Sequence record: NC_135731.1
Reading direction: 5' to 3' (one strand)
Length of the DNA stretch: 64,000 nucleotides
Origin: a phage
Shown here: piece after piece, positions 1-64,000 of the stretch
Position numbering within the stretch: position 1 is the stretch's first letter
How the letters are laid out: the number at the start of each line of letters is the position of its first letter
Translations under genes and position numbers: made by a program
Notes under the pieces: generated by a model
Told to the model about the DNA's origin: nothing
Database searches by the model: none
Seen by the model: the letters and a program-made list of their open reading frames with translations, nothing else

Positions 1-1372
1 GAGCTTTCTTCTTGCTGTCTTTAGTTACATCCTTAGTTCTCCACATTGTCGGGAGCCAGCCAGCGCTGATCAGATACCGCTTAATGTCGTCCTGATTGCT
101 GATTTTCATAGGTATCTTGCAGTCCGGCATTCGCTTCTGCTGTAGATCACTTATTGCCTGATCCATCAGCTCTTTAGGCAAAGGGTGTGGTGTGGAAGTG
201 CCCTTAATATAGCCTCTCAAGAAATCAGCCATCTTATCGGGGTCTTTGCAGCCCATCTCTTCACACCATTTTATCCCCATCTTGCTGACATCCCCTGTAG
301 AGGTAAATGCTCTCTTAGGCGGGGCTTTGAACTCTAAAGCGCTCATGTCTACAGGATAGCCAAGCTTATCTTTTAACCATTTCCAACCATTATTAGAGAT
401 TGTCCCGTCTTGGTTAAACGGCTTTTCAGGGAACTTGGGCCGCTGAGACATTGACAGCTCTTTTAAAGGCAGTTGTGGTTCAACACGATCAGCTATTTCT
501 TTCATCCACGCATCGCAACGGTCACGTAAAGCAATAGCTCCATCTATGTCGAAGTATACACCCTGACGGGCCTGCAGCTCCATCAGGAAGTGCTGCAGCA
601 TGCCTCGACGTAATGCGTTCTTCCAGGTGATCTTCTTGAACCCTTTCGGCTTCTCTTTGGCTGGATCGTACATAAAGTTCTGCATGTCAGATTTGCCGTA
701 GAATACACCTTTTGATTCCGCTACCAGCTCTTTCCAGAGCAGCTCCTGGATGATAACGTCCTCGAATACACGATCCACATACTTCCACAACGGGAGATCG
801 CGCCAGTCATCAATTTGAACTTTCTGGTTACCAAGGGCGTAGCCCCATGCCATAAGACCGTGAGGTCCAACAGGCTGCATTTTCTTAGTAACCGGGTTAA
901 ATACTGAGTCTGGACAACCTTTTGGCAAAGGTCGGTCAGGCCACAAAATTCGGCTCATAGCCAATGTATCAAACAGATTAACCTGGTGGTCGTTGATAGT
1001 CCCCATACACTTAGGATCACGGAACATATCAAAATGAATACCGGACAATCTCTCCATCAGCATAAAGTCGTAGCTGTAGCAGTTGTGGCAGTTCAAAGCT
1101 GTGGGTGACCAGTCAGAATTGCCTGTAAGCCAACCTTCCAACTCTGAAAAATCTGCTATGCGAACTTCAAAATCTTTATAAAGAGTTTTCTTTGCCAGAA
1201 TAAAGTTCTTAGCCTTCTCTATATCCTCTTCAGAGTAGTGTGTGCGGTCATTTAGAGGAAGGAACAGCATAAAACGGTTCTTATTCAGCTCTTTAAACAA
1301 GCCGCAGTGATAATAAAGATCTAGGTCTTCTAGTAAACCAGAGGCCTCCAGGTCGAAAGACCACATACTCAT
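1..1372 (-). CDS. DNA polymerase, family A (T7 gp5-like), N-terminal exonuclease part; gene continues beyond window start
   Basis: Absent from ORF track because no stop lies inside the window. Manual translation from ATG at 1372 (RBS AAGGAG 8 nt upstream) gives MSMWSFDLEASGLLEDLDLYYHCGLF..., resembling the T7 DNA polymerase N-terminus with its D-x-E exonuclease motif; later segments HGLMAWGYALG and YVDRVFEDVIIQELLWKEL track recalled T7 gp5 segments. Frame appeared open to position 1 on manual translation (not rechecked codon by codon). Confidence 0.8.
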   Translation of the reverse strand, partial: MSMWSFDLEASGLLEDLDLYYHCGLFKELNKNRFMLFLPLNDRTHYSEEDIEKAKNFILAKKTLYKDFEVRIADFSELEGWLTGNSDWSPTALNCHNCYSYDFMLMERLSGIHFDMFRDPKCMGTINDHQVNLFDTLAMSRILWPDRPLPKGCPDSVFNPVTKKMQPVGPHGLMAWGYALGNQKVQIDDWRDLPLWKYVDRVFEDVIIQELLWKELVAESKGVFYGKSDMQNFMYDPAKEKPKGFKKITWKNALRRGMLQHFLMELQARQGVYFDIDGAIALRDRCDAWMKEIADRVEPQLPLKELSMSQRPKFPEKPFNQDGTISNNGWKWLKDKLGYPVDMSALEFKAPPKRAFTSTGDVSKMGIKWCEEMGCKDPDKMADFLRGYIKGTSTPHPLPKELMDQAISDLQQKRMPDCKIPMKISNQDDIKRYLISAGWLPTMWRTKDVTKDSKKKA

Positions 1373-1430
1373 ATACAGTTCTCCTTAAAGGGGAGGCGGT
1401 TGTACTACCCCTCCCACTCTTGGTTAAACA

Positions 1431-3509
1431 TTAAAAAGGTGTTTCATCGTCTTCAAAACCGGGAACAGGGTCAGAGGACGGATCATCATACGGAAGGTCT
1501 TCTTGTGTGTCAACAGGGTTAACAGTAGGAGTTACAACCTTATCAGCCACAACCCTACCTACAGGTGTTTCTACAACTGCGTGCTCTTGATCCTCAAACA
1601 TAGCTTGAGGTCTCCAAACAACCTCCCCACCTTCTCCGTCTGTGAACATCTGCATTTCTTTGTCCCAGTACCAGTTGCTGGCATCATGGAACTTACCTGT
1701 GTGGGGATCCATAACTAAGGTATCCGCAATGCCTAACGTTTTTGCTGGGCGGTTTTTAAGACCTACCAGTCGGACACGTCCACGGGAACGATCCACCATC
1801 TCTTCTGCCTCCACCCCAACAACTACCCAGCTAAGTTGCTCCAATCCGGCACTACCCCGAAGGTTCTCTTTTCGTACAGGATACCAGAAAGGTAACGGAT
1901 TCCCATCCTTGTCCTTTGGAGGCACAATCTCTGTGCGTTTCAGGTGAGCGATCACCAAGATAAATACATTAAACTGCTTACAGAACGCGGCTAGTTGGGT
2001 CATAGCCATGTCCAGCTCTTTTCGCTCATCCTTAACATTAAGCCCTGAAATTACCATGGACAGGTGATCCAGCACAATATAACGGCAGTGATACAGACAC
2101 ACCATTTGTTTAAGCTTAGTGATCAACTCATCTACAGGAATAGACCCAAAATGCTTGAACACTTTGATTTTTCCCTCCTTGGCCCAAGATTGGTGAATCT
2201 CAGCATGCTCCTGATCAGTCAGGAACTGACTAGGGTCTTCAACAAACTCTTTAACATCAAACCCCAACTGGTTGGCGTATAGAGAGTTAATTGCTTCCTC
2301 AGGGTCCTCTTCAAGGTGAATCAGACACAGGCGATCATCCTCTTCATAATCATCGGCTTTAGGGCATGTAGGATCCATCAAGTATTTTGCAATGCAGTGT
2401 TCTAGTTTCTTGGCTACAGTTGTTTTACCACCGCCAGATGGGCCTGTCAGCATCATCAAGGTGCCTTTGTGAAGTCCTTTCAGCATCTTCTGCAATTTAG
2501 GGAACTCCGCGCTGATATCTACGCCATTAGAAGTCTTCTTACGAAGAGATTCAATGGAGAAGTCTTCTAAATCAGATACAGCATCAGGCACATATTTGAC
2601 TGGGTGACGGAACATGTTGACAATATCTTCCAGCTTTTTAGCCTTCAGCATGTCACGGATATCTTTTACACCGTCAGGGTCGTTTACCTCACTGGGGTAT
2701 TCCACGTGGTAAACGTTATCAGCCATCAAAAATGCCGCGATATTATGTGTGGCTTCAACACCTTTGATAACGTGTTTTTGCTTCTCTACCTCGTTAGCTG
2801 CATCGTTGTCCATTGCAAGGACCACTGTTCCGTAGCTACGGATAAATTTCTCATTGTTTGCAAAAGTATCTACTGCGTTTGCACATCCACAGTTAATTCC
2901 AACAAAAGGCAGGCAGGGTTTTCCTGCCAGATCACTCCCGTTGATAACTGCATCGATCCCGTCCTGGACCTCTTTAGCCCACTGTTTCACCTTTGCCGGG
3001 GCTTTAGCGTTGGTGAGAATCCCTTTTACTTGTATCTGATATGCAGCCTGCCATGCTGCAATAACATCGCCTTCTCCCTCACAAACGTTAATCTGCTTAC
3101 GGTTGTTAGAAGATGCACACAGCTTTTGCCCAAACATTTGGGAGTTAGCCTTTACGATCCCAACCGTCGTAAAGTGCCCACGTTGCTCTTTGGGGATCGT
3201 CCAGTCACGCTTTTTGAAACCGGACAGATTCCCGTAGCGGTCGTAATATGGGAAATATGTTGCAGTAACTGTCACACCGTCTTCTTGGGACAATGCTGAT
3301 CGCACACCAAAATATTGTGCAGCCATTAGACCGATATTTTGTTGTGGTACAGGGACAATTTTAGTATTTTCTAAAACAGTCTCTACAGTTTCAACTTCTT
3401 TTTCATCACGATAGTCTCGTTTCACACTTCCCCCACTTTTATACTTAGTTGCTTTCGGGTTTGGCTCACCGAAACGGTTATATGCAGATGCCATAAATTT
3501 ACTTCCCAT
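1431..3509 (-). CDS. DNA primase/helicase (TOPRIM + DnaB/SF4-like helicase, T7 gp4-like)
   Basis: TOPRIM motifs VCEGEGD and LAMDNDAAN in N-terminal half; Walker A GPSGGGKTT and DnaB-like C-terminal half; lies immediately upstream of the polymerase as in T7 gene 4 then gene 5. No CxxC zinc-ribbon pairs seen at the N-terminus. Confidence 0.8.
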   Translation of the reverse strand: MGSKFMASAYNRFGEPNPKATKYKSGGSVKRDYRDEKEVETVETVLENTKIVPVPQQNIGLMAAQYFGVRSALSQEDGVTVTATYFPYYDRYGNLSGFKKRDWTIPKEQRGHFTTVGIVKANSQMFGQKLCASSNNRKQINVCEGEGDVIAAWQAAYQIQVKGILTNAKAPAKVKQWAKEVQDGIDAVINGSDLAGKPCLPFVGINCGCANAVDTFANNEKFIRSYGTVVLAMDNDAANEVEKQKHVIKGVEATHNIAAFLMADNVYHVEYPSEVNDPDGVKDIRDMLKAKKLEDIVNMFRHPVKYVPDAVSDLEDFSIESLRKKTSNGVDISAEFPKLQKMLKGLHKGTLMMLTGPSGGGKTTVAKKLEHCIAKYLMDPTCPKADDYEEDDRLCLIHLEEDPEEAINSLYANQLGFDVKEFVEDPSQFLTDQEHAEIHQSWAKEGKIKVFKHFGSIPVDELITKLKQMVCLYHCRYIVLDHLSMVISGLNVKDERKELDMAMTQLAAFCKQFNVFILVIAHLKRTEIVPPKDKDGNPLPFWYPVRKENLRGSAGLEQLSWVVVGVEAEEMVDRSRGRVRLVGLKNRPAKTLGIADTLVMDPHTGKFHDASNWYWDKEMQMFTDGEGGEVVWRPQAMFEDQEHAVVETPVGRVVADKVVTPTVNPVDTQEDLPYDDPSSDPVPGFEDDETPF

Positions 3510-4263
3510 TAATTCTGCTCCTTACTACAGGCTCGTTTGCTAAGAATACGGCTTTTGCCCAGCCACGGGGTGTGAGGCTTCGAATCATCTTCGTCCTTGC
3601 ACTTTTTCCACCTAGCTTAGCGTGTTGCATGGAATACCCGCTAACCGCGTCAACTATTTGCGGGACAGGTTTTGTGGCCGGGATTATAAATCCATTACCT
3701 ATCCAGCCGCAAGTTATTTTTGGATAGGCATCGCGTGGAGCTATAAATTCAGGAAACCAGGGGTTTACATCATTCTCCGGTAAATACCCGCCATAGTCAG
3801 AAGGATGAAAACGGTAATCAGGTTTGCGCCACAGTGTGGACATAACACCTACGGGATTCTCTACATGCCATGGGCAATCGTAAATCTCTCCTAGCTCTTC
3901 CGCAACCCGAGCATCCTTTACAGCATTAATTTGGATCAAAGGATCCTTAGCCAGCTTTTTCTTAAAATGTGCAGCACCTGATACTGCTAAATGCGTGCAC
4001 GGAGGAAATGCAAGAATAAAGTCTGGAGCTGGATACATGCAAAAAGTTTCCTGAGGGAACCATGGGTCAATCCAATAATCCACATAGTGAATGTTAGGAT
4101 GATCGGTTATCACCTCTGCATAACTGCCGTGGTCAGCACCTTCTGCATTAAAGCACAGGCACAGGTACCCAGCTTTTGCCCAGTCAATAACTGCACCACC
4201 AGACCCGTCAAATAGACTCCACACAACACCTTTGTGGTAGTGTTCTTTGTAGATGAATTTCAA
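3499..4263 (-). CDS. C5-cytosine methyltransferase-like protein (minimal; motifs I, IV, VI recognisable)
   Basis: SLFDGSGG (motif I-like), FPPCTHLAVSGA (PC motif IV-like, catalytic Cys), HVENPVG (ENV motif VI-like). Track start at 4293 is a GTG inside a terminator hairpin; TTG at 4261-4263 with AGGAG RBS 8 nt upstream is the likelier start. Too short for a canonical MTase with target-recognition domain, so function is uncertain. Confidence 0.4.
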   Translation of the reverse strand: MKFIYKEHYHKGVVWSLFDGSGGAVIDWAKAGYLCLCFNAEGADHGSYAEVITDHPNIHYVDYWIDPWFPQETFCMYPAPDFILAFPPCTHLAVSGAAHFKKKLAKDPLIQINAVKDARVAEELGEIYDCPWHVENPVGVMSTLWRKPDYRFHPSDYGGYLPENDVNPWFPEFIAPRDAYPKITCGWIGNGFIIPATKPVPQIVDAVSGYSMQHAKLGGKSARTKMIRSLTPRGWAKAVFLANEPVVRSRINGK

Positions 4264-4281
4264 TTTGCTGTCTCCTAATGC

Positions 4282-4308
4282 AAAAAGCCCCACCCTTTCG
4301 GGCAGGGC
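4282..4308 (-). terminator. rho-independent terminator after the 4315-4797 gene
   Basis: Imperfect GC-rich hairpin spanning 4287-4308 (GCCCTGCCC-GAAA-GGGTGGGGC on the minus strand) followed by TTTTTG. Confidence 0.5.
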
Positions 4309-4314
4309 CTAGTG

Positions 4315-4797
4315 TTAAACCCGGATACCTATTGTATACTCGGTGGATACCAATGTCAAATCTAAATTTAAAATTTCTTGCATCTCATAATATGCGTCCA
4401 GGGTTAGATACATTTCCCCATCCTTTTCTACATACTTGTCCAAGTGCTTGAGGCATTTCGGATAACTATCAAGTGCAGCTTTCAGGCACTCAAACTCTGT
4501 GCTGTTGATGAATCCTTCCATCTTGGCTACCCGTTCTGGGGTAATGATAGCACTGTAGTGAGATTTAGCTTCCTGAATGCAATGGGTCCAAGCATCAACT
4601 TTCTCTTCGAAAAGTCCGAAGAATTTCTTTTTGGTGAGCTTCAGATTCTTTAAGTGCTTAAGCACTCGGTTGCCGATCACAGCCACATCACGAAACTTAA
4701 GGATCACTTTGTCGATATCTTCGCGACCTATTTTCACAAAACAGGCCTTACACATTTCAGGGGAGGAATAACCAACTTTCCACATAAAATCTGACAT
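4315..4797 (-). CDS. hypothetical protein (160 aa)
   Basis: Long ORF co-directional with neighbours, tightly packed; no recognisable motif. Confidence 0.6.
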   Translation of the reverse strand: MSDFMWKVGYSSPEMCKACFVKIGREDIDKVILKFRDVAVIGNRVLKHLKNLKLTKKKFFGLFEEKVDAWTHCIQEAKSHYSAIITPERVAKMEGFINSTEFECLKAALDSYPKCLKHLDKYVEKDGEMYLTLDAYYEMQEILNLDLTLVSTEYTIGIRV

Positions 4798-4809
4798 ACC
4801 ACCTTCTCC

Positions 4810-5205
4810 TTATTCCTGAAAAGCAACGATATCATATGAACTTGCAGACGATCCTAGTGAAGAATGACTCCAATCTAGGTTATCAGAGTAGTCAGCGTAC
4901 TGTGCACCACTACGTAGTTTATATTTTACCCACTTACCTGGTGCAGGGTTTTCACCACCTTCCCATACTACCCAGTCTTCTGGCAGGCCGTCCTGAGGGT
5001 AGTCATCCACCTCACTAATAATCTTAGGGTTTGGCACCAAGAACCATGCAGGCTCTTCCTTCCGGGTAAGTGTCCACACAGCGTAGGTATCTGAGCAGGC
5101 GCATGATAGCAAAGTATATCCACTATTCAGAACTTTTGCAAGCTCTTTTTCAGCATCTCCTAATTTGGTTAAGTGGTATTGGATAATCTTCACACCTGTA
5201 ATCAT
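4810..5205 (-). CDS. hypothetical protein (131 aa)
   Basis: Co-directional ORF, stop adjacent to next start; no recognisable motif. Confidence 0.6.
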   Translation of the reverse strand: MITGVKIIQYHLTKLGDAEKELAKVLNSGYTLLSCACSDTYAVWTLTRKEEPAWFLVPNPKIISEVDDYPQDGLPEDWVVWEGGENPAPGKWVKYKLRSGAQYADYSDNLDWSHSSLGSSASSYDIVAFQE

Positions 5206-5507
5206 CAGAAACCTCCAACTTCTTCAGCAAATGCAGCTGCTGTCGTCGCTGCATCCAGATAGGACTCTAGTTCACGGGCTGCACGTTTGTAAATTGAGTG
5301 GCGCATATCGTTTGGCAGTTGGTGGAAGTCCACCTCTTCACCGTTGTGGTAAACACGCACATCGGTAATTTGTCTAAATCCGTAATAGTCAACATCAGAG
5401 TCACGGCACTCCGAGTCTGGCAACTGGACAACTGCTTGAGCTTCCACAGTAAACATATCGTCAAGTTCGAAATCGATTTCAAAAGTGTATGGTTTATAAC
5501 GTTTCAT
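5205..5507 (-). CDS. hypothetical protein (100 aa)
   Basis: Co-directional ORF; chosen over the overlapping 5267-5482 alternative-frame ORF because it fills the intergenic space and reads protein-like. Confidence 0.55.
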   Translation of the reverse strand: MKRYKPYTFEIDFELDDMFTVEAQAVVQLPDSECRDSDVDYYGFRQITDVRVYHNGEEVDFHQLPNDMRHSIYKRAARELESYLDAATTAAAFAEEVGGF

Positions 5508-5567
5508 CGTTTAGTGCTTCCTTAGTTTTTGTGGGGAGGAGTGCCTCCCCTTTAGACTAACATCTTA

Positions 5568-5909
5568 CTACTGAAGGTCTTCAGAGTCAAGCTCAAAAAG
5601 AATCAAACTGTGCATGCCTGCAGAGAGATCAACGCACCCTGCAATAATAAGGGTCTGATAGTAAGGTTCAGCACCCTCAATGTCTTCGTTAAAATCTACA
5701 ACAAGATAGTCACCTTTGTTAAAGGTGTATTTGTCCGATGTAAACGCAAAACCTGCCCAGTCCCCTACTGCAGGATCTTTATCAGTCACCTTTGTTAGCA
5801 GCAGGTCTTTTTCACGAGATCTTTTAGTAAAATCGTGAATAACAACATCCTTCTCTTCAGGAGTTGGATTGCCACACACGTAGTTAACTATATTTCTCCA
5901 CAAACTCAT
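5568..5909 (-). CDS. hypothetical protein (113 aa)
   Basis: Co-directional ORF whose stop overlaps the helicase start region. Confidence 0.55.
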   Translation of the reverse strand: MSLWRNIVNYVCGNPTPEEKDVVIHDFTKRSREKDLLLTKVTDKDPAVGDWAGFAFTSDKYTFNKGDYLVVDFNEDIEGAEPYYQTLIIAGCVDLSAGMHSLILFELDSEDLQ

Positions 5910-7276
5910 ACGTCCCCCTCTTCTGCTCTGGTTTCAAAATCTTTCCTGACAATTTTGTCTAAGTCAGGGAATGTTGTATTATAAAACTCTACGACTCGCG
6001 GGTCAACAATAATGTCAACTTCTCTTAGTGGACGCAACAAGTTTATTCCTTGTATTGTCTTAACTCGACTCAAAGCAACATACGTCATCCCAGGAGAGAA
6101 AGCTCCGTTCTTTCCAAGGTCTAGGTTGTAACAATCTAGCGTAAGTCCTTGACTTTTATGAGATGTTACGGCGTACCCAGATTTCAGAGGAAGTTGCCTG
6201 TATGATCCAATCACTACCCTCTCTATAAACTTCTCCATCTTCCTTTCTGCAATGTTGTATCTTTGAGATGGCTTATACTCGTTATTCTCCCACAACCTTT
6301 GCTCTATGTCAACCTGTGTTCCATCTTCAAGCTCCACCACCACCGCCTTGTTCTTAAATTTAACAATCGTGGCACGTGTTCCGTTAACATAATAAGGTAC
6401 TTTGTGCGTCGGGTCAACATCGTTGGCGGTTATCATAACCTTCATGCCAATTTTCAACTTCATCTCCTGCTCAACTGGTAGGGTGGAGGGAAACTTACCT
6501 TTCATTTCACCAGTGTATACCTTCTCTGGGGCGTTGATGGCATCATAGAACCTTCTGTTCACTTCCTCCGCTTGTTTGTTGGTGGCGCAAATTGTGAGAG
6601 CGTCTGTTGGTACACCGCCTTTGTAACAGCGAGCATTAAGTTCTGCTACAACCTCTTTTATGCGACGACCCTCACGAACACAGTTGAGCATTGTGGCAAA
6701 TCGAATAGACTCCTGTCGGAACTGATCTACTAGGGCTATGTTGTGGAGGTCAAGCTCTTTCCAAGATTCGGTATAGCAACACAGGTCCGTATGGTAGAAG
6801 TTGAAGTAGGCTTCCTTCTCCATAGAAGAGACAACAGGAGGTGCCTGGTAAAAATCGCCAAACAATATGACCTGTATGCCTCCGAAAGGTTTGTCATTTT
6901 TTCGAAGGAAGCGGAGTTTCCTATCCATCTCTATAAACTTATCAGCACGGATCATGGAGATTTCATCGATAATTAGGATGGTAAATGCCTTGCTTTTCAA
7001 AGGCTTTGCTGTTTTTGCCCTTATTGCGGTCCAGTCTGACTCCATGCTCACACCTGCTGCAAGATCGAAGGTTCGGTGTGCTGTTGCTCCATTAACGTTT
7101 AAAGCGGCCACCCCTGTCGGGGCAACCGTTATGCAAGAGTCTCCATACATTGACTGGATCATGTTGATGAGGTACGTCTTCCCACAACCTGCAGGTCCTG
7201 AGACGAAGACATTCTCACCGCTCATGATTGCAACGAGGGCAGCATCTGTGCCTACATCATACTGCCCTTTTTCCAT
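5906..7276 (-). CDS. SF1B DNA helicase (Dda/RecD/PIF1-like)
   Basis: Walker A GPAGCGKT, Walker B-like IIDEISM, C-terminal TSHKSQGLT and YVALSRV helicase motifs typical of the Dda/RecD family. Confidence 0.8.
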   Translation of the reverse strand: MEKGQYDVGTDAALVAIMSGENVFVSGPAGCGKTYLINMIQSMYGDSCITVAPTGVAALNVNGATAHRTFDLAAGVSMESDWTAIRAKTAKPLKSKAFTILIIDEISMIRADKFIEMDRKLRFLRKNDKPFGGIQVILFGDFYQAPPVVSSMEKEAYFNFYHTDLCCYTESWKELDLHNIALVDQFRQESIRFATMLNCVREGRRIKEVVAELNARCYKGGVPTDALTICATNKQAEEVNRRFYDAINAPEKVYTGEMKGKFPSTLPVEQEMKLKIGMKVMITANDVDPTHKVPYYVNGTRATIVKFKNKAVVVELEDGTQVDIEQRLWENNEYKPSQRYNIAERKMEKFIERVVIGSYRQLPLKSGYAVTSHKSQGLTLDCYNLDLGKNGAFSPGMTYVALSRVKTIQGINLLRPLREVDIIVDPRVVEFYNTTFPDLDKIVRKDFETRAEEGDV

Positions 7277-8517
7277 TACGCCTCCTCGTAAAGAATGTCG
7301 ATAGTGTTACCGTCGCGGTCAACCACGTATTCGATAGGGTCTCCATCTTTGCGTGCTTCCGGAGCTACCACAATCTCATAGCGGCATGCACGGCACTTAG
7401 CGCTATTGTGTTGGTATGGCACACTAACCACATCTGCAGGGTCAACCATAACAGTCATTACAGTGCCGTAGCTCTTTGCATACTCTTTGCTGGCGCAGTG
7501 CAGGCCATAAGAACACGCAGCTTCCGGATCATCTTCTACAAAGTTACGAGGCATGGATACAAAAGCACCCTGGTATTGTGGAACTTTACCGCTGTGCCAA
7601 TCCACCCACTTGCTTCCGTTAAACTGAACCCCCTTATAGCAAATGATTCGACCATCTTCTGCAATCTGGATATCGTTGGCCTGCATAAAATCGTAAAGCA
7701 TGTTTACAGATTTTGCAGATGGATTGCGTAGCAGGCGAACGAGGAATTTCACATAGCGGTCATCCAATGTTCCGTCTGCGTAGTCTTTCTCAATTTTCTT
7801 TGCAATGGTGGATCGCATCTCTACGCCGTAGTAGTAGAGCTTACCATCTTTCATGATCAGGTTGTCTGCAAGTGTAGTGAACTCGTTCTTGCGTTCCAGC
7901 CAGACAAGGATTTCACCAATTGCCTCATCATATTCCTGAACAGAGATATGGTCGAAGACTTTCTGGTAAACTTCCTCACTTTCACTGCGGCGAATTTCAA
8001 AAATACCTTCGTTGCAGGTGATCTGGAGGAGTTCTCCGCAAATAACTACCAAAGGCTCGATGCTTCGAGTCTGTTGCTGAGACACACTGCTCACCACCTC
8101 CAACACCGGATCTTTTACTTCTACTAAAGGTTCTTCTGACTTGATTGCTACCCCAGTGAACCCTACACCGTGAACAACACACAGTGGGTATACCACGCCC
8201 CAACGTTTAACGGAACCTTCGCCTAAATCTAAGATCATGGCGTACTTACCGTTATCTTCCAGACCGTATCGAAATAAACGGGCCTCTTCGCGGGTTTCAA
8301 AATCCTCACGGGTGTAGCAGACGCTGTCACGGTCAGGATCGAACAACTCTGGGGCACCAACTGCCAGTGTCCAGGTTGTGTCGCCTTTCTCAATGGCACA
8401 TGTGAAACCCTTCTTCTCAAGCTCTGCACGGCGGTCGCGTGCTTCTTTACGAGTTTTGAAGTGTTCGTAGATGAAAATCATAACTGTCTCCTTATTTGGT
8501 GTTATTCTTTGTATCAA
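7276..8517 (-). CDS. rIIB: rIIB-like protein
   Basis: C-terminal region (LYDFMQANDIQIAEDGRIICYKGV ... VSMPRNFVEDDPEAACSYGLHCASKEYAKSYG ... DVVSVPYQHNSAKCRACRYEIV) closely follows the recalled T4 rIIB C-terminus; lies directly downstream of the rIIA-like gene as in T4. Confidence 0.7.
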   Translation of the reverse strand: MIQRITPNKETVMIFIYEHFKTRKEARDRRAELEKKGFTCAIEKGDTTWTLAVGAPELFDPDRDSVCYTREDFETREEARLFRYGLEDNGKYAMILDLGEGSVKRWGVVYPLCVVHGVGFTGVAIKSEEPLVEVKDPVLEVVSSVSQQQTRSIEPLVVICGELLQITCNEGIFEIRRSESEEVYQKVFDHISVQEYDEAIGEILVWLERKNEFTTLADNLIMKDGKLYYYGVEMRSTIAKKIEKDYADGTLDDRYVKFLVRLLRNPSAKSVNMLYDFMQANDIQIAEDGRIICYKGVQFNGSKWVDWHSGKVPQYQGAFVSMPRNFVEDDPEAACSYGLHCASKEYAKSYGTVMTVMVDPADVVSVPYQHNSAKCRACRYEIVVAPEARKDGDPIEYVVDRDGNTIDILYEEA

Positions 8518-10474
8518 TCAGCTCACGGTATTCAATCATAGCAGGAGTGTCCCAATATTTCAAGCCTACATGCTTCAAAAGTGGATATTTCTTTTCCAAT
8601 CTTGCAATATAGGCCTTCCCGCACTTGACTCGGTTGGCGATTAAGATTTTGGCACGATGATTTAGCTCACTGTGCTTCCACGCGGTGTTGCCTTCCCACT
8701 TGTGGAAATGTGGCCGATAATTTCCAAAATCTTGCATGGGGATAATTTTCCCTAATTGTTTATACAGGCTGTCATATGAAGTTTCATTTGCTGCGCGAGT
8801 CAGTAAGAATTTCCAAGCGTCCTCTTTCAACAAATGTTCCACATTCTTCTCTGTAACATACTGGCAATCAGGATCAGTCCAAAGCAGACGGGATTCCGAT
8901 ACCAGGTACAGATCTTCCCCTTCAGGAATCTGGAGTGCCGCACGCACGCGGTCATAATCTTGCTGGTAGATGTTACTCAGCTGCCCCAGCCAACAACTTC
9001 CACGTTGGATATCACCCTCATAAGGAATGCAGTGCTTAATCTTCTTGAACTCTGCCTTAGTAATACGTTCACGACGGAAGTAACCATCCTTCTCAAGTTT
9101 TTTAACCCAATAACCTGGCTCATAATGAGTTTTGGTTTCACCTTTCTTCGCAGGTCGGCGTGGAAGCTCAGATAACAATTTGACCGTATCTGCAAAGAAC
9201 GGATGGTGTGCCACCTCTTTAAACTCTTTCACCAGATCCGTGTCCCGGCAATAGAAAACGTTGCGTCCGGTGATCTCGCTTAAGTAGTTACACTTATTTC
9301 GGTTATATTTGCCGTCTCCGTCGTTAAATACAAGGTATACACCTCGTAAGAACTCCGACTTTCCGTAACGAGCATAACCTATGCGGCCTTTATTTAAGCC
9401 GCCAGCGAAAATTTCACAATCGCCTAAGTCGCCAAGCCCTGTTTCTTCCCAACGGTTCCACATAAAGTTTTTGCCGAAGATGTGTCCGAACACTCCACTA
9501 TTCTTCATCATTTCACGTGCTTCTGCGGAGGTTTTTGCCGTCTCCAGTTCTGCAACAACTTCTGCCCCACGAAGACGTATACCTTCTTTGACAAAGGCCT
9601 CCAGGCGATCCTGGAATCCACCGTCGTCATGGCCCTCTATAGTCCATTCACGTCCTGGGTTAATATTGCAATCTCCGATAGGAATTTCCACGCAGATTGC
9701 AGGGTAATCGGTCAATGTCTCCAGGAACTTAGAGCGGTAAGGTTGGTGACCCATCACAACACGGCTCTCGTCTGAGCTGGTATAGCCCTTCAGAATGGTC
9801 ATCTTCCAACCATCCTTCTCGTAATGATACTGTGCCTCAACCTTGTCACCTTCTAACATCTTACTGGTCATGGGATCGGTGACGGTGAACGGAAACTTCG
9901 CATAGCGTAAGCACGATGCAATAGCAGTGCGATATTTCAGTACATGCTCTTTCTTAACATGGAACTGAACTTTTACCCCGTTGTGCTCTTCAGTCTTCCG
10001 CTCGCGGATCTTGGTAACGTTTGGGATACCCTGATCCAAGAACAATAGATATGTGCTTTCAACACCATTATGCACACTGATCACATCGAAAGTGTCCACC
10101 ATGCTGAACGGAGCCTTTGAACCAACACCTTTATTACCTACCAGAGCGTTGCTGTTGCGCTTGGTTGACTCCCCGAGGTTCATAAAAGTGTTGCGGACCA
10201 TCTCTTCTGACATACCCAATCCAACGTCCTGTACAAAGAAGTATGGTTCAAGGTCTGTAGGAGAGTGAATAATGATCGGTACATCCCCCCGTCCAGACTC
10301 AACATGGGAGTCCACGGCATTGAAGATTGGTTCACGGCAGCTTGCCAGCACCTTATCTTCGTAAATCCCTTTAATAATTAGCCCAAAAGTCTCTTTGTTC
10401 AGAGAAATTGAGCCCCTGGTGACCTCCATATTCCCGGTTAGTACCGCTTTAGTTTCATTACTGTTTACGATCAT
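8492..10474 (-). CDS. rIIA: rIIA-like protein with N-terminal GHKL (Bergerat-fold) ATPase domain
   Basis: N-box-like EPIFNAVDSH, G1 box QDVGLGMS, G2 box GNKGVGSKAPFS; the same order and spacing as recalled for the T4 rIIA N-terminus. Start ATG overlaps the upstream hydrolase stop (ATGA). Confidence 0.7.
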   Translation of the reverse strand: MIVNSNETKAVLTGNMEVTRGSISLNKETFGLIIKGIYEDKVLASCREPIFNAVDSHVESGRGDVPIIIHSPTDLEPYFFVQDVGLGMSEEMVRNTFMNLGESTKRNSNALVGNKGVGSKAPFSMVDTFDVISVHNGVESTYLLFLDQGIPNVTKIRERKTEEHNGVKVQFHVKKEHVLKYRTAIASCLRYAKFPFTVTDPMTSKMLEGDKVEAQYHYEKDGWKMTILKGYTSSDESRVVMGHQPYRSKFLETLTDYPAICVEIPIGDCNINPGREWTIEGHDDGGFQDRLEAFVKEGIRLRGAEVVAELETAKTSAEAREMMKNSGVFGHIFGKNFMWNRWEETGLGDLGDCEIFAGGLNKGRIGYARYGKSEFLRGVYLVFNDGDGKYNRNKCNYLSEITGRNVFYCRDTDLVKEFKEVAHHPFFADTVKLLSELPRRPAKKGETKTHYEPGYWVKKLEKDGYFRRERITKAEFKKIKHCIPYEGDIQRGSCWLGQLSNIYQQDYDRVRAALQIPEGEDLYLVSESRLLWTDPDCQYVTEKNVEHLLKEDAWKFLLTRAANETSYDSLYKQLGKIIPMQDFGNYRPHFHKWEGNTAWKHSELNHRAKILIANRVKCGKAYIARLEKKYPLLKHVGLKYWDTPAMIEYRELIDTKNNTK

Positions 10475-10971
10475 TTATTGCGCTCCTTGTAGTAGATATG
10501 GCTCCCGAATTGAGCTGTCCTCTGCATCTTTTTTGCCCATTTCGGTCGTACTTTGGTTGTATGGTAGTGTGTTGCTCCACCTGTTATATCCATAGCCATG
10601 TATGCAACATGGTTGTTATTATAGACCTTTAGAAGCATCTTTGCAAGACTTTTAGCGTGATCCCATGAATCTTTTTCTGTCACCTTAAAAGTTTTGCCGT
10701 GGTTTGTCCACGAAAACTGGTTAGGTTGGTAGACAATCTTTCTTATAGTGTCTGGGTATTTGGGGTGAGATTTCCTGTTTAGGGTGGCAAACCCAGATGC
10801 CAGCATACCCATCGTGCCATCACCTCTAGCTTCCCTGTAGATATTGCATGCTAGAATGTTTTCCTTAGTATCTGATGGCTTGCAAGTATGGTATACTTTT
10901 TGTTTTGGTGCTGCAACAACAGGCAGCGATAAAAATGCGCTCAAAATAATAGCAAAGATCTTAATTTTCAC
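10471..10971 (-). CDS. secreted cell-wall hydrolase, SleB / Hydrolase_2-like
   Basis: N-terminal signal-peptide-like segment MKIKIFAIILSAFLSLPVVAAP, then NIYREARGDGTMGM matching the SleB-family IYxEARGE signature. GTG start with GGAG RBS; terminator hairpin immediately upstream. Confidence 0.7.
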   Translation of the reverse strand: MKIKIFAIILSAFLSLPVVAAPKQKVYHTCKPSDTKENILACNIYREARGDGTMGMLASGFATLNRKSHPKYPDTIRKIVYQPNQFSWTNHGKTFKVTEKDSWDHAKSLAKMLLKVYNNNHVAYMAMDITGGATHYHTTKVRPKWAKKMQRTAQFGSHIYYKERNK

Positions 10972-10980
10972 AATAACTCC

Positions 10981-11007
10981 AAATAGAAAATCCCCGCCGA
11001 AGCGGGG
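10981..11007 (-). terminator. rho-independent terminator between the 126-aa gene and the hydrolase gene
   Basis: CCCCGC-CGAA-GCGGGG hairpin followed on the minus strand by TTTTCTATTT; the hydrolase RBS follows immediately. Confidence 0.65.
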
Positions 11008-11019
11008 TGGTCTTAGAAA

Positions 11020-11400
11020 TTAATCGTAGTGTGCCAAAATCTCTCCATCGTTGCAAGTTCCCTCTACAAAGTTATGAAGATTCATACACTCATCTTGATA
11101 GAAGAATTTACCGCTTTTCAGCCGTAAGCCAAATAACTCAGCATCTCCACGATGGCAAGCCTCTACAAGTTCATAGATTTCATACGGCAACTCTCCGTCG
11201 TCATGGAAGAACCCAGCCTTATCGTTGACATAGATGAAGAAATAATCACTGCTATCGCAAGCGTCCAATATTTTAAACCAGATTTCATCTACATCTTTTT
11301 CTCGGATATCGATCACGCAAGTAGAGCTGCATTCGTACTCCTTCTCCGGCTCCTCGGTCAATACCACCAGGTAGTTTCCCCGCTTACCTACTTTAGCCAT
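11020..11400 (-). CDS. hypothetical protein (126 aa)
   Basis: Co-directional ORF between the AAA+ ATPase gene and a terminator; no recognisable motif. Confidence 0.6.
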   Translation of the reverse strand: MAKVGKRGNYLVVLTEEPEKEYECSSTCVIDIREKDVDEIWFKILDACDSSDYFFIYVNDKAGFFHDDGELPYEIYELVEACHRGDAELFGLRLKSGKFFYQDECMNLHNFVEGTCNDGEILAHYD

Positions 11401-11409
11401 ACAACCTCC

Positions 11410-12594
11410 TTAAGCTTTAGCCAAAATGGCGCTAAACTCTTCACCAAACTCTTTTACAATCTTCATCAGGTTTGGGTATGCTTTGATCAGCTGAGCAACG
11501 ATCTTGTCACGACCTTTACCGATAAGCAAGGCATTTCCTAAGGCATTAGGTTTCATCATCGCCATAAAGACTGAGAATACAAAATCTCGGTTCTCGTCCT
11601 TGAAGTTTTCCCAAAGGAAATCGAGGAAGTTTGCCACACAGCTAACAAGATCTTCGTCGGAGATACTTGCATTTTCCATCATATTACGAATAGCGATACA
11701 ACCTTCAGATCCAAGAATCCACAAGATGTCCGGCTGTTTAGGACCTACGTATTCTTTGCAACCTCCTGCCATAATCCGACCGATTTCCGGTAAGTTGCGT
11801 TTCTTGGTGTGGTAAGTCCAGATCTCTACCGCTGCAGTGTGACCAATAGCACCTTGCAGAAGAACACGGGCCATAGCGTCAGAAATAATACCGCTGTCAA
11901 AATCGTGCAAGATATCAGATGCAGCAACCCAAGATCGTGGTGTGGCAAAAGATGGACAATTAATCTCAGCCATGGCCTCATAATTATCGATAGCTGATGG
12001 AACTCTTTTCAGATATCCAATTACAGAGGAGTGCACCCCATTAAGGAATGCGTAGTCCTCAATAAACACCTCTGCATTGCTTGTAACTTCTACAATGATA
12101 AAACGGTTAGCCAGAGGGGCTTCGAGCGCCGAAAGAACCGCACCATCTGTAGAACGGTTACCAGCAGCCACAAAAACAGAACCCTTAGGGAATGCATAGG
12201 TACCGCACTTGTGGTCGAGCATAATTTGCATTGCCACCTTTTGCAGGTAGTTATCTGCATGAGTGAGCTCATCCAGAAAGATAATTCCGCTCCAGTCAGG
12301 ATCCGCAGGCCAAAATTCTGGAATTGCAAATACTGTACGTGTAGTTCCATCCGCTTCTACAGGGATAGGTAGCCCAGATAAGTCGGCAGGATCTTTATCT
12401 GACAGTCGCACGTCAACCAAGTTGTCATCTCGCTCACCGAACATATTATCGGCAATCTGCTTCATCACCTGGCTCTTTCCCACGCCCATCGGTCCTAAAA
12501 TCAGGACAGATCGGTTATGACGCTGGGCAAACTGAATGATAGCTGGCAACTCACGGACAGTGATTTGACCACTTTCAAATACGTTTCTTGACAT
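11410..12594 (-). CDS. MoxR-class AAA+ ATPase (CobS-like)
   Basis: Walker A ILGPMGVGKS, Walker B IIFLDELTHA, sensor-like VAAGN; single AAA module of about 390 aa as in MoxR/CbbQ/CobS proteins. Confidence 0.75.
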   Translation of the reverse strand: MSRNVFESGQITVRELPAIIQFAQRHNRSVLILGPMGVGKSQVMKQIADNMFGERDDNLVDVRLSDKDPADLSGLPIPVEADGTTRTVFAIPEFWPADPDWSGIIFLDELTHADNYLQKVAMQIMLDHKCGTYAFPKGSVFVAAGNRSTDGAVLSALEAPLANRFIIVEVTSNAEVFIEDYAFLNGVHSSVIGYLKRVPSAIDNYEAMAEINCPSFATPRSWVAASDILHDFDSGIISDAMARVLLQGAIGHTAAVEIWTYHTKKRNLPEIGRIMAGGCKEYVGPKQPDILWILGSEGCIAIRNMMENASISDEDLVSCVANFLDFLWENFKDENRDFVFSVFMAMMKPNALGNALLIGKGRDKIVAQLIKAYPNLMKIVKEFGEEFSAILAKA

Positions 12595-12863
12595 TAGTAA
12601 AAGTCCTCTACTTGTGTGTAAGTGTTTTCAAAGTTTTCCAAAACAGATATCACATCGGATCTGTCAATATCATACGTTACTCTCCAGTTGTACGCAACCC
12701 TTTCTGCTGTTGCCTCTTCTGGCGCTAGTCGTCTGCTGGCATAAAAGAGTGTTGGAGTGCACTTTCTTGCTTGCCCTCTAACTTTCCCATAATAATATCT
12801 GTGAATATCTTTGTCAAAATTTAACTCTTTTTCTGCACGAAGTTCATATTGCTGGTATAACAT
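12594..12863 (-). CDS. hypothetical protein (89 aa)
   Basis: Co-directional ORF abutting the AAA+ ATPase start. Confidence 0.55.
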   Translation of the reverse strand: MLYQQYELRAEKELNFDKDIHRYYYGKVRGQARKCTPTLFYASRRLAPEEATAERVAYNWRVTYDIDRSDVISVLENFENTYTQVEDFY

Positions 12864-12907
12864 CTCTACTACTCCTTAAGCAGCATCCTTGCCGCCATTC
12901 CTGCCCA

Positions 12908-13288
12908 CTAAAATGCAGTCCGAATCCAGACAAGGTTCTTATCTGCCCAATCGTAGAGGCAAGTCATTGCGCTATTAAATTGCTCGCACGGAGGATAATC
13001 TTCTTCCATCTGGCGCATAGCAGAGCCTTGTGGGTAAAGCTCCCGTGCTGCAAACCACGCATCGTAGTCATCCACGGTATCGAAGTAGTATACAACATCC
13101 TCCAACTCAGGATCGAACTTTGAATCATCAGGATCCAGTTGTTCAGGGAACTTGGAGCGTAACTTGCCAGCCACAATGCTTGCCAACTCGCTAACATGCT
13201 TATTGTCCCACTCCACTAGTTTCCCGTCTTCAGTGATGCGTCCTAACCACTGATCATGCAGGTCAATTGTTGTCTTCCACCGGGCCAT
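12908..13288 (-). CDS. hypothetical protein (126 aa)
   Basis: Co-directional ORF; no motif recognised. Confidence 0.6.
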   Translation of the reverse strand: MARWKTTIDLHDQWLGRITEDGKLVEWDNKHVSELASIVAGKLRSKFPEQLDPDDSKFDPELEDVVYYFDTVDDYDAWFAARELYPQGSAMRQMEEDYPPCEQFNSAMTCLYDWADKNLVWIRTAF

Positions 13289-13290
13289 TA

Positions 13291-13548
13291 TCAGTCCACC
13301 TCTTCTTCTCGTTGTAGTTCAAGATACCCGTAGGTCTGGACATCTTGAAGGGTGTGGAACTCCCCATCTGCCGCTAAGGCACGAACAACTTGGCACAAAA
13401 CCTTATGAGGAACTTCATCCAGACCCAGATTCAGTGCAGGAAACACCTTATCTAAGTCAACAAAATAAACAAATTGTAGCTCACCAGCTTCAAAAGGTGT
13501 ATCTTCAATAAACATCTTCTCGGCATTAGTCAAGATCTGCACTTTCAT
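13291..13548 (-). CDS. hypothetical acidic protein (85 aa)
   Basis: Co-directional ORF; acidic C-terminus (LQREEEVD). Confidence 0.55.
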   Translation of the reverse strand: MKVQILTNAEKMFIEDTPFEAGELQFVYFVDLDKVFPALNLGLDEVPHKVLCQVVRALAADGEFHTLQDVQTYGYLELQREEEVD

Positions 13549-13925
13549 TATTCTACCTCCTCTTCTTTTTCTTCGGTATTAGTTTCAGTGCTACCCCACT
13601 CTGGAGTTTCCACCTCGATAGTAAACTCACGTACTACACGGTAATTACCCATGAAGCGCTCCACTTCGTCAAGGCTTACGGAGAAGCCATTGGCAACCAG
13701 GTCTGCAGCACCCTCTTCTACCAGGTAGTCCAGATTGGCTTCCAAAGCTTCAGGCTCAAACCCTGTTAATGCAATCAGATAACCTTCCCCTTCATCAGGG
13801 AGGACAATACATCCCAACTGATTTTCTTTGAAAAGGCAGTGACCATCATTATTGATTGGGTGTTCATTGCAGTAAATAGCTGCACGATAAGTAACTTTAG
13901 ACATCGGTAAGGTCTCCTTAGGCAA
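13548..13925 (-). CDS. hypothetical acidic protein (125 aa)
   Basis: Co-directional ORF with glutamate-rich tail (TEEKEEEVE). Confidence 0.55.
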   Translation of the reverse strand: MPKETLPMSKVTYRAAIYCNEHPINNDGHCLFKENQLGCIVLPDEGEGYLIALTGFEPEALEANLDYLVEEGAADLVANGFSVSLDEVERFMGNYRVVREFTIEVETPEWGSTETNTEEKEEEVE

Positions 13926-14196
13926 TTGTCATTTTACATTCTTGAAATTTTAACACAAGACGGTGATTGTGTCTAGTGTCTAAAAAGATTTTTTCAACCA
14001 TCAGGCACACGGTATAACCGTCCATCTTGTTGACAACAAAATCTCCAGGATGAGGGAGAATGTCTCCCGGATTGGGAAAACATAACCCGCTCAGAAAGGC
14101 ATCATCGGTGGTGGACTTAATGGATTTCCACACACTATCTGCCTGAACATTCTCACCAACATAATATACACTACCACATGACTTCATCATAGTCAA
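13918..14196 (-). CDS. hypothetical protein (92 aa)
   Basis: Co-directional ORF with overlapping stop/start junctions. Confidence 0.5.
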   Translation of the reverse strand: MTMMKSCGSVYYVGENVQADSVWKSIKSTTDDAFLSGLCFPNPGDILPHPGDFVVNKMDGYTVCLMVEKIFLDTRHNHRLVLKFQECKMTIA

Positions 14197-15092
14197 ATCT
14201 CCGCGTAAATTAAACTGGAATCAGTATACTTCTTTAGTGGGTAAATATCCTGTCCATAGATGCAATCATTAAACACCTCATCTACCCAAAGGCTACACTT
14301 ATATCCCATCATTTCTAAAACATCCATCTCTTCTTCGGTAAACTTATCACCGCTCTTGCAAGATGTCAATACCTCATTCTGAACTCTTGCTACCTCGAAG
14401 CGGTTATTGGCAATATCGCTATTGGCGATCAAATACTCACCTAGAGGGTGTGCGGCATTAAAGATGCACAGTGGACGGTTGACGTAATAGTCTCCGGGTG
14501 TATAAAAATTGTTGAGGTCTTTCACTAGAACATTCTTATCAGTCACTTCATTTATAACATCATGCATATCGCACATCTTTATATGTTTGAGGATTCCATC
14601 CCCCATCACAAAATAAAAACTTGCTGAGACACTTTCGGCATAGATCTTACTAGATCCGTTGTAGTTGTATTTTACGCGAATGCTCACTGGGGTTTTTCCT
14701 GTCGCGTTAGCCATCATCCAAAGGAACGGAAGTTCAAACTTCTCTTCTGAGGAAACAAAAGGTGAAGTTGCCAGAGATCTGAAACCTCCAGAAAAGTTGA
14801 AAGTCACAGAACCGCTTCGGCGGTATGATACCGCGTATTCTACTTTTATATCGACATACCCATTGGAATAGGTGTGTCCTTCATTATCTAAATATGTCCA
14901 CTTATCAGACCCAGATACCAATCTACGCTCAATAACCTTCATCACTACAGGAATTAGTGGGTTGGTACAAACCGCTTTTGAAGTAGCTTTATCATCTAAA
15001 GCCTCGTAAATTGCAGAAAGGATGTCCCCAGCTGAAAGATTGGTTGTTATGTCCTGTTTCCACCGCGTACTAAAACTGTTAAGATTTGCCAT
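14193..15092 (-). CDS. hypothetical protein (299 aa), first gene of the leftward early operon
   Basis: Long ORF starting next to the divergent intergenic region 15093-15168; no motif recognised. Confidence 0.65.
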   Translation of the reverse strand: MANLNSFSTRWKQDITTNLSAGDILSAIYEALDDKATSKAVCTNPLIPVVMKVIERRLVSGSDKWTYLDNEGHTYSNGYVDIKVEYAVSYRRSGSVTFNFSGGFRSLATSPFVSSEEKFELPFLWMMANATGKTPVSIRVKYNYNGSSKIYAESVSASFYFVMGDGILKHIKMCDMHDVINEVTDKNVLVKDLNNFYTPGDYYVNRPLCIFNAAHPLGEYLIANSDIANNRFEVARVQNEVLTSCKSGDKFTEEEMDVLEMMGYKCSLWVDEVFNDCIYGQDIYPLKKYTDSSLIYAEI

Positions 15093-15174
15093 AAGTAAGT
15101 GCTCCTATGTTAGTTTTCTTTCGAATGGGTGCACTATATTGTGGAGTTAGAGTAAAGTCAACACGTTTTTGATG

Positions 15175-15203
15175 TTGACATCTGTTGAGACACTTGATAC
15201 GAT
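15175..15203 (+). promoter_or_regulatory. sigma70-type promoter (TTGACA-17 nt-TACGAT)
   Basis: Perfect -35 hexamer 15175-15180, 17-nt spacer, -10 TACGAT 15198-15203, at the head of the plus-strand operon; it overlaps the track ATG at 15169, which argues for the downstream start at 15235. Confidence 0.5.
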
Positions 15204-15234
15204 TTCTTCACTTACAGAGCACGAGAGACGACTC

Positions 15235-16212
15235 ATGAATCTTGAAAAATATTATACACCAGAAGAGTTAGAGCGCTTGCTCAAAAAATATAGACGCAAA
15301 CAGAATAACGCACGGAAACGAGATATAGAGTTCGACCTGTCATGGGAAGAATACCTCCTATTTGGTAAAAAACTTTTAGGAGATGGAGTATGCGACTATA
15401 CCCTTATACCTTTTGACATGCACACAGATGAAAACGGGCTGGGGAATCCTTTCTACCCATCTTTGGAGCGTATAGATGATGAAGGTCCTTACGCAATTGA
15501 CAATTGTTGTGTGGTAGGGTTGAGGTGCAATGCTCTGAAAGACTGTCTGGTAGATAAAAAGACTGCAATCCTGATTAAAGACAAAACTGATCGAAAAATT
15601 GTCCAGCAGATGATGCTCCACCTGAGCGAAGAGCGTATGGAGAAATTGAAAGGTGATTATACTTTTGAAGATTTCATCTTGCAATACGGGACAGAAGAAG
15701 ATAAGCTAGCACTATTTGACGAAGAGGAAGAAGATATGTCACCAATGCAGGACTTTAAAAATTTCATGGCTGATCGTGCAGCCAACAAACACATTTCAGA
15801 CATCGTAAACGAGACTGTGACAGAAGAAGTTGAAGAACAGAACTCTGAAGAGGAAAAAGAGCCTCAGGAGGTCGAAGAGGAGATTTCAGAAGAGGTTCCT
15901 GCACTGCCTGATGATGTTGAGATTGCTAAGGCTTACACTTTCTATTGTCAAACGTTCTACGATGCAGGTATGAAAGTTGATCTGTCGTTCAGCCAATTTA
16001 AGAGTTCGTATATTCGCAAATGCTGTGCTTTAACTGGTGAACGTCTTGGAGCTGGACTTAAACCCCTGTTGGTGACCGACTGGAATAAAGGTTTCACTAA
16101 AGGAAACTTTATGGTAGTATCTCCAATTATGGAGAAAGCTATGACAGACCTTATGAAGACCACTCGCATGACAATGACCGAGTTGGCAGGTATTTTCAAA
16201 CACGTTAAATAA
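15235..16212 (+). CDS. hypothetical protein with an internal tandem duplication (track start 15169 is the alternative)
   Basis: N-terminal segment (FDLSWEEY...GVCDYTLIPFD...AIDNCCVV) is echoed near the C-terminus (VDLSFSQF...CCALTGERL...LLVTDWNKG...FMVVS), separated by an acidic linker. Start chosen downstream of the promoter. Confidence 0.55.
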   Translation: MNLEKYYTPEELERLLKKYRRKQNNARKRDIEFDLSWEEYLLFGKKLLGDGVCDYTLIPFDMHTDENGLGNPFYPSLERIDDEGPYAIDNCCVVGLRCNALKDCLVDKKTAILIKDKTDRKIVQQMMLHLSEERMEKLKGDYTFEDFILQYGTEEDKLALFDEEEEDMSPMQDFKNFMADRAANKHISDIVNETVTEEVEEQNSEEEKEPQEVEEEISEEVPALPDDVEIAKAYTFYCQTFYDAGMKVDLSFSQFKSSYIRKCCALTGERLGAGLKPLLVTDWNKGFTKGNFMVVSPIMEKAMTDLMKTTRMTMTELAGIFKHVK

Positions 16213-16216
16213 TGAC

Positions 16217-16233
16217 AGGGGCCAATGGCCCCT
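16217..16233 (+). terminator. intergenic stem-loop (weak terminator or attenuator)
   Basis: AGGGGCC-AAT-GGCCCCT hairpin between the 15235-16212 gene and the next start; the T-tract is interrupted, so probably leaky. Confidence 0.35.
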
Positions 16234-16245
16234 TCTGGAGTTTTA

Positions 16246-17706
16246 ATGGATAGCAGAAGTTCAGAAATCATTGCCTCGCAGAAAGATGATGCCCTGAGAA
16301 TGTTGCAGGCTGCACGTATGTATCTTCTTGAAAAGCTGCCTTTTTATGGCACACTACTGTCAGGGTTGCAGTTCGTAGAAAACCACACATGGTGCTCCAC
16401 CATGGCAACCGACCATAAACGCATCTATTACAGTCCTGAGTTCATTATGGGATTGGCTGATGAACGCAAGGCTATTCTTAAGGCTTCTCTAACTGACGAG
16501 CAGTTTGAGATGGCTGAAGTTTTCTATTCCCCAAAATCTGTGAAAGAGGTGGCCTTCCTTCTGTCACATGAGGTGGGGCATATTATCTGTGATCACCTGG
16601 TCCGTGGTAAAAGCTTTGAGCCGGAACTGTTCAATATTGCTTGTGATCACGTTATCAACACAGGCCTTGTGGTTGACTTTAGCAAACCTCCTTGTGTTTT
16701 CTTCCCGAAGGGGAAAAGCACTATGTTCGTGAAAGGTAAGCCTTTTGGCTTCTTAGCCAGCTGCTACTGCGACATGAAGTTTCATGGATGGATTGCTGAG
16801 AACGTTTATGCAGTTCTTGATAAGCAAAGAGATCAGAATAACGGTAAAAGTAAGAGCGGTAAAGGTGAGAACTCTCAAGGTGATAAGCGACAAACCGATG
16901 ATCACATGAGTGGGAATGGTGGCACCAGTGATAATCTTGGAAAGGCTATGGGGTATGATCAGCCACAACCTGTAATCAGCCAATCTGATAAAGATCAGGC
17001 CATGCAAGACTCTGGTGACATGCTGGAAGCAGCAATGCAAGCTTCCGGAGGTCGTTGCCCTGAGGCGGTGCGTGAGTTTGTCAAGAACAGAGGTAAGCCT
17101 GTAATCAACTATATAGACATCATTAAGCAACGTATGTTGTCTAAACGAAAGGCTGAACTGACTTACAGAAAACCTGGTCGCCGATCTGGGTCTTTGACCA
17201 GCACAATGCGAAAAGTTGGGGCTATAAACAAGAACCAGCACGTTATTGTTCCTGGCCGTAATCCGGAAAACACTATAGATATTGTGGTGGCTTTAGACGT
17301 TTCTGGCTCAATCTCTCAAAGAACTTTAAAGAAAATGTTCAATGAAATCACCGGATTGTGCAATCTGTATAAAGAGTTTAAGGTTACAATGTTCTGTTGG
17401 TCAACTGAGGTTGGAGAGGTTAAAGTATACACTCGCGGCAACATAGACGAGATGATCAACTATGAGGTCCACTCAACATGGGGCACAACAGCTGCTTGCG
17501 TGTTCGAGTATCTGGATGCCAACATACCGAATGCAAAAGATGTCATCGTCCTGACCGATCTATACTTTGAGCATAACTTTGAACAAAAGGCTATTGACAA
17601 CAAGTGGAAAAAGTACGATACTCTATGGGTCCTCACTGATGGGTATAATAAAAATTATATCCCGAGCTTTGGGAAAACTGTGGAATTAATCGAGTACGCT
17701 AAGTAA
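16246..17706 (+). CDS. VWA-domain protein with N-terminal metallopeptidase-like domain (DUF2201 / CobT-like partner of MoxR ATPases)
   Basis: N-terminal TMATDHKRIYYSPEF ... LLSHEVGHIICDH (HExxH-like); C-terminal VWA/MIDAS-like VALDVSGSIS. Track start 16225 lies inside the upstream hairpin; ATG 16246 has a GGAG RBS. Confidence 0.65.
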   Translation: MDSRSSEIIASQKDDALRMLQAARMYLLEKLPFYGTLLSGLQFVENHTWCSTMATDHKRIYYSPEFIMGLADERKAILKASLTDEQFEMAEVFYSPKSVKEVAFLLSHEVGHIICDHLVRGKSFEPELFNIACDHVINTGLVVDFSKPPCVFFPKGKSTMFVKGKPFGFLASCYCDMKFHGWIAENVYAVLDKQRDQNNGKSKSGKGENSQGDKRQTDDHMSGNGGTSDNLGKAMGYDQPQPVISQSDKDQAMQDSGDMLEAAMQASGGRCPEAVREFVKNRGKPVINYIDIIKQRMLSKRKAELTYRKPGRRSGSLTSTMRKVGAINKNQHVIVPGRNPENTIDIVVALDVSGSISQRTLKKMFNEITGLCNLYKEFKVTMFCWSTEVGEVKVYTRGNIDEMINYEVHSTWGTTAACVFEYLDANIPNAKDVIVLTDLYFEHNFEQKAIDNKWKKYDTLWVLTDGYNKNYIPSFGKTVELIEYAK

Positions 17707-17721
17707 GAGAGGAGGTTATTT

Positions 17722-17985
17722 ATGGCAACAGAGTTAAAATTTGCATCAAACCGTAAAACTAAGAAGTATCTGTCCTCAGTAGCTCCAGGCACTGTGGTGA
17801 TGTTTGTTGATGAACTTGGGGATGTGAATACAGCACTTGTTGTAAAATCACATCCTGCAAACATATATGTTGGGGTATTTGACCTGTTCAGAAAGGTGTT
17901 TGTAGAACTACCTCACAGTTTGGTTGTTACAGAAATGGATGCCTGCATAGAAATTCTTGGCGAAGTTATGGTGGAGGAACAATAA
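17722..17985 (+). CDS. small paralog family protein 1 of 4 (87 aa)
   Basis: Strong RBS AGAGGAGG; shares a pattern (basic N-terminus, G-x-VV, VxxFDL, ELD..I.ILGE) with the three following ORFs. Confidence 0.65.
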   Translation: MATELKFASNRKTKKYLSSVAPGTVVMFVDELGDVNTALVVKSHPANIYVGVFDLFRKVFVELPHSLVVTEMDACIEILGEVMVEEQ

Positions 17986-18248
17986 TGGCTACTAGCATTG
18001 TATTCAATTCTAAGGTGAAGAACAAAAAGCGTGCAGACAGTTTTCCGTGTGGGACCGTGGTAAGTTGCGACGGAGACGGCATTCAAAACATAGTTATGAT
18101 TGTCAAAACAGGAGAACATTGTGTGTGGGGTTTCGATTTAGAAAATAATGAGTTGTACGATCTGCCGCCAAACATGAAAGTTACAGAGCTTGACACCAAA
18201 ATTACCATCCTTGGAGAGACAAGCTATTCAAAAGAAGGAGGAGAATAA
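17985..18248 (+). CDS. small paralog family protein 2 of 4 (87 aa)
   Basis: TAATG stop-start overlap with paralog 1; FPCGTVV ... WGFDL ... ELDTKITILGE. Confidence 0.65.
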   Translation: MATSIVFNSKVKNKKRADSFPCGTVVSCDGDGIQNIVMIVKTGEHCVWGFDLENNELYDLPPNMKVTELDTKITILGETSYSKEGGE

Positions 18249-18511
18249 TGACCACAAAAATCACTATCGCAGAACCGAAAGCCAACACTCAACCTATCGA
18301 AAAGTTTAAGTGCGGTGAGGTGGTAACATTCACACCAGATAATGAAGATGCTAAGATTTTCGCAATGGTCACAGCTGAGTGGATGTGCGACAACACCACA
18401 CAAGTGCTACGTTTCGATACCTACCTCACAGATGAGATCCGAAACGATAAGATCGTGACAGGTGTGGACACTGAAATTATTTTCTACAAGAGCTTTTTAG
18501 AGGGTTTCTGA
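18248..18511 (+). CDS. small paralog family protein 3 of 4 (87 aa)
   Basis: TAATG overlap with paralog 2; FKCGEVV ... LRFDTYL ... GVDTEIIFY. Confidence 0.6.
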   Translation: MTTKITIAEPKANTQPIEKFKCGEVVTFTPDNEDAKIFAMVTAEWMCDNTTQVLRFDTYLTDEIRNDKIVTGVDTEIIFYKSFLEGF

Positions 18512-18512
18512 T

Positions 18513-18746
18513 ATGGCAAAAATTCGTAAATTATCCAGCAATCAGGTTGTGAAAGACTTTGAATCTGGAGAGATTCTGTATGTTCGTGATGCAGATGACG
18601 AAGGTGAAGATCTTGTTATGTTGGTGGGGCACGCTGAGGACGGATGCATCCAAGCTGTTTTTCTTGAAACAGCTATGGTGCACTGGATAGAGCTGGACCT
18701 GAAAGCACGAAAACCTAAAGCAGAAATCCTGATTTACGAAGATTAA
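18513..18746 (+). CDS. small paralog family protein 4 of 4 (77 aa), most divergent
   Basis: Starts 2 nt after paralog 3; similar length and hydrophobic/acidic pattern (ESGEILYV ... ELDLKARKP..ILIYED). Confidence 0.55.
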   Translation: MAKIRKLSSNQVVKDFESGEILYVRDADDEGEDLVMLVGHAEDGCIQAVFLETAMVHWIELDLKARKPKAEILIYED

Positions 18747-18762
18747 CAAAAAGGAGATAGCC

Positions 18763-19212
18763 GTGTTGAGCAAACGTGAATGCGACAGCATTAGCCTGAA
18801 TTCTTATAAGAAACAATGGTTTGGGGTGGAAGTTTGCCGACTGCGGCTAGGCTCCTACCTGAACTTCGTTTATTATGAGAGTGACAGTCGTATCGTTTCT
18901 TATGAAGTGTTCTACACTAAGAACACCTTCGAACTGCGCCGTAAAGTGGATGGTGGGAGAACTACCCCCCAGAATAATTGGGAAACTATCCTACCTACAG
19001 ATGTTATAGGAAGTCCCCTGAATGTATCTGAAGATGAAAATCTTATGGTTCATGCTATGATGGGACTTGACAGCTTAGAGCTGGCGATCTATGATATGTC
19101 CATCGAAGCAGTTAAGCTGGACTACATCGAAAACACTTTAGAGGAAGGTATCAAGAAGTTTCTCAGTGAGAAATTAAAAGACCACTTTCATAAGGAGCTA
19201 TATCTGTTATGA
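18763..19212 (+). CDS. hypothetical protein (149 aa)
   Basis: GTG start with AAGGAGA RBS; co-directional in the early operon. Confidence 0.55.
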   Translation: MLSKRECDSISLNSYKKQWFGVEVCRLRLGSYLNFVYYESDSRIVSYEVFYTKNTFELRRKVDGGRTTPQNNWETILPTDVIGSPLNVSEDENLMVHAMMGLDSLELAIYDMSIEAVKLDYIENTLEEGIKKFLSEKLKDHFHKELYLL

Positions 19213-19454
19213 AGACCCGTAAAGAACGTAACAAAATTTTACCTGGAGCTCTCGAACACCTGATGAAGTGCAGATCTATTTGGCACTCTGCCAAGGAAGG
19301 GCAGAAGGTGGTTGTGGTTAGTGACAATACCAACCCGTTTGGAGATTATACCACCATGATGGCCCCATATGTCCGTGATGGCGTTGTAGAAGTTGTCCCT
19401 TACAACGGTTTGCATGAACGGCACTTTGAAAGCACTTTGCTAGTGGAGCTATAG
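19209..19454 (+). CDS. hypothetical protein (81 aa)
   Basis: ATGA overlap with the preceding gene. Confidence 0.5.
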   Translation: MKTRKERNKILPGALEHLMKCRSIWHSAKEGQKVVVVSDNTNPFGDYTTMMAPYVRDGVVEVVPYNGLHERHFESTLLVEL

Positions 19455-19456
19455 TC

Positions 19457-20023
19457 ATGGCGGTCAATGTGGCTTACAACACAGGAAAGCTTGACAGAGA
19501 CATTGGATGTCTTGTCCTTTCAGATACAGAAGAGTATTGGGGCTATGGGTTGCTGTCAGACCCACACCCGAGCAACCTTGTATCAACAGTGCTATACCGC
19601 TACGACCCTGTGCCAACGGTACACGACAAAGACATTCACGACCTTCGGATCAAGTGTCTGGAAGATCTGCTGAACAATGGTTGCAATGATCTGCGGGTAG
19701 CCAAAGAGAAGCTTACAAACATTCACAAAGAGGAAGTGATGAGCACCCTAAGTAAGAGATCAGTGCACAAAAAGATGATGCTGAACTTTGCAATGGGTAT
19801 CTACATGGACGGATATAAGGGTGGGGATCCGATCCTCAAACTTCGCTGCCCAACACTGTGGGAAAGGGTGGTTGACAGTAAGGACGGTACTGCCCTGCTT
19901 GAGCTACACACTGCAGGTTGGATTTGGCGGTATGTGGACGGATACCCTCTGTGGGCATGTGGACCTGGGGAATTTGTTGACAGACCTAGCGCGGTAGTGG
20001 ACTTACTATTGCAGTTTGAATAA
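19457..20023 (+). CDS. hypothetical protein (188 aa)
   Basis: Co-directional ORF; no motif recognised. Confidence 0.6.
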   Translation: MAVNVAYNTGKLDRDIGCLVLSDTEEYWGYGLLSDPHPSNLVSTVLYRYDPVPTVHDKDIHDLRIKCLEDLLNNGCNDLRVAKEKLTNIHKEEVMSTLSKRSVHKKMMLNFAMGIYMDGYKGGDPILKLRCPTLWERVVDSKDGTALLELHTAGWIWRYVDGYPLWACGPGEFVDRPSAVVDLLLQFE

Positions 20024-20081
20024 AAAAGGTGAGTTATAAGGTATTCATACACCTACCAACAATACAACAGGAGAGACTGAG

Positions 20082-20357
20082 ATGACGAAAGAAGAAGCCG
20101 ACGTATTAGATTTTGCACTAGAGGCTACGCAGGAGGCTTTGGTGTTAGCTTGGAAAATGAACCAGCGTGCTGCAGAATGCAACCGCCGCATCAATGAGAT
20201 TCTAGGCATGTCCATGTATGATTTCACCATGCATGCTGGAGAGATCCCTGAATTAACTGCTGAGATGAATGATCTTGACGATAAAATTAATATCATTCTG
20301 AAGACAGCGGAAACAACTCACCAAACCGCCCGTAAATTTATCAACGAGAAGGTGTGA
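20082..20357 (+). CDS. hypothetical helical protein (91 aa)
   Basis: RBS-like AGGAGAGA upstream; co-directional. Confidence 0.55.
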   Translation: MTKEEADVLDFALEATQEALVLAWKMNQRAAECNRRINEILGMSMYDFTMHAGEIPELTAEMNDLDDKINIILKTAETTHQTARKFINEKV

Positions 20358-20359
20358 AT

Positions 20360-20824
20360 ATGGACTACAGCTACTGCGGGGAAGAGGTCCCTTTTAACTA
20401 CAGCAATCTTACCACAAGCAATCCATATGAGACACGCCACGGCACACACATCATTGCCATTGACTTTGATGGAACATTTAATGCGAGTCCTTTCATCTTC
20501 TCCCGCCTGATCAGGGACCTGAAGAAGGAGAGGTGGACAGTATACCTTGTGACTTTCCGATTCATTACTCAAGACAATGTGGACATTGAGTATTGGCGCA
20601 AGGAGCTTGATGTTGGTGTGTTTTATACTGGAGGTATTCAGAAGGCAGCCTATCTGGCGCAGTTTGATATCTACCCAGATATCTGGATTGATGATTCTCC
20701 GGCATGTATTCCGGCTAAAAATCAGTTAGAGTTTGCAATGAAGGAGATCGAGTATAAGTCTGAGGCTAAGCGGAACGGATGGCCTTTTATTATTGAAGAT
20801 TACCCAGATCCTGAACCGGAGTAA
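20360..20824 (+). CDS. HAD-superfamily hydrolase (possible 5'(3')-deoxyribonucleotidase)
   Basis: HAD motif I IIAIDFDGTF (DxDGT) and C-terminal acidic motif IWIDDSP; ATG at 20360 with AAGG RBS preferred over the GTG at 20354. Confidence 0.5.
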   Translation: MDYSYCGEEVPFNYSNLTTSNPYETRHGTHIIAIDFDGTFNASPFIFSRLIRDLKKERWTVYLVTFRFITQDNVDIEYWRKELDVGVFYTGGIQKAAYLAQFDIYPDIWIDDSPACIPAKNQLEFAMKEIEYKSEAKRNGWPFIIEDYPDPEPE

Positions 20825-20829
20825 GAGCC

Positions 20830-21000
20830 ATGAGGCGAAGATATCATTACCTGATGTGGAAGTTATATCATGGTGCTGCTAAAGCTTACCGCACCGTGTT
20901 TAGTAATGACAATCACTGCATTATGTTACGCCTTGCCGCCATTGAACACCACAATGAGTGGATTCGTGCAATCGTAATAGGTGACAAAGATTTTAAGTAA
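20830..21000 (+). CDS. small hypothetical protein (56 aa), below the ORF-track size cutoff
   Basis: ATG 6 nt after the preceding stop with GGAG upstream; reads MRRRYHYLMWKLYHGAAKAYRTVFSNDNHCIMLRLAAIEHHNEWIRAIVIGDKDFK. Confidence 0.4.
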   Translation: MRRRYHYLMWKLYHGAAKAYRTVFSNDNHCIMLRLAAIEHHNEWIRAIVIGDKDFK

Positions 21001-21030
21001 AGTATTGCTTTCTAGATGGAGACTGATTAA

Positions 21031-21411
21031 ATGTGCAAGTGTAAATCCTATAATTGGAAAGTGAAAGGTGCCAAGCATCAAAATGTTATCGTTGATGTGC
21101 CTAAAAAGCTCCGTGACGGCAAAAAACGTGTGTGCCTTGATAAGTGCATGGTTAAGCCTATCATGAGTCTATGGGCGGCAGGATTGAAAACTCTAAACTG
21201 CTGCTGTGGTCATAACAAAGATGTTCCAAGTATAATTATCCCAGAAGATGCAGACCCTAAAGCTTATGCCAAAATACTGACCCGCTACCCCAGCACCTTC
21301 CTGATCGGAAAATGGTGTCACGATGAACTTCAATGGTGGGTAGCGTACGGTAGTATAGGTACTGCTTTTGGCTTTCCAGCCCTGTCAGAGCGCTACGTAA
21401 AAGTGTCATAA
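21031..21411 (+). CDS. cysteine-rich (zinc-binding-like) protein, 126 aa
   Basis: Cys clusters MCKCKS, CLDKC and NCCCGH suggest a zinc-binding fold; family not identified. Confidence 0.5.
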   Translation: MCKCKSYNWKVKGAKHQNVIVDVPKKLRDGKKRVCLDKCMVKPIMSLWAAGLKTLNCCCGHNKDVPSIIIPEDADPKAYAKILTRYPSTFLIGKWCHDELQWWVAYGSIGTAFGFPALSERYVKVS

Positions 21412-21420
21412 TCGATTTTA

Positions 21421-21438
21421 AGGCCTCAAACGAGGCCT
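21421..21438 (+). terminator. stem-loop after the Cys-rich gene (weak terminator)
   Basis: AGGCCTC-AAAC-GAGGCCT hairpin 10 nt after the stop; poor T-tract. Confidence 0.3.
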
Positions 21439-21516
21439 GTGCCTTCATAAATTGTCCTACCTTATGTGATTACCCTCCTGAACAAAATACCTCTCCAAAA
21501 TCGTTTAAAATTAAGC

Positions 21517-21545
21517 TTGACACCAACATCAGATCTATGTATGAT
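21517..21545 (+). promoter_or_regulatory. sigma70-type promoter (TTGACA-17 nt-TATGAT)
   Basis: Perfect -35 21517-21522, 17-nt spacer, -10 TATGAT 21540-21545; overlaps the track ATG at 21537, implying the real start is ATG 21576. Confidence 0.5.
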
Positions 21546-21575
21546 TATCTCACCAACCAAACAGAGGAGATCGTC

Positions 21576-21983
21576 ATGAACAATCTTGCAGATGTAAATG
21601 TCGAAATTGTTAAACTAAAGTTCTTGGGCTTTCGAGACCCTTATTCTTTAACAGCTATACTAATGGATACTCACTTCACACCAGGTAAAGAGTACACAGC
21701 CTTCCGTTATATTTGTGGAGATCACGAATCAGCTTATAGTGTGAATACAAACCTCGGCGAGGGATATTTCATCAAAGATATCACAGATCACTTGTGGGGT
21801 ATGTGGGAGTTGGTGGAGAAAGAGAATAAATCCCTCCCCAAAGAGATTTGGGTGCACACCTTTCACACAGGTAAGTTTGGGGGTACGGAACATAAGTCTA
21901 TCCACTATGATGAAGAAAGCGCCATAAAACAGCAAGCTGTGCTTGGTGGATCTGTAGAAAAATTTGTTAAATGCGAGGACTGA
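21576..21983 (+). CDS. hypothetical protein (track start 21537 is the alternative)
   Basis: ATG 21576 has RBS GAGGAGA 5 nt upstream and lies downstream of the predicted promoter. Confidence 0.55.
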   Translation: MNNLADVNVEIVKLKFLGFRDPYSLTAILMDTHFTPGKEYTAFRYICGDHESAYSVNTNLGEGYFIKDITDHLWGMWELVEKENKSLPKEIWVHTFHTGKFGGTEHKSIHYDEESAIKQQAVLGGSVEKFVKCED

Positions 21984-21986
21984 GAA

Positions 21987-22187
21987 ATGGCTGATTTTTG
22001 CAAAGATTGTTCTGAAGAGTTGTTTGGTCGTGACTGCGGAGATCTGAAAGGACTGATCACAGAAGACCAGTGGAAGGAAGGTTACGCGGCACCTGTTATC
22101 TGTGAAGGCTGTGGTTACACCTATGTCGATCATGAAGGTAAGCGTGTCCAGCCGTCTGAAGATGGGTCGTGTTGGGAATATTACTAA
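21987..22187 (+). CDS. zinc-ribbon protein (66 aa)
   Basis: Two CxxC pairs (CKDC ... CEGC); last gene before the bidirectional terminator. Confidence 0.5.
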   Translation: MADFCKDCSEELFGRDCGDLKGLITEDQWKEGYAAPVICEGCGYTYVDHEGKRVQPSEDGSCWEYY

Positions 22188-22191
22188 TTAT

Positions 22192-22228
22192 AAAAAGAAA
22201 GGGGCCGTTTGGCCCCTTTTTTATTTTC
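22192..22228. terminator. bidirectional rho-independent terminator between convergent operons
   Basis: GGGGCC-GTTT-GGCCCC hairpin flanked by an A-run on one side and a T-run on the other (AAAAAGAAA ... TTTTTTATTTT); sits between the plus-strand stop at 22187 and the minus-strand stop at 22235. Confidence 0.7.
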
Positions 22229-22234
22229 CTCCTG

Positions 22235-25200
22235 TTAACTAGGGAAGTTTGTATAAGCTTCGAGATGGTATTGCTGGTTACCAGGTAGCATAACACCTAT
22301 GCTTGCAATACCTAATGTTCTACCACCAGGGTTCCACTGAAACTTAAATCCAATCCAACCCGAGCTTCTGGCTGCATCAATGTTATCACTGTACCCAAAA
22401 GTGGCTAGACCATCAACACCTGCTCCGAAAAGCAGTTGTATCTGGTTCCTTGGTAGGCCAATAATTTCAGGTATGTAAGCACCAAAAAATGTAGGGTTGG
22501 TGGTTGTGGTCGGATTGTTCATTACCGGACCGGTAAAGACCCTCATATTAGACGTTCCTGCAGGTCTAGGGTAGGCCCCGTCAAGAGGATTTCCTTCCCA
22601 AATAAACCACTGAGGTGCCATCTGTTTGACAGTGAATGATGTTGAGGACGTTTTGCGGCCTGCATCATCTGTAACTACAAACTTTATAGTGACATTCCCA
22701 GCAGCTTTAAATGTTACCAATCCTGTGGCAGCGTCCACTGTTGCAATGTTGGTATTACTACTTTCCCAAGTCTTTCTAATCCCGGATACATTGGAAGGGG
22801 TAATAGAAGGTTCCTGCATCTGCAGTTGACCACCCACAATCCCTATGCCGTTGCCTGGATTATACAGCACACCAACCTCGTCTATAATGTTCCCTGCTTT
22901 GAGACTATACTTCCTTGAGAAGTTGTAGGTTCCGTTATAAGTGTGTGTCCCTGAGAAGGTGACATCTGCCTTTCCGTAAGAGATGCAAACCAAAGCATAC
23001 TTCCTGTCAGGCAACGTTGCTCCAGTCTCCGGGTGAGTTTTACCCACCTGAAACACACTTGGGTCAGTGGAGTCGTGGCTATCACTAACGGAGCTTGGAC
23101 CACCCATCAGTTGTGACAAGCAATTCCTTACCCATGTCCAGTTATTATCGCTGGAGAAGTCCACAGTTAAATCAAACACAACCCACTCATTTGGCTTCCA
23201 CACAGGTGTTGTAATGGACTTGCCTACACCGCCTCCTTGGAGTGTTGCCGACTGTTCAGTGATCAGGGCCGCATAGGCCAGAGTTCCTAAACTCAGAGTC
23301 TGGCTTGCTGTCCTCACTACCTTAGAATCAGCATCTGTGAAGTTGTTGATGATTTGGAATGTGCCATAAGTGTTTTTACAGGTAATTCTGGCGTTCAGTG
23401 TGTCAATCTTTCTCACATCTGCCATAGCAGTGTTAGACACAGAGAAGTCAGAAGCTTTAGCTGAGTTTGCCGCAACAGCAGGATCAACGTTAAGAGTTGC
23501 GTTGAACTGACAAGCGGGGGTAACCAGCAGCTTGTTATCACCTATTTGCTTCCATGAAACACTTTGAACAGGAAGATTCCATTTAATACCTGAGAAAACC
23601 TTAGCAACCCTTGGCCCCAAAGCTCCAGTCCTGTTGTCTTTACAGCACATAGACATGGTGATCGTTGACGGAGTGGCCTGACCAAATAATTGCTGTGCTT
23701 TTGCAGAGGACATAGTGTAGAAATTGTCCTTAACAAACTCATCAGCGGCTAAAGATCCGTCAGCCCTCCACCACTGCACCTGATACCCAGTCTTATCCCA
23801 GCCACCGACCTGCTTCAGGTCTTCCCAGGAGATTTCCAGATCCCCAGTGGTAGGGTTGATTGCAGCAGTTCCTGGTGTTCCAGAGGACCATAATGGGATA
23901 TCGAACCACGCTGGTTTAACAGATTGTACTGCGCTCGGTCCTATTGCAGCAGCAAGTTGCTGACCCATCAACACACGAGCATCTTTTACCAGACCCCACT
24001 CAATCATAGACCCAGAGTAGCCCTCTTTCTTGTAGGCTGAGGATCCGTTCAAATGGATGAGTCGGCTTGTGCCAAAGTTATGTGCTCCACCACCGTTGTC
24101 GTCTGCAAAATTGGTTATGATTCTGTCCCTGATGTTTTTCCATGCCCTGCCTCCAATCTCATAGTCATGGTCATAACATCTTTGCAGTGTTGTCCAGCAA
24201 ATGATCGCCATCCTTCTACCATCGCTGAATCCAAAGGCCTGATCGTTAAGCTCTCTCCACAAGTAGCAGTTAGTGGTCCACATGGCCCTATGAATGTTAA
24301 ACCAGTTTATAGATTTGGCTGAGTTGTCCCACTGAGTCCCAGGTAATTCAGGCCATACTGCATTGACCAGCATGTCTTCTGTTCCTGCATCAACCAAGAA
24401 CCCTCTTACCTTCTTACCCATGCCTACCCTATCTTTTGCAATCCAGCTGCCAAACAATCTCAGTTTTGGACCGTAGACAACATCTTCCGGATGCTCAAAA
24501 GAAACATATTTTAGGTATATTGTAGGGTCACCATAGGTGCCATCACAAACAGCTTTGTGCATGTTCTCGCCAAGGTCTAGACGAAGTCCTGTTACAACTT
24601 TAGACGTGTCGGTGAATTTGTCTGTTAAATCAAACTCATACCACCACCAACCTGCACCCAACAATACTTTCTTACAACGCTGTGCGTCTGTATCAGATAT
24701 TCTCTTATCCCCTGCAAAAGGTGAGTCAGCAAACTGATAGTGCAGAGCGATCTCAAAAGGATGTGTGGATGTCCCGTTTTCTGCAAGAACTTGTTTACCT
24801 ATCAGGTCGCACTTAATGATCATCACAACACGTTTGTATCCGTTTGTTACCGGAATTTGCATGGACATGGATGTCCCATCCATGTTTGATCTCAGTGCAG
24901 TCATGATGATATAAGGGTCAACGGCATTGCCCAAAGTCTCAGGACCGGGGATTATCTTATACTTCTTGACCTGCCCCATGATGTAGTCACTTGCGTAAGT
25001 TGCCTCATTCAAGCAAGATCCCCCACCAGGTAACTCACCAGGTCCCCAGAAAAATGCGCCGTAACAGTTGTAGAACCACTTGTTAGGATCGTATTTATTC
25101 TTGAAGGTCTGAACCTCGTTGGCCTGTTTTGTCAAGAAAACCTGCGTGTCTGTGAAGATTGCAGGGTTTACTCTCGCCTGTCTTGGAGGGTAACCTGTAG

Positions 25201-27862
25201 TTTGGTTAAACCACAAATTACAAGAGTAATCCCTCATATAGTCATAATCAGAGTATTTGTTTACATCTTCGTTCCAACACATGTTTAGGTTGGTACCGCC
25301 CATGCATACAATATATTCTGCGACATACTTATCACTTCTGGTAGGAATACCTATGAACCATCTGTTAACAGGCTCATCCCAAGCTGTGCGCTCATCTTTA
25401 ACGCAGATAGCAATCCAGTCATGTGTTCCTGTTTTCTTGCACACATCTCGCTTCATACCATAGTAGAACTCTTTAGTATTCGGCTCAGGTGCATTTATCA
25501 GGTAACTCCATGCCTGATTTGCATAAGTTCCATTGGTGCGTGGATCATGATCAAAGGCATACATGATGATCCTTTCCCCACCAAGATGTTCGCCAAGAGT
25601 AACTTTGACATTTACATCGCCGTAACCGTTGCGAACAACATCCATATTATCAATAGAGATGCCTCTAGGGGTATAGGCAATTTTCAGAGAGTTATCTTCA
25701 CTAGTGCCACCAAGGGTGATCCCTATGTTGTTTGTTGTCCCGTCGGCATATCTTACTGTGGCTTCCCAGCGTATTCCGAAATATCCTGCATCATGGCTGA
25801 CAATTTTCAGTGTACGAGCTCCTGGGTGAGGTTTTCCAGGATCAGGCCAAGGGTCTGGGTGTTCGTGAACAGTCAACGACGTTCCGTTCTGCTCATTAAC
25901 CTGCAACATTTTACCACCCTTGCCATTAGGATTGAACTCCCACAAGGCTTGTGTTTTCACAATATTGTCATACGTGGCGCGTCTTTGATCGTAGATCTCT
26001 TGGGTCACATCATAAGTGACTGATCCAGCATCCATTCTGTGGAGTCTGACCATATACGATGTATCCCCTTCTACTGCAGGCTGGGTCCCATTCAGCCCAA
26101 AGTATACAGTATCGTTAACATGGAACTGCTTGTTTCTACCAACGGTATGCCACTTGCCGTCGGACGGATACGCAGGAACTATAGTGTTCCAGTTCAAAGT
26201 CCTTGTCGTATAGGTTCTTCCAGTGCCATGCTTGTCATGGTAGGTGATCTTGATAGAATACAAACCACGTCTGTTGATGTTACGGTTATACTGGGTAACC
26301 ACAACTTCGTTAGCACCACCATGGTTCCAGTTAGTGGAAAACTGATAGTTTGCATCTGTAACAACAGTGCCTGCAGCATTTACCAACTCAATCTTGTCAA
26401 TAATGAACGTAGCACCCTCCGGCTGAGGTTTCAATTTCATCTTGACAGTATCTCCGATGTAAATGTTGCTAGCATTGCTCACACCATTGACATCAAAGAT
26501 GTCTTCGATACCCCAGCTATCTACCGGGACATTTTTATACCAATTCTCCGGAATCTCTGTGAACCCTTGGCTGTTAAGTCTGCCACCAAAGAGGTTATTA
26601 GATCCTGAAAAACTACCACGTGGTATTCCTGACCACCAAAGCTTTCCATTTACCACACAGAGTGTGCCTAAGAAACCTTCCCTGTGGATCCCTTGAAAAT
26701 AAACGCTTTCTGTCCAGCTTACTGGCTCTGTCTGTTCAACAAACTTAGCTGTTGCCAGCGCTCTGTAATGAATAAAATTGGCCCTAGGACTATTATTAGC
26801 AGATTGAGCACCAATATCGTTACACAGGTTTCTGGAGAAACCACGGTACTGTTTTGTACCATTATTGAAGAAAATTCCACTAGTCCCGTACCCGCGAGCC
26901 ATAATTACTTCATGGGTATAGGTGATGTTAAGGCTTCTCCACGTGTCGTCACCCCAAACATCCTGACCATAAAACACATTAACAAGCTGTTGGTCATCAG
27001 GTTTGTGCATCCTTTCTGTGGCTATAATTGCACCATTAGGTCCACACATGAACCCTTTCCATGTCTCGCCCACCGGGATGCCTTTAAACTGGTCAAGAGT
27101 CACATGCTCGGCTGGATAAACTAGTGCGTTTTTGCTGTTATTTCTTAAGAAATCGTAACCTGCAATCCAGAATCCGTTAGGACCACCAAAAATAACCGAG
27201 TTGTCATGAACTTCACAATTAATTCTTGGATTTTTCCAAGGACCTGTCTCTGGACTTTCAGATGTTTCACCAATCTTAACTGGAGTAGCGTGTTGATTTT
27301 TGTCAACATGAAGAGAGCCGTAAGTATTATTGCCAGAGCCGTACAGGTGAAGCATACCATCAGCCTCTGGTGCAGCAATTACCCACACTGTATTGTTTAC
27401 ACCACCCATTACTTCAACAAGTCTCTCAGGATGGGTGTCCAAATGCAACCCTGTTACGATCTGTTCCGGCAAAGGTGTCCACTCTCTGACACAAACATCG
27501 TTTCCACCTGCTGCCTCAGATCCGATAAGACCAGCTGTGCAACCAATATAGAAAAATTTATTATCGAATGTGCGGATTACAAATGCACGGTCAGCTCTCC
27601 AAACATGGTCTACGTTCCAAGCTGCCTCATTAGGATAGTTTATTGTATCAAGATCTCCAGTCCGACACTCTCCGAACCTATTATAGCCAGTAATATTAAG
27701 CTGACCATCATCAAAAAGTATAGCTAAGCTATTTACATAGGATACTGTATTGCTTGTACCATCACTGTTGTCTATTGGGTATGACAGAACAGCAAGTTCC
27801 TTAATTCCACCCCTCTTATCGAGGAAATGACGACCAAGTTTTAGCAAAGGGATTGGAAGCAT
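22235..27862 (-). CDS. very large virion-associated protein (1875 aa), putative adhesin or fibre with RCC1-like repeats and a C-terminal Ig-like (Big_2-like) domain
   Basis: N-terminal glycine-rich repeats resembling RCC1 beta-propeller blades (ITGYNRFGECRTGD, LYGSGNNTYGSLH); near the C-terminus NIATVDAATGLVTFKAAGNVTIKFVVTDDAG resembles bacterial Ig-like domains; last gene of the late operon. Confidence 0.4.
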   Translation of the reverse strand: MLPIPLLKLGRHFLDKRGGIKELAVLSYPIDNSDGTSNTVSYVNSLAILFDDGQLNITGYNRFGECRTGDLDTINYPNEAAWNVDHVWRADRAFVIRTFDNKFFYIGCTAGLIGSEAAGGNDVCVREWTPLPEQIVTGLHLDTHPERLVEVMGGVNNTVWVIAAPEADGMLHLYGSGNNTYGSLHVDKNQHATPVKIGETSESPETGPWKNPRINCEVHDNSVIFGGPNGFWIAGYDFLRNNSKNALVYPAEHVTLDQFKGIPVGETWKGFMCGPNGAIIATERMHKPDDQQLVNVFYGQDVWGDDTWRSLNITYTHEVIMARGYGTSGIFFNNGTKQYRGFSRNLCNDIGAQSANNSPRANFIHYRALATAKFVEQTEPVSWTESVYFQGIHREGFLGTLCVVNGKLWWSGIPRGSFSGSNNLFGGRLNSQGFTEIPENWYKNVPVDSWGIEDIFDVNGVSNASNIYIGDTVKMKLKPQPEGATFIIDKIELVNAAGTVVTDANYQFSTNWNHGGANEVVVTQYNRNINRRGLYSIKITYHDKHGTGRTYTTRTLNWNTIVPAYPSDGKWHTVGRNKQFHVNDTVYFGLNGTQPAVEGDTSYMVRLHRMDAGSVTYDVTQEIYDQRRATYDNIVKTQALWEFNPNGKGGKMLQVNEQNGTSLTVHEHPDPWPDPGKPHPGARTLKIVSHDAGYFGIRWEATVRYADGTTNNIGITLGGTSEDNSLKIAYTPRGISIDNMDVVRNGYGDVNVKVTLGEHLGGERIIMYAFDHDPRTNGTYANQAWSYLINAPEPNTKEFYYGMKRDVCKKTGTHDWIAICVKDERTAWDEPVNRWFIGIPTRSDKYVAEYIVCMGGTNLNMCWNEDVNKYSDYDYMRDYSCNLWFNQTTGYPPRQARVNPAIFTDTQVFLTKQANEVQTFKNKYDPNKWFYNCYGAFFWGPGELPGGGSCLNEATYASDYIMGQVKKYKIIPGPETLGNAVDPYIIMTALRSNMDGTSMSMQIPVTNGYKRVVMIIKCDLIGKQVLAENGTSTHPFEIALHYQFADSPFAGDKRISDTDAQRCKKVLLGAGWWWYEFDLTDKFTDTSKVVTGLRLDLGENMHKAVCDGTYGDPTIYLKYVSFEHPEDVVYGPKLRLFGSWIAKDRVGMGKKVRGFLVDAGTEDMLVNAVWPELPGTQWDNSAKSINWFNIHRAMWTTNCYLWRELNDQAFGFSDGRRMAIICWTTLQRCYDHDYEIGGRAWKNIRDRIITNFADDNGGGAHNFGTSRLIHLNGSSAYKKEGYSGSMIEWGLVKDARVLMGQQLAAAIGPSAVQSVKPAWFDIPLWSSGTPGTAAINPTTGDLEISWEDLKQVGGWDKTGYQVQWWRADGSLAADEFVKDNFYTMSSAKAQQLFGQATPSTITMSMCCKDNRTGALGPRVAKVFSGIKWNLPVQSVSWKQIGDNKLLVTPACQFNATLNVDPAVAANSAKASDFSVSNTAMADVRKIDTLNARITCKNTYGTFQIINNFTDADSKVVRTASQTLSLGTLAYAALITEQSATLQGGGVGKSITTPVWKPNEWVVFDLTVDFSSDNNWTWVRNCLSQLMGGPSSVSDSHDSTDPSVFQVGKTHPETGATLPDRKYALVCISYGKADVTFSGTHTYNGTYNFSRKYSLKAGNIIDEVGVLYNPGNGIGIVGGQLQMQEPSITPSNVSGIRKTWESSNTNIATVDAATGLVTFKAAGNVTIKFVVTDDAGRKTSSTSFTVKQMAPQWFIWEGNPLDGAYPRPAGTSNMRVFTGPVMNNPTTTTNPTFFGAYIPEIIGLPRNQIQLLFGAGVDGLATFGYSDNIDAARSSGWIGFKFQWNPGGRTLGIASIGVMLPGNQQYHLEAYTNFPS

Positions 27863-27872
27863 TGTGTTCTCC

Positions 27873-27903
27873 AGATAAGAAAACCGCCCCGTCAGGAGCG
27901 GTT
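27873..27903 (-). terminator. hairpin with T-tract directly upstream of the RBS of the 1875-aa gene (attenuator-like)
   Basis: Minus-sense CCGCTCC-TGAC-GGGGCGG followed by TTTTCTTATCT, then GGAGAA RBS and ATG at 27862. Confidence 0.45.
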
Positions 27904-27910
27904 AGATATA

Positions 27911-29656
27911 TTAACGTTGTGCAATTACTACGTCTACGATATCACCAACACCACAATACGTTAATTGCAGCAAGGTAACACTGTTAGCCTTGTTGTTAAT
28001 AACAGGTGTTGCCGACAGGATAGCATACTTATCGTGCAAAGTCACGTTGTGACCTACAGCATCCTGAATTACATAGATAACCGCAGTGAATGGATAAGGT
28101 TTATCTTCCGCTGATGTCCCAGGCCACTGTCCTATTGTAAAATCCCCTTTCGCGTGGACAACATACATACTGGCCTGCCCGTTAGGTGTCCATGTCCCCC
28201 CGGATGCGTCAACCTCCTCTAGATCAAAATCTACCTTCCCTGCGTGGAAAGTAGGGGCAGTAATGGTTTTACCAGCCTCAATTTCTTGAGAGGTGGTTAT
28301 CTTACCGCTGGAGTTAATGCCATTACAAACAAAGTTGACATTGGAGAAGTCTGGCAGCCACCCGGTCACTGTGCCGGATATTTCAAGGTTGTGAAGGTAG
28401 GTGGTGCCCGTACCTGCTGCGTTTAAACTAACATCCCCATTTACCTGCAAGTTTCTGGTAACGTTGCAGTTTTCAGAGTTTGCAGTTGTTGCAGTTAAAG
28501 TGGTGGTTGTCAGCTCGGTAATTACACCTTTGTTGGCTGTAAGCCCTTCTCCTTCAAAAGTTGCACGCTCATTGACCCTTAGAGTATTCAGAGCTATGTT
28601 TTGGATAGAGGCCGTACCTCGAATAACTACAGACCCGCCAACCTCCAAATCACCATTTATTAATGCGTCACCCGTGCTTTCAATATAGCTAGGGTAGATC
28701 ATGGTGCCATCGACAGAGTAGGTTATCCCTGTAACGGTACCTGTCACCTCAAGGTTCTTAACCCTGGTGGTCCCATCGACCTGCAATGTCGGTTCGGTTG
28801 CTGCCTTCATGGCATTACCACGAATGTACACGTAGTCAAAAAAGTTATTACCTAGACCGTCAAAATGCACATCGTTGTTATTAGCCACTGGTTTCCCAGA
28901 AGTTATAGTGTCGGCTATAACTCTGTGGGTGGATACTTCATGAGGTTGCAGCTCTGTGCTTCTCCAGTCTGCATGCTTAGGATCGCTCCACGCAAAAGTT
29001 AGTGTAGAAGTATTTGCAGTAAGGATTAGGTTCCTGAAGCGTGCAGTAGAATCCGCTCCATTAACAGGCCCGTGTATGGTAAGGGTGCCACCAACTATGG
29101 TGTTAGCCAGTTCTGTAAGACCTTTTACTACCAAAGACCCTACAGTTACTTTCATCCCCTCCATGGCTTTGAATATACTATCCACATAGTCAACAACAAA
29201 CTCTGTGTTTGCTATAGACTCGGACTTATCGTCCATTGGAGGTGTAGGTGCTCTCGGGTCACCTTCGAACCTTGGACTGTTAAGTTTTGCGTAGTATTTT
29301 GCCATTACTGCAGAATCGGTATATAATCTCCAGTTTGGAGATTGTGAAGGATCTGCTGGCATTCTAACCGGGTTAGATTTTGATGCTGCTGGGGCATACC
29401 ACCACTGAGTGCCTGTATCCCCTTTAAACTCATACAACTGGTTAAAAACTGTTGTGGATGCACCATACGCCCAAGGGATTGGTGGCGTTTTAAAATAAAG
29501 GGTGTCAAGCATGGCTTTTCGTACCGTAGGGATGGTGGTCCCATCCTCTACGACAACTTCATCCACAGCGTTACCGTTGACAATCAAGTGCAAACGTTCA
29601 GAATCAACAATTACTTGATCTACCGCCTGCTCGAAGCTTGTCATGTCTTGCGCCAT
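27911..29656 (-). CDS. putative tail fibre or spike protein (581 aa)
   Basis: Ser/Thr/Gly/Asn-rich repetitive sequence typical of beta-structured fibre proteins; lies in the fibre cluster. Confidence 0.4.
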   Translation of the reverse strand: MAQDMTSFEQAVDQVIVDSERLHLIVNGNAVDEVVVEDGTTIPTVRKAMLDTLYFKTPPIPWAYGASTTVFNQLYEFKGDTGTQWWYAPAASKSNPVRMPADPSQSPNWRLYTDSAVMAKYYAKLNSPRFEGDPRAPTPPMDDKSESIANTEFVVDYVDSIFKAMEGMKVTVGSLVVKGLTELANTIVGGTLTIHGPVNGADSTARFRNLILTANTSTLTFAWSDPKHADWRSTELQPHEVSTHRVIADTITSGKPVANNNDVHFDGLGNNFFDYVYIRGNAMKAATEPTLQVDGTTRVKNLEVTGTVTGITYSVDGTMIYPSYIESTGDALINGDLEVGGSVVIRGTASIQNIALNTLRVNERATFEGEGLTANKGVITELTTTTLTATTANSENCNVTRNLQVNGDVSLNAAGTGTTYLHNLEISGTVTGWLPDFSNVNFVCNGINSSGKITTSQEIEAGKTITAPTFHAGKVDFDLEEVDASGGTWTPNGQASMYVVHAKGDFTIGQWPGTSAEDKPYPFTAVIYVIQDAVGHNVTLHDKYAILSATPVINNKANSVTLLQLTYCGVGDIVDVVIAQR

Positions 29657-29665
29657 GATTTCTCC

Positions 29666-29932
29666 TTAAGCTTTTTGCTCTTCGTTTTTAACGTGGTCAG
29701 GGTGCTGGCAACCCCACCGGAGCGAGATGAATTTGCTAATAAGCTGGGGGCAGGCTACTGAAGGTGCATATATCCACGCATACCATTCAGGAAGCGTATC
29801 ATTGTACCCCATATGAATAAACACCCCAGTCATCACCGCCATGCCTATGTTAGACCATAGCTTAGATTGGGACACTTTCGTAGGGTCATCAGATGCCGCA
29901 ACCAGTCCCCATAAAAACTGAGTTAGTTTCAT
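29666..29932 (-). CDS. small membrane protein (88 aa)
   Basis: Hydrophobic segment NIGMAVMTGVFIHMGY; holin-like size but no lysis partner nearby, so not called a holin. Confidence 0.35.
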   Translation of the reverse strand: MKLTQFLWGLVAASDDPTKVSQSKLWSNIGMAVMTGVFIHMGYNDTLPEWYAWIYAPSVACPQLISKFISLRWGCQHPDHVKNEEQKA

Positions 29933-29943
29933 TTACCCTCTTT

Positions 29944-30990
29944 TTAAGCATAAGATATAGTGATCCATTGACCATTTACAAGTTTTTGGATAGCACCTGT
30001 CCAGTAATCACCTTGATAAGGGTGTTTATAAGCGTAGTTACCAGAGCACATCACATGTCCAGGGTAGACTCTTGACTCTCTGTAGGTGGTTTTGAAACGG
30101 TTTGCTATCCTTACATCATCAACCCCTCTGCTGGGCATAGGGATGGTAAGGTTACCACTACTGTCTGCGCCGTTACCATTTACCCTACGGACCACGTTTC
30201 TTCCACCGACTGTTGCATATTGGCCCCTAACGGTTTCATCGTTACAATCAACTCTTCCACCTATTTGAGCGCTTCCGCAGGATTGTTGTCCATTAACAGT
30301 GGCTCTTGGTATCGTGACCGCATTGGCATTTGCAGAGGAACTTTTTGCATCGTTGCATTCAAGATTTCCTTGGATAGCCAGTCTTGCACGGTTGGCAGTT
30401 ATAGCATTGAGCTTCATAGCTGAAAACACAGGCTGCCCACCAGAAGGTTGAAATCTCCAACGGAACCCATCTATTTGGTGAGAAGGATCATCAAGGTCTG
30501 TGCCGTCAGCACCACCGATGTTGTCCATAATCCAGAAATCCATCGTCGTCTTGTCTGGAGTTATGGTGGTATATATTGCCGCACTGTCTGTTGACGCAGA
30601 TGCAAACTCGATTCTTTGAAGACCTAAAGTTTGAGTCTGAGTCATTATGTCTCCAGACTTGTCAACATATAGATCGTCCATTTCTTCAGGTGAGTATACA
30701 TTGAGAACTTGACGTGCAGCAGCTTTGTCTGGAACGTCTGCTAGATTATTAGTGACCCTTAAGAATCTATTATCCCATCCTGGGACAACATCTTCTGTTA
30801 AATGCTTCAACCACGCAGAAAGCATGTGAAGTTCAAAGTTAACAACTTCACATGCCATTCTTTGTGTCATATCCCAACCTTTCAATCTCTCTTCTTTTTT
30901 TGGTTGAGATTTATTCAACTCTCCCGTATTTTCAAGCACAACATCCTGATTGGCCCAAATATCAAGAGGGATAACTGGTTTAGTCATCAC
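29944..30990 (-). CDS. tail fibre protein, paralog B (348 aa)
   Basis: Homologous along its length to the 32002-33042 product; shared termini MxKPxxPLxIWA and LQKLVNGQWIT(I/V)xYA with a divergent central region. Confidence 0.6.
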   Translation of the reverse strand: MMTKPVIPLDIWANQDVVLENTGELNKSQPKKEERLKGWDMTQRMACEVVNFELHMLSAWLKHLTEDVVPGWDNRFLRVTNNLADVPDKAAARQVLNVYSPEEMDDLYVDKSGDIMTQTQTLGLQRIEFASASTDSAAIYTTITPDKTTMDFWIMDNIGGADGTDLDDPSHQIDGFRWRFQPSGGQPVFSAMKLNAITANRARLAIQGNLECNDAKSSSANANAVTIPRATVNGQQSCGSAQIGGRVDCNDETVRGQYATVGGRNVVRRVNGNGADSSGNLTIPMPSRGVDDVRIANRFKTTYRESRVYPGHVMCSGNYAYKHPYQGDYWTGAIQKLVNGQWITISYA

Positions 30991-31017
30991 GTTCTCCTGA
31001 GAAAATTCCTTAGGACT

Positions 31018-31046
31018 ATTTTAACACTTTAGAGAACAAAATGCAA
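31018..31046 (-). promoter_or_regulatory. putative promoter with extended -10 (TGTTAAAAT) upstream of fibre paralog B
   Basis: Minus-sense TTGCAT-17 nt-TGT-TAAAAT about 28 nt upstream of the ATG at 30990; the -35 overlaps the T-tract of the preceding terminator. Confidence 0.4.
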
Positions 31047-31066
31047 GAACGGAGTCCTTTCCGTTC
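31030..31066 (-). terminator. rho-independent terminator after the 104-aa gene
   Basis: Minus-sense GAACGG-AAAGGACT-CCGTTC hairpin followed by TTGCATTTTGTTCTCT. Confidence 0.5.
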
Positions 31067-31076
31067 TGACCTTTGT

Positions 31077-31391
31077 TTACCTTTTACTATGCTCTACGAG
31101 CATGTGCAAAATCTTTTGTACATCAGCTCGGATGCCGGAGACATCTGTCCTGACATCCTGCTTAAGGTCGTTAATATCGGCCTCTAGCTTGCTTAACCGA
31201 GTCTCGATAACGGAATCAAGTCTATCTTTTGTAACCATACTGTTTTTCACTAAGATGAGGTCTTTCTCCAGCTCATCCAACCTCTTGGAAATGCCTTTCC
31301 ATTTGGTGTGCCACTGGTTGAAAGCCCATACACAGATCGGGACAACGGTACCCATGCAGATACCGTACAATGCCGCCAAATCCAACTCCAC
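31077..31391 (-). CDS. membrane-anchored coiled-coil protein (104 aa)
   Basis: N-terminal hydrophobic helix LYGICMGTVVPICVWAF followed by heptad-like charged repeats (LDELEKDLILVK ... LSKLEADINDLKQDV); topology resembles an i-spanin but no embedded lipoprotein partner was identified. Confidence 0.4.
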   Translation of the reverse strand: MELDLAALYGICMGTVVPICVWAFNQWHTKWKGISKRLDELEKDLILVKNSMVTKDRLDSVIETRLSKLEADINDLKQDVRTDVSGIRADVQKILHMLVEHSKR

Positions 31392-31402
31392 AACACCTCC
31401 TC

Positions 31403-31987
31403 TTAGAGGGTAGGTCGCTCCGGGAAGAAAATGTCAGGGGCTTTAGATGTATCTATTTCAAGAAGTTTTACCCTGTACATTTTCAAATCTCTGATGTTAC
31501 GTTTCTGGTCATCAGTAAGATCATATTCAAGGTCAATCATGTCTTGATAGGCACCAATTCTAGCAGTAGCCCAAGCAAGTTCTGTCTCTATGACACCCTC
31601 TGCCTGTTGAACAAAGAATTCATTATCTGTGACAAATTCATCACCAACTAAACGCAAAGCGTCGTGGTGAAGCATAATGTTTTCTGGTACCTCTTCTTTT
31701 TTGGCGATAACCACACGAAGACCTGGAGCAGGCCATAAGGCATCAGGTTCTTCTGTAGATGTCTTAAGAATTCCCTTCTCGTCAACAAGTAGGAAGACAC
31801 AACCCGGATTTTCTTGTCGTAATGTTCGTGACTGCACATACCAATCGCCATCATCATTACGTAAAAAATACCCAGTGTATGCGGTGTAATCCTCAACCTC
31901 TTGAGGGGTCAGCTCTTTGGTTTCCTTGTTGGCGTGGTATTCGCCAGATCCCGGTTGGTAAAGTTTAAACTCTTGAAGTATTTTCAT
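31403..31987 (-). CDS. tail fibre assembly protein (Tfa family)
   Basis: C-terminal KMYRVKLLEIDTSKAPDIFFPERP matches the recalled lambda Tfa C-terminus ([24 protein letters not shown]); lies immediately downstream of a fibre gene, as for lambda stf-tfa. Confidence 0.75.
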   Translation of the reverse strand: MKILQEFKLYQPGSGEYHANKETKELTPQEVEDYTAYTGYFLRNDDGDWYVQSRTLRQENPGCVFLLVDEKGILKTSTEEPDALWPAPGLRVVIAKKEEVPENIMLHHDALRLVGDEFVTDNEFFVQQAEGVIETELAWATARIGAYQDMIDLEYDLTDDQKRNIRDLKMYRVKLLEIDTSKAPDIFFPERPTL

Positions 31988-32001
31988 GTTAGTCCTCCGA
32001 T

Positions 32002-33042
32002 CTATGCATAATTAACAGTGATCCATTGACCATTTACAAGTTTTTGTAAAGGTCCTGCCCAGTAGGTTGAACCACGCATCTCTTTTTTGTCACCGAAATG
32101 CCAGCCTGTGACAACGTAGCCGTTGCGAATTGGAGATTCAGAAACGCCGTCAACAAGTCTTGCACCGATTCTGATGTCTTGCACACCTGTCTGCGGGATA
32201 GTGATCGTTACATCACCGTTACCGTTAGCCGTCACTCCGTTCACAGAGCGAACCACATTTCTATTACCGACAACACAGTGCTGGCTTCTTACAACCATAC
32301 TGTCACAACTTGCACCACCATTAACATACACTGACCCAGCCGTCAACTGACTAGCCACATTACAGTTGGTGAATGTTGCTGTATTGCTGATAGTAAGGTT
32401 ATTGCACCTCATGTTATCGACAACTTCAACATTGCCTACCACTTTCAACAGCGCACGATTAGCCGTGATCGCGTTAAGGTACATCAAAGTGAACTCTGGA
32501 TTAATATCCGGCTGAGTTGGCTGGAATCTCCAACGAAACGCATCTACTGTAGATGTACCACCATCATCAAACGACCCGGTATTATCACTTAACCCAAAGT
32601 CGAGAGTTGTCTTATCTGGGCCAATAGTTGTCTCTATCCAAGCCTTATCTGTCTCGGCAGCTTTAAAGTTGATACGTTGCAACCCCAAGGGGCCTGTCAT
32701 TGTATCACCTGTAACTTTTACATACCTGGCGTCTGCCTCTTCCTTAGTGATAATCCCAAGGTTTCTACGGGCAACAGGGATGTTCAAAAGATCGCTCAAG
32801 TTATTATCACGTACCAGATAACGACCTTCTTGAGCGGGGATCTGCTCGTCAGCAATGTATTTTGCCCAAGTCCCGAGCATATTGAAAATATAGTTAAGTT
32901 CTTCACAGGATGGCTTTTGACCAAGATCCCAACCTTTTCTCCACAAATCATCAATCGGGCGTAGCCTGTTCTGTCTGTGGGTGTTAGGCAGAACCTGATC
33001 CTCCTCTGCCCAAATCTCTAATGGAAAACTAGGTTTTGACAT
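32002..33042 (-). CDS. tail fibre protein, paralog A (346 aa)
   Basis: Fibre-type motif VTGDTMTGPLGLQRINF; conserved termini shared with paralog B; followed by the Tfa gene. Confidence 0.65.
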   Translation of the reverse strand: MSKPSFPLEIWAEEDQVLPNTHRQNRLRPIDDLWRKGWDLGQKPSCEELNYIFNMLGTWAKYIADEQIPAQEGRYLVRDNNLSDLLNIPVARRNLGIITKEEADARYVKVTGDTMTGPLGLQRINFKAAETDKAWIETTIGPDKTTLDFGLSDNTGSFDDGGTSTVDAFRWRFQPTQPDINPEFTLMYLNAITANRALLKVVGNVEVVDNMRCNNLTISNTATFTNCNVASQLTAGSVYVNGGASCDSMVVRSQHCVVGNRNVVRSVNGVTANGNGDVTITIPQTGVQDIRIGARLVDGVSESPIRNGYVVTGWHFGDKKEMRGSTYWAGPLQKLVNGQWITVNYA

Positions 33043-33054
33043 TTTATCTCCTGA

Positions 33055-35127
33055 TTATGAGAAGTCTGGCGGGACAACATCTTCTACATACCCTTTCAGA
33101 GCAACCTGCCCCATATGAAGCACGGTAGAATCTCTGGCGGTAACAGTGATGCTGTCAGACATTACTTGCGGGTATGCCCACACATACTGTTTTACCTCAG
33201 GGTATCTATACTCTATGGTTGCCATGTTTCCGCAGATACATCTCCATAAAAATTCTTGGTAATTCCTGGTTGGGTCGTAGCCATATACCGGAGCAAGCTC
33301 TTTGCTAGGAACGAACCCTGCAAGGTATTGTATTTCAGACGGTTGCCAACCTAACTTAACGATAGGTATGTTTACAGACTCTTTTGCCTTTTCAATACCT
33401 CCCTGCATCACCCAATCGTAGCACTCGGTGCAGAAGAAATCAAGAGCACCTGCTTCCTTTTTATATTGGTCAGCAAGGTTCAGCTTTTGCGTAAGCTCGG
33501 TTTCCATGATGGTTGGGAAAAACAGCAAAGCTGTCATCTGAGCTGATGCAGCGTGTGCCTTTATTGCCTTTGAAATAGCCGCAATACGAGCGCCAAGCTT
33601 ACCACGACAAAATGCTACATACTTGTCGTAAACACCGCCAGTTTTAGGATCGTCAATAGTCCCAATATCTAATGCATACTCACCTGTCTCATCATAAAAC
33701 GCCTGCTTTGTAGGGTAATCATAAATACAAGGTCTACGAGTATCGGTATTGTACCACCACCACGGTTCACCAACCTGCATAATCACTGGCAGGTTGTTTC
33801 TCATAGCGGCTGATGCAAAATTCTTAAATACTGCAGTAAGGAAATTCATACCCTCTTCAATGGTTGGAGACAGGAGGTAGCTACAGGGTGTATACCCTGT
33901 TTTAGCGTAGTTATCGTTCCAGTCTCTTTGGGTCCATTCCAACGGGCAGGCATCGCTGAAAAGCTCAAAACTTACAGATTGCATAACGTCGAAGTTATGT
34001 CGTTTGGCATTGTACATAAAATCATCATGCCATTTATAAGCTGCAGCGTTTAGCGCCCCTGTTCTGTTTATAGACCATTGGGTTCCTGACCATGTGTAGT
34101 CATAATAATGACTCATACCAACATAATGGTTTATGGTTCCGGTATAGCCCAGACGCTTGATATTGTTCAACACCCTTAAAGGAGATACGTTCCACATATC
34201 GTCATATGCGGTGCAGATCCCAACGTCGTGCTCTTTAACCTGAATATTGTTAAGTTGCATCATTTTCCAACCCGTGTCTGGCTGAAGCAGATCTAGGCGC
34301 AACTCACACTCTACATTTTCCGTTCTCGGGTCTGTGCTATTACTTACCCAGTCTTTAGGCATAAGCGGTATTAAAATCCTTCTCACCTGCCGAGGATCAA
34401 CACCCATCATGTTGTTGTTCTGATCCATCCCGACGCAGTCCTCGAAATCAATATGAATCTCTGCAACATTCTTATCCTCTGAGATGCTGACAGCATATTG
34501 AGCTAAAGGAACATAGATGATTGTGCCATCAACAAGGTCTACAGTCATAATCATCTTTTCAGGAGTGGAGAAGTTGCTGGCATTGGTTATTGACATTCTG
34601 AACCAAAGCTTGGTGTTTCTCATCTCGTAGTGATCATCAAACCCAATACCGAAATGGTCATACTTGTCAACTGTTTCCCAAATGCACCCAGCCATACCTC
34701 CATATGTTCTTGACACTAAACGGTTAATACAACAGTTGTTATCTGCAACAATACAGGTACTTTCAGTCTGCTGAGTAGTTGTAACCCAATATCTTGGGTG
34801 AAACATTCTCTCCTCAACAGTATCCCAAGATATCCTGTCAAGATTCTCATCTGAAACTATTGTACATTTCGACCTTTGTGTTCCAATCATCACCCCTTGA
34901 GATTTTGATGAAAACTCCATAAAGAAGCTTCTTGGCAACCTGTTGGGTAATTTGTCAACAATTTCTACGGGGATCTCAATACTGGTTGCCCCAATTGGGA
35001 TAGTTACATCGCCCTCAACATGATTATAATCCCTACCAGGAACGGCAGTATCCTGAACTGTGCGGTAATGAAACTGTGCAGCCATTGTAGAGTAATCACG
35101 GTAAGGTTTAAAAACAGCTGTTGCCAT
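33055..35127 (-). CDS. tail-associated protein (690 aa), possibly carbohydrate-active
   Basis: Large ORF in the fibre cluster; N-terminal segment (GRDYNHVEGDVTIPIGATSIEIPVEIVDK) resembles Calx-beta-like modules; no catalytic motif confirmed. Confidence 0.35.
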   Translation of the reverse strand: MATAVFKPYRDYSTMAAQFHYRTVQDTAVPGRDYNHVEGDVTIPIGATSIEIPVEIVDKLPNRLPRSFFMEFSSKSQGVMIGTQRSKCTIVSDENLDRISWDTVEERMFHPRYWVTTTQQTESTCIVADNNCCINRLVSRTYGGMAGCIWETVDKYDHFGIGFDDHYEMRNTKLWFRMSITNASNFSTPEKMIMTVDLVDGTIIYVPLAQYAVSISEDKNVAEIHIDFEDCVGMDQNNNMMGVDPRQVRRILIPLMPKDWVSNSTDPRTENVECELRLDLLQPDTGWKMMQLNNIQVKEHDVGICTAYDDMWNVSPLRVLNNIKRLGYTGTINHYVGMSHYYDYTWSGTQWSINRTGALNAAAYKWHDDFMYNAKRHNFDVMQSVSFELFSDACPLEWTQRDWNDNYAKTGYTPCSYLLSPTIEEGMNFLTAVFKNFASAAMRNNLPVIMQVGEPWWWYNTDTRRPCIYDYPTKQAFYDETGEYALDIGTIDDPKTGGVYDKYVAFCRGKLGARIAAISKAIKAHAASAQMTALLFFPTIMETELTQKLNLADQYKKEAGALDFFCTECYDWVMQGGIEKAKESVNIPIVKLGWQPSEIQYLAGFVPSKELAPVYGYDPTRNYQEFLWRCICGNMATIEYRYPEVKQYVWAYPQVMSDSITVTARDSTVLHMGQVALKGYVEDVVPPDFS

Positions 35128-35813
35128 TAACCCTCCTGTCTAGTTGCGTTTACTGTAATACTTTCACAATAAATGGTTGTGGTGTCCCAATCAGGTCTTA
35201 CGTCAGGAACATATAGCAAAGTAGCCAGCCCACCAACTCCAAACTGGTTTTCTTCCCATACTGATCCGAAGCCAAGAGCTGTGGAGTCCCCTTCAAAACC
35301 AAAAGCTTGCCCTTGCGATTCTGTAAGACGCAAATGACAAGGCAATGGTAACATATCTAAGATCTGATCGATAGACTGCAATATGTCAAAGCAAGTTTTT
35401 CTAATATTTATGTCAAACCTGAAGTTGTCTCCTTTCCACGTATCGAAATTGTCTCTTCCGAACAATTGTCGCAAGGTGGAGATGACATCTTCGCGAGTCC
35501 CGCCCCTTGATGCTGCGGCCTGCTGAATAATTAGTGTGGCACGAAAATCAGCATCTGAAAGTCCATTCCTAAGAATACCAAGTTGATTACCAACTTCGTC
35601 AAGGTATCTTCCGCTGGCATTGTTAAGCAATCTTCCTTCAGCCAAACCTACCAGCATCTTATCAACATCCTCCAACCTTTTAAGGTATACGGTTAAGAAT
35701 GTGACTAAATTAACCTTCTCAGCCAGAAAATCTCCAGGTAGGTAGTCAAGACCTCCCTGAACAAAATCTGGCAGAGTGTGGATGTGGTTAACATCCGACT
35801 TAATCTCTGCCAT
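35127..35813 (-). CDS. putative tail or baseplate structural protein (228 aa)
   Basis: Position between structural genes with stop/start overlap; no motif recognised. Confidence 0.4.
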   Translation of the reverse strand: MAEIKSDVNHIHTLPDFVQGGLDYLPGDFLAEKVNLVTFLTVYLKRLEDVDKMLVGLAEGRLLNNASGRYLDEVGNQLGILRNGLSDADFRATLIIQQAAASRGGTREDVISTLRQLFGRDNFDTWKGDNFRFDINIRKTCFDILQSIDQILDMLPLPCHLRLTESQGQAFGFEGDSTALGFGSVWEENQFGVGGLATLLYVPDVRPDWDTTTIYCESITVNATRQEG

Positions 35814-35824
35814 ATCTCGCCGCC

Positions 35825-37315
35825 TTAAATAGTTTGTTGGAAAGTTATATTACTTTCATCGAGGTCAAACACCTCGGTCATGTTTGCAACAATATCGTTT
35901 GCAGTGTAAGCTTCATCGGAAGCCCCCACAGGCTTAACTTGAATTACCAGTCTATTAAATCTACCTATCGACACAGCAGCTGATGCAGCACCAACCAATT
36001 GGATATTGTACAACGTATCTGCAACATCCAGTCCGTTAACAACCTGCAAAAGAGCCTCTACAATGGCATCTTTTTCGGTTGTGGAAAGCGCAGCACCGGA
36101 GTAGGTAATTCTTACATCCAAACGGTAGGTATTTGCCTTGGAATAATAAATTCTTTCAGTTTGACCGTCAGATGTAGTTACATCGTAGAAAATATTACCA
36201 TAAGTCCTGTTCGTACAGGCTATAGTTTGGTAAAGTGCTTGGCAAATGTCCTCCGTTGCACCACCAAACACAACCACTTGGAACTTGTAAGGAGGTATAC
36301 CTTTAGCATCAGTTTTATCGGTATTGTTAGAGAACACTCTCACTTTCTCAACACCTTTCACCTCGCTTACAGCGCTAAGGATTGCAGGACGGGTAGCCTT
36401 AGATGTTAACTGTTTTGTGCTGGAAGCTCTTAAGCGATACTCTGAGTCTTTCTCAACATCCCTGCCCTCATTGAATCTTTCTCTGTTGGTAAGCTTGATA
36501 AATCCACTGGGAGTAGGCGACATTGTTGTCACGGTTTCTGCCTCTCTTGACAGCTCACCAGCCTCGTTAGCTATAACATCTAGGGTGATAGTTCTTTCCC
36601 CTACAATCGGGGATACTCTGAAATCTACCCTACTATTAAGTCCAACTTGATCAAGATTCGAATTGTAACCTATCCACAACGTTCCTGTCAACATATCGAT
36701 CTGAATCAAATCGTCGTTCAACAGGGTTGTATTATCGACAATGAATTGCTTAATCTCTCCGTAAAAGCTTGGCAGATCAGAAGAGTCCAGAGCCTTATCT
36801 GTTAAAACCAAACTTTTTGTTTTGATACTTCCATCTGTCTGGTTGGTAATTTGAAAGTTGTATTTACCAATCCTTAGGTCTGGAGCATTTATTCTGTGGG
36901 CAATAAGATTCCCTGCCACTTGAACATCATTGCTAAGAACAAAGTTGCCACTATCCAGCGTATAAGTTTTGGAATCATAAATCATATTGTACGGCACAGT
37001 TGTGTTGATCGTCAACTGGCAGGTACCTGATGATTTAGAACGGCCTCTTCGGTAAATACCCTGCCTTCCAAGAAGTTCGTCTAGGTAAATACCTTCTGCC
37101 CCATACAGCGTCTGCGATGCGTATACAGATGCTGCCATAAGAATAAGTTGATACTCTCGCTCGTTGAAGATAGTGGTCAGCTTATCTGCAACGGAGTTAC
37201 TCTGTACGTTGAAGTTTTCGCCAAAAGCACGGATCAGGCTTTGCTTAGTTTCAACGATTAGGTCATTTAGGGTTGGTATAACGAAACCAGCCTCTGTCAA
37301 TCCATACTTAGCCAC
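35825..37315 (-). CDS. putative tail or baseplate structural protein (496 aa)
   Basis: GTG start at 37313-37315 with perfect GGAGGA RBS; first gene after a promoter/terminator pair. Confidence 0.45.
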   Translation of the reverse strand: MAKYGLTEAGFVIPTLNDLIVETKQSLIRAFGENFNVQSNSVADKLTTIFNEREYQLILMAASVYASQTLYGAEGIYLDELLGRQGIYRRGRSKSSGTCQLTINTTVPYNMIYDSKTYTLDSGNFVLSNDVQVAGNLIAHRINAPDLRIGKYNFQITNQTDGSIKTKSLVLTDKALDSSDLPSFYGEIKQFIVDNTTLLNDDLIQIDMLTGTLWIGYNSNLDQVGLNSRVDFRVSPIVGERTITLDVIANEAGELSREAETVTTMSPTPSGFIKLTNRERFNEGRDVEKDSEYRLRASSTKQLTSKATRPAILSAVSEVKGVEKVRVFSNNTDKTDAKGIPPYKFQVVVFGGATEDICQALYQTIACTNRTYGNIFYDVTTSDGQTERIYYSKANTYRLDVRITYSGAALSTTEKDAIVEALLQVVNGLDVADTLYNIQLVGAASAAVSIGRFNRLVIQVKPVGASDEAYTANDIVANMTEVFDLDESNITFQQTI

Positions 37316-37348
37316 GTCACTCCTCCGGTATGAAAATCTCTACAAGGT

Positions 37349-37377
37349 ATTTTACCAAATTTTGTAACAATAGTCAA
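37349..37377 (-). promoter_or_regulatory. sigma70-type promoter with extended -10 (TTGACT-17 nt-TGG-TAAAAT)
   Basis: Minus-sense -35 TTGACT (plus 37372-37377) and -10 TAAAAT (plus 37349-37354) preceded by TGG; about 33 nt upstream of the GTG start at 37315. Confidence 0.5.
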
Positions 37378-37384
37378 TCTGAGC

Positions 37385-37412
37385 ATAAAAATAAACCCCG
37401 CCGAAGCGGGGG
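37385..37412 (-). terminator. rho-independent terminator after the gpJ-like gene
   Basis: CCCCGC-CGAA-GCGGGG hairpin followed on the minus strand by TTTATTTTT, 10 nt after the stop at 37422. Confidence 0.7.
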
Positions 37413-37421
37413 CTTTAAAGG

Positions 37422-40400
37422 TTAGTCGTGAGACTCGTTCCAAGGTCCCTGGAAGCTTGAGTTAGAACGACTAACGATCACAGTGGGACAGGAGATTGTG
37501 ACACTTGTCACGTTTGACGTTGACCACGGGGTGTAGATTTCAATAATAATGTCTATAGTTTGTTCACCTAGACCTGTTATCCCAATTGCACACATGCCAT
37601 CGTTGTCGTTTCCGTACTTCTTGCCAGCAAGGAGTTGATGACCAGCTATCCACGCATTTAGTTGGGAGTTGGCACGAGTACCTTTCAGTTTAAAGAAGAA
37701 TGTTACGTTCTTACCTTGACCTGAAACGTTATCTACGTATCTCCACCTCCAACGGCAAACCCTCTGCTGGGAGTTATGCACTGGAGCACAATCTCCGTAA
37801 GTCCTGTGTGCAACAATTGCACCTTCGAACTGGTTAGCACGGATAACAGAAGCTTCTACACGACCACGGAATGTACCTCCGGTTGCATCTATGGTACCTC
37901 TAAAGCTACCATTATTGGCATAAACATCTCCACGGAAGGTACCACTAGTGGCATTAACTGCCCCTGTGAAGTTACCAGAACTGGCGTTGATGTTGCCTTT
38001 CACCCACACATCCATAAATTGGGCATGCCCGTTCTTGTTAATATACCAACCGTATTTATGGTACCCGTTGCCATCGTAGTTGTTTGACGAAATTTCTTGT
38101 GCGATCTTGGCAGAGGAGATCGTGCCATTCTCTATAAAAGCGTCTTTCAAGAACGCTTGGTTGTTCTTGATTGCGAAAGCAAGGGTTGCTGTTCCATTTC
38201 CGGGGTTATATACCGCAAAGTTGTTTGCACTAACCATGAAGTATGATTGAACTTGTCCTCCAGACCCCTCCATGCCCAGCTGGATACCTGCCACATATTT
38301 ATTACCATGGCTGTCAACCTGAATCTTAGCTCCCCACTGAGCATCTATTTTACCCTCAAGTGTTGTTACAGCTTTAGAGGTATTAGATACTGTAGCCCTG
38401 AGCTCATCAATATTACCCATTTCGTCAACAATTTCTTGTTTTGCAGAGGTAAGTTCTTGACGGATCGCTGTGGCTGTATTATTAACAAGATCAACTGTTG
38501 TACTATTAGTTTCTTGAATAGATGCTTGCAGATTGGCAACCTCTTTCTGCACATCATCTTCCAGCTTGGTGATCTTCCCTGTAGCTGCCACCAGATCCTG
38601 CTTAATAGCTTCCGTTGTCTTATTTAGCAGATCGGTTGTTGCCTTGTTGGTTTCTTGAATAGAGGAGTTAAGTTTGCTCTCAGTGTTCTTCAACTCTTCC
38701 CGCAGAGTACCTTGAGTTGCAGTTATTTGCTCACTCAATGCTTGAGTTTTACGATTAACGAGATCAACGGTTGATCTATTTGTTGTCTCGATTAGTGACC
38801 CAAGCCTACCAGACTCTGCTGCAAGTTTATCGTCAAAGGATTGCTGAGCTGCTACCAGCTTACTGTTAAGGGCAGAAATTTCTCCATTAACCCCTGTAAA
38901 TTTTTCTGTCGTCTCTCTGACAACACCCTCTATTGTATCCCCAAGCTCTTCAAAAATGCTAGTAACACGGTCATTGACTGCACCAACATTTTTATCCATT
39001 TCCTTGACTGCATTATCAAGATTGGCGGTAAGCTCTTTATAAGTCTCTGTCTTTTTGAACTCAGCATCAATCTGTGGCATAAGATCTTCTATGGATGTGT
39101 AACAGCGGGCTGCACACTCCACAAAAGCAGATGAACCAAAAGCATTTGTTGTCCTGATATACCAGTAATAAATCTTATCGTTCTGCAGACCTTCAGATGT
39201 CCAAGTTGAACCAACACCCATACGAGTGGCTTTTGAAGTAACTGTTACATCACTGGTATCTGGCAATCTTGTCATCCCAGATGTCCAAAAGTCGTACTGG
39301 GTGCTTACACTAGCCAAGTCTCTGCTGTGCGGGATCAGGGTAATAGCAAAGTATCCCTGTTTAACCTCCACAGAAACAGGAGCTTCAGGTGCCTGAATGT
39401 TGAACTCACAATATGCTTCCGGAGATACGCCACCTTTATAAGATGTTGCAACCACGGTTGCTGTGTATGACCCCTTGGTCAAGCCTTCTACTCTGACAAA
39501 CTGCTCAACTGTTTGTGCTGTCCAAACAATCTCTCCGTTCTTTCTTACCTGCACAATATTTTGAGCGTAGGTCCCAACGTTGTCCCAAGCCAAAACACCG
39601 TGAGTTACTTCTCCAGCTTGGAGAACGGAATATCTGAAGTTTTGCGGTTGAGCTATACCAGATGGAGATATTGGAATATCTACATCACCAGAATCCGGAA
39701 GTTGACCCGTGGCATCATTCCACTCTTTAGCATCTTGACGAAGTTTTACCTTGACGCCACCCTTTTTGGTAAACTCCCATTCAAGAACTCTCATTTCTTG
39801 GCCCACTATACCAATACTTGGGAGGTCCATCGTAACGTAACGACCAGGTTTAAATTTGAAACCTCGCATATTGCAGGTGACTTCAATAATCCTACCAGCT
39901 CTGGCACGTCTTAGGAAGATTGCAGAAACACGCTGAGCTTGATAAGGACTGGTAACAAAACGATAGTCTATATCGATTATCTTTCTTTCTCCATCCTTCT
40001 CTATCCACTCTGGGACAAACACTGATGGAAAATCTGTTTCAGAATATCCTTTGGTCGGACTAGTGAATCTGCCAGTTATTGTGTTGGATCTTTTGTCAAA
40101 TGAGGCTTCCGGATAGATCTTTACCTCACCACAGACACAATCCTCACTCAGTGTCATTGTTGCCGGGCCATAGTATGCACCAACCAGCAAACCATACTTA
40201 CCAGCTACATAGCTGAGATCTGCGCCACAAGCTTTCAGCATTTCTGCCATAATACTTGCTGGTGCCTCATCCATATCGAACTCGCCATTAATTGTGTAAC
40301 GGCGCTCACTGGTTCCGTCTGCGTTTTTTACCTCCTCGTCACATATGTTGGCAGCCTCCTTGAAGGACTCCCAGTTGATGGTTTCGTCAGGACATTTAAG

Positions 40401-41021
40401 GTATGTTCTTAAATAGTCCAGAATCACTAAGGCCGCGTTATTGGTATACACCTCTTTACTGATGCGAGGGTCATAGCATTTTTTACCAACCTTGACCAGT
40501 GTAACGTTTGGCAACCCAAAAGGAAACTTATTAGGGTCAAACTTGAAGCTGGCACGCAGCCAACTGATCCCTCTACCTATCATATCTGGTGACCACGATG
40601 GGCAGTGTGTACCCATGAAAGGATCAGATGTTTTTCTGTCGTTATGTAGCTCCCACGATACCAGATCTCCATACGAGGAAATAGGATTACCGTCGATGAG
40701 TATGTCTTCTATACCTTCCAGAGGATGATTAGCAAGAACAATGGCACAATGGAGGGTTCTGTCTCTGTCCTGCTCCAAAAACGCAAGCAGCCCAGACGTG
40801 CGTGTCTTTCCATACACTACAGAGCAGGGTGCAGCAGAAGATCTGAGAAGCTTTTGTCTATCTTGCTGACTTCTGTAAGATTTGTTGCCCTCAAAAATCT
40901 TATCCAGAGTTCTGGTGGTAACAGTGTTCAGGCTGTCAGCCAGAGCTGCCTTGGATGCGTTCCAGTCATAGCTTGAAGATCTTGCAGAAGCAACGATGTT
41001 ATCAATCATTGCAATTGGCAT
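37422..41021 (-). CDS. lambda gpJ-like protein (tip attachment / host specificity family, with fibronectin III-like region)
   Basis: Several segments track recalled lambda gpJ: GYFAITLIPH vs GYFQITATPH; YYWYIRTTNAFGSSAFVE vs YYFYIRSVNTVGKSAFVE; NKYVAGIQLGMEGSGG...NNFAVYNPGNGTAT vs KHYVAGIGLSMEDTEEG...NRIAFIDPANGNET; N-terminal WESFKEAANICDE resembles the gpJ hub region. Confidence 0.75.
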   Translation of the reverse strand: MPIAMIDNIVASARSSSYDWNASKAALADSLNTVTTRTLDKIFEGNKSYRSQQDRQKLLRSSAAPCSVVYGKTRTSGLLAFLEQDRDRTLHCAIVLANHPLEGIEDILIDGNPISSYGDLVSWELHNDRKTSDPFMGTHCPSWSPDMIGRGISWLRASFKFDPNKFPFGLPNVTLVKVGKKCYDPRISKEVYTNNAALVILDYLRTYLKCPDETINWESFKEAANICDEEVKNADGTSERRYTINGEFDMDEAPASIMAEMLKACGADLSYVAGKYGLLVGAYYGPATMTLSEDCVCGEVKIYPEASFDKRSNTITGRFTSPTKGYSETDFPSVFVPEWIEKDGERKIIDIDYRFVTSPYQAQRVSAIFLRRARAGRIIEVTCNMRGFKFKPGRYVTMDLPSIGIVGQEMRVLEWEFTKKGGVKVKLRQDAKEWNDATGQLPDSGDVDIPISPSGIAQPQNFRYSVLQAGEVTHGVLAWDNVGTYAQNIVQVRKNGEIVWTAQTVEQFVRVEGLTKGSYTATVVATSYKGGVSPEAYCEFNIQAPEAPVSVEVKQGYFAITLIPHSRDLASVSTQYDFWTSGMTRLPDTSDVTVTSKATRMGVGSTWTSEGLQNDKIYYWYIRTTNAFGSSAFVECAARCYTSIEDLMPQIDAEFKKTETYKELTANLDNAVKEMDKNVGAVNDRVTSIFEELGDTIEGVVRETTEKFTGVNGEISALNSKLVAAQQSFDDKLAAESGRLGSLIETTNRSTVDLVNRKTQALSEQITATQGTLREELKNTESKLNSSIQETNKATTDLLNKTTEAIKQDLVAATGKITKLEDDVQKEVANLQASIQETNSTTVDLVNNTATAIRQELTSAKQEIVDEMGNIDELRATVSNTSKAVTTLEGKIDAQWGAKIQVDSHGNKYVAGIQLGMEGSGGQVQSYFMVSANNFAVYNPGNGTATLAFAIKNNQAFLKDAFIENGTISSAKIAQEISSNNYDGNGYHKYGWYINKNGHAQFMDVWVKGNINASSGNFTGAVNATSGTFRGDVYANNGSFRGTIDATGGTFRGRVEASVIRANQFEGAIVAHRTYGDCAPVHNSQQRVCRWRWRYVDNVSGQGKNVTFFFKLKGTRANSQLNAWIAGHQLLAGKKYGNDNDGMCAIGITGLGEQTIDIIIEIYTPWSTSNVTSVTISCPTVIVSRSNSSFQGPWNESHD

Positions 41022-41458
41022 TAATACCTCCAGACATCAACAACGATAGAATCTTTCATGTCGAACATAAAGACCCCTTTATCACCTTTCGCCCAAATCT
41101 GGTTGTTCCAGAACACACCAGCGGTGAGCCCGTTCAGACCCTCGAAGATAACAATATCGCCACGCTGAACCTGTTTAGGAGTATCTAGTCGAGTCATAAA
41201 GAGATCAAAAATAGTAGGTAGGTGTGTGGTTTTGAAACGGAGCATGCACCATCTTTTGCTTTCCAACTCTGTTTTATACGTTCCTTCGAAGTTAGAAAGA
41301 AAATCTGTTCCGTATTGGGCATCAACACACTTGGCTGCAAAGGTGCAACAATCGTGGAATCCCCATTCAAAAGGTATGGTGGCCTCTTCGTCAAACACTT
41401 TCCACAATCTTTCTTGCCAATCTACTAAACGAGGATGTGTGCTCATTAAACCTCCCAA
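41021..41458 (-). CDS. putative tail-tip assembly protein (145 aa)
   Basis: One of three short genes directly upstream of the gpJ-like gene, a position occupied in lambda by tip-assembly genes; contains a Cys motif FHDCCTF; assignment is positional only. Confidence 0.3.
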   Translation of the reverse strand: MGGLMSTHPRLVDWQERLWKVFDEEATIPFEWGFHDCCTFAAKCVDAQYGTDFLSNFEGTYKTELESKRWCMLRFKTTHLPTIFDLFMTRLDTPKQVQRGDIVIFEGLNGLTAGVFWNNQIWAKGDKGVFMFDMKDSIVVDVWRY

Positions 41459-42012
41459 ATGATCGGGCGGCTCGCCACCTGATCCACATATTTAAAAAAT
41501 CTGTCATTATCGTTTCTTGAGCTGTGGCTTTCCTCCGTGTACCGATAAGGAAAACCTCTTAACCAACTGTTGAAGATGGAAGAGATGGATATGGACAAAG
41601 CACTATTCTCACCTGTCTGAATAGCCATATCTGTTATAAGTCCGTCAAACAAGCCATTGGTTGTAACAGGCAGACCATTCTCCATAGCGGTAATGTACAA
41701 CGTGGCACGACAACCAGAATACTCCGTCTTCAGTAGATCACCAACATACTTAGGATCAAACCCGTTCAATGTTGCTACCACAGATCCGAAGTTGGTGGCA
41801 TCTTTCTCAGACACAGCAGTTAATGTTGCTGATCCACCTATCCCTATAAAATGTTGCCCCTCAATTACTACAACACCAGTGCCTGAGCACACCCTGACAG
41901 TCCCTGTCGGTAGCTCTAGCTTTGCAGCAATTAAGATCTCAACACCATCAAGCTCCAGCTTCTCAAGAAATAAATTATCTAATGGCGCTCTGATCATCTT
42001 AGAAATCCTCAA
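41446..42012 (-). CDS. putative minor tail protein (188 aa)
   Basis: Positional call, second gene upstream of the gpJ-like gene; no direct motif match. Confidence 0.3.
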   Translation of the reverse strand: MRISKMIRAPLDNLFLEKLELDGVEILIAAKLELPTGTVRVCSGTGVVVIEGQHFIGIGGSATLTAVSEKDATNFGSVVATLNGFDPKYVGDLLKTEYSGCRATLYITAMENGLPVTTNGLFDGLITDMAIQTGENSALSISISSIFNSWLRGFPYRYTEESHSSRNDNDRFFKYVDQVASRPIIWEV

Positions 42013-42589
42013 AGAAGGTGATAACTATATTATCACCTTTTTGCATAGCATCGACTTTTTGCTTAATTTTATAAATATCTCTGATATGAAACCTACCCTT
42101 TGGGGATTGAGTTATTATCTTCATAGTATCCCCTGCGGCAATAGGTTTTCTAAGTCTTGGAGATATGCTTATAACAGCAGACCCAACACCATCGCTGCGC
42201 ACTGGAGCTGTTACCACTTTCAACTCATCATTGACAGATATTTTATCCCCAGCTCTGGCTATGTCTCTGTTTGGCTCCCACCCAACCGTCTTCAAAAAAT
42301 CGTCGTTACCGGTAGGCCCAAGGGCGATTGGCTCATTAGCTGTAACTGAGTGACCGTAAGTTTTAATAAGAAAGATGTTTCCATCTTTATACACCTGATC
42401 AACAAAACTCTTAAGTTCCAGCAGCTGAGACTCGCTGATATTTGAAACCGTCAGAGTGCCTTTCCAGTTAGGTGTGGCATAGGTTACTTTTTGCGTTTTA
42501 CCTGTAAACGGACTTTTAAACGTAACAATATCTGCCAGCAGCTCCAATCTAATATCTGGAAGATATCTAGGCCTTTCCCATAAAAACAT
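41999..42589 (-). CDS. putative minor tail protein (196 aa)
   Basis: First gene after a promoter/terminator pair; GGAGG RBS; positional call only. Confidence 0.3.
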   Translation of the reverse strand: MFLWERPRYLPDIRLELLADIVTFKSPFTGKTQKVTYATPNWKGTLTVSNISESQLLELKSFVDQVYKDGNIFLIKTYGHSVTANEPIALGPTGNDDFLKTVGWEPNRDIARAGDKISVNDELKVVTAPVRSDGVGSAVISISPRLRKPIAAGDTMKIITQSPKGRFHIRDIYKIKQKVDAMQKGDNIVITFFEDF

Positions 42590-42620
42590 TGTGCCTCCAG
42601 GTTAAACAATCATGATAGTT

Positions 42621-42649
42621 ATTTTACCAGATTTTAAGTTAATACGCAA
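42621..42649 (-). promoter_or_regulatory. putative promoter with extended -10 (TTGCGT-17 nt-TGG-TAAAAT)
   Basis: Minus-sense -10 TAAAAT (plus 42621-42626) preceded by TGG, about 31 nt upstream of the ATG at 42589; weak -35. Confidence 0.45.
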
Positions 42650-42650
42650 T

Positions 42651-42681
42651 ACAAACAAAAAGCCCCCGCCGAAGCGAGGGC
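42651..42681 (-). terminator. rho-independent terminator after the long fibre gene
   Basis: Hairpin CCCTCGC-TTCG-GCGGGGG followed by CTTTTTGTTTGT on the minus strand, 8 nt after the stop at 42689. Confidence 0.65.
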
Positions 42682-42688
42682 AAAACAG

Positions 42689-45600
42689 TTACTTCAGTTT
42701 CTCTTGCAACCCAGCAACAACCTCTGTCAATTTTTTAACCTGCTCCTCAAGGGCGGTTATTTTATCGTCCTGTTCCCTGCAAACCTGGACAAGCAAGCCT
42801 GTTACAGCTGCGTAATCCACGCTGTAGAATCTTTCCTCTGTTATTAAAGGAGTTCCATCCTGATCAGGGTTTGGGATTTCCTTTCTTTGCACGAAAGAGC
42901 TAACTGCTTCCGGCAGCGCTTCAAGCACTTCTTGTGCTATAACACCTGCATAAGGCATACCGTTCTCTTTAAGAGTGTAAGTATAACCCTTCATCTTCCG
43001 GATAGCTTCTAACGCATCAGGAATAACAGATATGTTATCTTTCAGGTCTCTGTCAGAACTCTGATTGACAGATGTGCAATTCACAGCACCGTTTACAGAA
43101 AGATATCTTGATTTATCCGGCAAGGTACCGCAATGCCATACCCAATTTGCTTGAGACTCGTCACGAACCTTAAACTCTAACACGTTTGGACGATCCCCTG
43201 TGCTGCCGTTACCCCAATAATGGAGTACAGCATCATCCTTGGGTAAGCCATCTGCGTTGGAGGGAAGACCATTAGCACCGATATGAATTTCCAGTTGATT
43301 ACTGGTTTCACCAAAAATGTGATTAGGTCTTAACTGAATGCCCTTACCAGCATCGTGTCTCCATTCTTCCCAAGTAAAGACATCGCCAACGTAGTTACCA
43401 GCACGAGTATATCTGTCACCAAAATAGGTGATATATTCCTGCACACAACCTTGAGGTCTGTTAGCTGTGTTTTTGTAAACAAGCAGTGTACCAGCGTACG
43501 GAGCAGGGTAGTGGCGATCTGTTACAAGTGCGTCAGCGTTTGAACCCTGGTGATAGAAACCTTCACGGCTACCATCGTAGTCATTAAGGTCTTCTGTCCC
43601 TAGACCTTGACCACGGTGCTGAATAACTTTGTTCCACGCCCTGTGGTTTCCCTGCTCTATGGAACGAGTGTACAACTGGTCTAAACGACCTGCCATCTGG
43701 AAAGCGTAGTTTCCAGAAAATGCCACAGACAGTCCGCCAACAACCATTGAACCTTCAGGTCCGTTGACGTTGCCAGCCAGTATTTTGGATGGGTTGTTAG
43801 GCCCAAACTGGTTGTTCCAGTCTGCACCCGTATGACATACAAAACCACCTGGTGCCGAGAAAGTACCATCTTTGTTGAAATTGTAGAATCTGTGAGCAGA
43901 ACCTACAACATCACGAACAATAACTTGACCAGCCTCTGGAGTAGATCTGAACTCTGCCTGACCTTTGAGACCAGCACCATTACCGCATTTGGAGGTAAAC
44001 GTACCGTTAGTCAGATCCTCTGTCCCATCTGATGCACACTGGAAGCCTGCATTAGAGAATAACGCCTTTCTAGGACTGCCGTAGCACAAATAGTCAAGAC
44101 CGTCGGCGCATAGCTCGACTTTTGGCATATTCATTTTGCTCATCACAGCATAGCGTTCAGCAGTGCCTATATAGTGCCACTGTGTGCCGCCACCAGTGTA
44201 GAACCCTGAAGTCCCTTTGAAGTCAACAATAGGTCTGGTGTTGGTATTATTATCTCCAAGAACAGCAAGATTCAAATCTGCTGACTGGAGAGGTGCAACG
44301 AACTTAACACCGTCCTGATTGTCTGTTACAGAGCCAACCTGGTAATCTTGCTCCCTGGTAAACACCTCGACAACATTTCTACTTGCGTATATGCTGACAG
44401 GGAAAGCACGCGCCTCTGCATAGAAAGCAACATATTCTTGTTTACCCCTTGTTGGAGCAACCATCCCAAGAAGTGCTTTTTCATTCTGGTAGAAATTTAC
44501 TACCCCGTAGAAAGAGTCTCCTCTGTCTGTCCAACCACCAGTTCTATAGTGACACTGCAGAGTCGCACAGTTCATAGGGTCACTGCCGGATGACGATCTG
44601 GTAACTATGGTAATATCAGTGCCAGTTGCTGGAGCATAGTACGGATCTGTTCTGACGATAATTGGGTAGTATTTCCCATCTTCCATCCCTGCGGTTCTTG
44701 GCAGTGTTAAGAAGTCTTTTACACCTGCTGCTATAGGAACTTTGAACAGATTCTGAGCATCTGCTAAAGTTGTGGCCCCAGTACCACCTGCGGCGTGAGG
44801 TAAAGGTTCCCACTTGGCCTTCCGGTTGTTATAAACACCCCATTCCAGAGTGCCGTTACCGGATTCATCCATCCCGCCATCCCAGATGACCATCTTGGCG
44901 GCTTTCTTGGATCCCCAGAAGCCTCTTTCTGCTCCTGAACTGCGGATCCACTCTCCAAGTCCCCAGTTTGTCAGCTGACCAGTAAGATCCCCAACCTGCA
45001 TGTATTTAGGACAATCTAAGACCCCATCCTCACGGAATCCTAAATATCTATGAGTTTCAGATCCTTTTGCGCCTTTGTGCAGGTGGATTGTCAACCAAGC
45101 TTTGTTATCGTTCCTTACCTCAGAGTAAATCCTATACCCATGCTCAAGGACACCATCAGCGCTGTATTTGTCTCCGTTAACAATACCTGATGCTGACTTA
45201 ACATCAGCAGAACTTTGAGACAGGTAAAGGTGACCGAAGGTAGGGGAGTTTCTAGACCCGAGACCGATGTGCGCTCTAAAGGTCTCATCGTTACGAGGTC
45301 TGACCATCGGCTGCCATGCAGTCCACTGATTTGTGTCGGCCTGATAGGTTCTCAAATACCAAACATCTACGTTAGAGAATGGATAGTATTCCTGACGACA
45401 ACCTGTACCGCCGTTAGCATTGTTCTGCCAAACAATCAAGTGACCAGCACCAGAACCTGCAGGGTATCCATTTGCCTCAGTTGCATAAGCAGTCATTGGC
45501 TGGTAGTATACACCATCCTGATTACCAGTCAAGTTATTGATATTGAAATTTGGCTCAAGGGCTGCACGTTGCTTATAGAAAGCACCGATATTGATACGGA

Positions 45601-46495
45601 TTCCAGCGGCATCTCTAGCCCCTGTGCCGCCCTGCTCTATAGCAAGAGGCTGCCAAGAAGCTGTTTGTTGGTTCCACATACCCCAACGGCCTGTTGCATC
45701 AAGCTGCAAGTACCCTGCCGTGTTTAAATCATCTCCAGCACGGATAACTGTTCTTGTTGGATTATTTGCCTCTAGGCGTTTAAATTCATCACGAAGTGCT
45801 ATTCTTTTTGTTGTTGCTACACCGTTGGTTACTGCGATGGTATACATTGCTCCGGAGGTAGCTCCACGGAAAATACCATCAACAGTTGTAGTATCACGAC
45901 GAGATACCACACCGTTCAGAAATTTTTCACCAGCTGCTACAGAAGGATAGTTGGTGGTTCTTCCCTCTTCAATAACTGCAGGGCCAACAAAGTTATCAAG
46001 GTGGATAACATCGCCTACAGTGTGCACTGTACCAAAATCTACACGCTGTGCAAGTGCTTTAGCATCGTTAGCTGTCTGAACAGTAACATCCATTACATCC
46101 TGGACAGACTGACCTTCAGCTGTCATAATCATGGATGCGCCAATGGTAGATTCCAGCTCCTCTCTCAATGATGGATCTGTATATACCATCCATGCAGCGT
46201 CAGTAATCCCACCATCGGAGTACGGTGAAGACAATGCAGGAACAGTGTGCGGAAATTCGCCTTTCCAACGCAGGTAGAGGTCTTCCTCTTCGAAGTAGGC
46301 AAAATCCATTGGGCCGTTTAACTTACCACCTTCCTTAAAGGAGATTACATGAGAAACAGTCCCATCCACATGGACAACATCGCCAATTTTTACACGACGG
46401 GTCAGGTCTGGTTGTTGAACAACCAGGTAATCATCCTCTGTCACTGCGGTAGTGGCAGGAAGAGATTCAATTCTGACAACTTTAATATCAGCCAT
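42689..46495 (-). CDS. long tail fibre or tailspike (1268 aa) with C-terminal intramolecular chaperone (peptidase S74-like) domain
   Basis: C-terminus SDRDLKDNISVIPDALEAIRKMKGYTYTLKENGMPYAGVIAQEVLEALPEAV followed by a coiled coil matches the auto-cleaving chaperone domain of endosialidase and T5 L-shaped fibre type proteins; N-terminal roughly 80 aa are shared with the 49130-49798 product. Confidence 0.7.
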   Translation of the reverse strand: MADIKVVRIESLPATTAVTEDDYLVVQQPDLTRRVKIGDVVHVDGTVSHVISFKEGGKLNGPMDFAYFEEEDLYLRWKGEFPHTVPALSSPYSDGGITDAAWMVYTDPSLREELESTIGASMIMTAEGQSVQDVMDVTVQTANDAKALAQRVDFGTVHTVGDVIHLDNFVGPAVIEEGRTTNYPSVAAGEKFLNGVVSRRDTTTVDGIFRGATSGAMYTIAVTNGVATTKRIALRDEFKRLEANNPTRTVIRAGDDLNTAGYLQLDATGRWGMWNQQTASWQPLAIEQGGTGARDAAGIRINIGAFYKQRAALEPNFNINNLTGNQDGVYYQPMTAYATEANGYPAGSGAGHLIVWQNNANGGTGCRQEYYPFSNVDVWYLRTYQADTNQWTAWQPMVRPRNDETFRAHIGLGSRNSPTFGHLYLSQSSADVKSASGIVNGDKYSADGVLEHGYRIYSEVRNDNKAWLTIHLHKGAKGSETHRYLGFREDGVLDCPKYMQVGDLTGQLTNWGLGEWIRSSGAERGFWGSKKAAKMVIWDGGMDESGNGTLEWGVYNNRKAKWEPLPHAAGGTGATTLADAQNLFKVPIAAGVKDFLTLPRTAGMEDGKYYPIIVRTDPYYAPATGTDITIVTRSSSGSDPMNCATLQCHYRTGGWTDRGDSFYGVVNFYQNEKALLGMVAPTRGKQEYVAFYAEARAFPVSIYASRNVVEVFTREQDYQVGSVTDNQDGVKFVAPLQSADLNLAVLGDNNTNTRPIVDFKGTSGFYTGGGTQWHYIGTAERYAVMSKMNMPKVELCADGLDYLCYGSPRKALFSNAGFQCASDGTEDLTNGTFTSKCGNGAGLKGQAEFRSTPEAGQVIVRDVVGSAHRFYNFNKDGTFSAPGGFVCHTGADWNNQFGPNNPSKILAGNVNGPEGSMVVGGLSVAFSGNYAFQMAGRLDQLYTRSIEQGNHRAWNKVIQHRGQGLGTEDLNDYDGSREGFYHQGSNADALVTDRHYPAPYAGTLLVYKNTANRPQGCVQEYITYFGDRYTRAGNYVGDVFTWEEWRHDAGKGIQLRPNHIFGETSNQLEIHIGANGLPSNADGLPKDDAVLHYWGNGSTGDRPNVLEFKVRDESQANWVWHCGTLPDKSRYLSVNGAVNCTSVNQSSDRDLKDNISVIPDALEAIRKMKGYTYTLKENGMPYAGVIAQEVLEALPEAVSSFVQRKEIPNPDQDGTPLITEERFYSVDYAAVTGLLVQVCREQDDKITALEEQVKKLTEVVAGLQEKLK

Positions 46496-46508
46496 TCTTT
46501 CTCCTGAA

Positions 46509-46526
46509 AGGGGGCAAACAGCCCCC
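46509..46526 (-). terminator. hairpin directly upstream of the fibre gene RBS (attenuator-like)
   Basis: Minus-sense GGGGGC-TGTTT-GCCCCC followed by TTTCAGGAGAAAGA and ATG at 46495; short T-tract, so probably partial termination. Confidence 0.35.
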
Positions 46527-46530
46527 TATG

Positions 46531-49128
46531 TTAAAGGTACAATCCACGGTATTGAGCATAAAGGCCCAGACCGCGAAGGATTTCGCCAGAGTGATAGCCA
46601 ACCGGATCAGAAACTGCCCAGCAGCCGTTTAAAACATTATCACCATTGATGAAGTGGTGCTTTTGCAGTAGCTTCACACAGGCCTCTACAACAATATCTA
46701 TTTGAGGTATTGTCTCTGAATACCCGCACAGACCTAGCCAGCAGCAACCTGCAAGCCATTCACCTACCACCCACATCCTGTCTCCTCTGTCCTGATAAGA
46801 ATATCCCCCCGAGGTGTTAAAGTCTGTAGGTAGATTTCCTGAATGAGATGACTGGAATCTGTTGAGGAACCATGCCCATTTCTGGCAGAACAGGAATAGT
46901 CTTTCATCAACAGGTTCTTTATGTTTCTTGAGCTCATATATTGTGCGGCACGCAGCAACAAAAGATCTTGACTGGAGCTTAGAGTTATCTACCATCTCCC
47001 ACCAACCAGTCAGCCCTTCATTACCTCTTTGCCATACATAACGTGAGGCAACTGGACCCTCTGTCTTAAATGTATTATTATACCAGACTTGAGCGTCATA
47101 CAGAAAGCCTATTGTATTTGACAATCTATGGCGATCTATGTTTTCTGCACCCATGCAGTATACTGCTGGGTATTGCATGCCTGGGTAGGGCCAATTTGGC
47201 CTTTCCTCTAAGAGATAGTTTTCCTTATCTATCACCTTTCCGGCAGGGAACACACCTGGTGTGTGCCTGTATGCACCTTGCTTGTAGTTTCTGACATAGC
47301 AATCGCCAACCTTAGCGGTTGATTCTGTCTTGCTTGCCATCCACACGCTAAACCAGATTAGATAAGCATCCCTATCTGCAATATAGAATTGCGGCAGCGT
47401 GTTGACGCAATACAGATCAAACAAGCCATTACCTATCTGCCTGTCGCTTAGGCTGAAATCTACAGAGGTGAGTCCCTTAGGATTAGCAAAGAAAGGTTTA
47501 ATCTCTTCTTCAGTGTGATGAGGTTGTGTCGGATCTAGTTTGAAATCTCCTAGAGTAAGAGTTTCTGTTATCCATTGTCCATTAGTGGCATATAGATCAG
47601 CATACCATAACCACCTGTCTTTGTCAAGAAATTTGACCCTTACCATCTCATCATCTGATCGATAAGTTACTGAGTTTAAAGAAATCTCTCTTCCAAAATT
47701 GAAAGTTACTTTGCCTCTTGCTATATTACAACGGGTGAAGTTGTCAGAGTGGTTGTAAATGTCAGTATCGTACTGCATACTAACACTGGCACCACCGCTC
47801 ACGGCAATATTTTCCTCTTTAGGTAAGAGGTACGGATTACCGTCTTTACCAACTACCTCTACGAAATCAGTAACCTTGGCAACTATTTCTGTTACCTCTG
47901 CCCCTCCAAAAGGAACCCCTATCCTGTACTGTTTTTTGTTATTGTTGCCATCATTAAGGATGAAATGTGGCTGGAACAGAACCCCTTCTCCTCCGAAATT
48001 CATAACAATTTCAGCATCTCTGCCTATTTTATATGTAGTCCCTTTTTGAATTATTTCGCAAGGCTGGCGTGCGTTCATCCTAAAATTGATATACCCGTCA
48101 CTGTCCCTACTCATGACAGGAACTGTTCCTGCAACAAGACAAGTACCATCTGTGAACGGTGCCTTAATCAACGTGGTCTTTCTAAACAACTTGTCGTAGG
48201 CGTTTATATCACTGAAATTAAGCAACTTGTTGTAAGACTGTTTAAACGCGGTGTAATACTTTTCCTCACCTGTCAAGGTGTAGAGTTGATAACAAGCGTC
48301 ACACCACATTTCTTCCCCGTCCAACTCTGGGGCCTGATTATCTGCAACCACGTTTATAGGATTTACAATTACAGGGGATCCAGCAGGTATCACCGATCCA
48401 CCCTGCTCTTGAGGTAATCTTACACAATAGGTCACCTTGTGGCTTCCTGTAACACCCTTATCTTGTAATTGGATTGTGCCGAACTCTATAGACGTATGCC
48501 CACTGTCGGCTATGCTCCCGTTAGCCCAATAGCGGTTACCATCCCATGCTATGTACCACTCAACCCACCAACTTAATCCTGATGTTGTCCAATCTGGGTT
48601 AGCATCTGTGCCACCGTAAACATCAGAGTCTACAGTGTTTCTTCCTAACACACCGTTATACGCTTGGAATGCCTTGTCCAGGTATTCCCCCCATGTCGGA
48701 GCTCCCGCTGGGATTTTTCCTCTACCGTTGGTAAAAGACACCACCACATCTTTAAACCCACCGTGTGATGGAACCCCATCTGTGGATAGAGGGTAGTGGG
48801 ACAATCTTTGCATTTTACTTTCTACGGCATATGCACCCAGAAGATGACTATTGTAAGCTTCCCAAGCATCTTTTGCCCTATCCAGATAGAAATCGCTTTT
48901 CGATGCCCTGTATGCTTCAATGTATCCCAGAATCAACACAGCTTGGGACTCATGCATTGCCCAATCGTTATTTATCTTATTACCTGCCCACCCTGCAGCT
49001 ATAAGACCATCAGGGTTTACTAGCTTATTTTGTGTAGGTGTGTTGGTAATACCTGTGTTGTTATCGAGGCACTTCCTGTGCCCCTCAATCATCTGAAATA
49101 CGTTATCAATGTTGTGTTGAATACGCAT
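46531..49128 (-). CDS. large tail-associated protein (865 aa), possibly a polysaccharide-degrading tailspike
   Basis: ATG lies 1 nt after the stop of the 222-aa anchor-like gene (TAAGATG) with GGAG upstream; aromatic-rich, enzyme-like composition; no catalytic motif confirmed. Confidence 0.4.
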   Translation of the reverse strand: MRIQHNIDNVFQMIEGHRKCLDNNTGITNTPTQNKLVNPDGLIAAGWAGNKINNDWAMHESQAVLILGYIEAYRASKSDFYLDRAKDAWEAYNSHLLGAYAVESKMQRLSHYPLSTDGVPSHGGFKDVVVSFTNGRGKIPAGAPTWGEYLDKAFQAYNGVLGRNTVDSDVYGGTDANPDWTTSGLSWWVEWYIAWDGNRYWANGSIADSGHTSIEFGTIQLQDKGVTGSHKVTYCVRLPQEQGGSVIPAGSPVIVNPINVVADNQAPELDGEEMWCDACYQLYTLTGEEKYYTAFKQSYNKLLNFSDINAYDKLFRKTTLIKAPFTDGTCLVAGTVPVMSRDSDGYINFRMNARQPCEIIQKGTTYKIGRDAEIVMNFGGEGVLFQPHFILNDGNNNKKQYRIGVPFGGAEVTEIVAKVTDFVEVVGKDGNPYLLPKEENIAVSGGASVSMQYDTDIYNHSDNFTRCNIARGKVTFNFGREISLNSVTYRSDDEMVRVKFLDKDRWLWYADLYATNGQWITETLTLGDFKLDPTQPHHTEEEIKPFFANPKGLTSVDFSLSDRQIGNGLFDLYCVNTLPQFYIADRDAYLIWFSVWMASKTESTAKVGDCYVRNYKQGAYRHTPGVFPAGKVIDKENYLLEERPNWPYPGMQYPAVYCMGAENIDRHRLSNTIGFLYDAQVWYNNTFKTEGPVASRYVWQRGNEGLTGWWEMVDNSKLQSRSFVAACRTIYELKKHKEPVDERLFLFCQKWAWFLNRFQSSHSGNLPTDFNTSGGYSYQDRGDRMWVVGEWLAGCCWLGLCGYSETIPQIDIVVEACVKLLQKHHFINGDNVLNGCWAVSDPVGYHSGEILRGLGLYAQYRGLYL

Positions 49129-49129
49129 C

Positions 49130-49798
49130 TTAGATAGCTCCTGCGATAATCAGTGCCCCGTACCAAGTTAACCCGTTGTCGTAGGTTTCCAACTTGAAAA
49201 TGTCTGTTGCACCAGCTGTAAATGTTAGGATAGGATCTCTTCCGTAGGACCATTTAACATTACCAGGCCAATAGACTTTGTTGCCGCCAGAGGTCTGAGT
49301 AATGCATACGGTTATAGTTCTCGCCACCCCTTCAAGACCTTCTGTTTGATTTTCAAAAGAGATTGTGGTATTTGAAGTTAGTCGAACCTTAAAGGTATCC
49401 GCAACTTCAAGATCCATATCAAGCTGACCACCGATAGATCCGTAATCAACTATTCTGCCAGAAGAAGTTGCAGCAAGCTCACCAAAAACAGACCAGGCGT
49501 TTGCAGACACACCCCCAGCACCCTCTACAGTGGAGTCTGGGAGGATTATTTTAGGATAATCCCCGTTCCACGTGTAGTAGCGCTTAGTTTCTGGATCATA
49601 AGCAAAGTCCTTCTTGCTCTTAAGATAACCACCCTCTGTGAAATAGACTATTTTAGTAATGCTGAGATCGTTGACAACATCATCAATCTTAGCCTTTCTT
49701 GTCCCATCAGTCTGGTTGACAACCAAGAAGTCATCACTCAGGACTGTTTCTGCATCTTCAAGATCTGGAATTGGTATTGTAGGATAAGCTACAGCCAT
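49130..49798 (-). CDS. tail protein carrying a fibre N-terminal anchor-like domain (222 aa)
   Basis: N-terminus (DDFLVVNQTDGTRKAKIDDVV ... EGGYL...DFAY) is homologous to the N-terminus of the 1268-aa fibre (DDYLVVQQPDLTRRVKIGDVV ... EGGKL...DFAY). Confidence 0.5.
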   Translation of the reverse strand: MAVAYPTIPIPDLEDAETVLSDDFLVVNQTDGTRKAKIDDVVNDLSITKIVYFTEGGYLKSKKDFAYDPETKRYYTWNGDYPKIILPDSTVEGAGGVSANAWSVFGELAATSSGRIVDYGSIGGQLDMDLEVADTFKVRLTSNTTISFENQTEGLEGVARTITVCITQTSGGNKVYWPGNVKWSYGRDPILTFTAGATDIFKLETYDNGLTWYGALIIAGAI

Positions 49799-49807
49799 GA
49801 TTTCTCC

Positions 49808-50524
49808 TTAGTTAACATCAATAGCACGACCAGACTGGTTGGCAATAGCCTCATCATTGGAGGTAGCAATAACACCAGAGTATTCGCGCTCATCTGGAGC
49901 AAGCGTCCAGGTATTGCGGTTAATGGTTTGTTCTGCCTCAGTCATCAGCAGATCTTTATCCTGAGTCAACAGAGAGCCTACAGGGATCGGGTTTTCCATC
50001 TCAGGACCAGCATACTGGTTCCACCATGTGGCATCTCCGGTTCTAGGCAATCTGAAGTTGATCAGGTAGTACAGTTTATTAGCCCACTTAATCCAACCCT
50101 CATCATCACAGAGAGAGGTTGTCCCAGAATCAGGTTGTGGGTAGGTAAACTGATCAAGACCTACGAAAGCCAGCCTTACAATCTCGTTCTCTTTGGTAAC
50201 AACCTCAAAGAACGCTTGGTATGTTCTCGATCTTCGATCCATGGTAGACTGGAAGTTTACGATGTTTAGCACATCCGGCTCTTGTCTTGCCACTTCCATA
50301 ATCTTGTTATCAAGAACAGTCTTCATGACCTTCTTACTGAGAAAGTCCATATAAGGGAAGCCAAACAACTCGTCAAAGTACCAGCTCCCCTTCCACGTAT
50401 TAAACCTCATCCACAAGCGCTGGCGCAGACTTACCTGGTTTGAATCTATCAACTCAAGACCTTTGTCTATCGCCAAATCACCTGTCTGTGGGTCCATCAA
50501 TATATCACTATAAAGCGTAGCCAT
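49808..50524 (-). CDS. putative baseplate protein (238 aa)
   Basis: Immediately downstream of the spike-like gene, where baseplate wedge genes sit in P2/Mu-type tails; positional call only. Confidence 0.35.
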   Translation of the reverse strand: MATLYSDILMDPQTGDLAIDKGLELIDSNQVSLRQRLWMRFNTWKGSWYFDELFGFPYMDFLSKKVMKTVLDNKIMEVARQEPDVLNIVNFQSTMDRRSRTYQAFFEVVTKENEIVRLAFVGLDQFTYPQPDSGTTSLCDDEGWIKWANKLYYLINFRLPRTGDATWWNQYAGPEMENPIPVGSLLTQDKDLLMTEAEQTINRNTWTLAPDEREYSGVIATSNDEAIANQSGRAIDVN

Positions 50525-50536
50525 GAAAGCCCTCTA

Positions 50537-51214
50537 TTAGTGCGGTCCACTTGTCTCGCCATCAGGGCAAGAGTGGGTATGACCTTTATATTCTGCATAG
50601 AATGAATCCAAATCCACACCAGCAGCAGTTATAATTCTACCAGATGGGTCTATTGTGGCACCATTCATTCTGATATTTCCATCCACAGCAGCTCGCAAAT
50701 TGGCAGCACCGTTAGTGAAAGAAAACTCCCCGCTGCTGTCGCACCGTAATGTCCCACCCGGTGTTTGAAGCTCAAAATCTCCAGAAGGTGTCAGTTTAAA
50801 ATAGACCTTATCATTCCATAACTCTACGTTATCAGGATCGATCTGTAAAGCGTTTGAGTCTGAATGAACAGAGGTTATTGCCCACCCAGGAAACAGGCCG
50901 TGAGTTTGTTGATCGTCGTTATTGTTTTCATTTCTCTCTGAAAACTGCAATCCTACAACATCACCAGCTTTAATAGGAAGTGTTAACCTTGCCTTTCCAC
51001 TGTTTGCAGACATCACCTGAATTGGAACGTCATAGATAAGAGGGTATCTCTCCACATCTCCATCATCAAACGTGGTTTCAGCTATTGGCTGCACGGCTGC
51101 AGAAGGGATACTGTAGTCTACACTGACAACTCTGGCCCTGATACTGGTGTGGTAGTCCCTCATTATTTTTTCTATAAAGGATCTTACAGCAGCATCTTTC
51201 CTATTTATTGCCAT
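50537..51214 (-). CDS. baseplate central spike protein (P2 gpV / Mu gp45-like)
   Basis: C-terminus KGHTHSCPDGETSGPH resembles the recalled P2 gpV terminus (HTHKHPGDSGGTTGSPL) with its His-x-His apex motif; N-terminal LPIKAGDVVGLQFSERN fits the OB-fold part of such spikes. Confidence 0.55.
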   Translation of the reverse strand: MAINRKDAAVRSFIEKIMRDYHTSIRARVVSVDYSIPSAAVQPIAETTFDDGDVERYPLIYDVPIQVMSANSGKARLTLPIKAGDVVGLQFSERNENNNDDQQTHGLFPGWAITSVHSDSNALQIDPDNVELWNDKVYFKLTPSGDFELQTPGGTLRCDSSGEFSFTNGAANLRAAVDGNIRMNGATIDPSGRIITAAGVDLDSFYAEYKGHTHSCPDGETSGPH

Positions 51215-52218
51215 TATACCTCCTCAGTTTTGTCAACAACTCCACCCACTGTTTCCCCAAGGCCAAGCTCTGTAGTGTAATCACCTCCTTCTATGGTGCC
51301 CTTATGATGCACCGTGATCACCTTATAGAATCCTGTATATTGCTTGCTTTTAAGATAAATAGTGGACTCTGGGAGGATAGCTCCGTTAAGGCATGTGGTT
51401 ACAGTAAGGCCAACATCCTCTCTCGGGTTTTTCTTTTTCTTTTTAGATGTCGAACCACCTTTGGCAGCAGCTTTAGCTTTTCGTTTTTTAGCAGGTTCTG
51501 GATTTTTAGGGGTAGGAGATCCATGCATCCCAGACTCTGCACTTATTTCAAACACAGAGTCTTTGAACCTTTTTCCAACCTTGGTCCAATACAAAGCCCC
51601 ATCCTGAACGCTAAATGTGGAGTTGGTCAGCCTTGCAAACCTGCGGAGGTTCTCTGCAGTGTTTCCAGAGAAAGCCATAGAGTATTGTAAAGTCTGGTTT
51701 CCAAAACCCACAACCCTACCTTTTGGCAAGTTCATATCCTTCAGTAGGTCATTAAGCACAGAGTTCAGAGGTGTGCCTTTCTGATAAGATCTTGTGCTTT
51801 GGCACTTAATGATGTTCTCAGTGCCATCCCCAAAGATGAACTTAGTTTTTCTGGTCGGACCTTCCCATCTGTCTTCAACAAACTCCACAGTTCCGGAGAA
51901 TATCAACTGGTTCTCATTATCATAGCCAGCTTCAAACATAACTGCAAGGGCATCGGCCTGATGCATATCCAAATAGTTAACTGTATCGTCAGACAGGTTG
52001 TAAACTGTCACATAACCTTTGTTTGGCTCTTTGGTATTGTCCTTTTGTATGTCAAACTCTATATTGGCAGCACCAGTGTCCGAGCTAACTTCATAGACTC
52101 CGGAATCACTCTCCCCTTTCTTTTCAACAGATTTTGGGATATTGGTTTTTGATTTACCACCATGTTCTACAGGACGACCAAACAATAATCGCCATGTTCT
52201 ACGTCTGTACTCTGCCAT
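51214..52218 (-). CDS. putative baseplate or tail structural protein (334 aa) with lysine-rich segment
   Basis: Position between the tape measure and spike genes; internal basic stretch KKRKAKAAAKGGSTSKKKKKNPRE; no motif match. Confidence 0.35.
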   Translation of the reverse strand: MAEYRRRTWRLLFGRPVEHGGKSKTNIPKSVEKKGESDSGVYEVSSDTGAANIEFDIQKDNTKEPNKGYVTVYNLSDDTVNYLDMHQADALAVMFEAGYDNENQLIFSGTVEFVEDRWEGPTRKTKFIFGDGTENIIKCQSTRSYQKGTPLNSVLNDLLKDMNLPKGRVVGFGNQTLQYSMAFSGNTAENLRRFARLTNSTFSVQDGALYWTKVGKRFKDSVFEISAESGMHGSPTPKNPEPAKKRKAKAAAKGGSTSKKKKKNPREDVGLTVTTCLNGAILPESTIYLKSKQYTGFYKVITVHHKGTIEGGDYTTELGLGETVGGVVDKTEEV

Positions 52219-52598
52219 TATTCTAACCCTTGCTGTTCCTTGTAAAGATCAACCGGGGTGCCGTATACAAGTTGTAGCTCAGATCTCGCCCCAAGGTTAT
52301 ATCTTCCAACCCTGCCCCAATATTGATCGTCTTTAAACGACAGCGCCATCAGTCTACCTTTCGGTAAATCATCTCTGTAATGCAGTCCGTCTAAAATATC
52401 TTGACAAGCTGTTACTTTTCTGGTTACTAAAGGACTGTCACCTACTGGACCAAGAGATAACCACCAGGACTCATCCCTCTCATTCCATTGCATACGCATT
52501 TCATACGTTTCATTGTCTAAAACAACACGCATGGTTTGATCAGGAAAGCCGTCAATGTCCCACACAAAGGTGATTATGCACCAATCTTTAAGCTCCAT
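52218..52598 (-). CDS. putative tail structural protein (126 aa)
   Basis: Co-directional with stop/start overlap in the tail module. Confidence 0.35.
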   Translation of the reverse strand: MELKDWCIITFVWDIDGFPDQTMRVVLDNETYEMRMQWNERDESWWLSLGPVGDSPLVTRKVTACQDILDGLHYRDDLPKGRLMALSFKDDQYWGRVGRYNLGARSELQLVYGTPVDLYKEQQGLE

Positions 52599-52610
52599 TA
52601 TACGCTCCCC

Positions 52611-53495
52611 TTATTTCCCGTTAACTTTGTTGTAGTTTCCCTGCTCAGATGGGACTATGGTAGAAGGTCTTCCATATTCCTGATAATACCAATCCGCAGC
52701 CGATTGGGTAACACCGTTTTCATCTGTCCACATCATAGATTTGTATGGCTGCCACTCCTCTGCAGCGTTTGTGGATGCAGTGTCTGCGAATGCTCCTGTG
52801 TCCCTCTTGTTACCTACGTTACTACCATTCTTACAGTCGTTGACAGCGCCTTTTTGTTGGGTCTTGCCTACTTTCTTAGGATTGCTGTATACAGTTGCAT
52901 TAACAACCTTATTCAAGTAGAATGTGCGGAACTCTGTAAGTTCTACATCAAACACCATTGCAGCGCCTTCACCAACAGACTTGTTGGCAGAAAGACTGGT
53001 TATGATGTAGTTCTCAAGAAGTCTCTCCTCGGTAACCAAAGAAACCAACTGGCGCTTATTAATGATCTCAGTCAAAGCCTCCAGTGCAGCGCCCGGTCGC
53101 ATAGATGCTGCAGGGTTTTTAGAGTCAGTATTCCTGTCAATGTAGTTTTGCTCATAGATTATATGTGGAGATGTATTTACCCTGCCAGTAAAAGAAAATA
53201 CACCATCTTTAATTACAGCGTGGTCTGACAGGGTAGATTTATCTTCCACCGCAAACCCAGTCTTATCAACAGAATGTTTGAAAGAGTAATTCTCAACCTG
53301 ATCGAAGATAATGGCAAGATCGTTAGTAAAGTTTTTACCCTTCATCTCCGTATTGCGACCACCATAGTTAAGACCGCTGACAAACATAGTATACTTTACA
53401 TCGCTTTCAGTTTGCTGCTCTGCCTTTTCAGCCTTTGGAGATTTAACCTCTTGAGGCTTGTACAGGTCTTTTTCATCAACTATATTGCTTGGCAT
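52611..53495 (-). CDS. putative tail structural protein (294 aa), first gene after the tape measure gene
   Basis: GGAGAGG RBS; preceded by its own promoter-like element and the tape measure terminator. Confidence 0.4.
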   Translation of the reverse strand: MPSNIVDEKDLYKPQEVKSPKAEKAEQQTESDVKYTMFVSGLNYGGRNTEMKGKNFTNDLAIIFDQVENYSFKHSVDKTGFAVEDKSTLSDHAVIKDGVFSFTGRVNTSPHIIYEQNYIDRNTDSKNPAASMRPGAALEALTEIINKRQLVSLVTEERLLENYIITSLSANKSVGEGAAMVFDVELTEFRTFYLNKVVNATVYSNPKKVGKTQQKGAVNDCKNGSNVGNKRDTGAFADTASTNAAEEWQPYKSMMWTDENGVTQSAADWYYQEYGRPSTIVPSEQGNYNKVNGK

Positions 53496-53528
53496 AACCT
53501 CTCCAGGACACTCCTATACCATCTAGAT

Positions 53529-53557
53529 ATTGTATCATAAAATAGCCGTTTTTACAA
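53529..53557 (-). promoter_or_regulatory. putative promoter with extended -10 (TTGTAA-17 nt-TGA-TACAAT)
   Basis: Minus-sense elements about 33 nt upstream of the ATG at 53495, immediately after the tape measure terminator. Confidence 0.4.
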
Positions 53558-53561
53558 CACC

Positions 53562-53588
53562 GATAAAATAAAGGGGGCCGGAGCCCCC
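53562..53588 (-). terminator. rho-independent terminator after the tape measure gene
   Basis: GGGGGC-CGGA-GCCCCC hairpin followed on the minus strand by TTTATTTTATC, 12 nt after the stop at 53600. Confidence 0.65.
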
Positions 53589-53599
53589 TGCACAGTTTA

Positions 53600-55936
53600 T
53601 TACCAAAGGTCGGTAGACATGAAGTTGATATCTTTATTGTTCTCCCACTCAAGTTTTGCATCAAATATTTTGTTAAACTCACCCTCATCTATTGAAATCG
53701 TGATTTTCCCATCACTGATCTCTAAAGGTAGCATTTCCATAGTTCTTAATTGAGAAGCAAAACCAGGGCCACCCGGCAACGGAAGAGTCCCGCCCGGTAA
53801 GGTGTCCAAAGGATTAACAAACCCGTTACCTCCCGATATGATATCTTTGCGAATCATATCGCTGATAGTATCCAGCTGCTGATTTCTTTCACTTAGTGGG
53901 TTGTAACGGTCATTAAATAATTCCCCGGCGCTTAGTATTGTACCGATAATGCCCAGCTTACCGAGCAGACCAACTTTGCCACCAGGTGTCTTGAGGCCAC
54001 CCCCACCTTTTCCTGCCGGAGCTCCACCACCAGATCCTTCTGTAGTAGCGGCACCCGCTGCTCCAGCTGCACCCCTTAGAGAGTTAAGGAATTTAAAGGT
54101 TTTTACAAGCATGGATGCCATGACAAAACCTTTTGTTAGGGCATTGACTACCAGCATGATGGCAGCAGCAAACCCTGCCCATTTAGCATAGCTAAAGGTG
54201 TCATGAAGCTCTTCAGAATATTCCTTCGTCTTAGCTGTTATGAATCCCCATTTAATCCCCCATTCAAGGAAAAACATGCGGATCTTGACTATGGTGTTGT
54301 TTAGTTCACCAACTACCCAGTTAAGGCCTCTCACAAACCCGCTAACAAAATCACCAGAGGCATCCCACACAAATTGCAGAGTCTCACCAGTGCGGATCAG
54401 TGTATAATAGAACTCTGTCAGTTCGTCAGACCAACGGGTGAACAGTTTCTGACGAGTCAGTTCGATGAAGGTTTTCAGTCTGTTTTCTGCCAGCACGTTA
54501 GACTTCTGCATTCTTTCATAACCAGCTGCAGATGCCTCGTTCATGTACTTAGCCACATACTTCATGATCTTGGCTGTTTTAACCTCACCTTTCTTCATCA
54601 TGTCCATGAACTGATCCATGGAGAGTTCAGAAAGACCAAAAGCCTCTTTGGTGGCCTTGATAAAAGGTTCGTATGCACCGGGCAATGCTTCAGCAAGTTG
54701 TTGCTTCAGTTCTTCGGACATTACTTGTCCCTTGCCTAGCATCTGTTGGATAGCCATAATACCACGCTGGTATTTTACCTCATCGGCACCATAAGCAGCA
54801 GCATACTGGGAGTATGCAGAGAACAGCTCATGAACCTCCTGATTTGTCATCTGGTTTTTGGCGTTTACCGACATCTGGGCGTAACCTTGAAGACCAGATT
54901 TGAGATCAAAACCAAGACGCATAGCCTCTTGCTGGACAAACGCAACCTCACTGTTGGCTTTGTTTGGATCTCCAGTAACAGCAGTAAGAGCAGCACTTGC
55001 ACCCTCCATCATGTGACCGGATCTGTTAACAGCAGTAAATCCAGAAAAAGCCGTATACGCAGCTGTTGCATTAATAACAGATCTACGTAAGTCTCTCATG
55101 GCATCGCCTAGTGTAAGCGTTTGGCTGGTGGCGCTTTTAAACCCAGACTGCAGCGCTGACAGGTGGGCGTTAAAGGTTGACTTCTTCATCTCCCCGCGAG
55201 CAAACCTGGACTCTAACTCTGAGTATCCTGGCAAGCTTCCACGGAATCCGGCCCCATACTTGGCAGAAAGTCTTATCGCGGAGTTGTAGAGGTGGGTTCT
55301 CCTTGCCTCACGATCCGACATAAGCTTATTATCCATACCAGCTTTACTGTCTCTTCTTAGCTGTCTATGATAACGATTCATAGCGGCTGTCTGAGCTTTC
55401 ACAAGGTTAGGGTCGGAAGCCACACCACCCATATTAGGGTTACCGGGGATATATTTGAAAGATTTGGCATTAGCCAAAACTCTTGCCTTAGGTGCCTTAT
55501 AACCACCGTAAGACACTGGTGCAGATTTGGCAGCCTTTTTGGCCTCTTTAGCTTGCTGCTGGTAGAACTTACGCATCCTAGCCATTTCTGGATTTTTAGC
55601 GGTAAGATTACCTACAGCTTGTTTACGTCTCGCATTCTCCCTACGTTCTATTGCAGCCCTTACTGCAGCCTCTTTCTTGGCCTGTGCTACGCTCTCTCTG
55701 TGCAGCTTAGCATTTGCCTGAGATTGCTGTCTGGCAACCCGCTGCATTGTCTGCTGGGTTTTAACAGCTACCGCCTGCCATCTACTCATGGGGTTGGCTG
55801 AGTTAAAATCTTCGCCCAGTTTCCTGAACTCCCTCCCAATACTGCGAATTTTCTCTACAGCTTTTTTGTAGGAGGAGTTCTCTATCTCAAAGCCAATCTT
55901 GTTGACTGTTGTGGCAACTATTTTGTTTGTAGCCAT
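53600..55936 (-). CDS. tail tape measure protein (778 aa)
   Basis: Long, low-complexity helical protein with Ala/Gln/Lys-rich segments, a hydrophobic segment (WAGFAAAIMLVVNALTKGFVMASMLV) and a Gly-rich tract; lies directly downstream of the frameshifting chaperone pair, the canonical tape measure position. Confidence 0.7.
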   Translation of the reverse strand: MATNKIVATTVNKIGFEIENSSYKKAVEKIRSIGREFRKLGEDFNSANPMSRWQAVAVKTQQTMQRVARQQSQANAKLHRESVAQAKKEAAVRAAIERRENARRKQAVGNLTAKNPEMARMRKFYQQQAKEAKKAAKSAPVSYGGYKAPKARVLANAKSFKYIPGNPNMGGVASDPNLVKAQTAAMNRYHRQLRRDSKAGMDNKLMSDREARRTHLYNSAIRLSAKYGAGFRGSLPGYSELESRFARGEMKKSTFNAHLSALQSGFKSATSQTLTLGDAMRDLRRSVINATAAYTAFSGFTAVNRSGHMMEGASAALTAVTGDPNKANSEVAFVQQEAMRLGFDLKSGLQGYAQMSVNAKNQMTNQEVHELFSAYSQYAAAYGADEVKYQRGIMAIQQMLGKGQVMSEELKQQLAEALPGAYEPFIKATKEAFGLSELSMDQFMDMMKKGEVKTAKIMKYVAKYMNEASAAGYERMQKSNVLAENRLKTFIELTRQKLFTRWSDELTEFYYTLIRTGETLQFVWDASGDFVSGFVRGLNWVVGELNNTIVKIRMFFLEWGIKWGFITAKTKEYSEELHDTFSYAKWAGFAAAIMLVVNALTKGFVMASMLVKTFKFLNSLRGAAGAAGAATTEGSGGGAPAGKGGGGLKTPGGKVGLLGKLGIIGTILSAGELFNDRYNPLSERNQQLDTISDMIRKDIISGGNGFVNPLDTLPGGTLPLPGGPGFASQLRTMEMLPLEISDGKITISIDEGEFNKIFDAKLEWENNKDINFMSTDLW

Positions 55937-55990
55937 GGTTTCCTCATAATAAAAAGGGCCAGATCCCAGAAAAGGAATCCGGCCCTTAGA

Positions 55991-56356
55991 TTATCCTCTC
56001 CTGCGCTTAGCTTTCGCAGCAGCTGCGGCAGCCTTCTGCTCCCGCTCCATTTCCCTGTTTTGGACGGTATCTAGGAATTCTTCGATATCAAGATACTCAC
56101 AGAGCTTCAGGAAATACGCCATATCTGCAAGATTTAGCGATTCAAAATTTTCCCCTTTGAAATTCTTGAGCACCCTGCACCAAAGAAAGTCGAACCAGTT
56201 GAGTGAACTGTTCTTAGCTGCCCACTCGCTGGCCCTCACAACAACCTTGCTTATTCCTGCTCTTCCGGAGTCTGATCCAGGTTGTTCACCTGCTGAATCA
56301 TACCCATCTGCTGTAACATCTCCAGAAGGCTTCCTAAACCGTCTTGTGTGAAAAAA
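55991..56356 (-). CDS. tail assembly chaperone, -1 frameshift extension frame (T-like part of a G/GT-type pair)
   Basis: The frame of the 82-aa ORF (GTG at 56239) is open upstream to a stop at 56366-56368 and overlaps the 3' part of the upstream chaperone ORF in the -1 frame; a slippery heptamer lies at 56350-56356. Confidence 0.5.
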   Translation of the reverse strand, partial: FFHTRRFRKPSGDVTADGYDSAGEQPGSDSGRAGISKVVVRASEWAAKNSSLNWFDFLWCRVLKNFKGENFESLNLADMAYFLKLCEYLDIEEFLDTVQNREMEREQKAAAAAAKAKRRRG

Positions 56357-56724
56357 CAGCCGTAGTTAACCTCCAGAACCTTACCTGCCAGCTTAATCAT
56401 CTCCAGCAGATGCCCTGCAAACACAACATCTGGGTTAAGCTTATCCACACCATCCACAGTAATATCTTCGAACAAGATTTTAAATAACTCTTCAATGGAG
56501 TTATCATCAAGTTCTTGGAACAGGTAAGCCAGGGCTGTAGGAAGGACCTCTGCCATATTCTGACCACCTGAGAGAATAGATCCACCGATAGCACCTAGCG
56601 GGACAGCCACAATCTTACCGATTTTAGGCATGTTTTTCATTGCTTTCATCGGTCCCCAGTGGGTGATCACAAAGTTGTGCCCTGCTAAATCAATCTCTGT
56701 TGTAGGTCTAAAGTTTATAGCCAT
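56251..56724 (-). CDS. tail assembly chaperone (G-like, 157 aa)
   Basis: Small acidic protein immediately upstream of the tape measure gene, with a downstream overlapping -1 frame; RBS AAGGATG; driven by the promoter at 56768-56796. Confidence 0.6.
   Translation of the reverse strand: MAINFRPTTEIDLAGHNFVITHWGPMKAMKNMPKIGKIVAVPLGAIGGSILSGGQNMAEVLPTALAYLFQELDDNSIEELFKILFEDITVDGVDKLNPDVVFAGHLLEMIKLAGKVLEVNYGCFFTQDGLGSLLEMLQQMGMIQQVNNLDQTPEEQE
56350..56356 (-). other. candidate -1 programmed ribosomal frameshift site (T TTT TTC)
   Basis: X XXY YYZ heptamer in the zero frame of the chaperone ORF (codons TGT TTT TTC, residues CFF) inside the region where the -1 frame is open. Confidence 0.45.
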
Positions 56725-56751
56725 TTTATAGCATCCTTATTAGTCATGTTG

Positions 56752-56789
56752 TGCACCATATTTGTGTATTTTACCATGATTATGGTGCA
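56752..56789 (-). promoter_or_regulatory. inverted repeat (TGCACCATA ... TATGGTGCA) overlapping the chaperone/tape measure promoter; candidate operator
   Basis: Perfect 9-bp arms at 56752-56760 and 56781-56789 separated by 20 bp; one arm lies in the promoter spacer, the other just downstream of the -10. Confidence 0.4.
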
Positions 56790-56796
56790 TTGTCAA
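56768..56796 (-). promoter_or_regulatory. strong sigma70-type promoter (TTGACA-17 nt-TAAAAT with TGG extended -10)
   Basis: Minus-sense perfect -35 TTGACA (plus 56791-56796), 17-nt spacer, TGG then TAAAAT (plus 56768-56773); about 45 nt upstream of the chaperone ATG at 56724. Confidence 0.6.
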
Positions 56797-56837
56797 TTTA
56801 ACCTTTCAAGCAATTCAAGAACGTGTGTCAAAACCAT

Positions 56838-56868
56838 AAAAGCAAAAAGCCCCACCCGAAGGTGAGGC
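56838..56868 (-). terminator. rho-independent terminator after the tube-like gene
   Basis: Hairpin GCCTCACC-TTCG-GGTGGGGC followed on the minus strand by TTTTTGCTTTT, 19 nt after the stop at 56887. Confidence 0.65.
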
Positions 56869-56886
56869 TTATGCTAAAGTGTGCCC

Positions 56887-57360
56887 TTAGATAATACCTG
56901 CAAGACCTGCGAGGCCAGTAAGAGCACCAGTGATGTTATCACGGTTGAGCCATGCATCCAGAATACCGATATCCCAGTCAAGTTGGCCCACTTCTGTTCC
57001 GTAAGTCAGGTCAGGCTGTTTCTGGATCCAACCGATTGTGGAAATACCAGGACCCTGGCTACCTTCCAGCAGAACCGGGAAGAATACCAGGCCAGTAATC
57101 GATGCCTGTTTCTGCCAGTCAGAAAGGTAAGCGTTCCATACAGAAGTGTTCTGCAAAGACACAGTCATAACACCGGATTGGTTACGGGACAGAGCCGCAG
57201 ACATTTCACCATCCACACCGACGTGAGGATAAATGTTGTCCTCGTTTCTTGAAACAACAATCTTAGTGTCAGCAGCGAAGCCAGTGACACGCTGCTGCAT
57301 CAGATACAGTTTGACCTTTTTAGGGTCATACGCATAAGGAGTTAAAATTTGAGTTTCCAT
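56887..57360 (-). CDS. putative tail tube protein (157 aa)
   Basis: Small protein directly after the sheath-like gene and before the chaperones, the tube position in P2/Mu-type contractile tails; followed by a strong terminator. Confidence 0.45.
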   Translation of the reverse strand: METQILTPYAYDPKKVKLYLMQQRVTGFAADTKIVVSRNEDNIYPHVGVDGEMSAALSRNQSGVMTVSLQNTSVWNAYLSDWQKQASITGLVFFPVLLEGSQGPGISTIGWIQKQPDLTYGTEVGQLDWDIGILDAWLNRDNITGALTGLAGLAGII

Positions 57361-57370
57361 CTAGGCTTCC

Positions 57371-58747
57371 TTATTCAGTCATTGCAACAGCACTGGTGGA
57401 TTTAGAACCAACTTTGTCCAGAAGGACGTTGATCCGGATACGAACGAAGTGCAGGGCGTTATTATACACCAGTTCTACTTTCACACCTTCCAGAACACGA
57501 GCAGCCAACTGATTGGTTGGGATTTCTGCACGTTTAGGAACTGTGATGATCGGGTCGTAGAATACATTATTGTCTTCGTCGAAACCTGTCAGGATCGCAC
57601 CATTCTTAATGCCAGTGTTGATTGGGTTGTTCATCAGGACAGACTTGATAACCGGAAGATCATCATCAGACATCTTCATGCTTAAACCCATATTGGAGCG
57701 ACGATGCATGTACCCAAACATGGATTCTTCAGATCTGAACTTGATCCAGTGTGCAAAACGAATAGCGTCTGCATACTGACCTGAAGCACACTTGCCTTCC
57801 CAGAAAGCACCAACACCGTTAATCATTCTGTAGAAGTTAACGTGGTTTTCCCAAATCGCCATACGCTGAGTTAAAGTCAGAGATGGTGCAATCACACCCG
57901 GCATCTGTTTTAAGTGCAAGCTGTCACCGTAAGACGGATCGTTGGATGCCATAGCGCCTACGATACCACCCTCTGGAAAATCTTTATCAGCACGAGGATC
58001 GTACATGCCAACACTGTCATACTGTGCAGCCATCAGTTTGGTGGCGATGTTATTATCTTTACCAGTCACATCTTCTGCAGTAGAGTAGACATGCAGCTTG
58101 TAGTTAGCCTGAGCCCACTTAGCACATGCTTCAATGTCGGTGTGGTCTTCATGGCACAGGAAGTACCAATTGTCACGCTCAGCATTGATCTTATCAACTA
58201 CTGTAGAAGGTTTTTCAGCATTGGCGATATTTTTGATTGTATAGTTACCAGTATGGTAACCAACAGTGCAGTCACCAGTGATGGTGAGAACACCTTCAGC
58301 AGCCTCTACAGTGATATCGTTCAAGCTATCATCTGCTTCAATTTTAGTCTTCATTGACTCTGCAATCTGAGTTGCACCTGTTCCACCAGAGATAGGCACT
58401 ATCAAAGAAGTATTGTAGCTACCTTTTGCAATAGTCATTACGACATCGGTATCAGCTGCGGCAGCAATACCTTTAAAATCTACAGTGGTCTTTTCTTTGG
58501 CCTGTCTGCCGATCATAACGTATTGTGGAGGGAATACACCACCAAAAGCTTTTGCTGCAAACTCATACGCTGCAGAGCCTTGTGCGAAACCATCTTCCAC
58601 CATCTGATCCAGCTCAGCATACACGCGAGCTCGCTCAGTAAAGTTGTTGTGGATAGCGATGAACAGCGGAGTTTCGAAACCTACAGTGTCAATAGGCTGG
58701 GTTCCGAGGTTAACTGTAACATCTACCACTTTATCTAAATATGGCAT
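57371..58747 (-). CDS. putative tail sheath protein (458 aa); alternative is a large siphovirus-type tail tube protein
   Basis: Size and position; C-terminal region HVNFYRMINGVGAFWEGKCASG resembles the conserved sheath motif recalled from P2 FI (LIRRDGFRFWGNRT) and T4 gp18 (VIRTFPGRGVVVWGARTL). Confidence 0.5.
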   Translation of the reverse strand: MPYLDKVVDVTVNLGTQPIDTVGFETPLFIAIHNNFTERARVYAELDQMVEDGFAQGSAAYEFAAKAFGGVFPPQYVMIGRQAKEKTTVDFKGIAAAADTDVVMTIAKGSYNTSLIVPISGGTGATQIAESMKTKIEADDSLNDITVEAAEGVLTITGDCTVGYHTGNYTIKNIANAEKPSTVVDKINAERDNWYFLCHEDHTDIEACAKWAQANYKLHVYSTAEDVTGKDNNIATKLMAAQYDSVGMYDPRADKDFPEGGIVGAMASNDPSYGDSLHLKQMPGVIAPSLTLTQRMAIWENHVNFYRMINGVGAFWEGKCASGQYADAIRFAHWIKFRSEESMFGYMHRRSNMGLSMKMSDDDLPVIKSVLMNNPINTGIKNGAILTGFDEDNNVFYDPIITVPKRAEIPTNQLAARVLEGVKVELVYNNALHFVRIRINVLLDKVGSKSTSAVAMTE

Positions 58748-58809
58748 TTGTTTCCTCTTAATATCTGTGCACGGATATCAAACACGCAGTGTAATCATTA
58801 CACTACACA

Positions 58810-58840
58810 ATTATAACGATTACTGACCACTGTCTGTAAC
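58810..58840 (-). promoter_or_regulatory. putative promoter (-10 TATAAT) upstream of the sheath gene
   Basis: Minus-sense perfect TATAAT (plus 58810-58815) about 60 nt upstream of the ATG at 58747; -35 is poor (TACAGA). Confidence 0.3.
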
Positions 58841-59371
58841 CGCTTTACCAGAATTGGGTGAAGGGAAGTGTGTGGTTATTTCAGCCTTAATTCCCTGAAG
58901 ATCCTCAAAAGCCCCAATGTCTGTTTCAACAAACCTTACGTTAAATGTCAGCATCACAGTGGCTCTATTTTCATACGTCTGCTTATTCAACGGCACCCTT
59001 TGAGGTGAGATTGTTGAATTGTTAGAGTAGGCAAAGCACGATCCCAGGGGGAAATACTTGTCATAAAACATTGGAAGATTTATTGCTTGCAATACTCTGC
59101 TAAGTGCAGCATGTGCCCTGCCACGATAAGCTGTTAACAGATAGGTAACAGTGTAACTGTGTGTTACGTAAGCATTACCCTCCGCATCTTGAAACTCATT
59201 ATCTTCCCAAGTGGTGGGATTGATCGCCAAGGTTTGTAAAAGTACAAACTCACCTTCCGGCTTTGGTATGGTAGAGCTTTCTGCCAGAACTACAGTTCTT
59301 CCTGTGGCAACCTTGACAAGCTTAGCAATGGTTGTTTCAAGATCAGAAAAAACTTTTTCGAAAGCTTCCAT
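58820..59371 (-). CDS. putative neck or tail completion protein (183 aa)
   Basis: Position between the head genes and the sheath gene; no motif match. Confidence 0.35.
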   Translation of the reverse strand: MEAFEKVFSDLETTIAKLVKVATGRTVVLAESSTIPKPEGEFVLLQTLAINPTTWEDNEFQDAEGNAYVTHSYTVTYLLTAYRGRAHAALSRVLQAINLPMFYDKYFPLGSCFAYSNNSTISPQRVPLNKQTYENRATVMLTFNVRFVETDIGAFEDLQGIKAEITTHFPSPNSGKAVTDSGQ

Positions 59372-59796
59372 TAGTTTTCTCCTTCAGGCTCTTCTACCAC
59401 AAAAAATCTATATCTTCCACCACCAGATGTGACATATGCATCGCATTTTAAAACGGTAAACCATTTCAAGTCACCACGGATGTCAGGCAGCTGAATTTGA
59501 TCAGCCATTGCATATGTTCCTTCATCTGGACTATACAACTTGGTCGAGGAGTAAACTGTAAAAGCCTCGTACTGTCTGTCACCTTCGGGATTTATTTGAG
59601 AGGAGTAATCTTTAGCTGCCCTTCCTGTCAACGGCTGCACAACACACTCTAAGACATCAAACTCTTCATACTCAAGTTCTAACCCCTCGTTAGCAAAAGG
59701 ACCACCAACTGTTTTGTTATACACTCTGTGGCGACCTTTGAATGTTTTACGAGGTATTAGTCTGTTCTTTCCTATCAGCTTATAACCTGCTGCCAC
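59371..59796 (-). CDS. putative head-tail joining protein (141 aa)
   Basis: Positional call; stop/start overlap with the downstream gene. Confidence 0.35.
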   Translation of the reverse strand: MAAGYKLIGKNRLIPRKTFKGRHRVYNKTVGGPFANEGLELEYEEFDVLECVVQPLTGRAAKDYSSQINPEGDRQYEAFTVYSSTKLYSPDEGTYAMADQIQLPDIRGDLKWFTVLKCDAYVTSGGGRYRFFVVEEPEGEN

Positions 59797-59811
59797 TCAA
59801 CCCCCCTTATT

Positions 59812-60270
59812 TTACTGTCCGATTTTAAAGGTTGCAGATTCCAGCAGCACATCGTAATGCCGCATAGCCTCGTTGAAGCCCTTCTCTTGTGCCCACTGCT
59901 CGCTAACAGTAGGGTTACTAAACTGACCAGCCTCAATAACAAACTGGATAGCTTTGGCCCCTGTGTCCCCCATCTGCCTAAGAACAGCCTCTGCACTTGA
60001 TCCTCTAGCCATAGCTCTCAACAATTTTTCTGTCAAGGTCTGCAGTTGCGTGCTGTGAAATGCAAAGGCCGTCTCCATGAAATTGCGAACAGGCAGCCCG
60101 TTCCAACCGAAGTTGTGAATAGCTGCCAATGTTGCCATATTTAAGCCTGACGGGTGAGGTTCGTCATAAAAGCCGTAGGTTATTGTTTTACTTTCAAGTC
60201 TCACAAGTTCTTTGTAGAAGCGATCTAAACGCTTTAGGTTGAACCTTGTTTGACATTTAACCTTTAGCAT
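59812..60270 (-). CDS. putative head completion or neck protein (152 aa; track start 60282 is a GTG alternative)
   Basis: ATG at 60268-60270 preceded by GAGGGA; the promoter -10 ends only a few nt upstream of the GTG at 60282, so the ATG is preferred. Confidence 0.4.
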   Translation of the reverse strand: MLKVKCQTRFNLKRLDRFYKELVRLESKTITYGFYDEPHPSGLNMATLAAIHNFGWNGLPVRNFMETAFAFHSTQLQTLTEKLLRAMARGSSAEAVLRQMGDTGAKAIQFVIEAGQFSNPTVSEQWAQEKGFNEAMRHYDVLLESATFKIGQ

Positions 60271-60288
60271 TATATCCCTCACTAATGT

Positions 60289-60317
60289 ATTTTACCACAA
60301 AGATACATCAAAAGCAA
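60289..60317 (-). promoter_or_regulatory. putative promoter with extended -10 (TTGCTT-17 nt-TGG-TAAAAT)
   Basis: Minus-sense TGG then TAAAAT (plus 60289-60294) with a weak -35; same extended -10 as at 37349, 42621 and 56768. Confidence 0.45.
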
Positions 60318-60323
60318 CAATTT

Positions 60324-60944
60324 TTAAAAACTGCGTTTGCGTCTTGGGTGGCGAGGAGGTTGGTTATTTAGACCACTGATAGGTGTAATCCCCTGGACAT
60401 CGAACGGTCCGTTGCTGTTTTCATTAAATTTAACCCGAATTCCTTCGTCTACACGAACACCACCAATGATAATCATTCTGCTGTAAGCATCTAGCTCAGA
60501 ATCTACATAGTCTGGGTGTGCCAGCAGCCAATCAAGGAAATCTTTCCATTGGGCGTAGGAAGATCCACCACGAATCTCTATGGTCTCATCACCTATTTTT
60601 TCCAGACGGGAAGTTATACTTGCATTACCGCTGGACACTTCCTGCATCATCAGCCACCGCACAAGCTGCACAAGCACATTGTACTTAAGTAGGGGCAGCT
60701 TATCAGGATCTGCCGGATAATTTAGTTTCAACTTCTCCATGTCAAGGAATGTTTTAATTACCCCGTCAGGGAGTGTTTCCTCATCAACATTGCCAAGCAA
60801 TAACCTCATAATATCAATAAGAGGTTGGTCCGGATCAGGTTCCGGAGGTACAGGATCTTCTTTTGGTGGTTCTTCTGGGGTATCAACTACACCATCATGG
60901 TTAGGCGGGGACGGGATAATCTCTTCATCTTCATACCATGCCAT
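60324..60944 (-). CDS. putative head-associated protein (206 aa) with Pro/Glu-rich N-terminal linker
   Basis: Track start 61001 lies inside the terminator hairpin; ATG at 60942-60944 (MAWYEDEE...) has GAGG 9 nt upstream. Confidence 0.4.
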   Translation of the reverse strand: MAWYEDEEIIPSPPNHDGVVDTPEEPPKEDPVPPEPDPDQPLIDIMRLLLGNVDEETLPDGVIKTFLDMEKLKLNYPADPDKLPLLKYNVLVQLVRWLMMQEVSSGNASITSRLEKIGDETIEIRGGSSYAQWKDFLDWLLAHPDYVDSELDAYSRMIIIGGVRVDEGIRVKFNENSNGPFDVQGITPISGLNNQPPRHPRRKRSF

Positions 60945-60959
60945 TTGAAAATACCTCGT

Positions 60960-60993
60960 AAAAATAAAGCCCCATTCCTGATTTGGAAGGGGC
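60960..60993 (-). terminator. rho-independent terminator after the 61004-61831 gene
   Basis: Hairpin GGCCCCTTCC-AAATCA-GGAATGGGGC followed on the minus strand by TTTATTTTT. Confidence 0.55.
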
Positions 60994-61003
60994 CTTAACA
61001 AAA

Positions 61004-61831
61004 TTATGCCAGTGCAGCCTCAAAATCTTTCATCATATTTTGGAAAGTTTTTGCCTTACTTAAGGTAACACCGTACTCTTTAGCGAAGGTTTGGAGTGCA
61101 TCTTTTGAACCACTTTTGTCATCTTCGTTGTTAAGAGCTGCGGCCTGTTTAAGGATTTCATCCTTATTCTCAACAGCTGCAGATGCGAAAGAGGCTACAG
61201 CCACATCTTGTGGATCTGCTACAGGACCTTCACCGTCACCACCAGGTTCAGTAGGACCTACAGGCGGCTCCGGCTCTGGTTCAGGCGGTGGAGCTATCGT
61301 AGAGACCAGCCCAAGATTTACAACCTGAGAACGTTTCTTAGGCCACTCAATGGTGAAAGTTTGGGTATCTTCTTCATAAACAATGTTGCATTGCTCATCG
61401 TTTATGGTCACTTTTTTAGGCATCCCTACAGGGTCCCACAGATGTCCCTCTGCCACGGAAACTTTGAAAGCAGCATCTACCTCTTTAAACACTGACGGAG
61501 TGAGTGTGATATTGACATCCCCGCTTTGCAGTGTTAAAGTGCTTTCATCAAGGTTCTCTGTGAAGAACAGAAGAATAACACCCATACGGATGGTTGAAAT
61601 ACCAGTATCAATTGGCAGGCCTGTGTGTTTTGCAATCTTCTGGAAGAAGTCTACAATCGTTCTACATGGATAGTGAACACTGCCAATAACGAATTCTGTT
61701 GGTGGCAGCAGAGCTGATAAACCAACATTGATTTCTGGATTGTATTGTGCTAAAAATTGATAAAAACTTAATTGATTGTTGAAAACTCTTAATAGAGGAT
61801 CATACTCAACTGGATATACGGCTCTCTTCAC
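61004..61831 (-). CDS. virion structural protein (275 aa) with Pro/Glu-rich linker
   Basis: First gene after the major capsid terminator; internal linker PPPEPEPEPPVGPTEPGGDGEGP between two folded-looking halves. Confidence 0.4.
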   Translation of the reverse strand: MKRAVYPVEYDPLLRVFNNQLSFYQFLAQYNPEINVGLSALLPPTEFVIGSVHYPCRTIVDFFQKIAKHTGLPIDTGISTIRMGVILLFFTENLDESTLTLQSGDVNITLTPSVFKEVDAAFKVSVAEGHLWDPVGMPKKVTINDEQCNIVYEEDTQTFTIEWPKKRSQVVNLGLVSTIAPPPEPEPEPPVGPTEPGGDGEGPVADPQDVAVASFASAAVENKDEILKQAAALNNEDDKSGSKDALQTFAKEYGVTLSKAKTFQNMMKDFEAALA

Positions 61832-61850
61832 GGGACACTCCTGTTAAACC

Positions 61851-61887
61851 CTAATAAATAAAAAGGGGAGGGGAGAACCCCCTCCCC
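61851..61887 (-). terminator. strong rho-independent terminator after the major capsid gene
   Basis: Hairpin GGGGAGGGGG-TTCT-CCCCTCCCC followed on the minus strand by TTTTTATTTATT, 25 nt after the stop at 61912. Confidence 0.7.
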
Positions 61888-61911
61888 ATATGGGATGAAT
61901 CACCTTAGTGA

Positions 61912-62922
61912 TTAGCCACCGTTTTTCAGAGTTACTTTAACAACCAGCTCTGGACGGGTGTTAACTGCCAGCATAGAAGTTTCAGATTCAATCTTCTCTT
62001 CACGCAGGTATGCAGAATGTTTATACCACATATACAGTTCCTGTGCTGGGGTATTTGCTTCGTTAACATCGTCTGCCGGAGCAAAGTGCAGCTGGAACAT
62101 CTGATCAATACCCATCGGCAGAATGCGAGCTTCTTTCTTAGGAATATTGCCAGAGATATCTTCGATAAAGGTGATACCTTTATGCTCAAACACACGGTAT
62201 ACGCTGTCTTGACCGCCAGCACCCAGACGGCGACGCAGAGGTTCCTGAGCAGAGCCGTAATAGGTGTATGCCAGTTCTACCAGCGGGTGATGGGTAATAG
62301 CACTGAAGAACTCTGGTGAGCACAGGGCTACGATGCGATAGCCAGCTGCGTTATCGCCAGCTTGCAGCGCGATGTGCAGACGAGCTTCTTCCAGAACCTC
62401 CATAGGATCCTGATCTGCTTTTGCAGGGTCAATTTCAACAGATTTCTGAGACACACCCCACAGAGTGTAGTAATCATACTGGCAGGTGGTGTCACCAGGT
62501 GCATAGGATTTACCTAGAATAGCCTGGAACAGCGCTTTCTCACGCAGTGCTTCATGAGAAACACGGATACGGCGAACAACGCGGGTTACTACGTCCTGAA
62601 CAGTTTTCGGAGCATCAGGGGTGAAGTAACGACGGAAGTTCTGAACATCTGCTGCGGTAATGCCTTTGTCCAGAGGGAAGAACGGGATGTTCAGGTTTTT
62701 AACCTGAGCACGTTCACTACCAACGTAGTTACGCTCACCACCACGACGGCGTGCCGGAATGTCGGTTACAACTTCATCAACACGTTCGATCTGAGCAATT
62801 GTTGAGGTGCCAAGGCGAGTTTCGAACAGATCCATACCGGTAATCAGGCGAAATTGACGCGGAACAAGGTCCAGAGTAGCACCTAAATCAACAATGCCAA
62901 ATTCATCTTTACGAGTAATCAT
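61912..62922 (-). CDS. major capsid protein (lambda gpE-like family)
   Basis: 336 aa, preceded by scaffold-like and decoration-like genes and followed by a strong terminator, the lambda-type head order; weak sequence resemblance to gpE, so family assignment is partly positional. Confidence 0.65.
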   Translation of the reverse strand: MITRKDEFGIVDLGATLDLVPRQFRLITGMDLFETRLGTSTIAQIERVDEVVTDIPARRRGGERNYVGSERAQVKNLNIPFFPLDKGITAADVQNFRRYFTPDAPKTVQDVVTRVVRRIRVSHEALREKALFQAILGKSYAPGDTTCQYDYYTLWGVSQKSVEIDPAKADQDPMEVLEEARLHIALQAGDNAAGYRIVALCSPEFFSAITHHPLVELAYTYYGSAQEPLRRRLGAGGQDSVYRVFEHKGITFIEDISGNIPKKEARILPMGIDQMFQLHFAPADDVNEANTPAQELYMWYKHSAYLREEKIESETSMLAVNTRPELVVKVTLKNGG

Positions 62923-62970
62923 TTATTTCTCCAAAGTAAAACTTAAATATTTTCCCGAACAATTTAGGGC

Positions 62971-63360
62971 TTACTCTTCACCAAGAGTCTGGACGTGAAC
63001 TTTGTTACCCAGAGCTTCCAGCTTTTCAAGAACAGCCTGCTTAGCTGCTTCACCGTTAGACCCTAGCAGTTTATCTTTTGCAAAGGTAACACCGTGAACT
63101 GCAACAACCAGTTTATATTTCTGACCTGTTTGCAGAGGCTCAGCGAGATGAACTTTTCCTGCATCTTTTACCAGAGCTCGGTCTACAAGAACACCATAAA
63201 CGTCTGAGCCATCATCGTTAGCGATAGTGCCAGTTTTTGTTACAACAGTACCAGCATGATGGTGCTCTGTCAGTGTAATTTCCATCTCTTTAAAATTGTA
63301 GCCAGCATCGCTAGAATCAACTTTGCCGAGCACGATATCAGAATATTGAGCGGTAATCAT
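62971..63360 (-). CDS. head decoration protein (lambda gpD-like position), 129 aa
   Basis: Small protein between the scaffold-like and major capsid genes; Gly/Val-rich beta-type composition. Confidence 0.55.
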   Translation of the reverse strand: MITAQYSDIVLGKVDSSDAGYNFKEMEITLTEHHHAGTVVTKTGTIANDDGSDVYGVLVDRALVKDAGKVHLAEPLQTGQKYKLVVAVHGVTFAKDKLLGSNGEAAKQAVLEKLEALGNKVHVQTLGEE

Positions 63361-63380
63361 TTATTTCCCCCGTTAATGTC

Positions 63381-64000
63381 TTATTTGTTAGATTCTGCAC
63401 GTGCACGAGCAAGTGCTTTTGCAACGTTTTCAGCAAGAATTTCTTCTGCGGATTTTGCAATATCATCCACAACAGGTTCGCCATCATTACCATGTTCAGT
63501 GGTGGCAAACTCTTCTTTAGTTTTATGCACCTCTGCTTCCAGCTCTTCAATTTTTGCTTGAGCTTTCTCCAGCATAGCTACGATAGGTTCGTTAGCTTTT
63601 TCCAGCATGAAGTCAACCAGGGTTGCGTGATCTTCTTCACCAACAAAGCTTAAAGCTTGAGCCTTAGTCAGCATTTTAGCTTTTTCAACTTCAACCTGGG
63701 CCTTGATGATTTCTTCAGCTTTACTCTGGGTTGCTTTCAGCTCTTCTACTTGCTTCAGCAGATCCAGATACTCTTTAGTTTTGGTTACGTCCACCGGATT
63801 CTCCTCGGTATTTGCGGATTTTGCAACATCATCCACCTCGGTAGTTTTATCCACCTCAGCAGGTTCCTGTACCGCCTTGATCAGGTTCCCTTCTTTATCG
63901 AAGAGATCAGCGGTTACTTGTTCAAAAATCTGTTGTGTTTTTAACAGGCTGTACTGATCTACCACACTAAGCTGCTTGCCTTCTTTTGCAGCCTTATGAA
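63381..64000 (-). CDS. head scaffolding protein, C-terminal part (possibly the end of a protease-scaffold fusion); 5' end beyond the window
   Basis: Highly charged Ala/Glu/Lys-rich coiled-coil sequence (KAQVEVEKAKM ... KIEELEAEVHKTKEE); the frame stays open upstream of the track start at 63965 to the window end, and the GTG at 63965 has no well-placed RBS. Confidence 0.55.
   Translation of the reverse strand, partial: HKAAKEGKQLSVVDQYSLLKTQQIFEQVTADLFDKEGNLIKAVQEPAEVDKTTEVDDVAKSANTEENPVDVTKTKEYLDLLKQVEELKATQSKAEEIIKAQVEVEKAKMLTKAQALSFVGEEDHATLVDFMLEKANEPIVAMLEKAQAKIEELEAEVHKTKEEFATTEHGNDGEPVVDDIAKSAEEILAENVAKALARARAESNK

Follow-up and report, generated by a model that had tools for sequence, protein, structure and literature searches.

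An anchor-less glycosidase-like protein and its probable adaptor, which shares its N-terminal anchor with a long fibre in an rV5-type phage

Two neighbouring tail proteins of an rV5-like E. coli phage begin with the same module, and the gene for the shorter one runs almost directly into that for a third, 865-aa protein. Do the two proteins dock at the same place, and does the short one carry the product of the gene behind it? The locus lies in a window of 64,000 nucleotides (the whole stretch of DNA that was analysed) from NC_135731.1, a Vequintavirus 100% identical to phage phiWec196. All three open reading frames are on the minus strand, at the coordinates of the original prediction, and its observation that the 222-aa stop lies 1 nt from the 865-aa start (TAAGATG) was borne out by direct reading of the sequence (...GCAGGAGCTATC TAA G ATG...). 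The features are as follows:

42689..46495, minus strand: 1268-aa long fibre with a C-terminal S74 chaperone (ORF; PF18668, PF13884, phrog_6578); orthologue rV5 gp41
46531..49128, minus strand: 865-aa anchor-less (alpha/alpha)6-barrel glycosidase-like protein; orthologue rV5 gp42, counterpart phi92 gp141
49130..49798, minus strand: 222-aa protein of three modules, the proposed adaptor (ORF; phrog_7760 tail fibre, E=8e-120); orthologue rV5 gp43, counterpart phi92 gp140
49126..49142, minus strand: junction of the 222-aa and 865-aa genes (AGGAG 49138-49142, TAA 49130-49132, one base, ATG 49126-49128; direct sequence reading)
42662..42681, minus strand: intrinsic-terminator-like hairpin immediately behind the 1268-aa gene (stem of 8 pairs, 7 being G-C, then a T-run; from a consensus scan)

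The original prediction hinged on the 865-aa protein being structural, and its rV5 orthologue gp42 has indeed been detected in virions by mass spectrometry, together with gp41 and gp43 (PMC3606486).

The homology of the two N-termini had been put at about 80 residues. BLASTP of the 1268-aa fibre against the 222-aa protein confirms it and extends it to about 100: a single segment reaches significance, residues 7-105 against 8-105, at 38% identity and E=4e-18 (70.9 bits); the motifs first named are both present (EDDYLVVQQPDLTRRVKIGDVV against SDDFLVVNQTDGTRKAKIDDVV, and EGGKLNGPMDFAY against EGGYLKSKKDFAY). When either N-terminus was searched with phmmer against every stop-to-stop ORF in the window that has 50 or more residues, the partner protein was matched (E ~1e-17) and no third copy of the module was found. 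Complete Vequintavirus and GAP31/PVP-SE1-type genomes hold the module at exactly two places per genome. The parts of the two proteins are:

49664..49798, minus strand: N-terminal anchor peptide of the 222-aa protein, residues 1-45, common to the 1268-aa fibre (BLASTP; phmmer)
49469..49663, minus strand: Tail_spike_N (PF18668) neck domain of the 222-aa protein, residues ~46-110, common to the 1268-aa fibre
49133..49468, minus strand: C-terminal beta-sandwich knob of the 222-aa protein (C-dom), residues ~111-222, proposed docking platform for the 865-aa protein
46181..46495, minus strand: shared N-terminal module of the 1268-aa fibre, residues 1-105
42902..43057, minus strand: Peptidase_S74 intramolecular chaperone domain of the 1268-aa fibre, residues 1147-1198 (Pfam PF13884, 51.1 bits against a cut-off of 22)

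PF18668 scores 41.0 bits in the 222-aa protein (residues 51-105) and 40.5 bits in the 1268-aa protein (residues 46-103), against a gathering threshold of 25 bits, and the 222-aa model has the Tail_spike_N fold, resembling the N-terminal domains of the CBA120 (TSP1/3/4) and G7C (gp63.1) tailspikes. Residues 1-50 of the 222-aa protein find the orthologous fibres by phmmer (E ~1e-4 to 1e-5), and the anchor of the 1268-aa fibre also matches the N-termini of phi92 gp140 and gp143. Since the fibre has the same anchor and neck as the 222-aa protein, it probably docks on the periphery of the baseplate, at an equivalent site or a neighbouring one. Two appendages that would use the same kind of site, one of the two readings first offered, is the best account of the shared N-terminus, and the pattern recurs in other phages. 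With PF13884 above threshold at its C-terminus, the 1268-aa protein belongs with the S74-chaperone fibres and spikes of the endosialidase type, and its gene may be, by size and position, one of the allelically variable fibre genes of the BASEL comparison.

Beyond the neck, the 222-aa protein ends in C-dom, a domain of ~110 residues with no Pfam family and no PDB sequence match. The AF2 model has a mean pLDDT of 80.6, rising to ~90 in C-dom, and the protein is presumably a trimer, as are its structural relatives. The GenBank label 'sialidase domain protein' on 222-aa orthologues was rejected: the domain is a beta-sandwich, not a beta-propeller, the sialidase matches cover 25 residues over a single Asp-box-like motif (Foldseek E >6), and a BNR match in one homologue reaches E=0.067.

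The 865-aa protein has the six-hairpin (alpha/alpha)6-barrel fold in a model of low overall confidence (pLDDT 59, pTM 0.44), and to this extent, at the level of a predicted fold, the original description of it as enzyme-like is supported. It has no Pfam match, no PDB sequence match and no CAZy family at threshold; the GH76 score of its ISAO8 homologue, 20.9 bits, falls short of the 25.9-bit cut-off. Alignments with homologues of 862-1157 aa (26-56% identity) begin at residue 1-15 and run right through, and no anchor-type Pfam domain was found in the 865-aa protein or the four homologues scanned. The barrel is interrupted by an insert:

47290..48141, minus strand: beta-sandwich region inserted in the barrel of the 865-aa protein, residues ~330-613, probably glycan-binding (best-modelled part, pLDDT 70-88; phrog_23426 at residues 482-580)

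In phiEa21-4, the corresponding domain of gp72 matches the distal end of the fibre gp70 with 40% identity (E=2e-36). The 865-aa protein most likely binds a conserved surface glycan and probably cleaves it. In keeping with this, 78 columns are invariant across 8 diverse homologues, E60, D270, D277, D342, D502 and D609 among them. The protein may instead be catalytically inert, a glycan-binding or purely structural decoration of the baseplate that has kept the glycosidase fold. This is compatible with an adaptor role for the 222-aa protein, and we consider it rather unlikely, if a serious alternative. Besides the lack of a CAZy-type family at threshold, it is favoured by the fact that the invariant acidic residues could not be placed in an active site, and by the beta-sandwich, which is where the model is confident and whose homologue is the fibre tip in phiEa21-4 gp70.

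Whether the 222-aa protein carries the 865-aa protein is a question on which comparative genomics bears most directly. Among the 74 IMG/VR loci with sequence upstream of the large gene, 63 have a small C-dom-ending gene directly upstream of it, at a spacing of -20 to +13 nt. Ten loci inspected by hand show the same arrangement, with the C-dom gene touching or overlapping its large neighbour (the window, phi92, EmilieFrey, nepoznato, SE13, phiEa21-4, the podophage ISAO8, Vibrio D531 and two metagenomic contigs). By tblastn against 50,697 phage records, C-dom is found in 525 and the 865-aa protein in 524, with an almost identical breakdown by host genus. In every lineage examined, the large protein beside a C-dom protein lacks an anchor of its own, whereas the anchor of the small protein varies: PF18668 in the window, the T7 fibre N-domain PF03906 in ISAO8, and, in IMG/VR loci, PF08400 and PF12571, so that lambda-type and P2-type fibre N-domains are also represented; other small proteins have coiled coils. 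In the T7-like ISAO8, the small protein takes the place of gp17 and is followed, ahead of the holin gene, by the large gene. In the remaining 11 loci, the large protein has an in-frame N-terminal extension of ~180 residues; the five that were read are near-identical, and the one scanned (locus L044) is Tail_P2_I (E=4.7e-53), which is gpI of the P2 baseplate; the L044 fusion gene lies beside the fibre gene in a cluster of P2-type baseplate genes. These gpI fusions carry no C-dom. A mirror-tree test gave a weak correlation, with a Spearman rho of 0.36 for C-dom and 0.21 for the anchor against the large protein. The pair also occurs in promiscuous Atoyac podophages, in which the fibre/glycosidase pair is one region that varies between isolates.

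In several phages, the small protein begins in the same way as a fibre that its genome also encodes. This holds for phi92, for phiEa21-4 and for two metagenomic phages, and the match is weak, at 16 bits, for nepoznato. Between phi92 gp140 and EndoN92 (gp143), the Smith-Waterman score of 72 was reached by 0 of 5000 shuffles, all controls being non-significant; the corresponding comparisons gave E=1.4e-16 for phiEa21-4 gp71 against gp70 and E=3.4e-10 at locus L003. An anchor-sharing sibling lies within 4 kb in 8 of 39 non-redundant IMG/VR loci.

Because the C-dom gene lies next to the large gene, because the anchors of the small protein vary and because the other 11 loci have gpI fusions, the best interpretation of the 222-aa protein is that it serves the 865-aa protein as an adaptor. 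We give a probability of roughly two in three to this reading, in which there are two appendages with one docking solution and the adaptor and its partner form a mobile two-gene cassette. We propose that two appendages of the rV5-type baseplate are built from the products of these three genes. The adaptor would consist of a ~45-residue anchor peptide, a Tail_spike_N neck and the ~110-residue C-dom knob, and the knob would hold the 865-aa protein, a glycosidase-type barrel broken by the beta-sandwich, which would bind and probably cleave a surface glycan; the second appendage would be a conventional long fibre, the 1268-aa protein, with the same anchor and neck. When the cassette enters a new phage, the N-terminus of the adaptor would be replaced by one that fits, often a copy of the resident fibre's anchor.

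A different account of the same genes is that the two appendages are independent: the 222-aa protein would be a complete short fibre with a receptor-binding knob, the 865-aa protein would join the baseplate alone or through another protein, and their adjacency would reflect co-regulation on the same glycan. Adjacency and co-occurrence could indeed mean co-function without contact. C-dom is C-terminal in 129 of the best 150 of its 4022 representatives (E<=1e-3), many of them short and fibre-like, and in the Pa223 spike, which is comparable in structure, the knob at the end is TNF-like and free. The wider family also includes tandem arrays, and copies upstream of beta-helix or repeat regions, without an 865-like partner in the same chain; therefore C-dom is not exclusively a dock for such enzymes. 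However, the occurrence of this C-dom subfamily matches that of the large protein almost one to one. The large protein is anchor-less in myophages, a T7-like podophage and jumbo phages, whose tails are unrelated, while the anchor of the small protein tracks the type of phage; and loci without the small gene have gpI fused to the large protein. We therefore regard independent appendages as improbable.

The original prediction had also offered an ancestral anchor-plus-enzyme tailspike split in two. Its adaptor and catalytic subunit are well supported by comparative genomics, but its origin by splitting is not. The two genes are very tightly coupled, and fused anchor-enzyme architectures of the large protein are known, yet these use gpI and not C-dom, and no fusion of C-dom to the enzyme was found in the 74 IMG/VR loci, the ten hand-inspected loci or the best 150 of the 4022 C-dom representatives. 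Given that each gene has a separate Shine-Dalgarno sequence, that the 865-aa frame is offset by +1 with its own ATG and its own AGGAG, the latter inside the 222-aa gene, that spacing and relative frame vary across the 63 loci with no conserved slippery context, and that the split arrangement is old, since the lineages that have it are only 26-56% identical, we believe that a recent split, or a single fusion made by frameshifting or readthrough at TAA-G-ATG, is very improbable. Equally improbable is a chaperone role, in which the 222-aa protein would help the 865-aa protein or the fibre to assemble and would not stay in the virion as an adaptor: tight coupling of a small gene to a large tail gene is seen with many tail-fibre assembly proteins, but the gene of a known fibre chaperone usually lies downstream of the client gene, whereas the 222-aa gene lies upstream of the 865-aa gene, and the small protein has canonical virion-attachment N-domains. 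Its orthologue gp43 is, moreover, found in purified virions of rV5 (PMC3606486).

We offer a wider proposal more tentatively, with rather more doubt than belief: that C-dom and the (alpha/alpha)6 protein are a morphotype-independent plug-in cassette for glycan processing that moves among myophages, podophages, jumbo phages and P2-like elements, re-tailoring only the N-terminus of the adaptor, often as a copy of the resident fibre's anchor, which places the new appendage beside that fibre. If so, C-dom would be a new, widespread class of docking knob, and the gp140-gp141 complex would be 'fibre II' of phi92, which is short and thick and stands at the base of fibre I. In the 2026 cryo-EM study of phi92, gp140 is only a fibre candidate that does not fit, gp141 goes unmentioned and fibre II is left unassigned. 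As candidates for that density, gp140 and gp141 would narrow the problem of unassigned fibres to a small adaptor with a non-fibrous glycosidase-type protein, held beside the variable fibre through a shared anchor, which would explain why searches for fibre-shaped candidates failed. Both rV5-like and phi92-like phages are broad-host-range therapy candidates, and the exchange of anchors suggests a natural design for moving an enzyme module between phages of different tail types.

How does the pair compare with known systems? In branched tailspike complexes, G7C gp66 carries gp63.1, and CBA120 TSP4 and TSP2 carry TSP1 and TSP3. The window would be similar, with a virion-anchored protein whose docking domain receives a second, anchor-less receptor-binding protein; its necks are of the same Pfam family, PF18668, and fold, and G7C/CBA120 tailspike structures were matched in our analysis (4qnl, 4oj5, 5w6f, 5w6h, 7rej). 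The adaptors have N-terminal attachment modules (PF18668, PF03906, PF08400, PF12571), with rV5 gp43 present in virions, and the passenger, the 865-aa protein, has no virion anchor. In the podophages K1-5, K1E and SP6, a gp37-type adaptor carries the tailspikes. Such adaptors, mentioned in PMC13450770, are small, with a T7 gp17-type N-domain that fixes anchor-less enzymes, and the gp38/gp39 cassette of ISAO8 is laid out exactly so; in contrast, the docking domain and passenger enzymes of our cassette are unrelated to theirs, and it crosses tail morphotypes by anchor exchange. Compared with (alpha/alpha)6-barrel glycoside hydrolases (GH105, GH88, GH76, GH48, GH8), the 865-aa protein shows 8-14% identity with no family model at threshold, and differs in its virion context and in the ~280 residues of beta-sandwich that break the barrel. 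The Justusliebigvirus phi92 has the same gene order, with a sheath initiator, a 157-aa C-dom protein and an overlapping 958-aa homologue (E ~1e-169), and shares one anchor between gp140 and the S74-chaperone spike EndoN92, as the window pair does, although gp140 lacks the Tail_spike_N neck. In Shigella phage Sf14, the long fibres gp52 and gp53 have near-identical N-terminal baseplate-binding motifs and are proposed to sit on two peripheral subunits per wedge, a precedent for two appendages with one type of anchor (PMC11821841). Unlike in the window, gp52 and gp53 are each a complete fibre, without a pairing of adaptor and enzyme; phiEa21-4, a related phage, has the C-dom adaptor as one member of its anchor-sharing pair. 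The proposed adaptor and 865-aa pair is a new variation on the known adaptor and branched receptor-binding systems.

The region that holds the three tail genes matches Escherichia phage phiWec196 at 100% identity and over 100 rV5-like phages (Vequintavirus) at 90-98%. The genes considered here all lie on the minus strand and, in the direction of transcription, the locus is arranged as follows.

5' of transcription, minus strand: tape measure, tube initiator, plug, hub and spike genes
49808-50524, minus strand: gp25-like sheath initiator
49130-49798, minus strand: 222-aa protein (rV5 gp43)
46531-49128, minus strand: 865-aa protein (rV5 gp42)
42689-46495, minus strand: 1268-aa fibre (rV5 gp41)
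42662-42681, minus strand: terminator-like hairpin, GCCCTCGC-TTCG-GCGGGGGC followed by a T-run, directly 3' of the 1268-aa gene
3' of the hairpin, minus strand: lambda-like Dit/gpJ-type module

Because this strong terminator-like hairpin follows the 1268-aa gene, the block from tape measure to fibre looks like a single transcription unit that ends there. All three rV5 counterparts have been found in virions by mass spectrometry (PMC3606486) and, since gp42 is among them, the 865-aa protein is not a non-structural one. A siphophage-like tail-tip set is present in this myophage directly 3' of the fibre genes (37422-42589, minus strand), comprising a Dit-like protein (196 aa, phrog_1302), a tail protein (188 aa), a DUF6950 protein (145 aa) and a gpJ-like protein (1199 aa) with Phage_Tail_Tip and Ig_J domains, all on the minus strand. 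Separately, some 18-23 'Campylobacter phage' records (MG065646, MG065647, MG065661 and others), which give Campylobacter jejuni as their host, match E. coli rV5-like phages at 96-97% identity across this locus; these deposits look mislabelled or contaminated.

Homology between the N-termini of the fibre and the 222-aa protein, as put forward in the original prediction, is borne out by BLASTP, which aligns residues 7-105 of the former with residues 8-105 of the latter at 38% identity (E = 4e-18). No further ORF in the 64-kb window carries the shared module, and exactly two copies are found per complete genome in Vequintavirus and in the GAP31/PVP-SE1/4MG group. The module is bipartite, residues 1-45 being a separate anchor peptide ahead of the neck domain Tail_spike_N (PF18668). 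The 1268-aa fibre's anchor can also be recognised in two phi92 proteins, at the start of gp140 and of the endosialidase spike gp143; the N-termini of these two proteins give a Smith-Waterman score of 72, matched by 0 of 5000 shuffles, and control N-termini from phi92 (n = 7) are non-significant in the shuffle test.

A homologous-protein search returned only five matches for the 865-aa protein and four for the 222-aa protein, and diversity was therefore drawn from tblastn, IMG/VR and a search of representative proteins. In every lineage inspected, namely phi92 (gp140/gp141), EmilieFrey, nepoznato, Rosemountvirus SE13, phiEa21-4 (gp71/gp72), the T7-like podophage ISAO8 (gp38/gp39), Vibrio D531 and two metagenomic contigs, a small gene precedes the large gene and overlaps or abuts it. 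Over its last ~110 residues (hereafter C-dom) the small gene product shares homology with the 222-aa C-terminus, and its N-terminus differs between lineages: Tail_spike_N in the window, a T7 fibre N-domain in ISAO8 and, elsewhere, lambda-type prophage fibre or P2-type fibre N-domains or coiled coils. Alignments of the 865-aa protein with distant homologues begin at the homologues' first residues, and none of these therefore has an anchor of its own. Among the 74 IMG/VR loci with upstream sequence, 63 have a C-dom gene 5' of the large gene, at a gap of -20 to +13 nt. Across 50,697 phage records, tblastn matches to C-dom came from 525 and those to the 865-aa protein from 524; the two sets break down by host genus in nearly equal fashion. 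A mirror-tree (Mantel) comparison of C-dom and large protein against anchor and large protein discriminated weakly and is given no weight here. At three IMG/VR loci (L062, L079 and L083, two of them on ~182-kb contigs) the large homologue is ~1600 aa long and the upstream C-dom ORF apparently just 107 aa and devoid of an anchor; either the start codon is misassigned or the variant truly lacks that module.

The origin put forward in the original prediction, an ancestral anchor-plus-enzyme tailspike that split in two, is not supported. The close junction on which that proposal drew is real, the 222-aa stop lying 1 nt from the 865-aa start (TAA-G-ATG). Against a split, neither the 150 top-ranking C-dom representatives nor 80 IMG/VR loci yielded a fusion of C-dom to the enzyme-like protein, the split state is common to lineages of only 26-56% identity, the spacing and relative frame of the two genes differ from locus to locus, and the two genes have separate ribosome-binding sites. 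Production of a fusion by frameshifting or readthrough is rejected, given that a Shine-Dalgarno sequence (AGGAG, nine bases 5' of the ATG) serves the 865-aa gene itself and that the spacing varies among loci.

The remaining 11 of the 74 loci (L041, L044-L046, L048-L051, L054, L055 and L081, on contigs of ~5-20 kb) have no C-dom gene; their large protein instead has an in-frame N-terminal extension of ~180 residues (for example, L044:3458-6751), near-identical among the five that were read. A single extension, that of L044, was scanned and proved to be gpI of the P2 baseplate (PF09684, E = 4.7e-53). At this locus, the only one examined in full, the fusion sits inside a canonical gpV-gpW-gpJ-[gpI::enzyme]-gpH cluster, with lysozyme, gpR, gpV, gpW and gpJ on its 5' side and a gpH-like fibre, a fibre chaperone and sheath on its 3' side. 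The extension loci may be tailocin-like or prophage elements with a built-in glycosidase-type wedge. Taken together, the pairing, the co-occurrence, the swapped anchors and the gpI fusions indicate that the large protein is a decoration of the baseplate periphery that is incapable of docking alone. The C-dom protein would then serve as the adaptor that holds it at the baseplate.

PDB searches gave no match to the 865-aa sequence and none to a 42-sequence C-dom profile. Outside a beta-sandwich and a few hairpins, AF2 modelled the 865-aa protein poorly, and the model served solely for fold-class assignment. No paralogue of the large protein was found in the window. Fibre proteins as long as 2036 aa (P0010-P0013) also contain three to five C-dom-like units, either in tandem or scattered, and such units precede beta-helix or 'VDRIDYSNDT'-repeat regions within single chains; for this reason the wider family is a general fibre building block. 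GenBank labels 222-aa orthologues such as bas59_0024 'sialidase domain protein' (domain at 49133-49468). This label seems to be based on one Asp-box-like motif, TYDNGLTWYG, and no sialidase fold was found in the C-terminal domain.

Likeness between the adaptor and a resident fibre is seen beyond the window. The N-termini of the phiEa21-4 adaptor gp71 and gp70 match at E = 1.4e-16, and those of a metagenomic adaptor and the gp34-like fibre of the same locus (L003) at E = 3.4e-10. In phi92, and weakly in nepoznato, the adaptor N-terminus resembles that of the phage's own endosialidase-type spike, and a sibling anchor lies within 4 kb at 8 of 39 non-redundant IMG/VR loci. Judged by these alignments, such likeness appears to be a recurrent rule. 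Sf14, a relative of phiEa21-4, has two long fibres with an almost equal baseplate-binding motif, proposed to occupy both peripheral subunits of each wedge (PMC11821841). By analogy with these fibres, equivalent or adjacent wedge sites are the probable docking points of the 222-aa adaptor and the 1268-aa fibre, and one type of docking site for two appendages is plausible.

The fibre gp70 of phiEa21-4 (L008:2991-4499), besides the N-terminus it has in common with gp71, shares its distal ~170 residues with an internal beta-sandwich of gp72 (L008:5243-8716; 40% identity, E = 2e-36); a common glycan may therefore be the target of both appendages of this phage. Identity to the 865-aa protein is 95% or higher in each of the 119 close-relative records and drops below 60% in the next-best ones. 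Many Vequintavirus genomes match the three-gene region (42689-49798) in two pieces with 93% coverage, so that part of it is divergent in those genomes. According to the BASEL comparison, the three largest fibre genes here vary allelically between phages, and gp41 agrees in size and position with one of them.

The feature is thus real and the modular view of the original prediction correct: conserved pairing, an anchor-less large protein, varied adaptor N-termini and the gpI fusions support an adaptor with an enzyme-like subunit, and this idea and that of two appendages are complementary, not alternatives. We put at roughly two in three the probability that the cassette is an anchor-swappable putative adaptor that carries a glycosidase-type protein and is docked like the neighbouring fibre.

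No description of the adaptor-enzyme pair was found in the searchable literature, a scope that leaves aside the 2012 phi92 paper. For the rV5-like group, the BASEL paper calls the assignment of genes to fibres unclear, and no more than three fibres were fitted in the RBPseg cryo-EM work on Bas49 and Bas54. In the 2026 phi92 structure, gp140 is a fibre candidate without a fit, gp141 is never mentioned, and fibre II is described as a short, thick structure joined to the base of fibre I. This description would suit a gp140-gp141 complex beside gp143, a hypothetical assignment for fibre II. Functionally, the cassette is akin to the G7C, CBA120 and K1-5/SP6 systems, which are of branched or adaptor type. 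In contrast to those systems, the adaptor here is minimal and its docking candidate an uncharacterised domain, the passenger is a non-fibrous (alpha/alpha)6 protein, and the cassette moves across tail morphotypes via anchor exchange.

Follow-up and report, generated by a model that had tools for sequence, protein, structure and literature searches.

Organization of the tail gene junction

The locus lies at the junction between the tail tube and tail assembly chaperone genes of an rV5-like phage. On the minus strand it carries, in the order of transcription, the tail tube gene, the intrinsic terminator t052, the promoter P51 with an overlapping inverted repeat, the chaperone gene, the terminator-like hairpin t050 and the tape measure protein gene (Table 1). 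The window, i.e. the whole 64,000-nt stretch of DNA that was analysed, is the reverse complement of positions 39301-103300 of LC739542.1, the record of phiWec196 (Vequintavirus, rV5-like), and the full phiWec196 genome (138,673 bp) was rebuilt from the window and two further pieces. The 2-kb stretch around P51 is 100% identical in phiWec196 and 98% identical in rV5, and almost all of 122 matching records of rV5-like Vequintavirus phages are at least 95% identical to the same stretch. The sequence is also 97-99% identical to that in 18 GenBank records of the MG0656xx series (query, window 56000-58000), which are named "Campylobacter phage" and give C. jejuni as the host, pointing to wrongly assigned hosts or to contamination among those records.

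Table 1. Features of the tube, chaperone and tape measure junction, in the order of transcription (window coordinates)
Feature	Coordinates	Strand	Basis
Tail tube / virion structural protein gene (rV5 gp52 homologue)	56887..57360	-	Pfam PF11681, E = 7e-9; relatives' annotation
Intrinsic terminator t052, after tube gene	56847..56870	-	AAGCCTCACC-TTCG-GGTGGGGCTT then TTTGCTTTTA
-35 hexamer TTGACA of P51	56791..56796	-	Unvarying in all relatives inspected
Left arm of repeat, TGCACCATA, inside P51 spacer, about -28 to -20	56781..56789	-	Repeat search
Extended -10 of P51, TGGTAAAATA (TG 56776-56775, TAAAAT 56773-56768)	56767..56776	-	Read from sequence
Putative transcription start, A 6-7 nt past -10 hexamer	56761..56762	-	Inferred from standard sigma-70 geometry
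Right arm of repeat, TATGGTGCA, about +2 to +10 if start near 56761	56752..56760	-	Repeat search
Shine-Dalgarno-like AAGGA, 9 nt ahead of chaperone ATG	56734..56738	-	Sequence; ribosome binding site annotated in Murica
Tail assembly chaperone gene (rV5 gp51 homologue, 157 aa)	56251..56724	-	Pfam PF21822 Phage_TAC_15, E = 1.1e-23; rV5 annotation
Slippery heptamer T TTT TTC, in chaperone frame	56350..56356	-	Sequence and frame reading
Terminator-like hairpin t050, between chaperone ORFs and tape measure	55954..55987	-	14 pairs, 8 G-C
Tape measure protein gene (778 aa)	53600..55936	-	ORF list; annotated in rV5 and Murica
Exact copies of TGGTAAAATA	37348, 42620, 56767, 60288	all -	Exact match to late motif TggTAaAAtA

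The terminator t052 consists of 10 pairs (6 G-C) with a 4-nt loop and is followed by a T-tract, as in Rho-independent terminators. It is listed at -18.3 kcal/mol in Table S4 of the rV5 study (Kropinski 2013, PMC3606486), is also annotated in Murica, and is followed by P51 about 50 nt downstream. After the slippery heptamer in the chaperone gene, the -1 frame is open for about 120 codons up to a stop at 55993-55991. This second frame is annotated as a separate overlapping ORF, gp050, in rV5 and as a short independent ORF in Murica and phiWec196. Judging from the heptamer and the open frame, the -1 frameshift product of the chaperone gene (rV5 'gp50') is likely to be programmed, as is classic for tail assembly chaperones.

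The hairpin t050 is listed at -24.2 kcal/mol in the same Table S4 for rV5 (Kropinski 2013, PMC3606486). The ribosome binding site of the tape measure gene and then its ATG follow immediately after the T-tract of t050, and since there is no room for a promoter after this tract, the tape measure gene would depend on read-through of t050. The chaperone ORFs and P51 are thus bracketed by terminators, and the description of the downstream genes as a 'chaperone and tape measure operon' needs qualifying: P51 does lie ahead of the chaperone genes, as the initial annotation had it, but t050 separates the tape measure gene from them.

Promoter P51 and its motif family

The core of P51 on the minus strand comprises the -35 hexamer, a 17-nt spacer and TGGTAAAAT, with TGG at 56776-56774; the arrangement that had been proposed from the sequence, TTGACA / 17-nt spacer / TGG-TAAAAT, proved accurate in every coordinate and letter. 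The spacing falls within the 16-18 nt of sigma-70 promoters, and the TG motif is located at -15/-14, as in sigma-70 promoters with an extended -10. Matching the sigma-70 consensus at 11/12 positions in addition to the TG extension, P51 is the top promoter-like site in the interval 50000-64000. It lies after an intrinsic terminator, and its -10 hexamer is 43 nt upstream of the ATG (56724) of a Pfam-confirmed chaperone gene. Together, these features support the proposed reading of 56752-56796 as a promoter. A literature search for published Vequintavirus transcriptome or start-site data returned nothing usable, and the promoter activity of P51 is predicted here from sequence.

The promoter at this position is already known, its prediction and annotation dating back to the rV5 genome paper: the rV5 record carries a "Sigma70-type promoter; P51" at the homologous position (NC_011041 48291-48319). 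Kropinski et al. 2013 (Virol J 10:76; PMC3606486) described 33 sigma-70-like promoters and 20 terminators in rV5, together with eight copies of the MEME motif TggTAaAAtA upstream of late genes, and P051 appears both in the sigma-70 list and in the late-motif list (Table S4C) of their Table S4. The published P051 37-mer, TGCACCATAATCATGGTAAAATACACAAATATGGTGC, covers both arms of the repeat minus the final base of the right arm. The terms 'inverted repeat' and 'operator' are absent from the text of that paper, and the 9-bp palindrome at P51 has no earlier description.

The sequence TGGTAAAATA is present in 4 exact copies in the window, compared with 0.16 expected, and 0 of 100 shuffles reached 4; this excess places the P51 promoter beyond chance. 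Each of the four lies upstream of a late gene, on the late-gene strand, with 20-45 nt to the start codon. The copy at P51 matches the late motif exactly over 10 nt and is intergenic, on the same strand as the late gene that it closely precedes.

The inverted repeat and the search for further copies

A perfect 9-bp inverted repeat with 20-bp spacing is present at 56752-56796 exactly as it had been described. Its two 9-nt arms, TGCACCATA and TATGGTGCA, are 100% complementary and separated by a 20-nt gap, and the centre of the dyad coincides with the middle of the -10 hexamer. As in operators, dyad half-sites therefore overlap core promoter elements. The window contains about 12 distinct perfect inverted repeats of at least 9 bp with gaps of 3-40 nt (17 k-mer hits), and Markov simulation gave 12 ± 4 k-mer hits for perfect repeats of at least 9 bp. 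Such a repeat is found in 0.5% of random 60-bp windows of the genome (nominal probability 0.005), and the chance of finding one over the roughly 40 predicted promoters of the genome is roughly 0.1-0.2. By itself, the P51 repeat is not convincing as a signal beyond chance.

The rebuilt 138,673-bp genome contains six exact copies of the half-site 9-mers versus about one expected. Two of these belong to P51; the other four are single sites, none of which forms part of an operator-like pair, and two of them lie outside the window within annotated genes. A genome-wide scan for inverted pairs with up to two mismatches per arm yielded none beyond chance in the 138,673 bp, and inspection of the other three exact TGGTAAAATA promoters revealed no comparable repeat. 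The search for half-site copies, which the initial annotation had put forward as a check, thus returned no second operator-like site in the full genome, and the repeat neither recurs at other promoters nor forms a set of multiple operators. The 7-mer TGCACCA/TGGTGCA is 2.8-fold over-represented genome-wide (39 copies versus 14 expected from base composition), an excess that may come from codon usage.

One look-alike, TGCACCA-N10-TAAAATA-N12-TGGTGCA, was found at window positions 4945-4897, with 29 nt between the 7-mers versus 24 at P51. It lies within a 131-aa ORF, and the joint chance of its occurrence was put at about 1e-3 as a rough estimate. This site was rejected as a second operator and attributed to coincidence, as it is not conserved in rV5 (TGGCGCA), Murica (CGGTGCA), SYGMH1 (TGGTACA) or FV3 (TGCGCCA). 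The changes are single, uncompensated and mostly at third codon positions. In the same part of the window (4910-4960, minus strand, in ORF 4810..5205), a stretch of about 45 nt, TGGGAAGGTGGTGAAAACCCTGCACCAGGTAAGTGGGTAAAATA, is nearly invariant across six genomes, synonymous sites included, and its flanks diverge by 5-15% across the same six genomes. At the end of the stretch is GGGTAAAATA, which resembles the late motif and lies 125 nt ahead of the next gene; the stretch may represent an internal promoter or some other element acting at the nucleotide level.

Two further kinds of promoter repeat were encountered outside the window. The P224-like promoter at LC739542.1 105814 (L023 ~2514; equivalent to P224 of rV5) reads TTGACAcTGCACC..., and has TGCACC at spacer position 2, like P51; a 6-bp repeat of its own, ACTGCA-N18-TGCAGT, surrounds the -10. 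The sharing of TTGACAnTGCACC by the two promoters was rejected as a common element, because the GGTGCA partner is absent and the dyad centre is displaced by 6 nt; the likeness is probably coincidental. Three early-region promoters (LC739542.1 115761, 116383 and 120089; L023 ~12461, 13083 and 16789) contain GATGGCC-TTGACTCCAG-GGCCATC, a 7-bp inverted repeat that brackets the -35 and is part of 45-nt promoter copies that are nearly identical. Its recurrence makes this repeat a better operator candidate than that at P51.

Conservation and natural variants

Of 117 phage records, 106 have an identical copy of the 61-mer that contains the P51 promoter and the repeat. The next 61-mer downstream, comprising the leader and the first codons, is likewise identical in 106 of 117, and the upstream 61-mer in 80 of 117. 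Given the equal figure for the downstream 61-mer, the repeat is no better conserved than its surroundings.

Variants were drawn from GenBank (six records), IMG/VR (three contigs) and a metagenome (one contig), and six variant left arms were identified (TGCATCATA, TGCACTATA, TGCATTATA, TGCACAATA, TGCACCGTA and TGCACCACA). One of these (L036) was added by a scan of metagenome contigs for the sequence upstream of P51; the other metagenome matches, from outside the phage group, were discarded, as only a 19-mer pattern is in common and the flanks are unrelated. Throughout the block from about -50 to the ATG, only left-arm positions 5-8 vary (C5T, C6T, C6A, A7G and T8C). The right arm and the 5' leader around it are unchanged in all relatives inspected, with no compensatory change (0 cases), and the outer TGCA of both arms is unvarying. 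The half-sites are thus neither both conserved nor co-varying among the relatives. Spacer positions with no known role in promoters are also invariant in the relatives inspected, and the block from about -50 to the ATG may conceivably be under some constraint beyond that of a plain promoter.

Chaperone homologues are found either at 95% identity or more (117 records) or at less than 60%, with nothing between. Owing to this lack of intermediate relatives and to the low diversity of the genus, the comparative test of the repeat has limited power. In sister genera of Vequintavirinae (loci L006-L015), the junction between tube and chaperone genes is short, and neither a sigma-70 promoter nor the P51 repeat was found in it. 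At ~1420-1500 of these loci, the sequence GCCAC-N6-GTGGC makes up a conserved hairpin that also has an outer stem and shows a few compensatory changes. A separate small hairpin exposes an AGGAG ribosome binding site in its loop and displays A-U to G-C covariation.

HMD-6 (PQ505080.1; L024 1152-2777) carries a 541-aa ORF between t052 and P51 that ends about 5 nt before the -35, and P51 is intact in spite of this insertion. The ORF product gave a weak, sub-threshold Pfam match to a treble-clef zinc finger domain (DUF4379), and the ORF may be a mobile or homing-type gene. A similar break in the match was noted in 'Campylobacter phage A147'.

Interpretation of the repeat

The initial annotation had regarded the repeat as an operator for a dimeric regulator that blocks the promoter. 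On this reading, the arms would be half-sites for a phage or host protein that occludes the spacer, the -10 and the start and thereby delays or limits chaperone expression. A perfect dyad centred on the -10 of P51 has operator-like geometry, its nominal chance per 60 bp is low, the outer TGCA does not vary in either arm, and a full-consensus sigma-70 promoter in a late block would presumably otherwise fire upon DNA entry. However, the genome contains no other copy in operator geometry, the look-alike at 4897-4945 being differently spaced and not conserved, and the other TGGTAAAATA promoters have no comparable repeat. Natural variants affect four positions of one half-site only and are uncompensated, which argues against an operator because binding by a symmetric protein dimer would be expected to put equal constraint on the two halves. 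Promoter and repeat are both absent from sister genera, and the annotation tables of rV5 contain no repressor, regulator or DNA-binding entry. The half-site centres of helix-turn-helix dimers are usually 10-11 bp apart; those at P51 are 29 bp apart, which is much wider. A repressor-bound operator at P51 is therefore not sustained by these data, and we consider regulation of this kind unlikely. A more specific version, in which a phage protein silences P51 until late in infection through a genus-specific operator with half-sites 29 bp apart, appears improbable; if it were true, the outer TGCA would represent the critical contacts, which would explain the drift at inner left-arm positions only.

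Alternatively, where transcription continues through t052, the repeat could function at the RNA level by folding into a hairpin (9-bp stem, 20-nt loop) that might direct processing of the transcript or stabilise it upstream of the chaperone leader. This hairpin is predicted as both the minimum-energy and the centroid structure of the read-through RNA (-17.2 kcal/mol for the 101-nt stretch around it, z = -2.4, a value equalled by 1 of 200 shuffles), and in the sister genera a different, covarying hairpin occupies the same gene junction. Moreover, three of the five substitution types (C5U, C6U and A7G) retain pairing as G-U, which could explain why only the 5' arm varies. This last point was rejected as support for an RNA stem: six of the nine left-arm positions tolerate a transition, as counted from the sequence, so that G-U compatibility at three of the four variable sites is at chance level, and the other two types, C6A (L036) and U8C (L003/L025), break the pair. 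Among relatives there is no compensatory double change, a 20-nt loop makes for a weak hairpin, and transcripts started at P51 would hold only the 3' arm, in a leader without significant structure (z = +0.8). A search of 55800-57400 against Rfam gave only sub-threshold noise. Taken together, these points leave the hairpin with a small probability. It is also conceivable that the arms are half-sites for host NtrC, in which case P51 would be linked to host nitrogen status. Where NtrC overlaps a sigma-70 promoter, as at glnAp1 and glnLp, it acts as a repressor. The 7-mers TGCACCA and TGGTGCA both equal the halves of the NtrC consensus, TGCACCA-N3-TGGTGCA (TGCACCAnnnTGGTGCA; PMC8743547; PMC4987338). 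At P51, however, a gap of 24 nt rather than 3 separates them, and although the half-sites are present, the defining 17-bp dyad is absent; natural variants alter the core CCA of the left half-site, and TGCACCA is over-represented throughout the genome, as described above. Control by NtrC is thus highly improbable.

The reading that we consider probable is that the locus contains the known predicted promoter P51, which would restart transcription after t052 for the chaperone genes, and that the repeat is incidental. In this model, t052 would end the sheath/tube transcript, and P51, as a near-consensus sigma-70 promoter with an extended -10 belonging to the TGGTAAAATA family upstream of late structural genes, would start a new transcript, with some 37 nt of leader, that covers the chaperone gene and its -1 frameshift extension. 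Only read-through of t050 would extend transcription into the tape measure gene, and such a layout may allow chaperone and tape measure levels to differ from those of sheath and tube. The left arm would correspond to the one unconstrained part of the promoter spacer, and the right arm would be conserved as part of the invariant initial transcribed region and leader. We infer that the repeat is most likely incidental rather than a selected operator or RNA structure; some doubt remains, since such a repeat is nominally improbable, its dyad is centred exactly on the -10 and the genus shows little diversity.

The analysis provides a map of the junction, consisting of t052, P51, the chaperone gene with its -1 frameshift, t050 and the tape measure gene, and suggests that tail-gene expression levels are set by termination and re-initiation in this group, members of which (rV5-like phages) are in use for biocontrol and therapy. 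Its significance is small, as the promoter has already been published and the repeat gives no sign of a regulatory role.

Comparison with known systems

The P51 repeat resembles the lambda OR/OL and lac O1 operators in its dyad symmetry overlapping core promoter elements, but differs from them in being a single site with centres 29 bp apart, asymmetric evolution and no known cognate regulator. Compared with NtrC (GlnG) sites, the 7-mers are identical, whereas the spacing at P51 is 24 nt and the site lies on a sigma-70 phage promoter. The TAAAATA core of P51 resembles the consensus of the T4 late promoter, TATAAATA, as noted by Kropinski et al. (PMC3606486). A point of difference is that the -35 hexamer of P51 is perfect and lies at 17 nt, which on paper removes the need for a late-specific factor; rV5 lacks homologues of T4 gp33, gp45 and gp55 (Kropinski 2013, PMC3606486). 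P51 is similar to the extended -10 promoters of E. coli (TGnTATAAT), with TG two bases upstream of a TAnAAT hexamer. Its closest counterpart is P51/P051 of rV5, which is the same element: the two align without a difference from about -50 to the ATG, and both have t052 upstream and the chaperone gene downstream.
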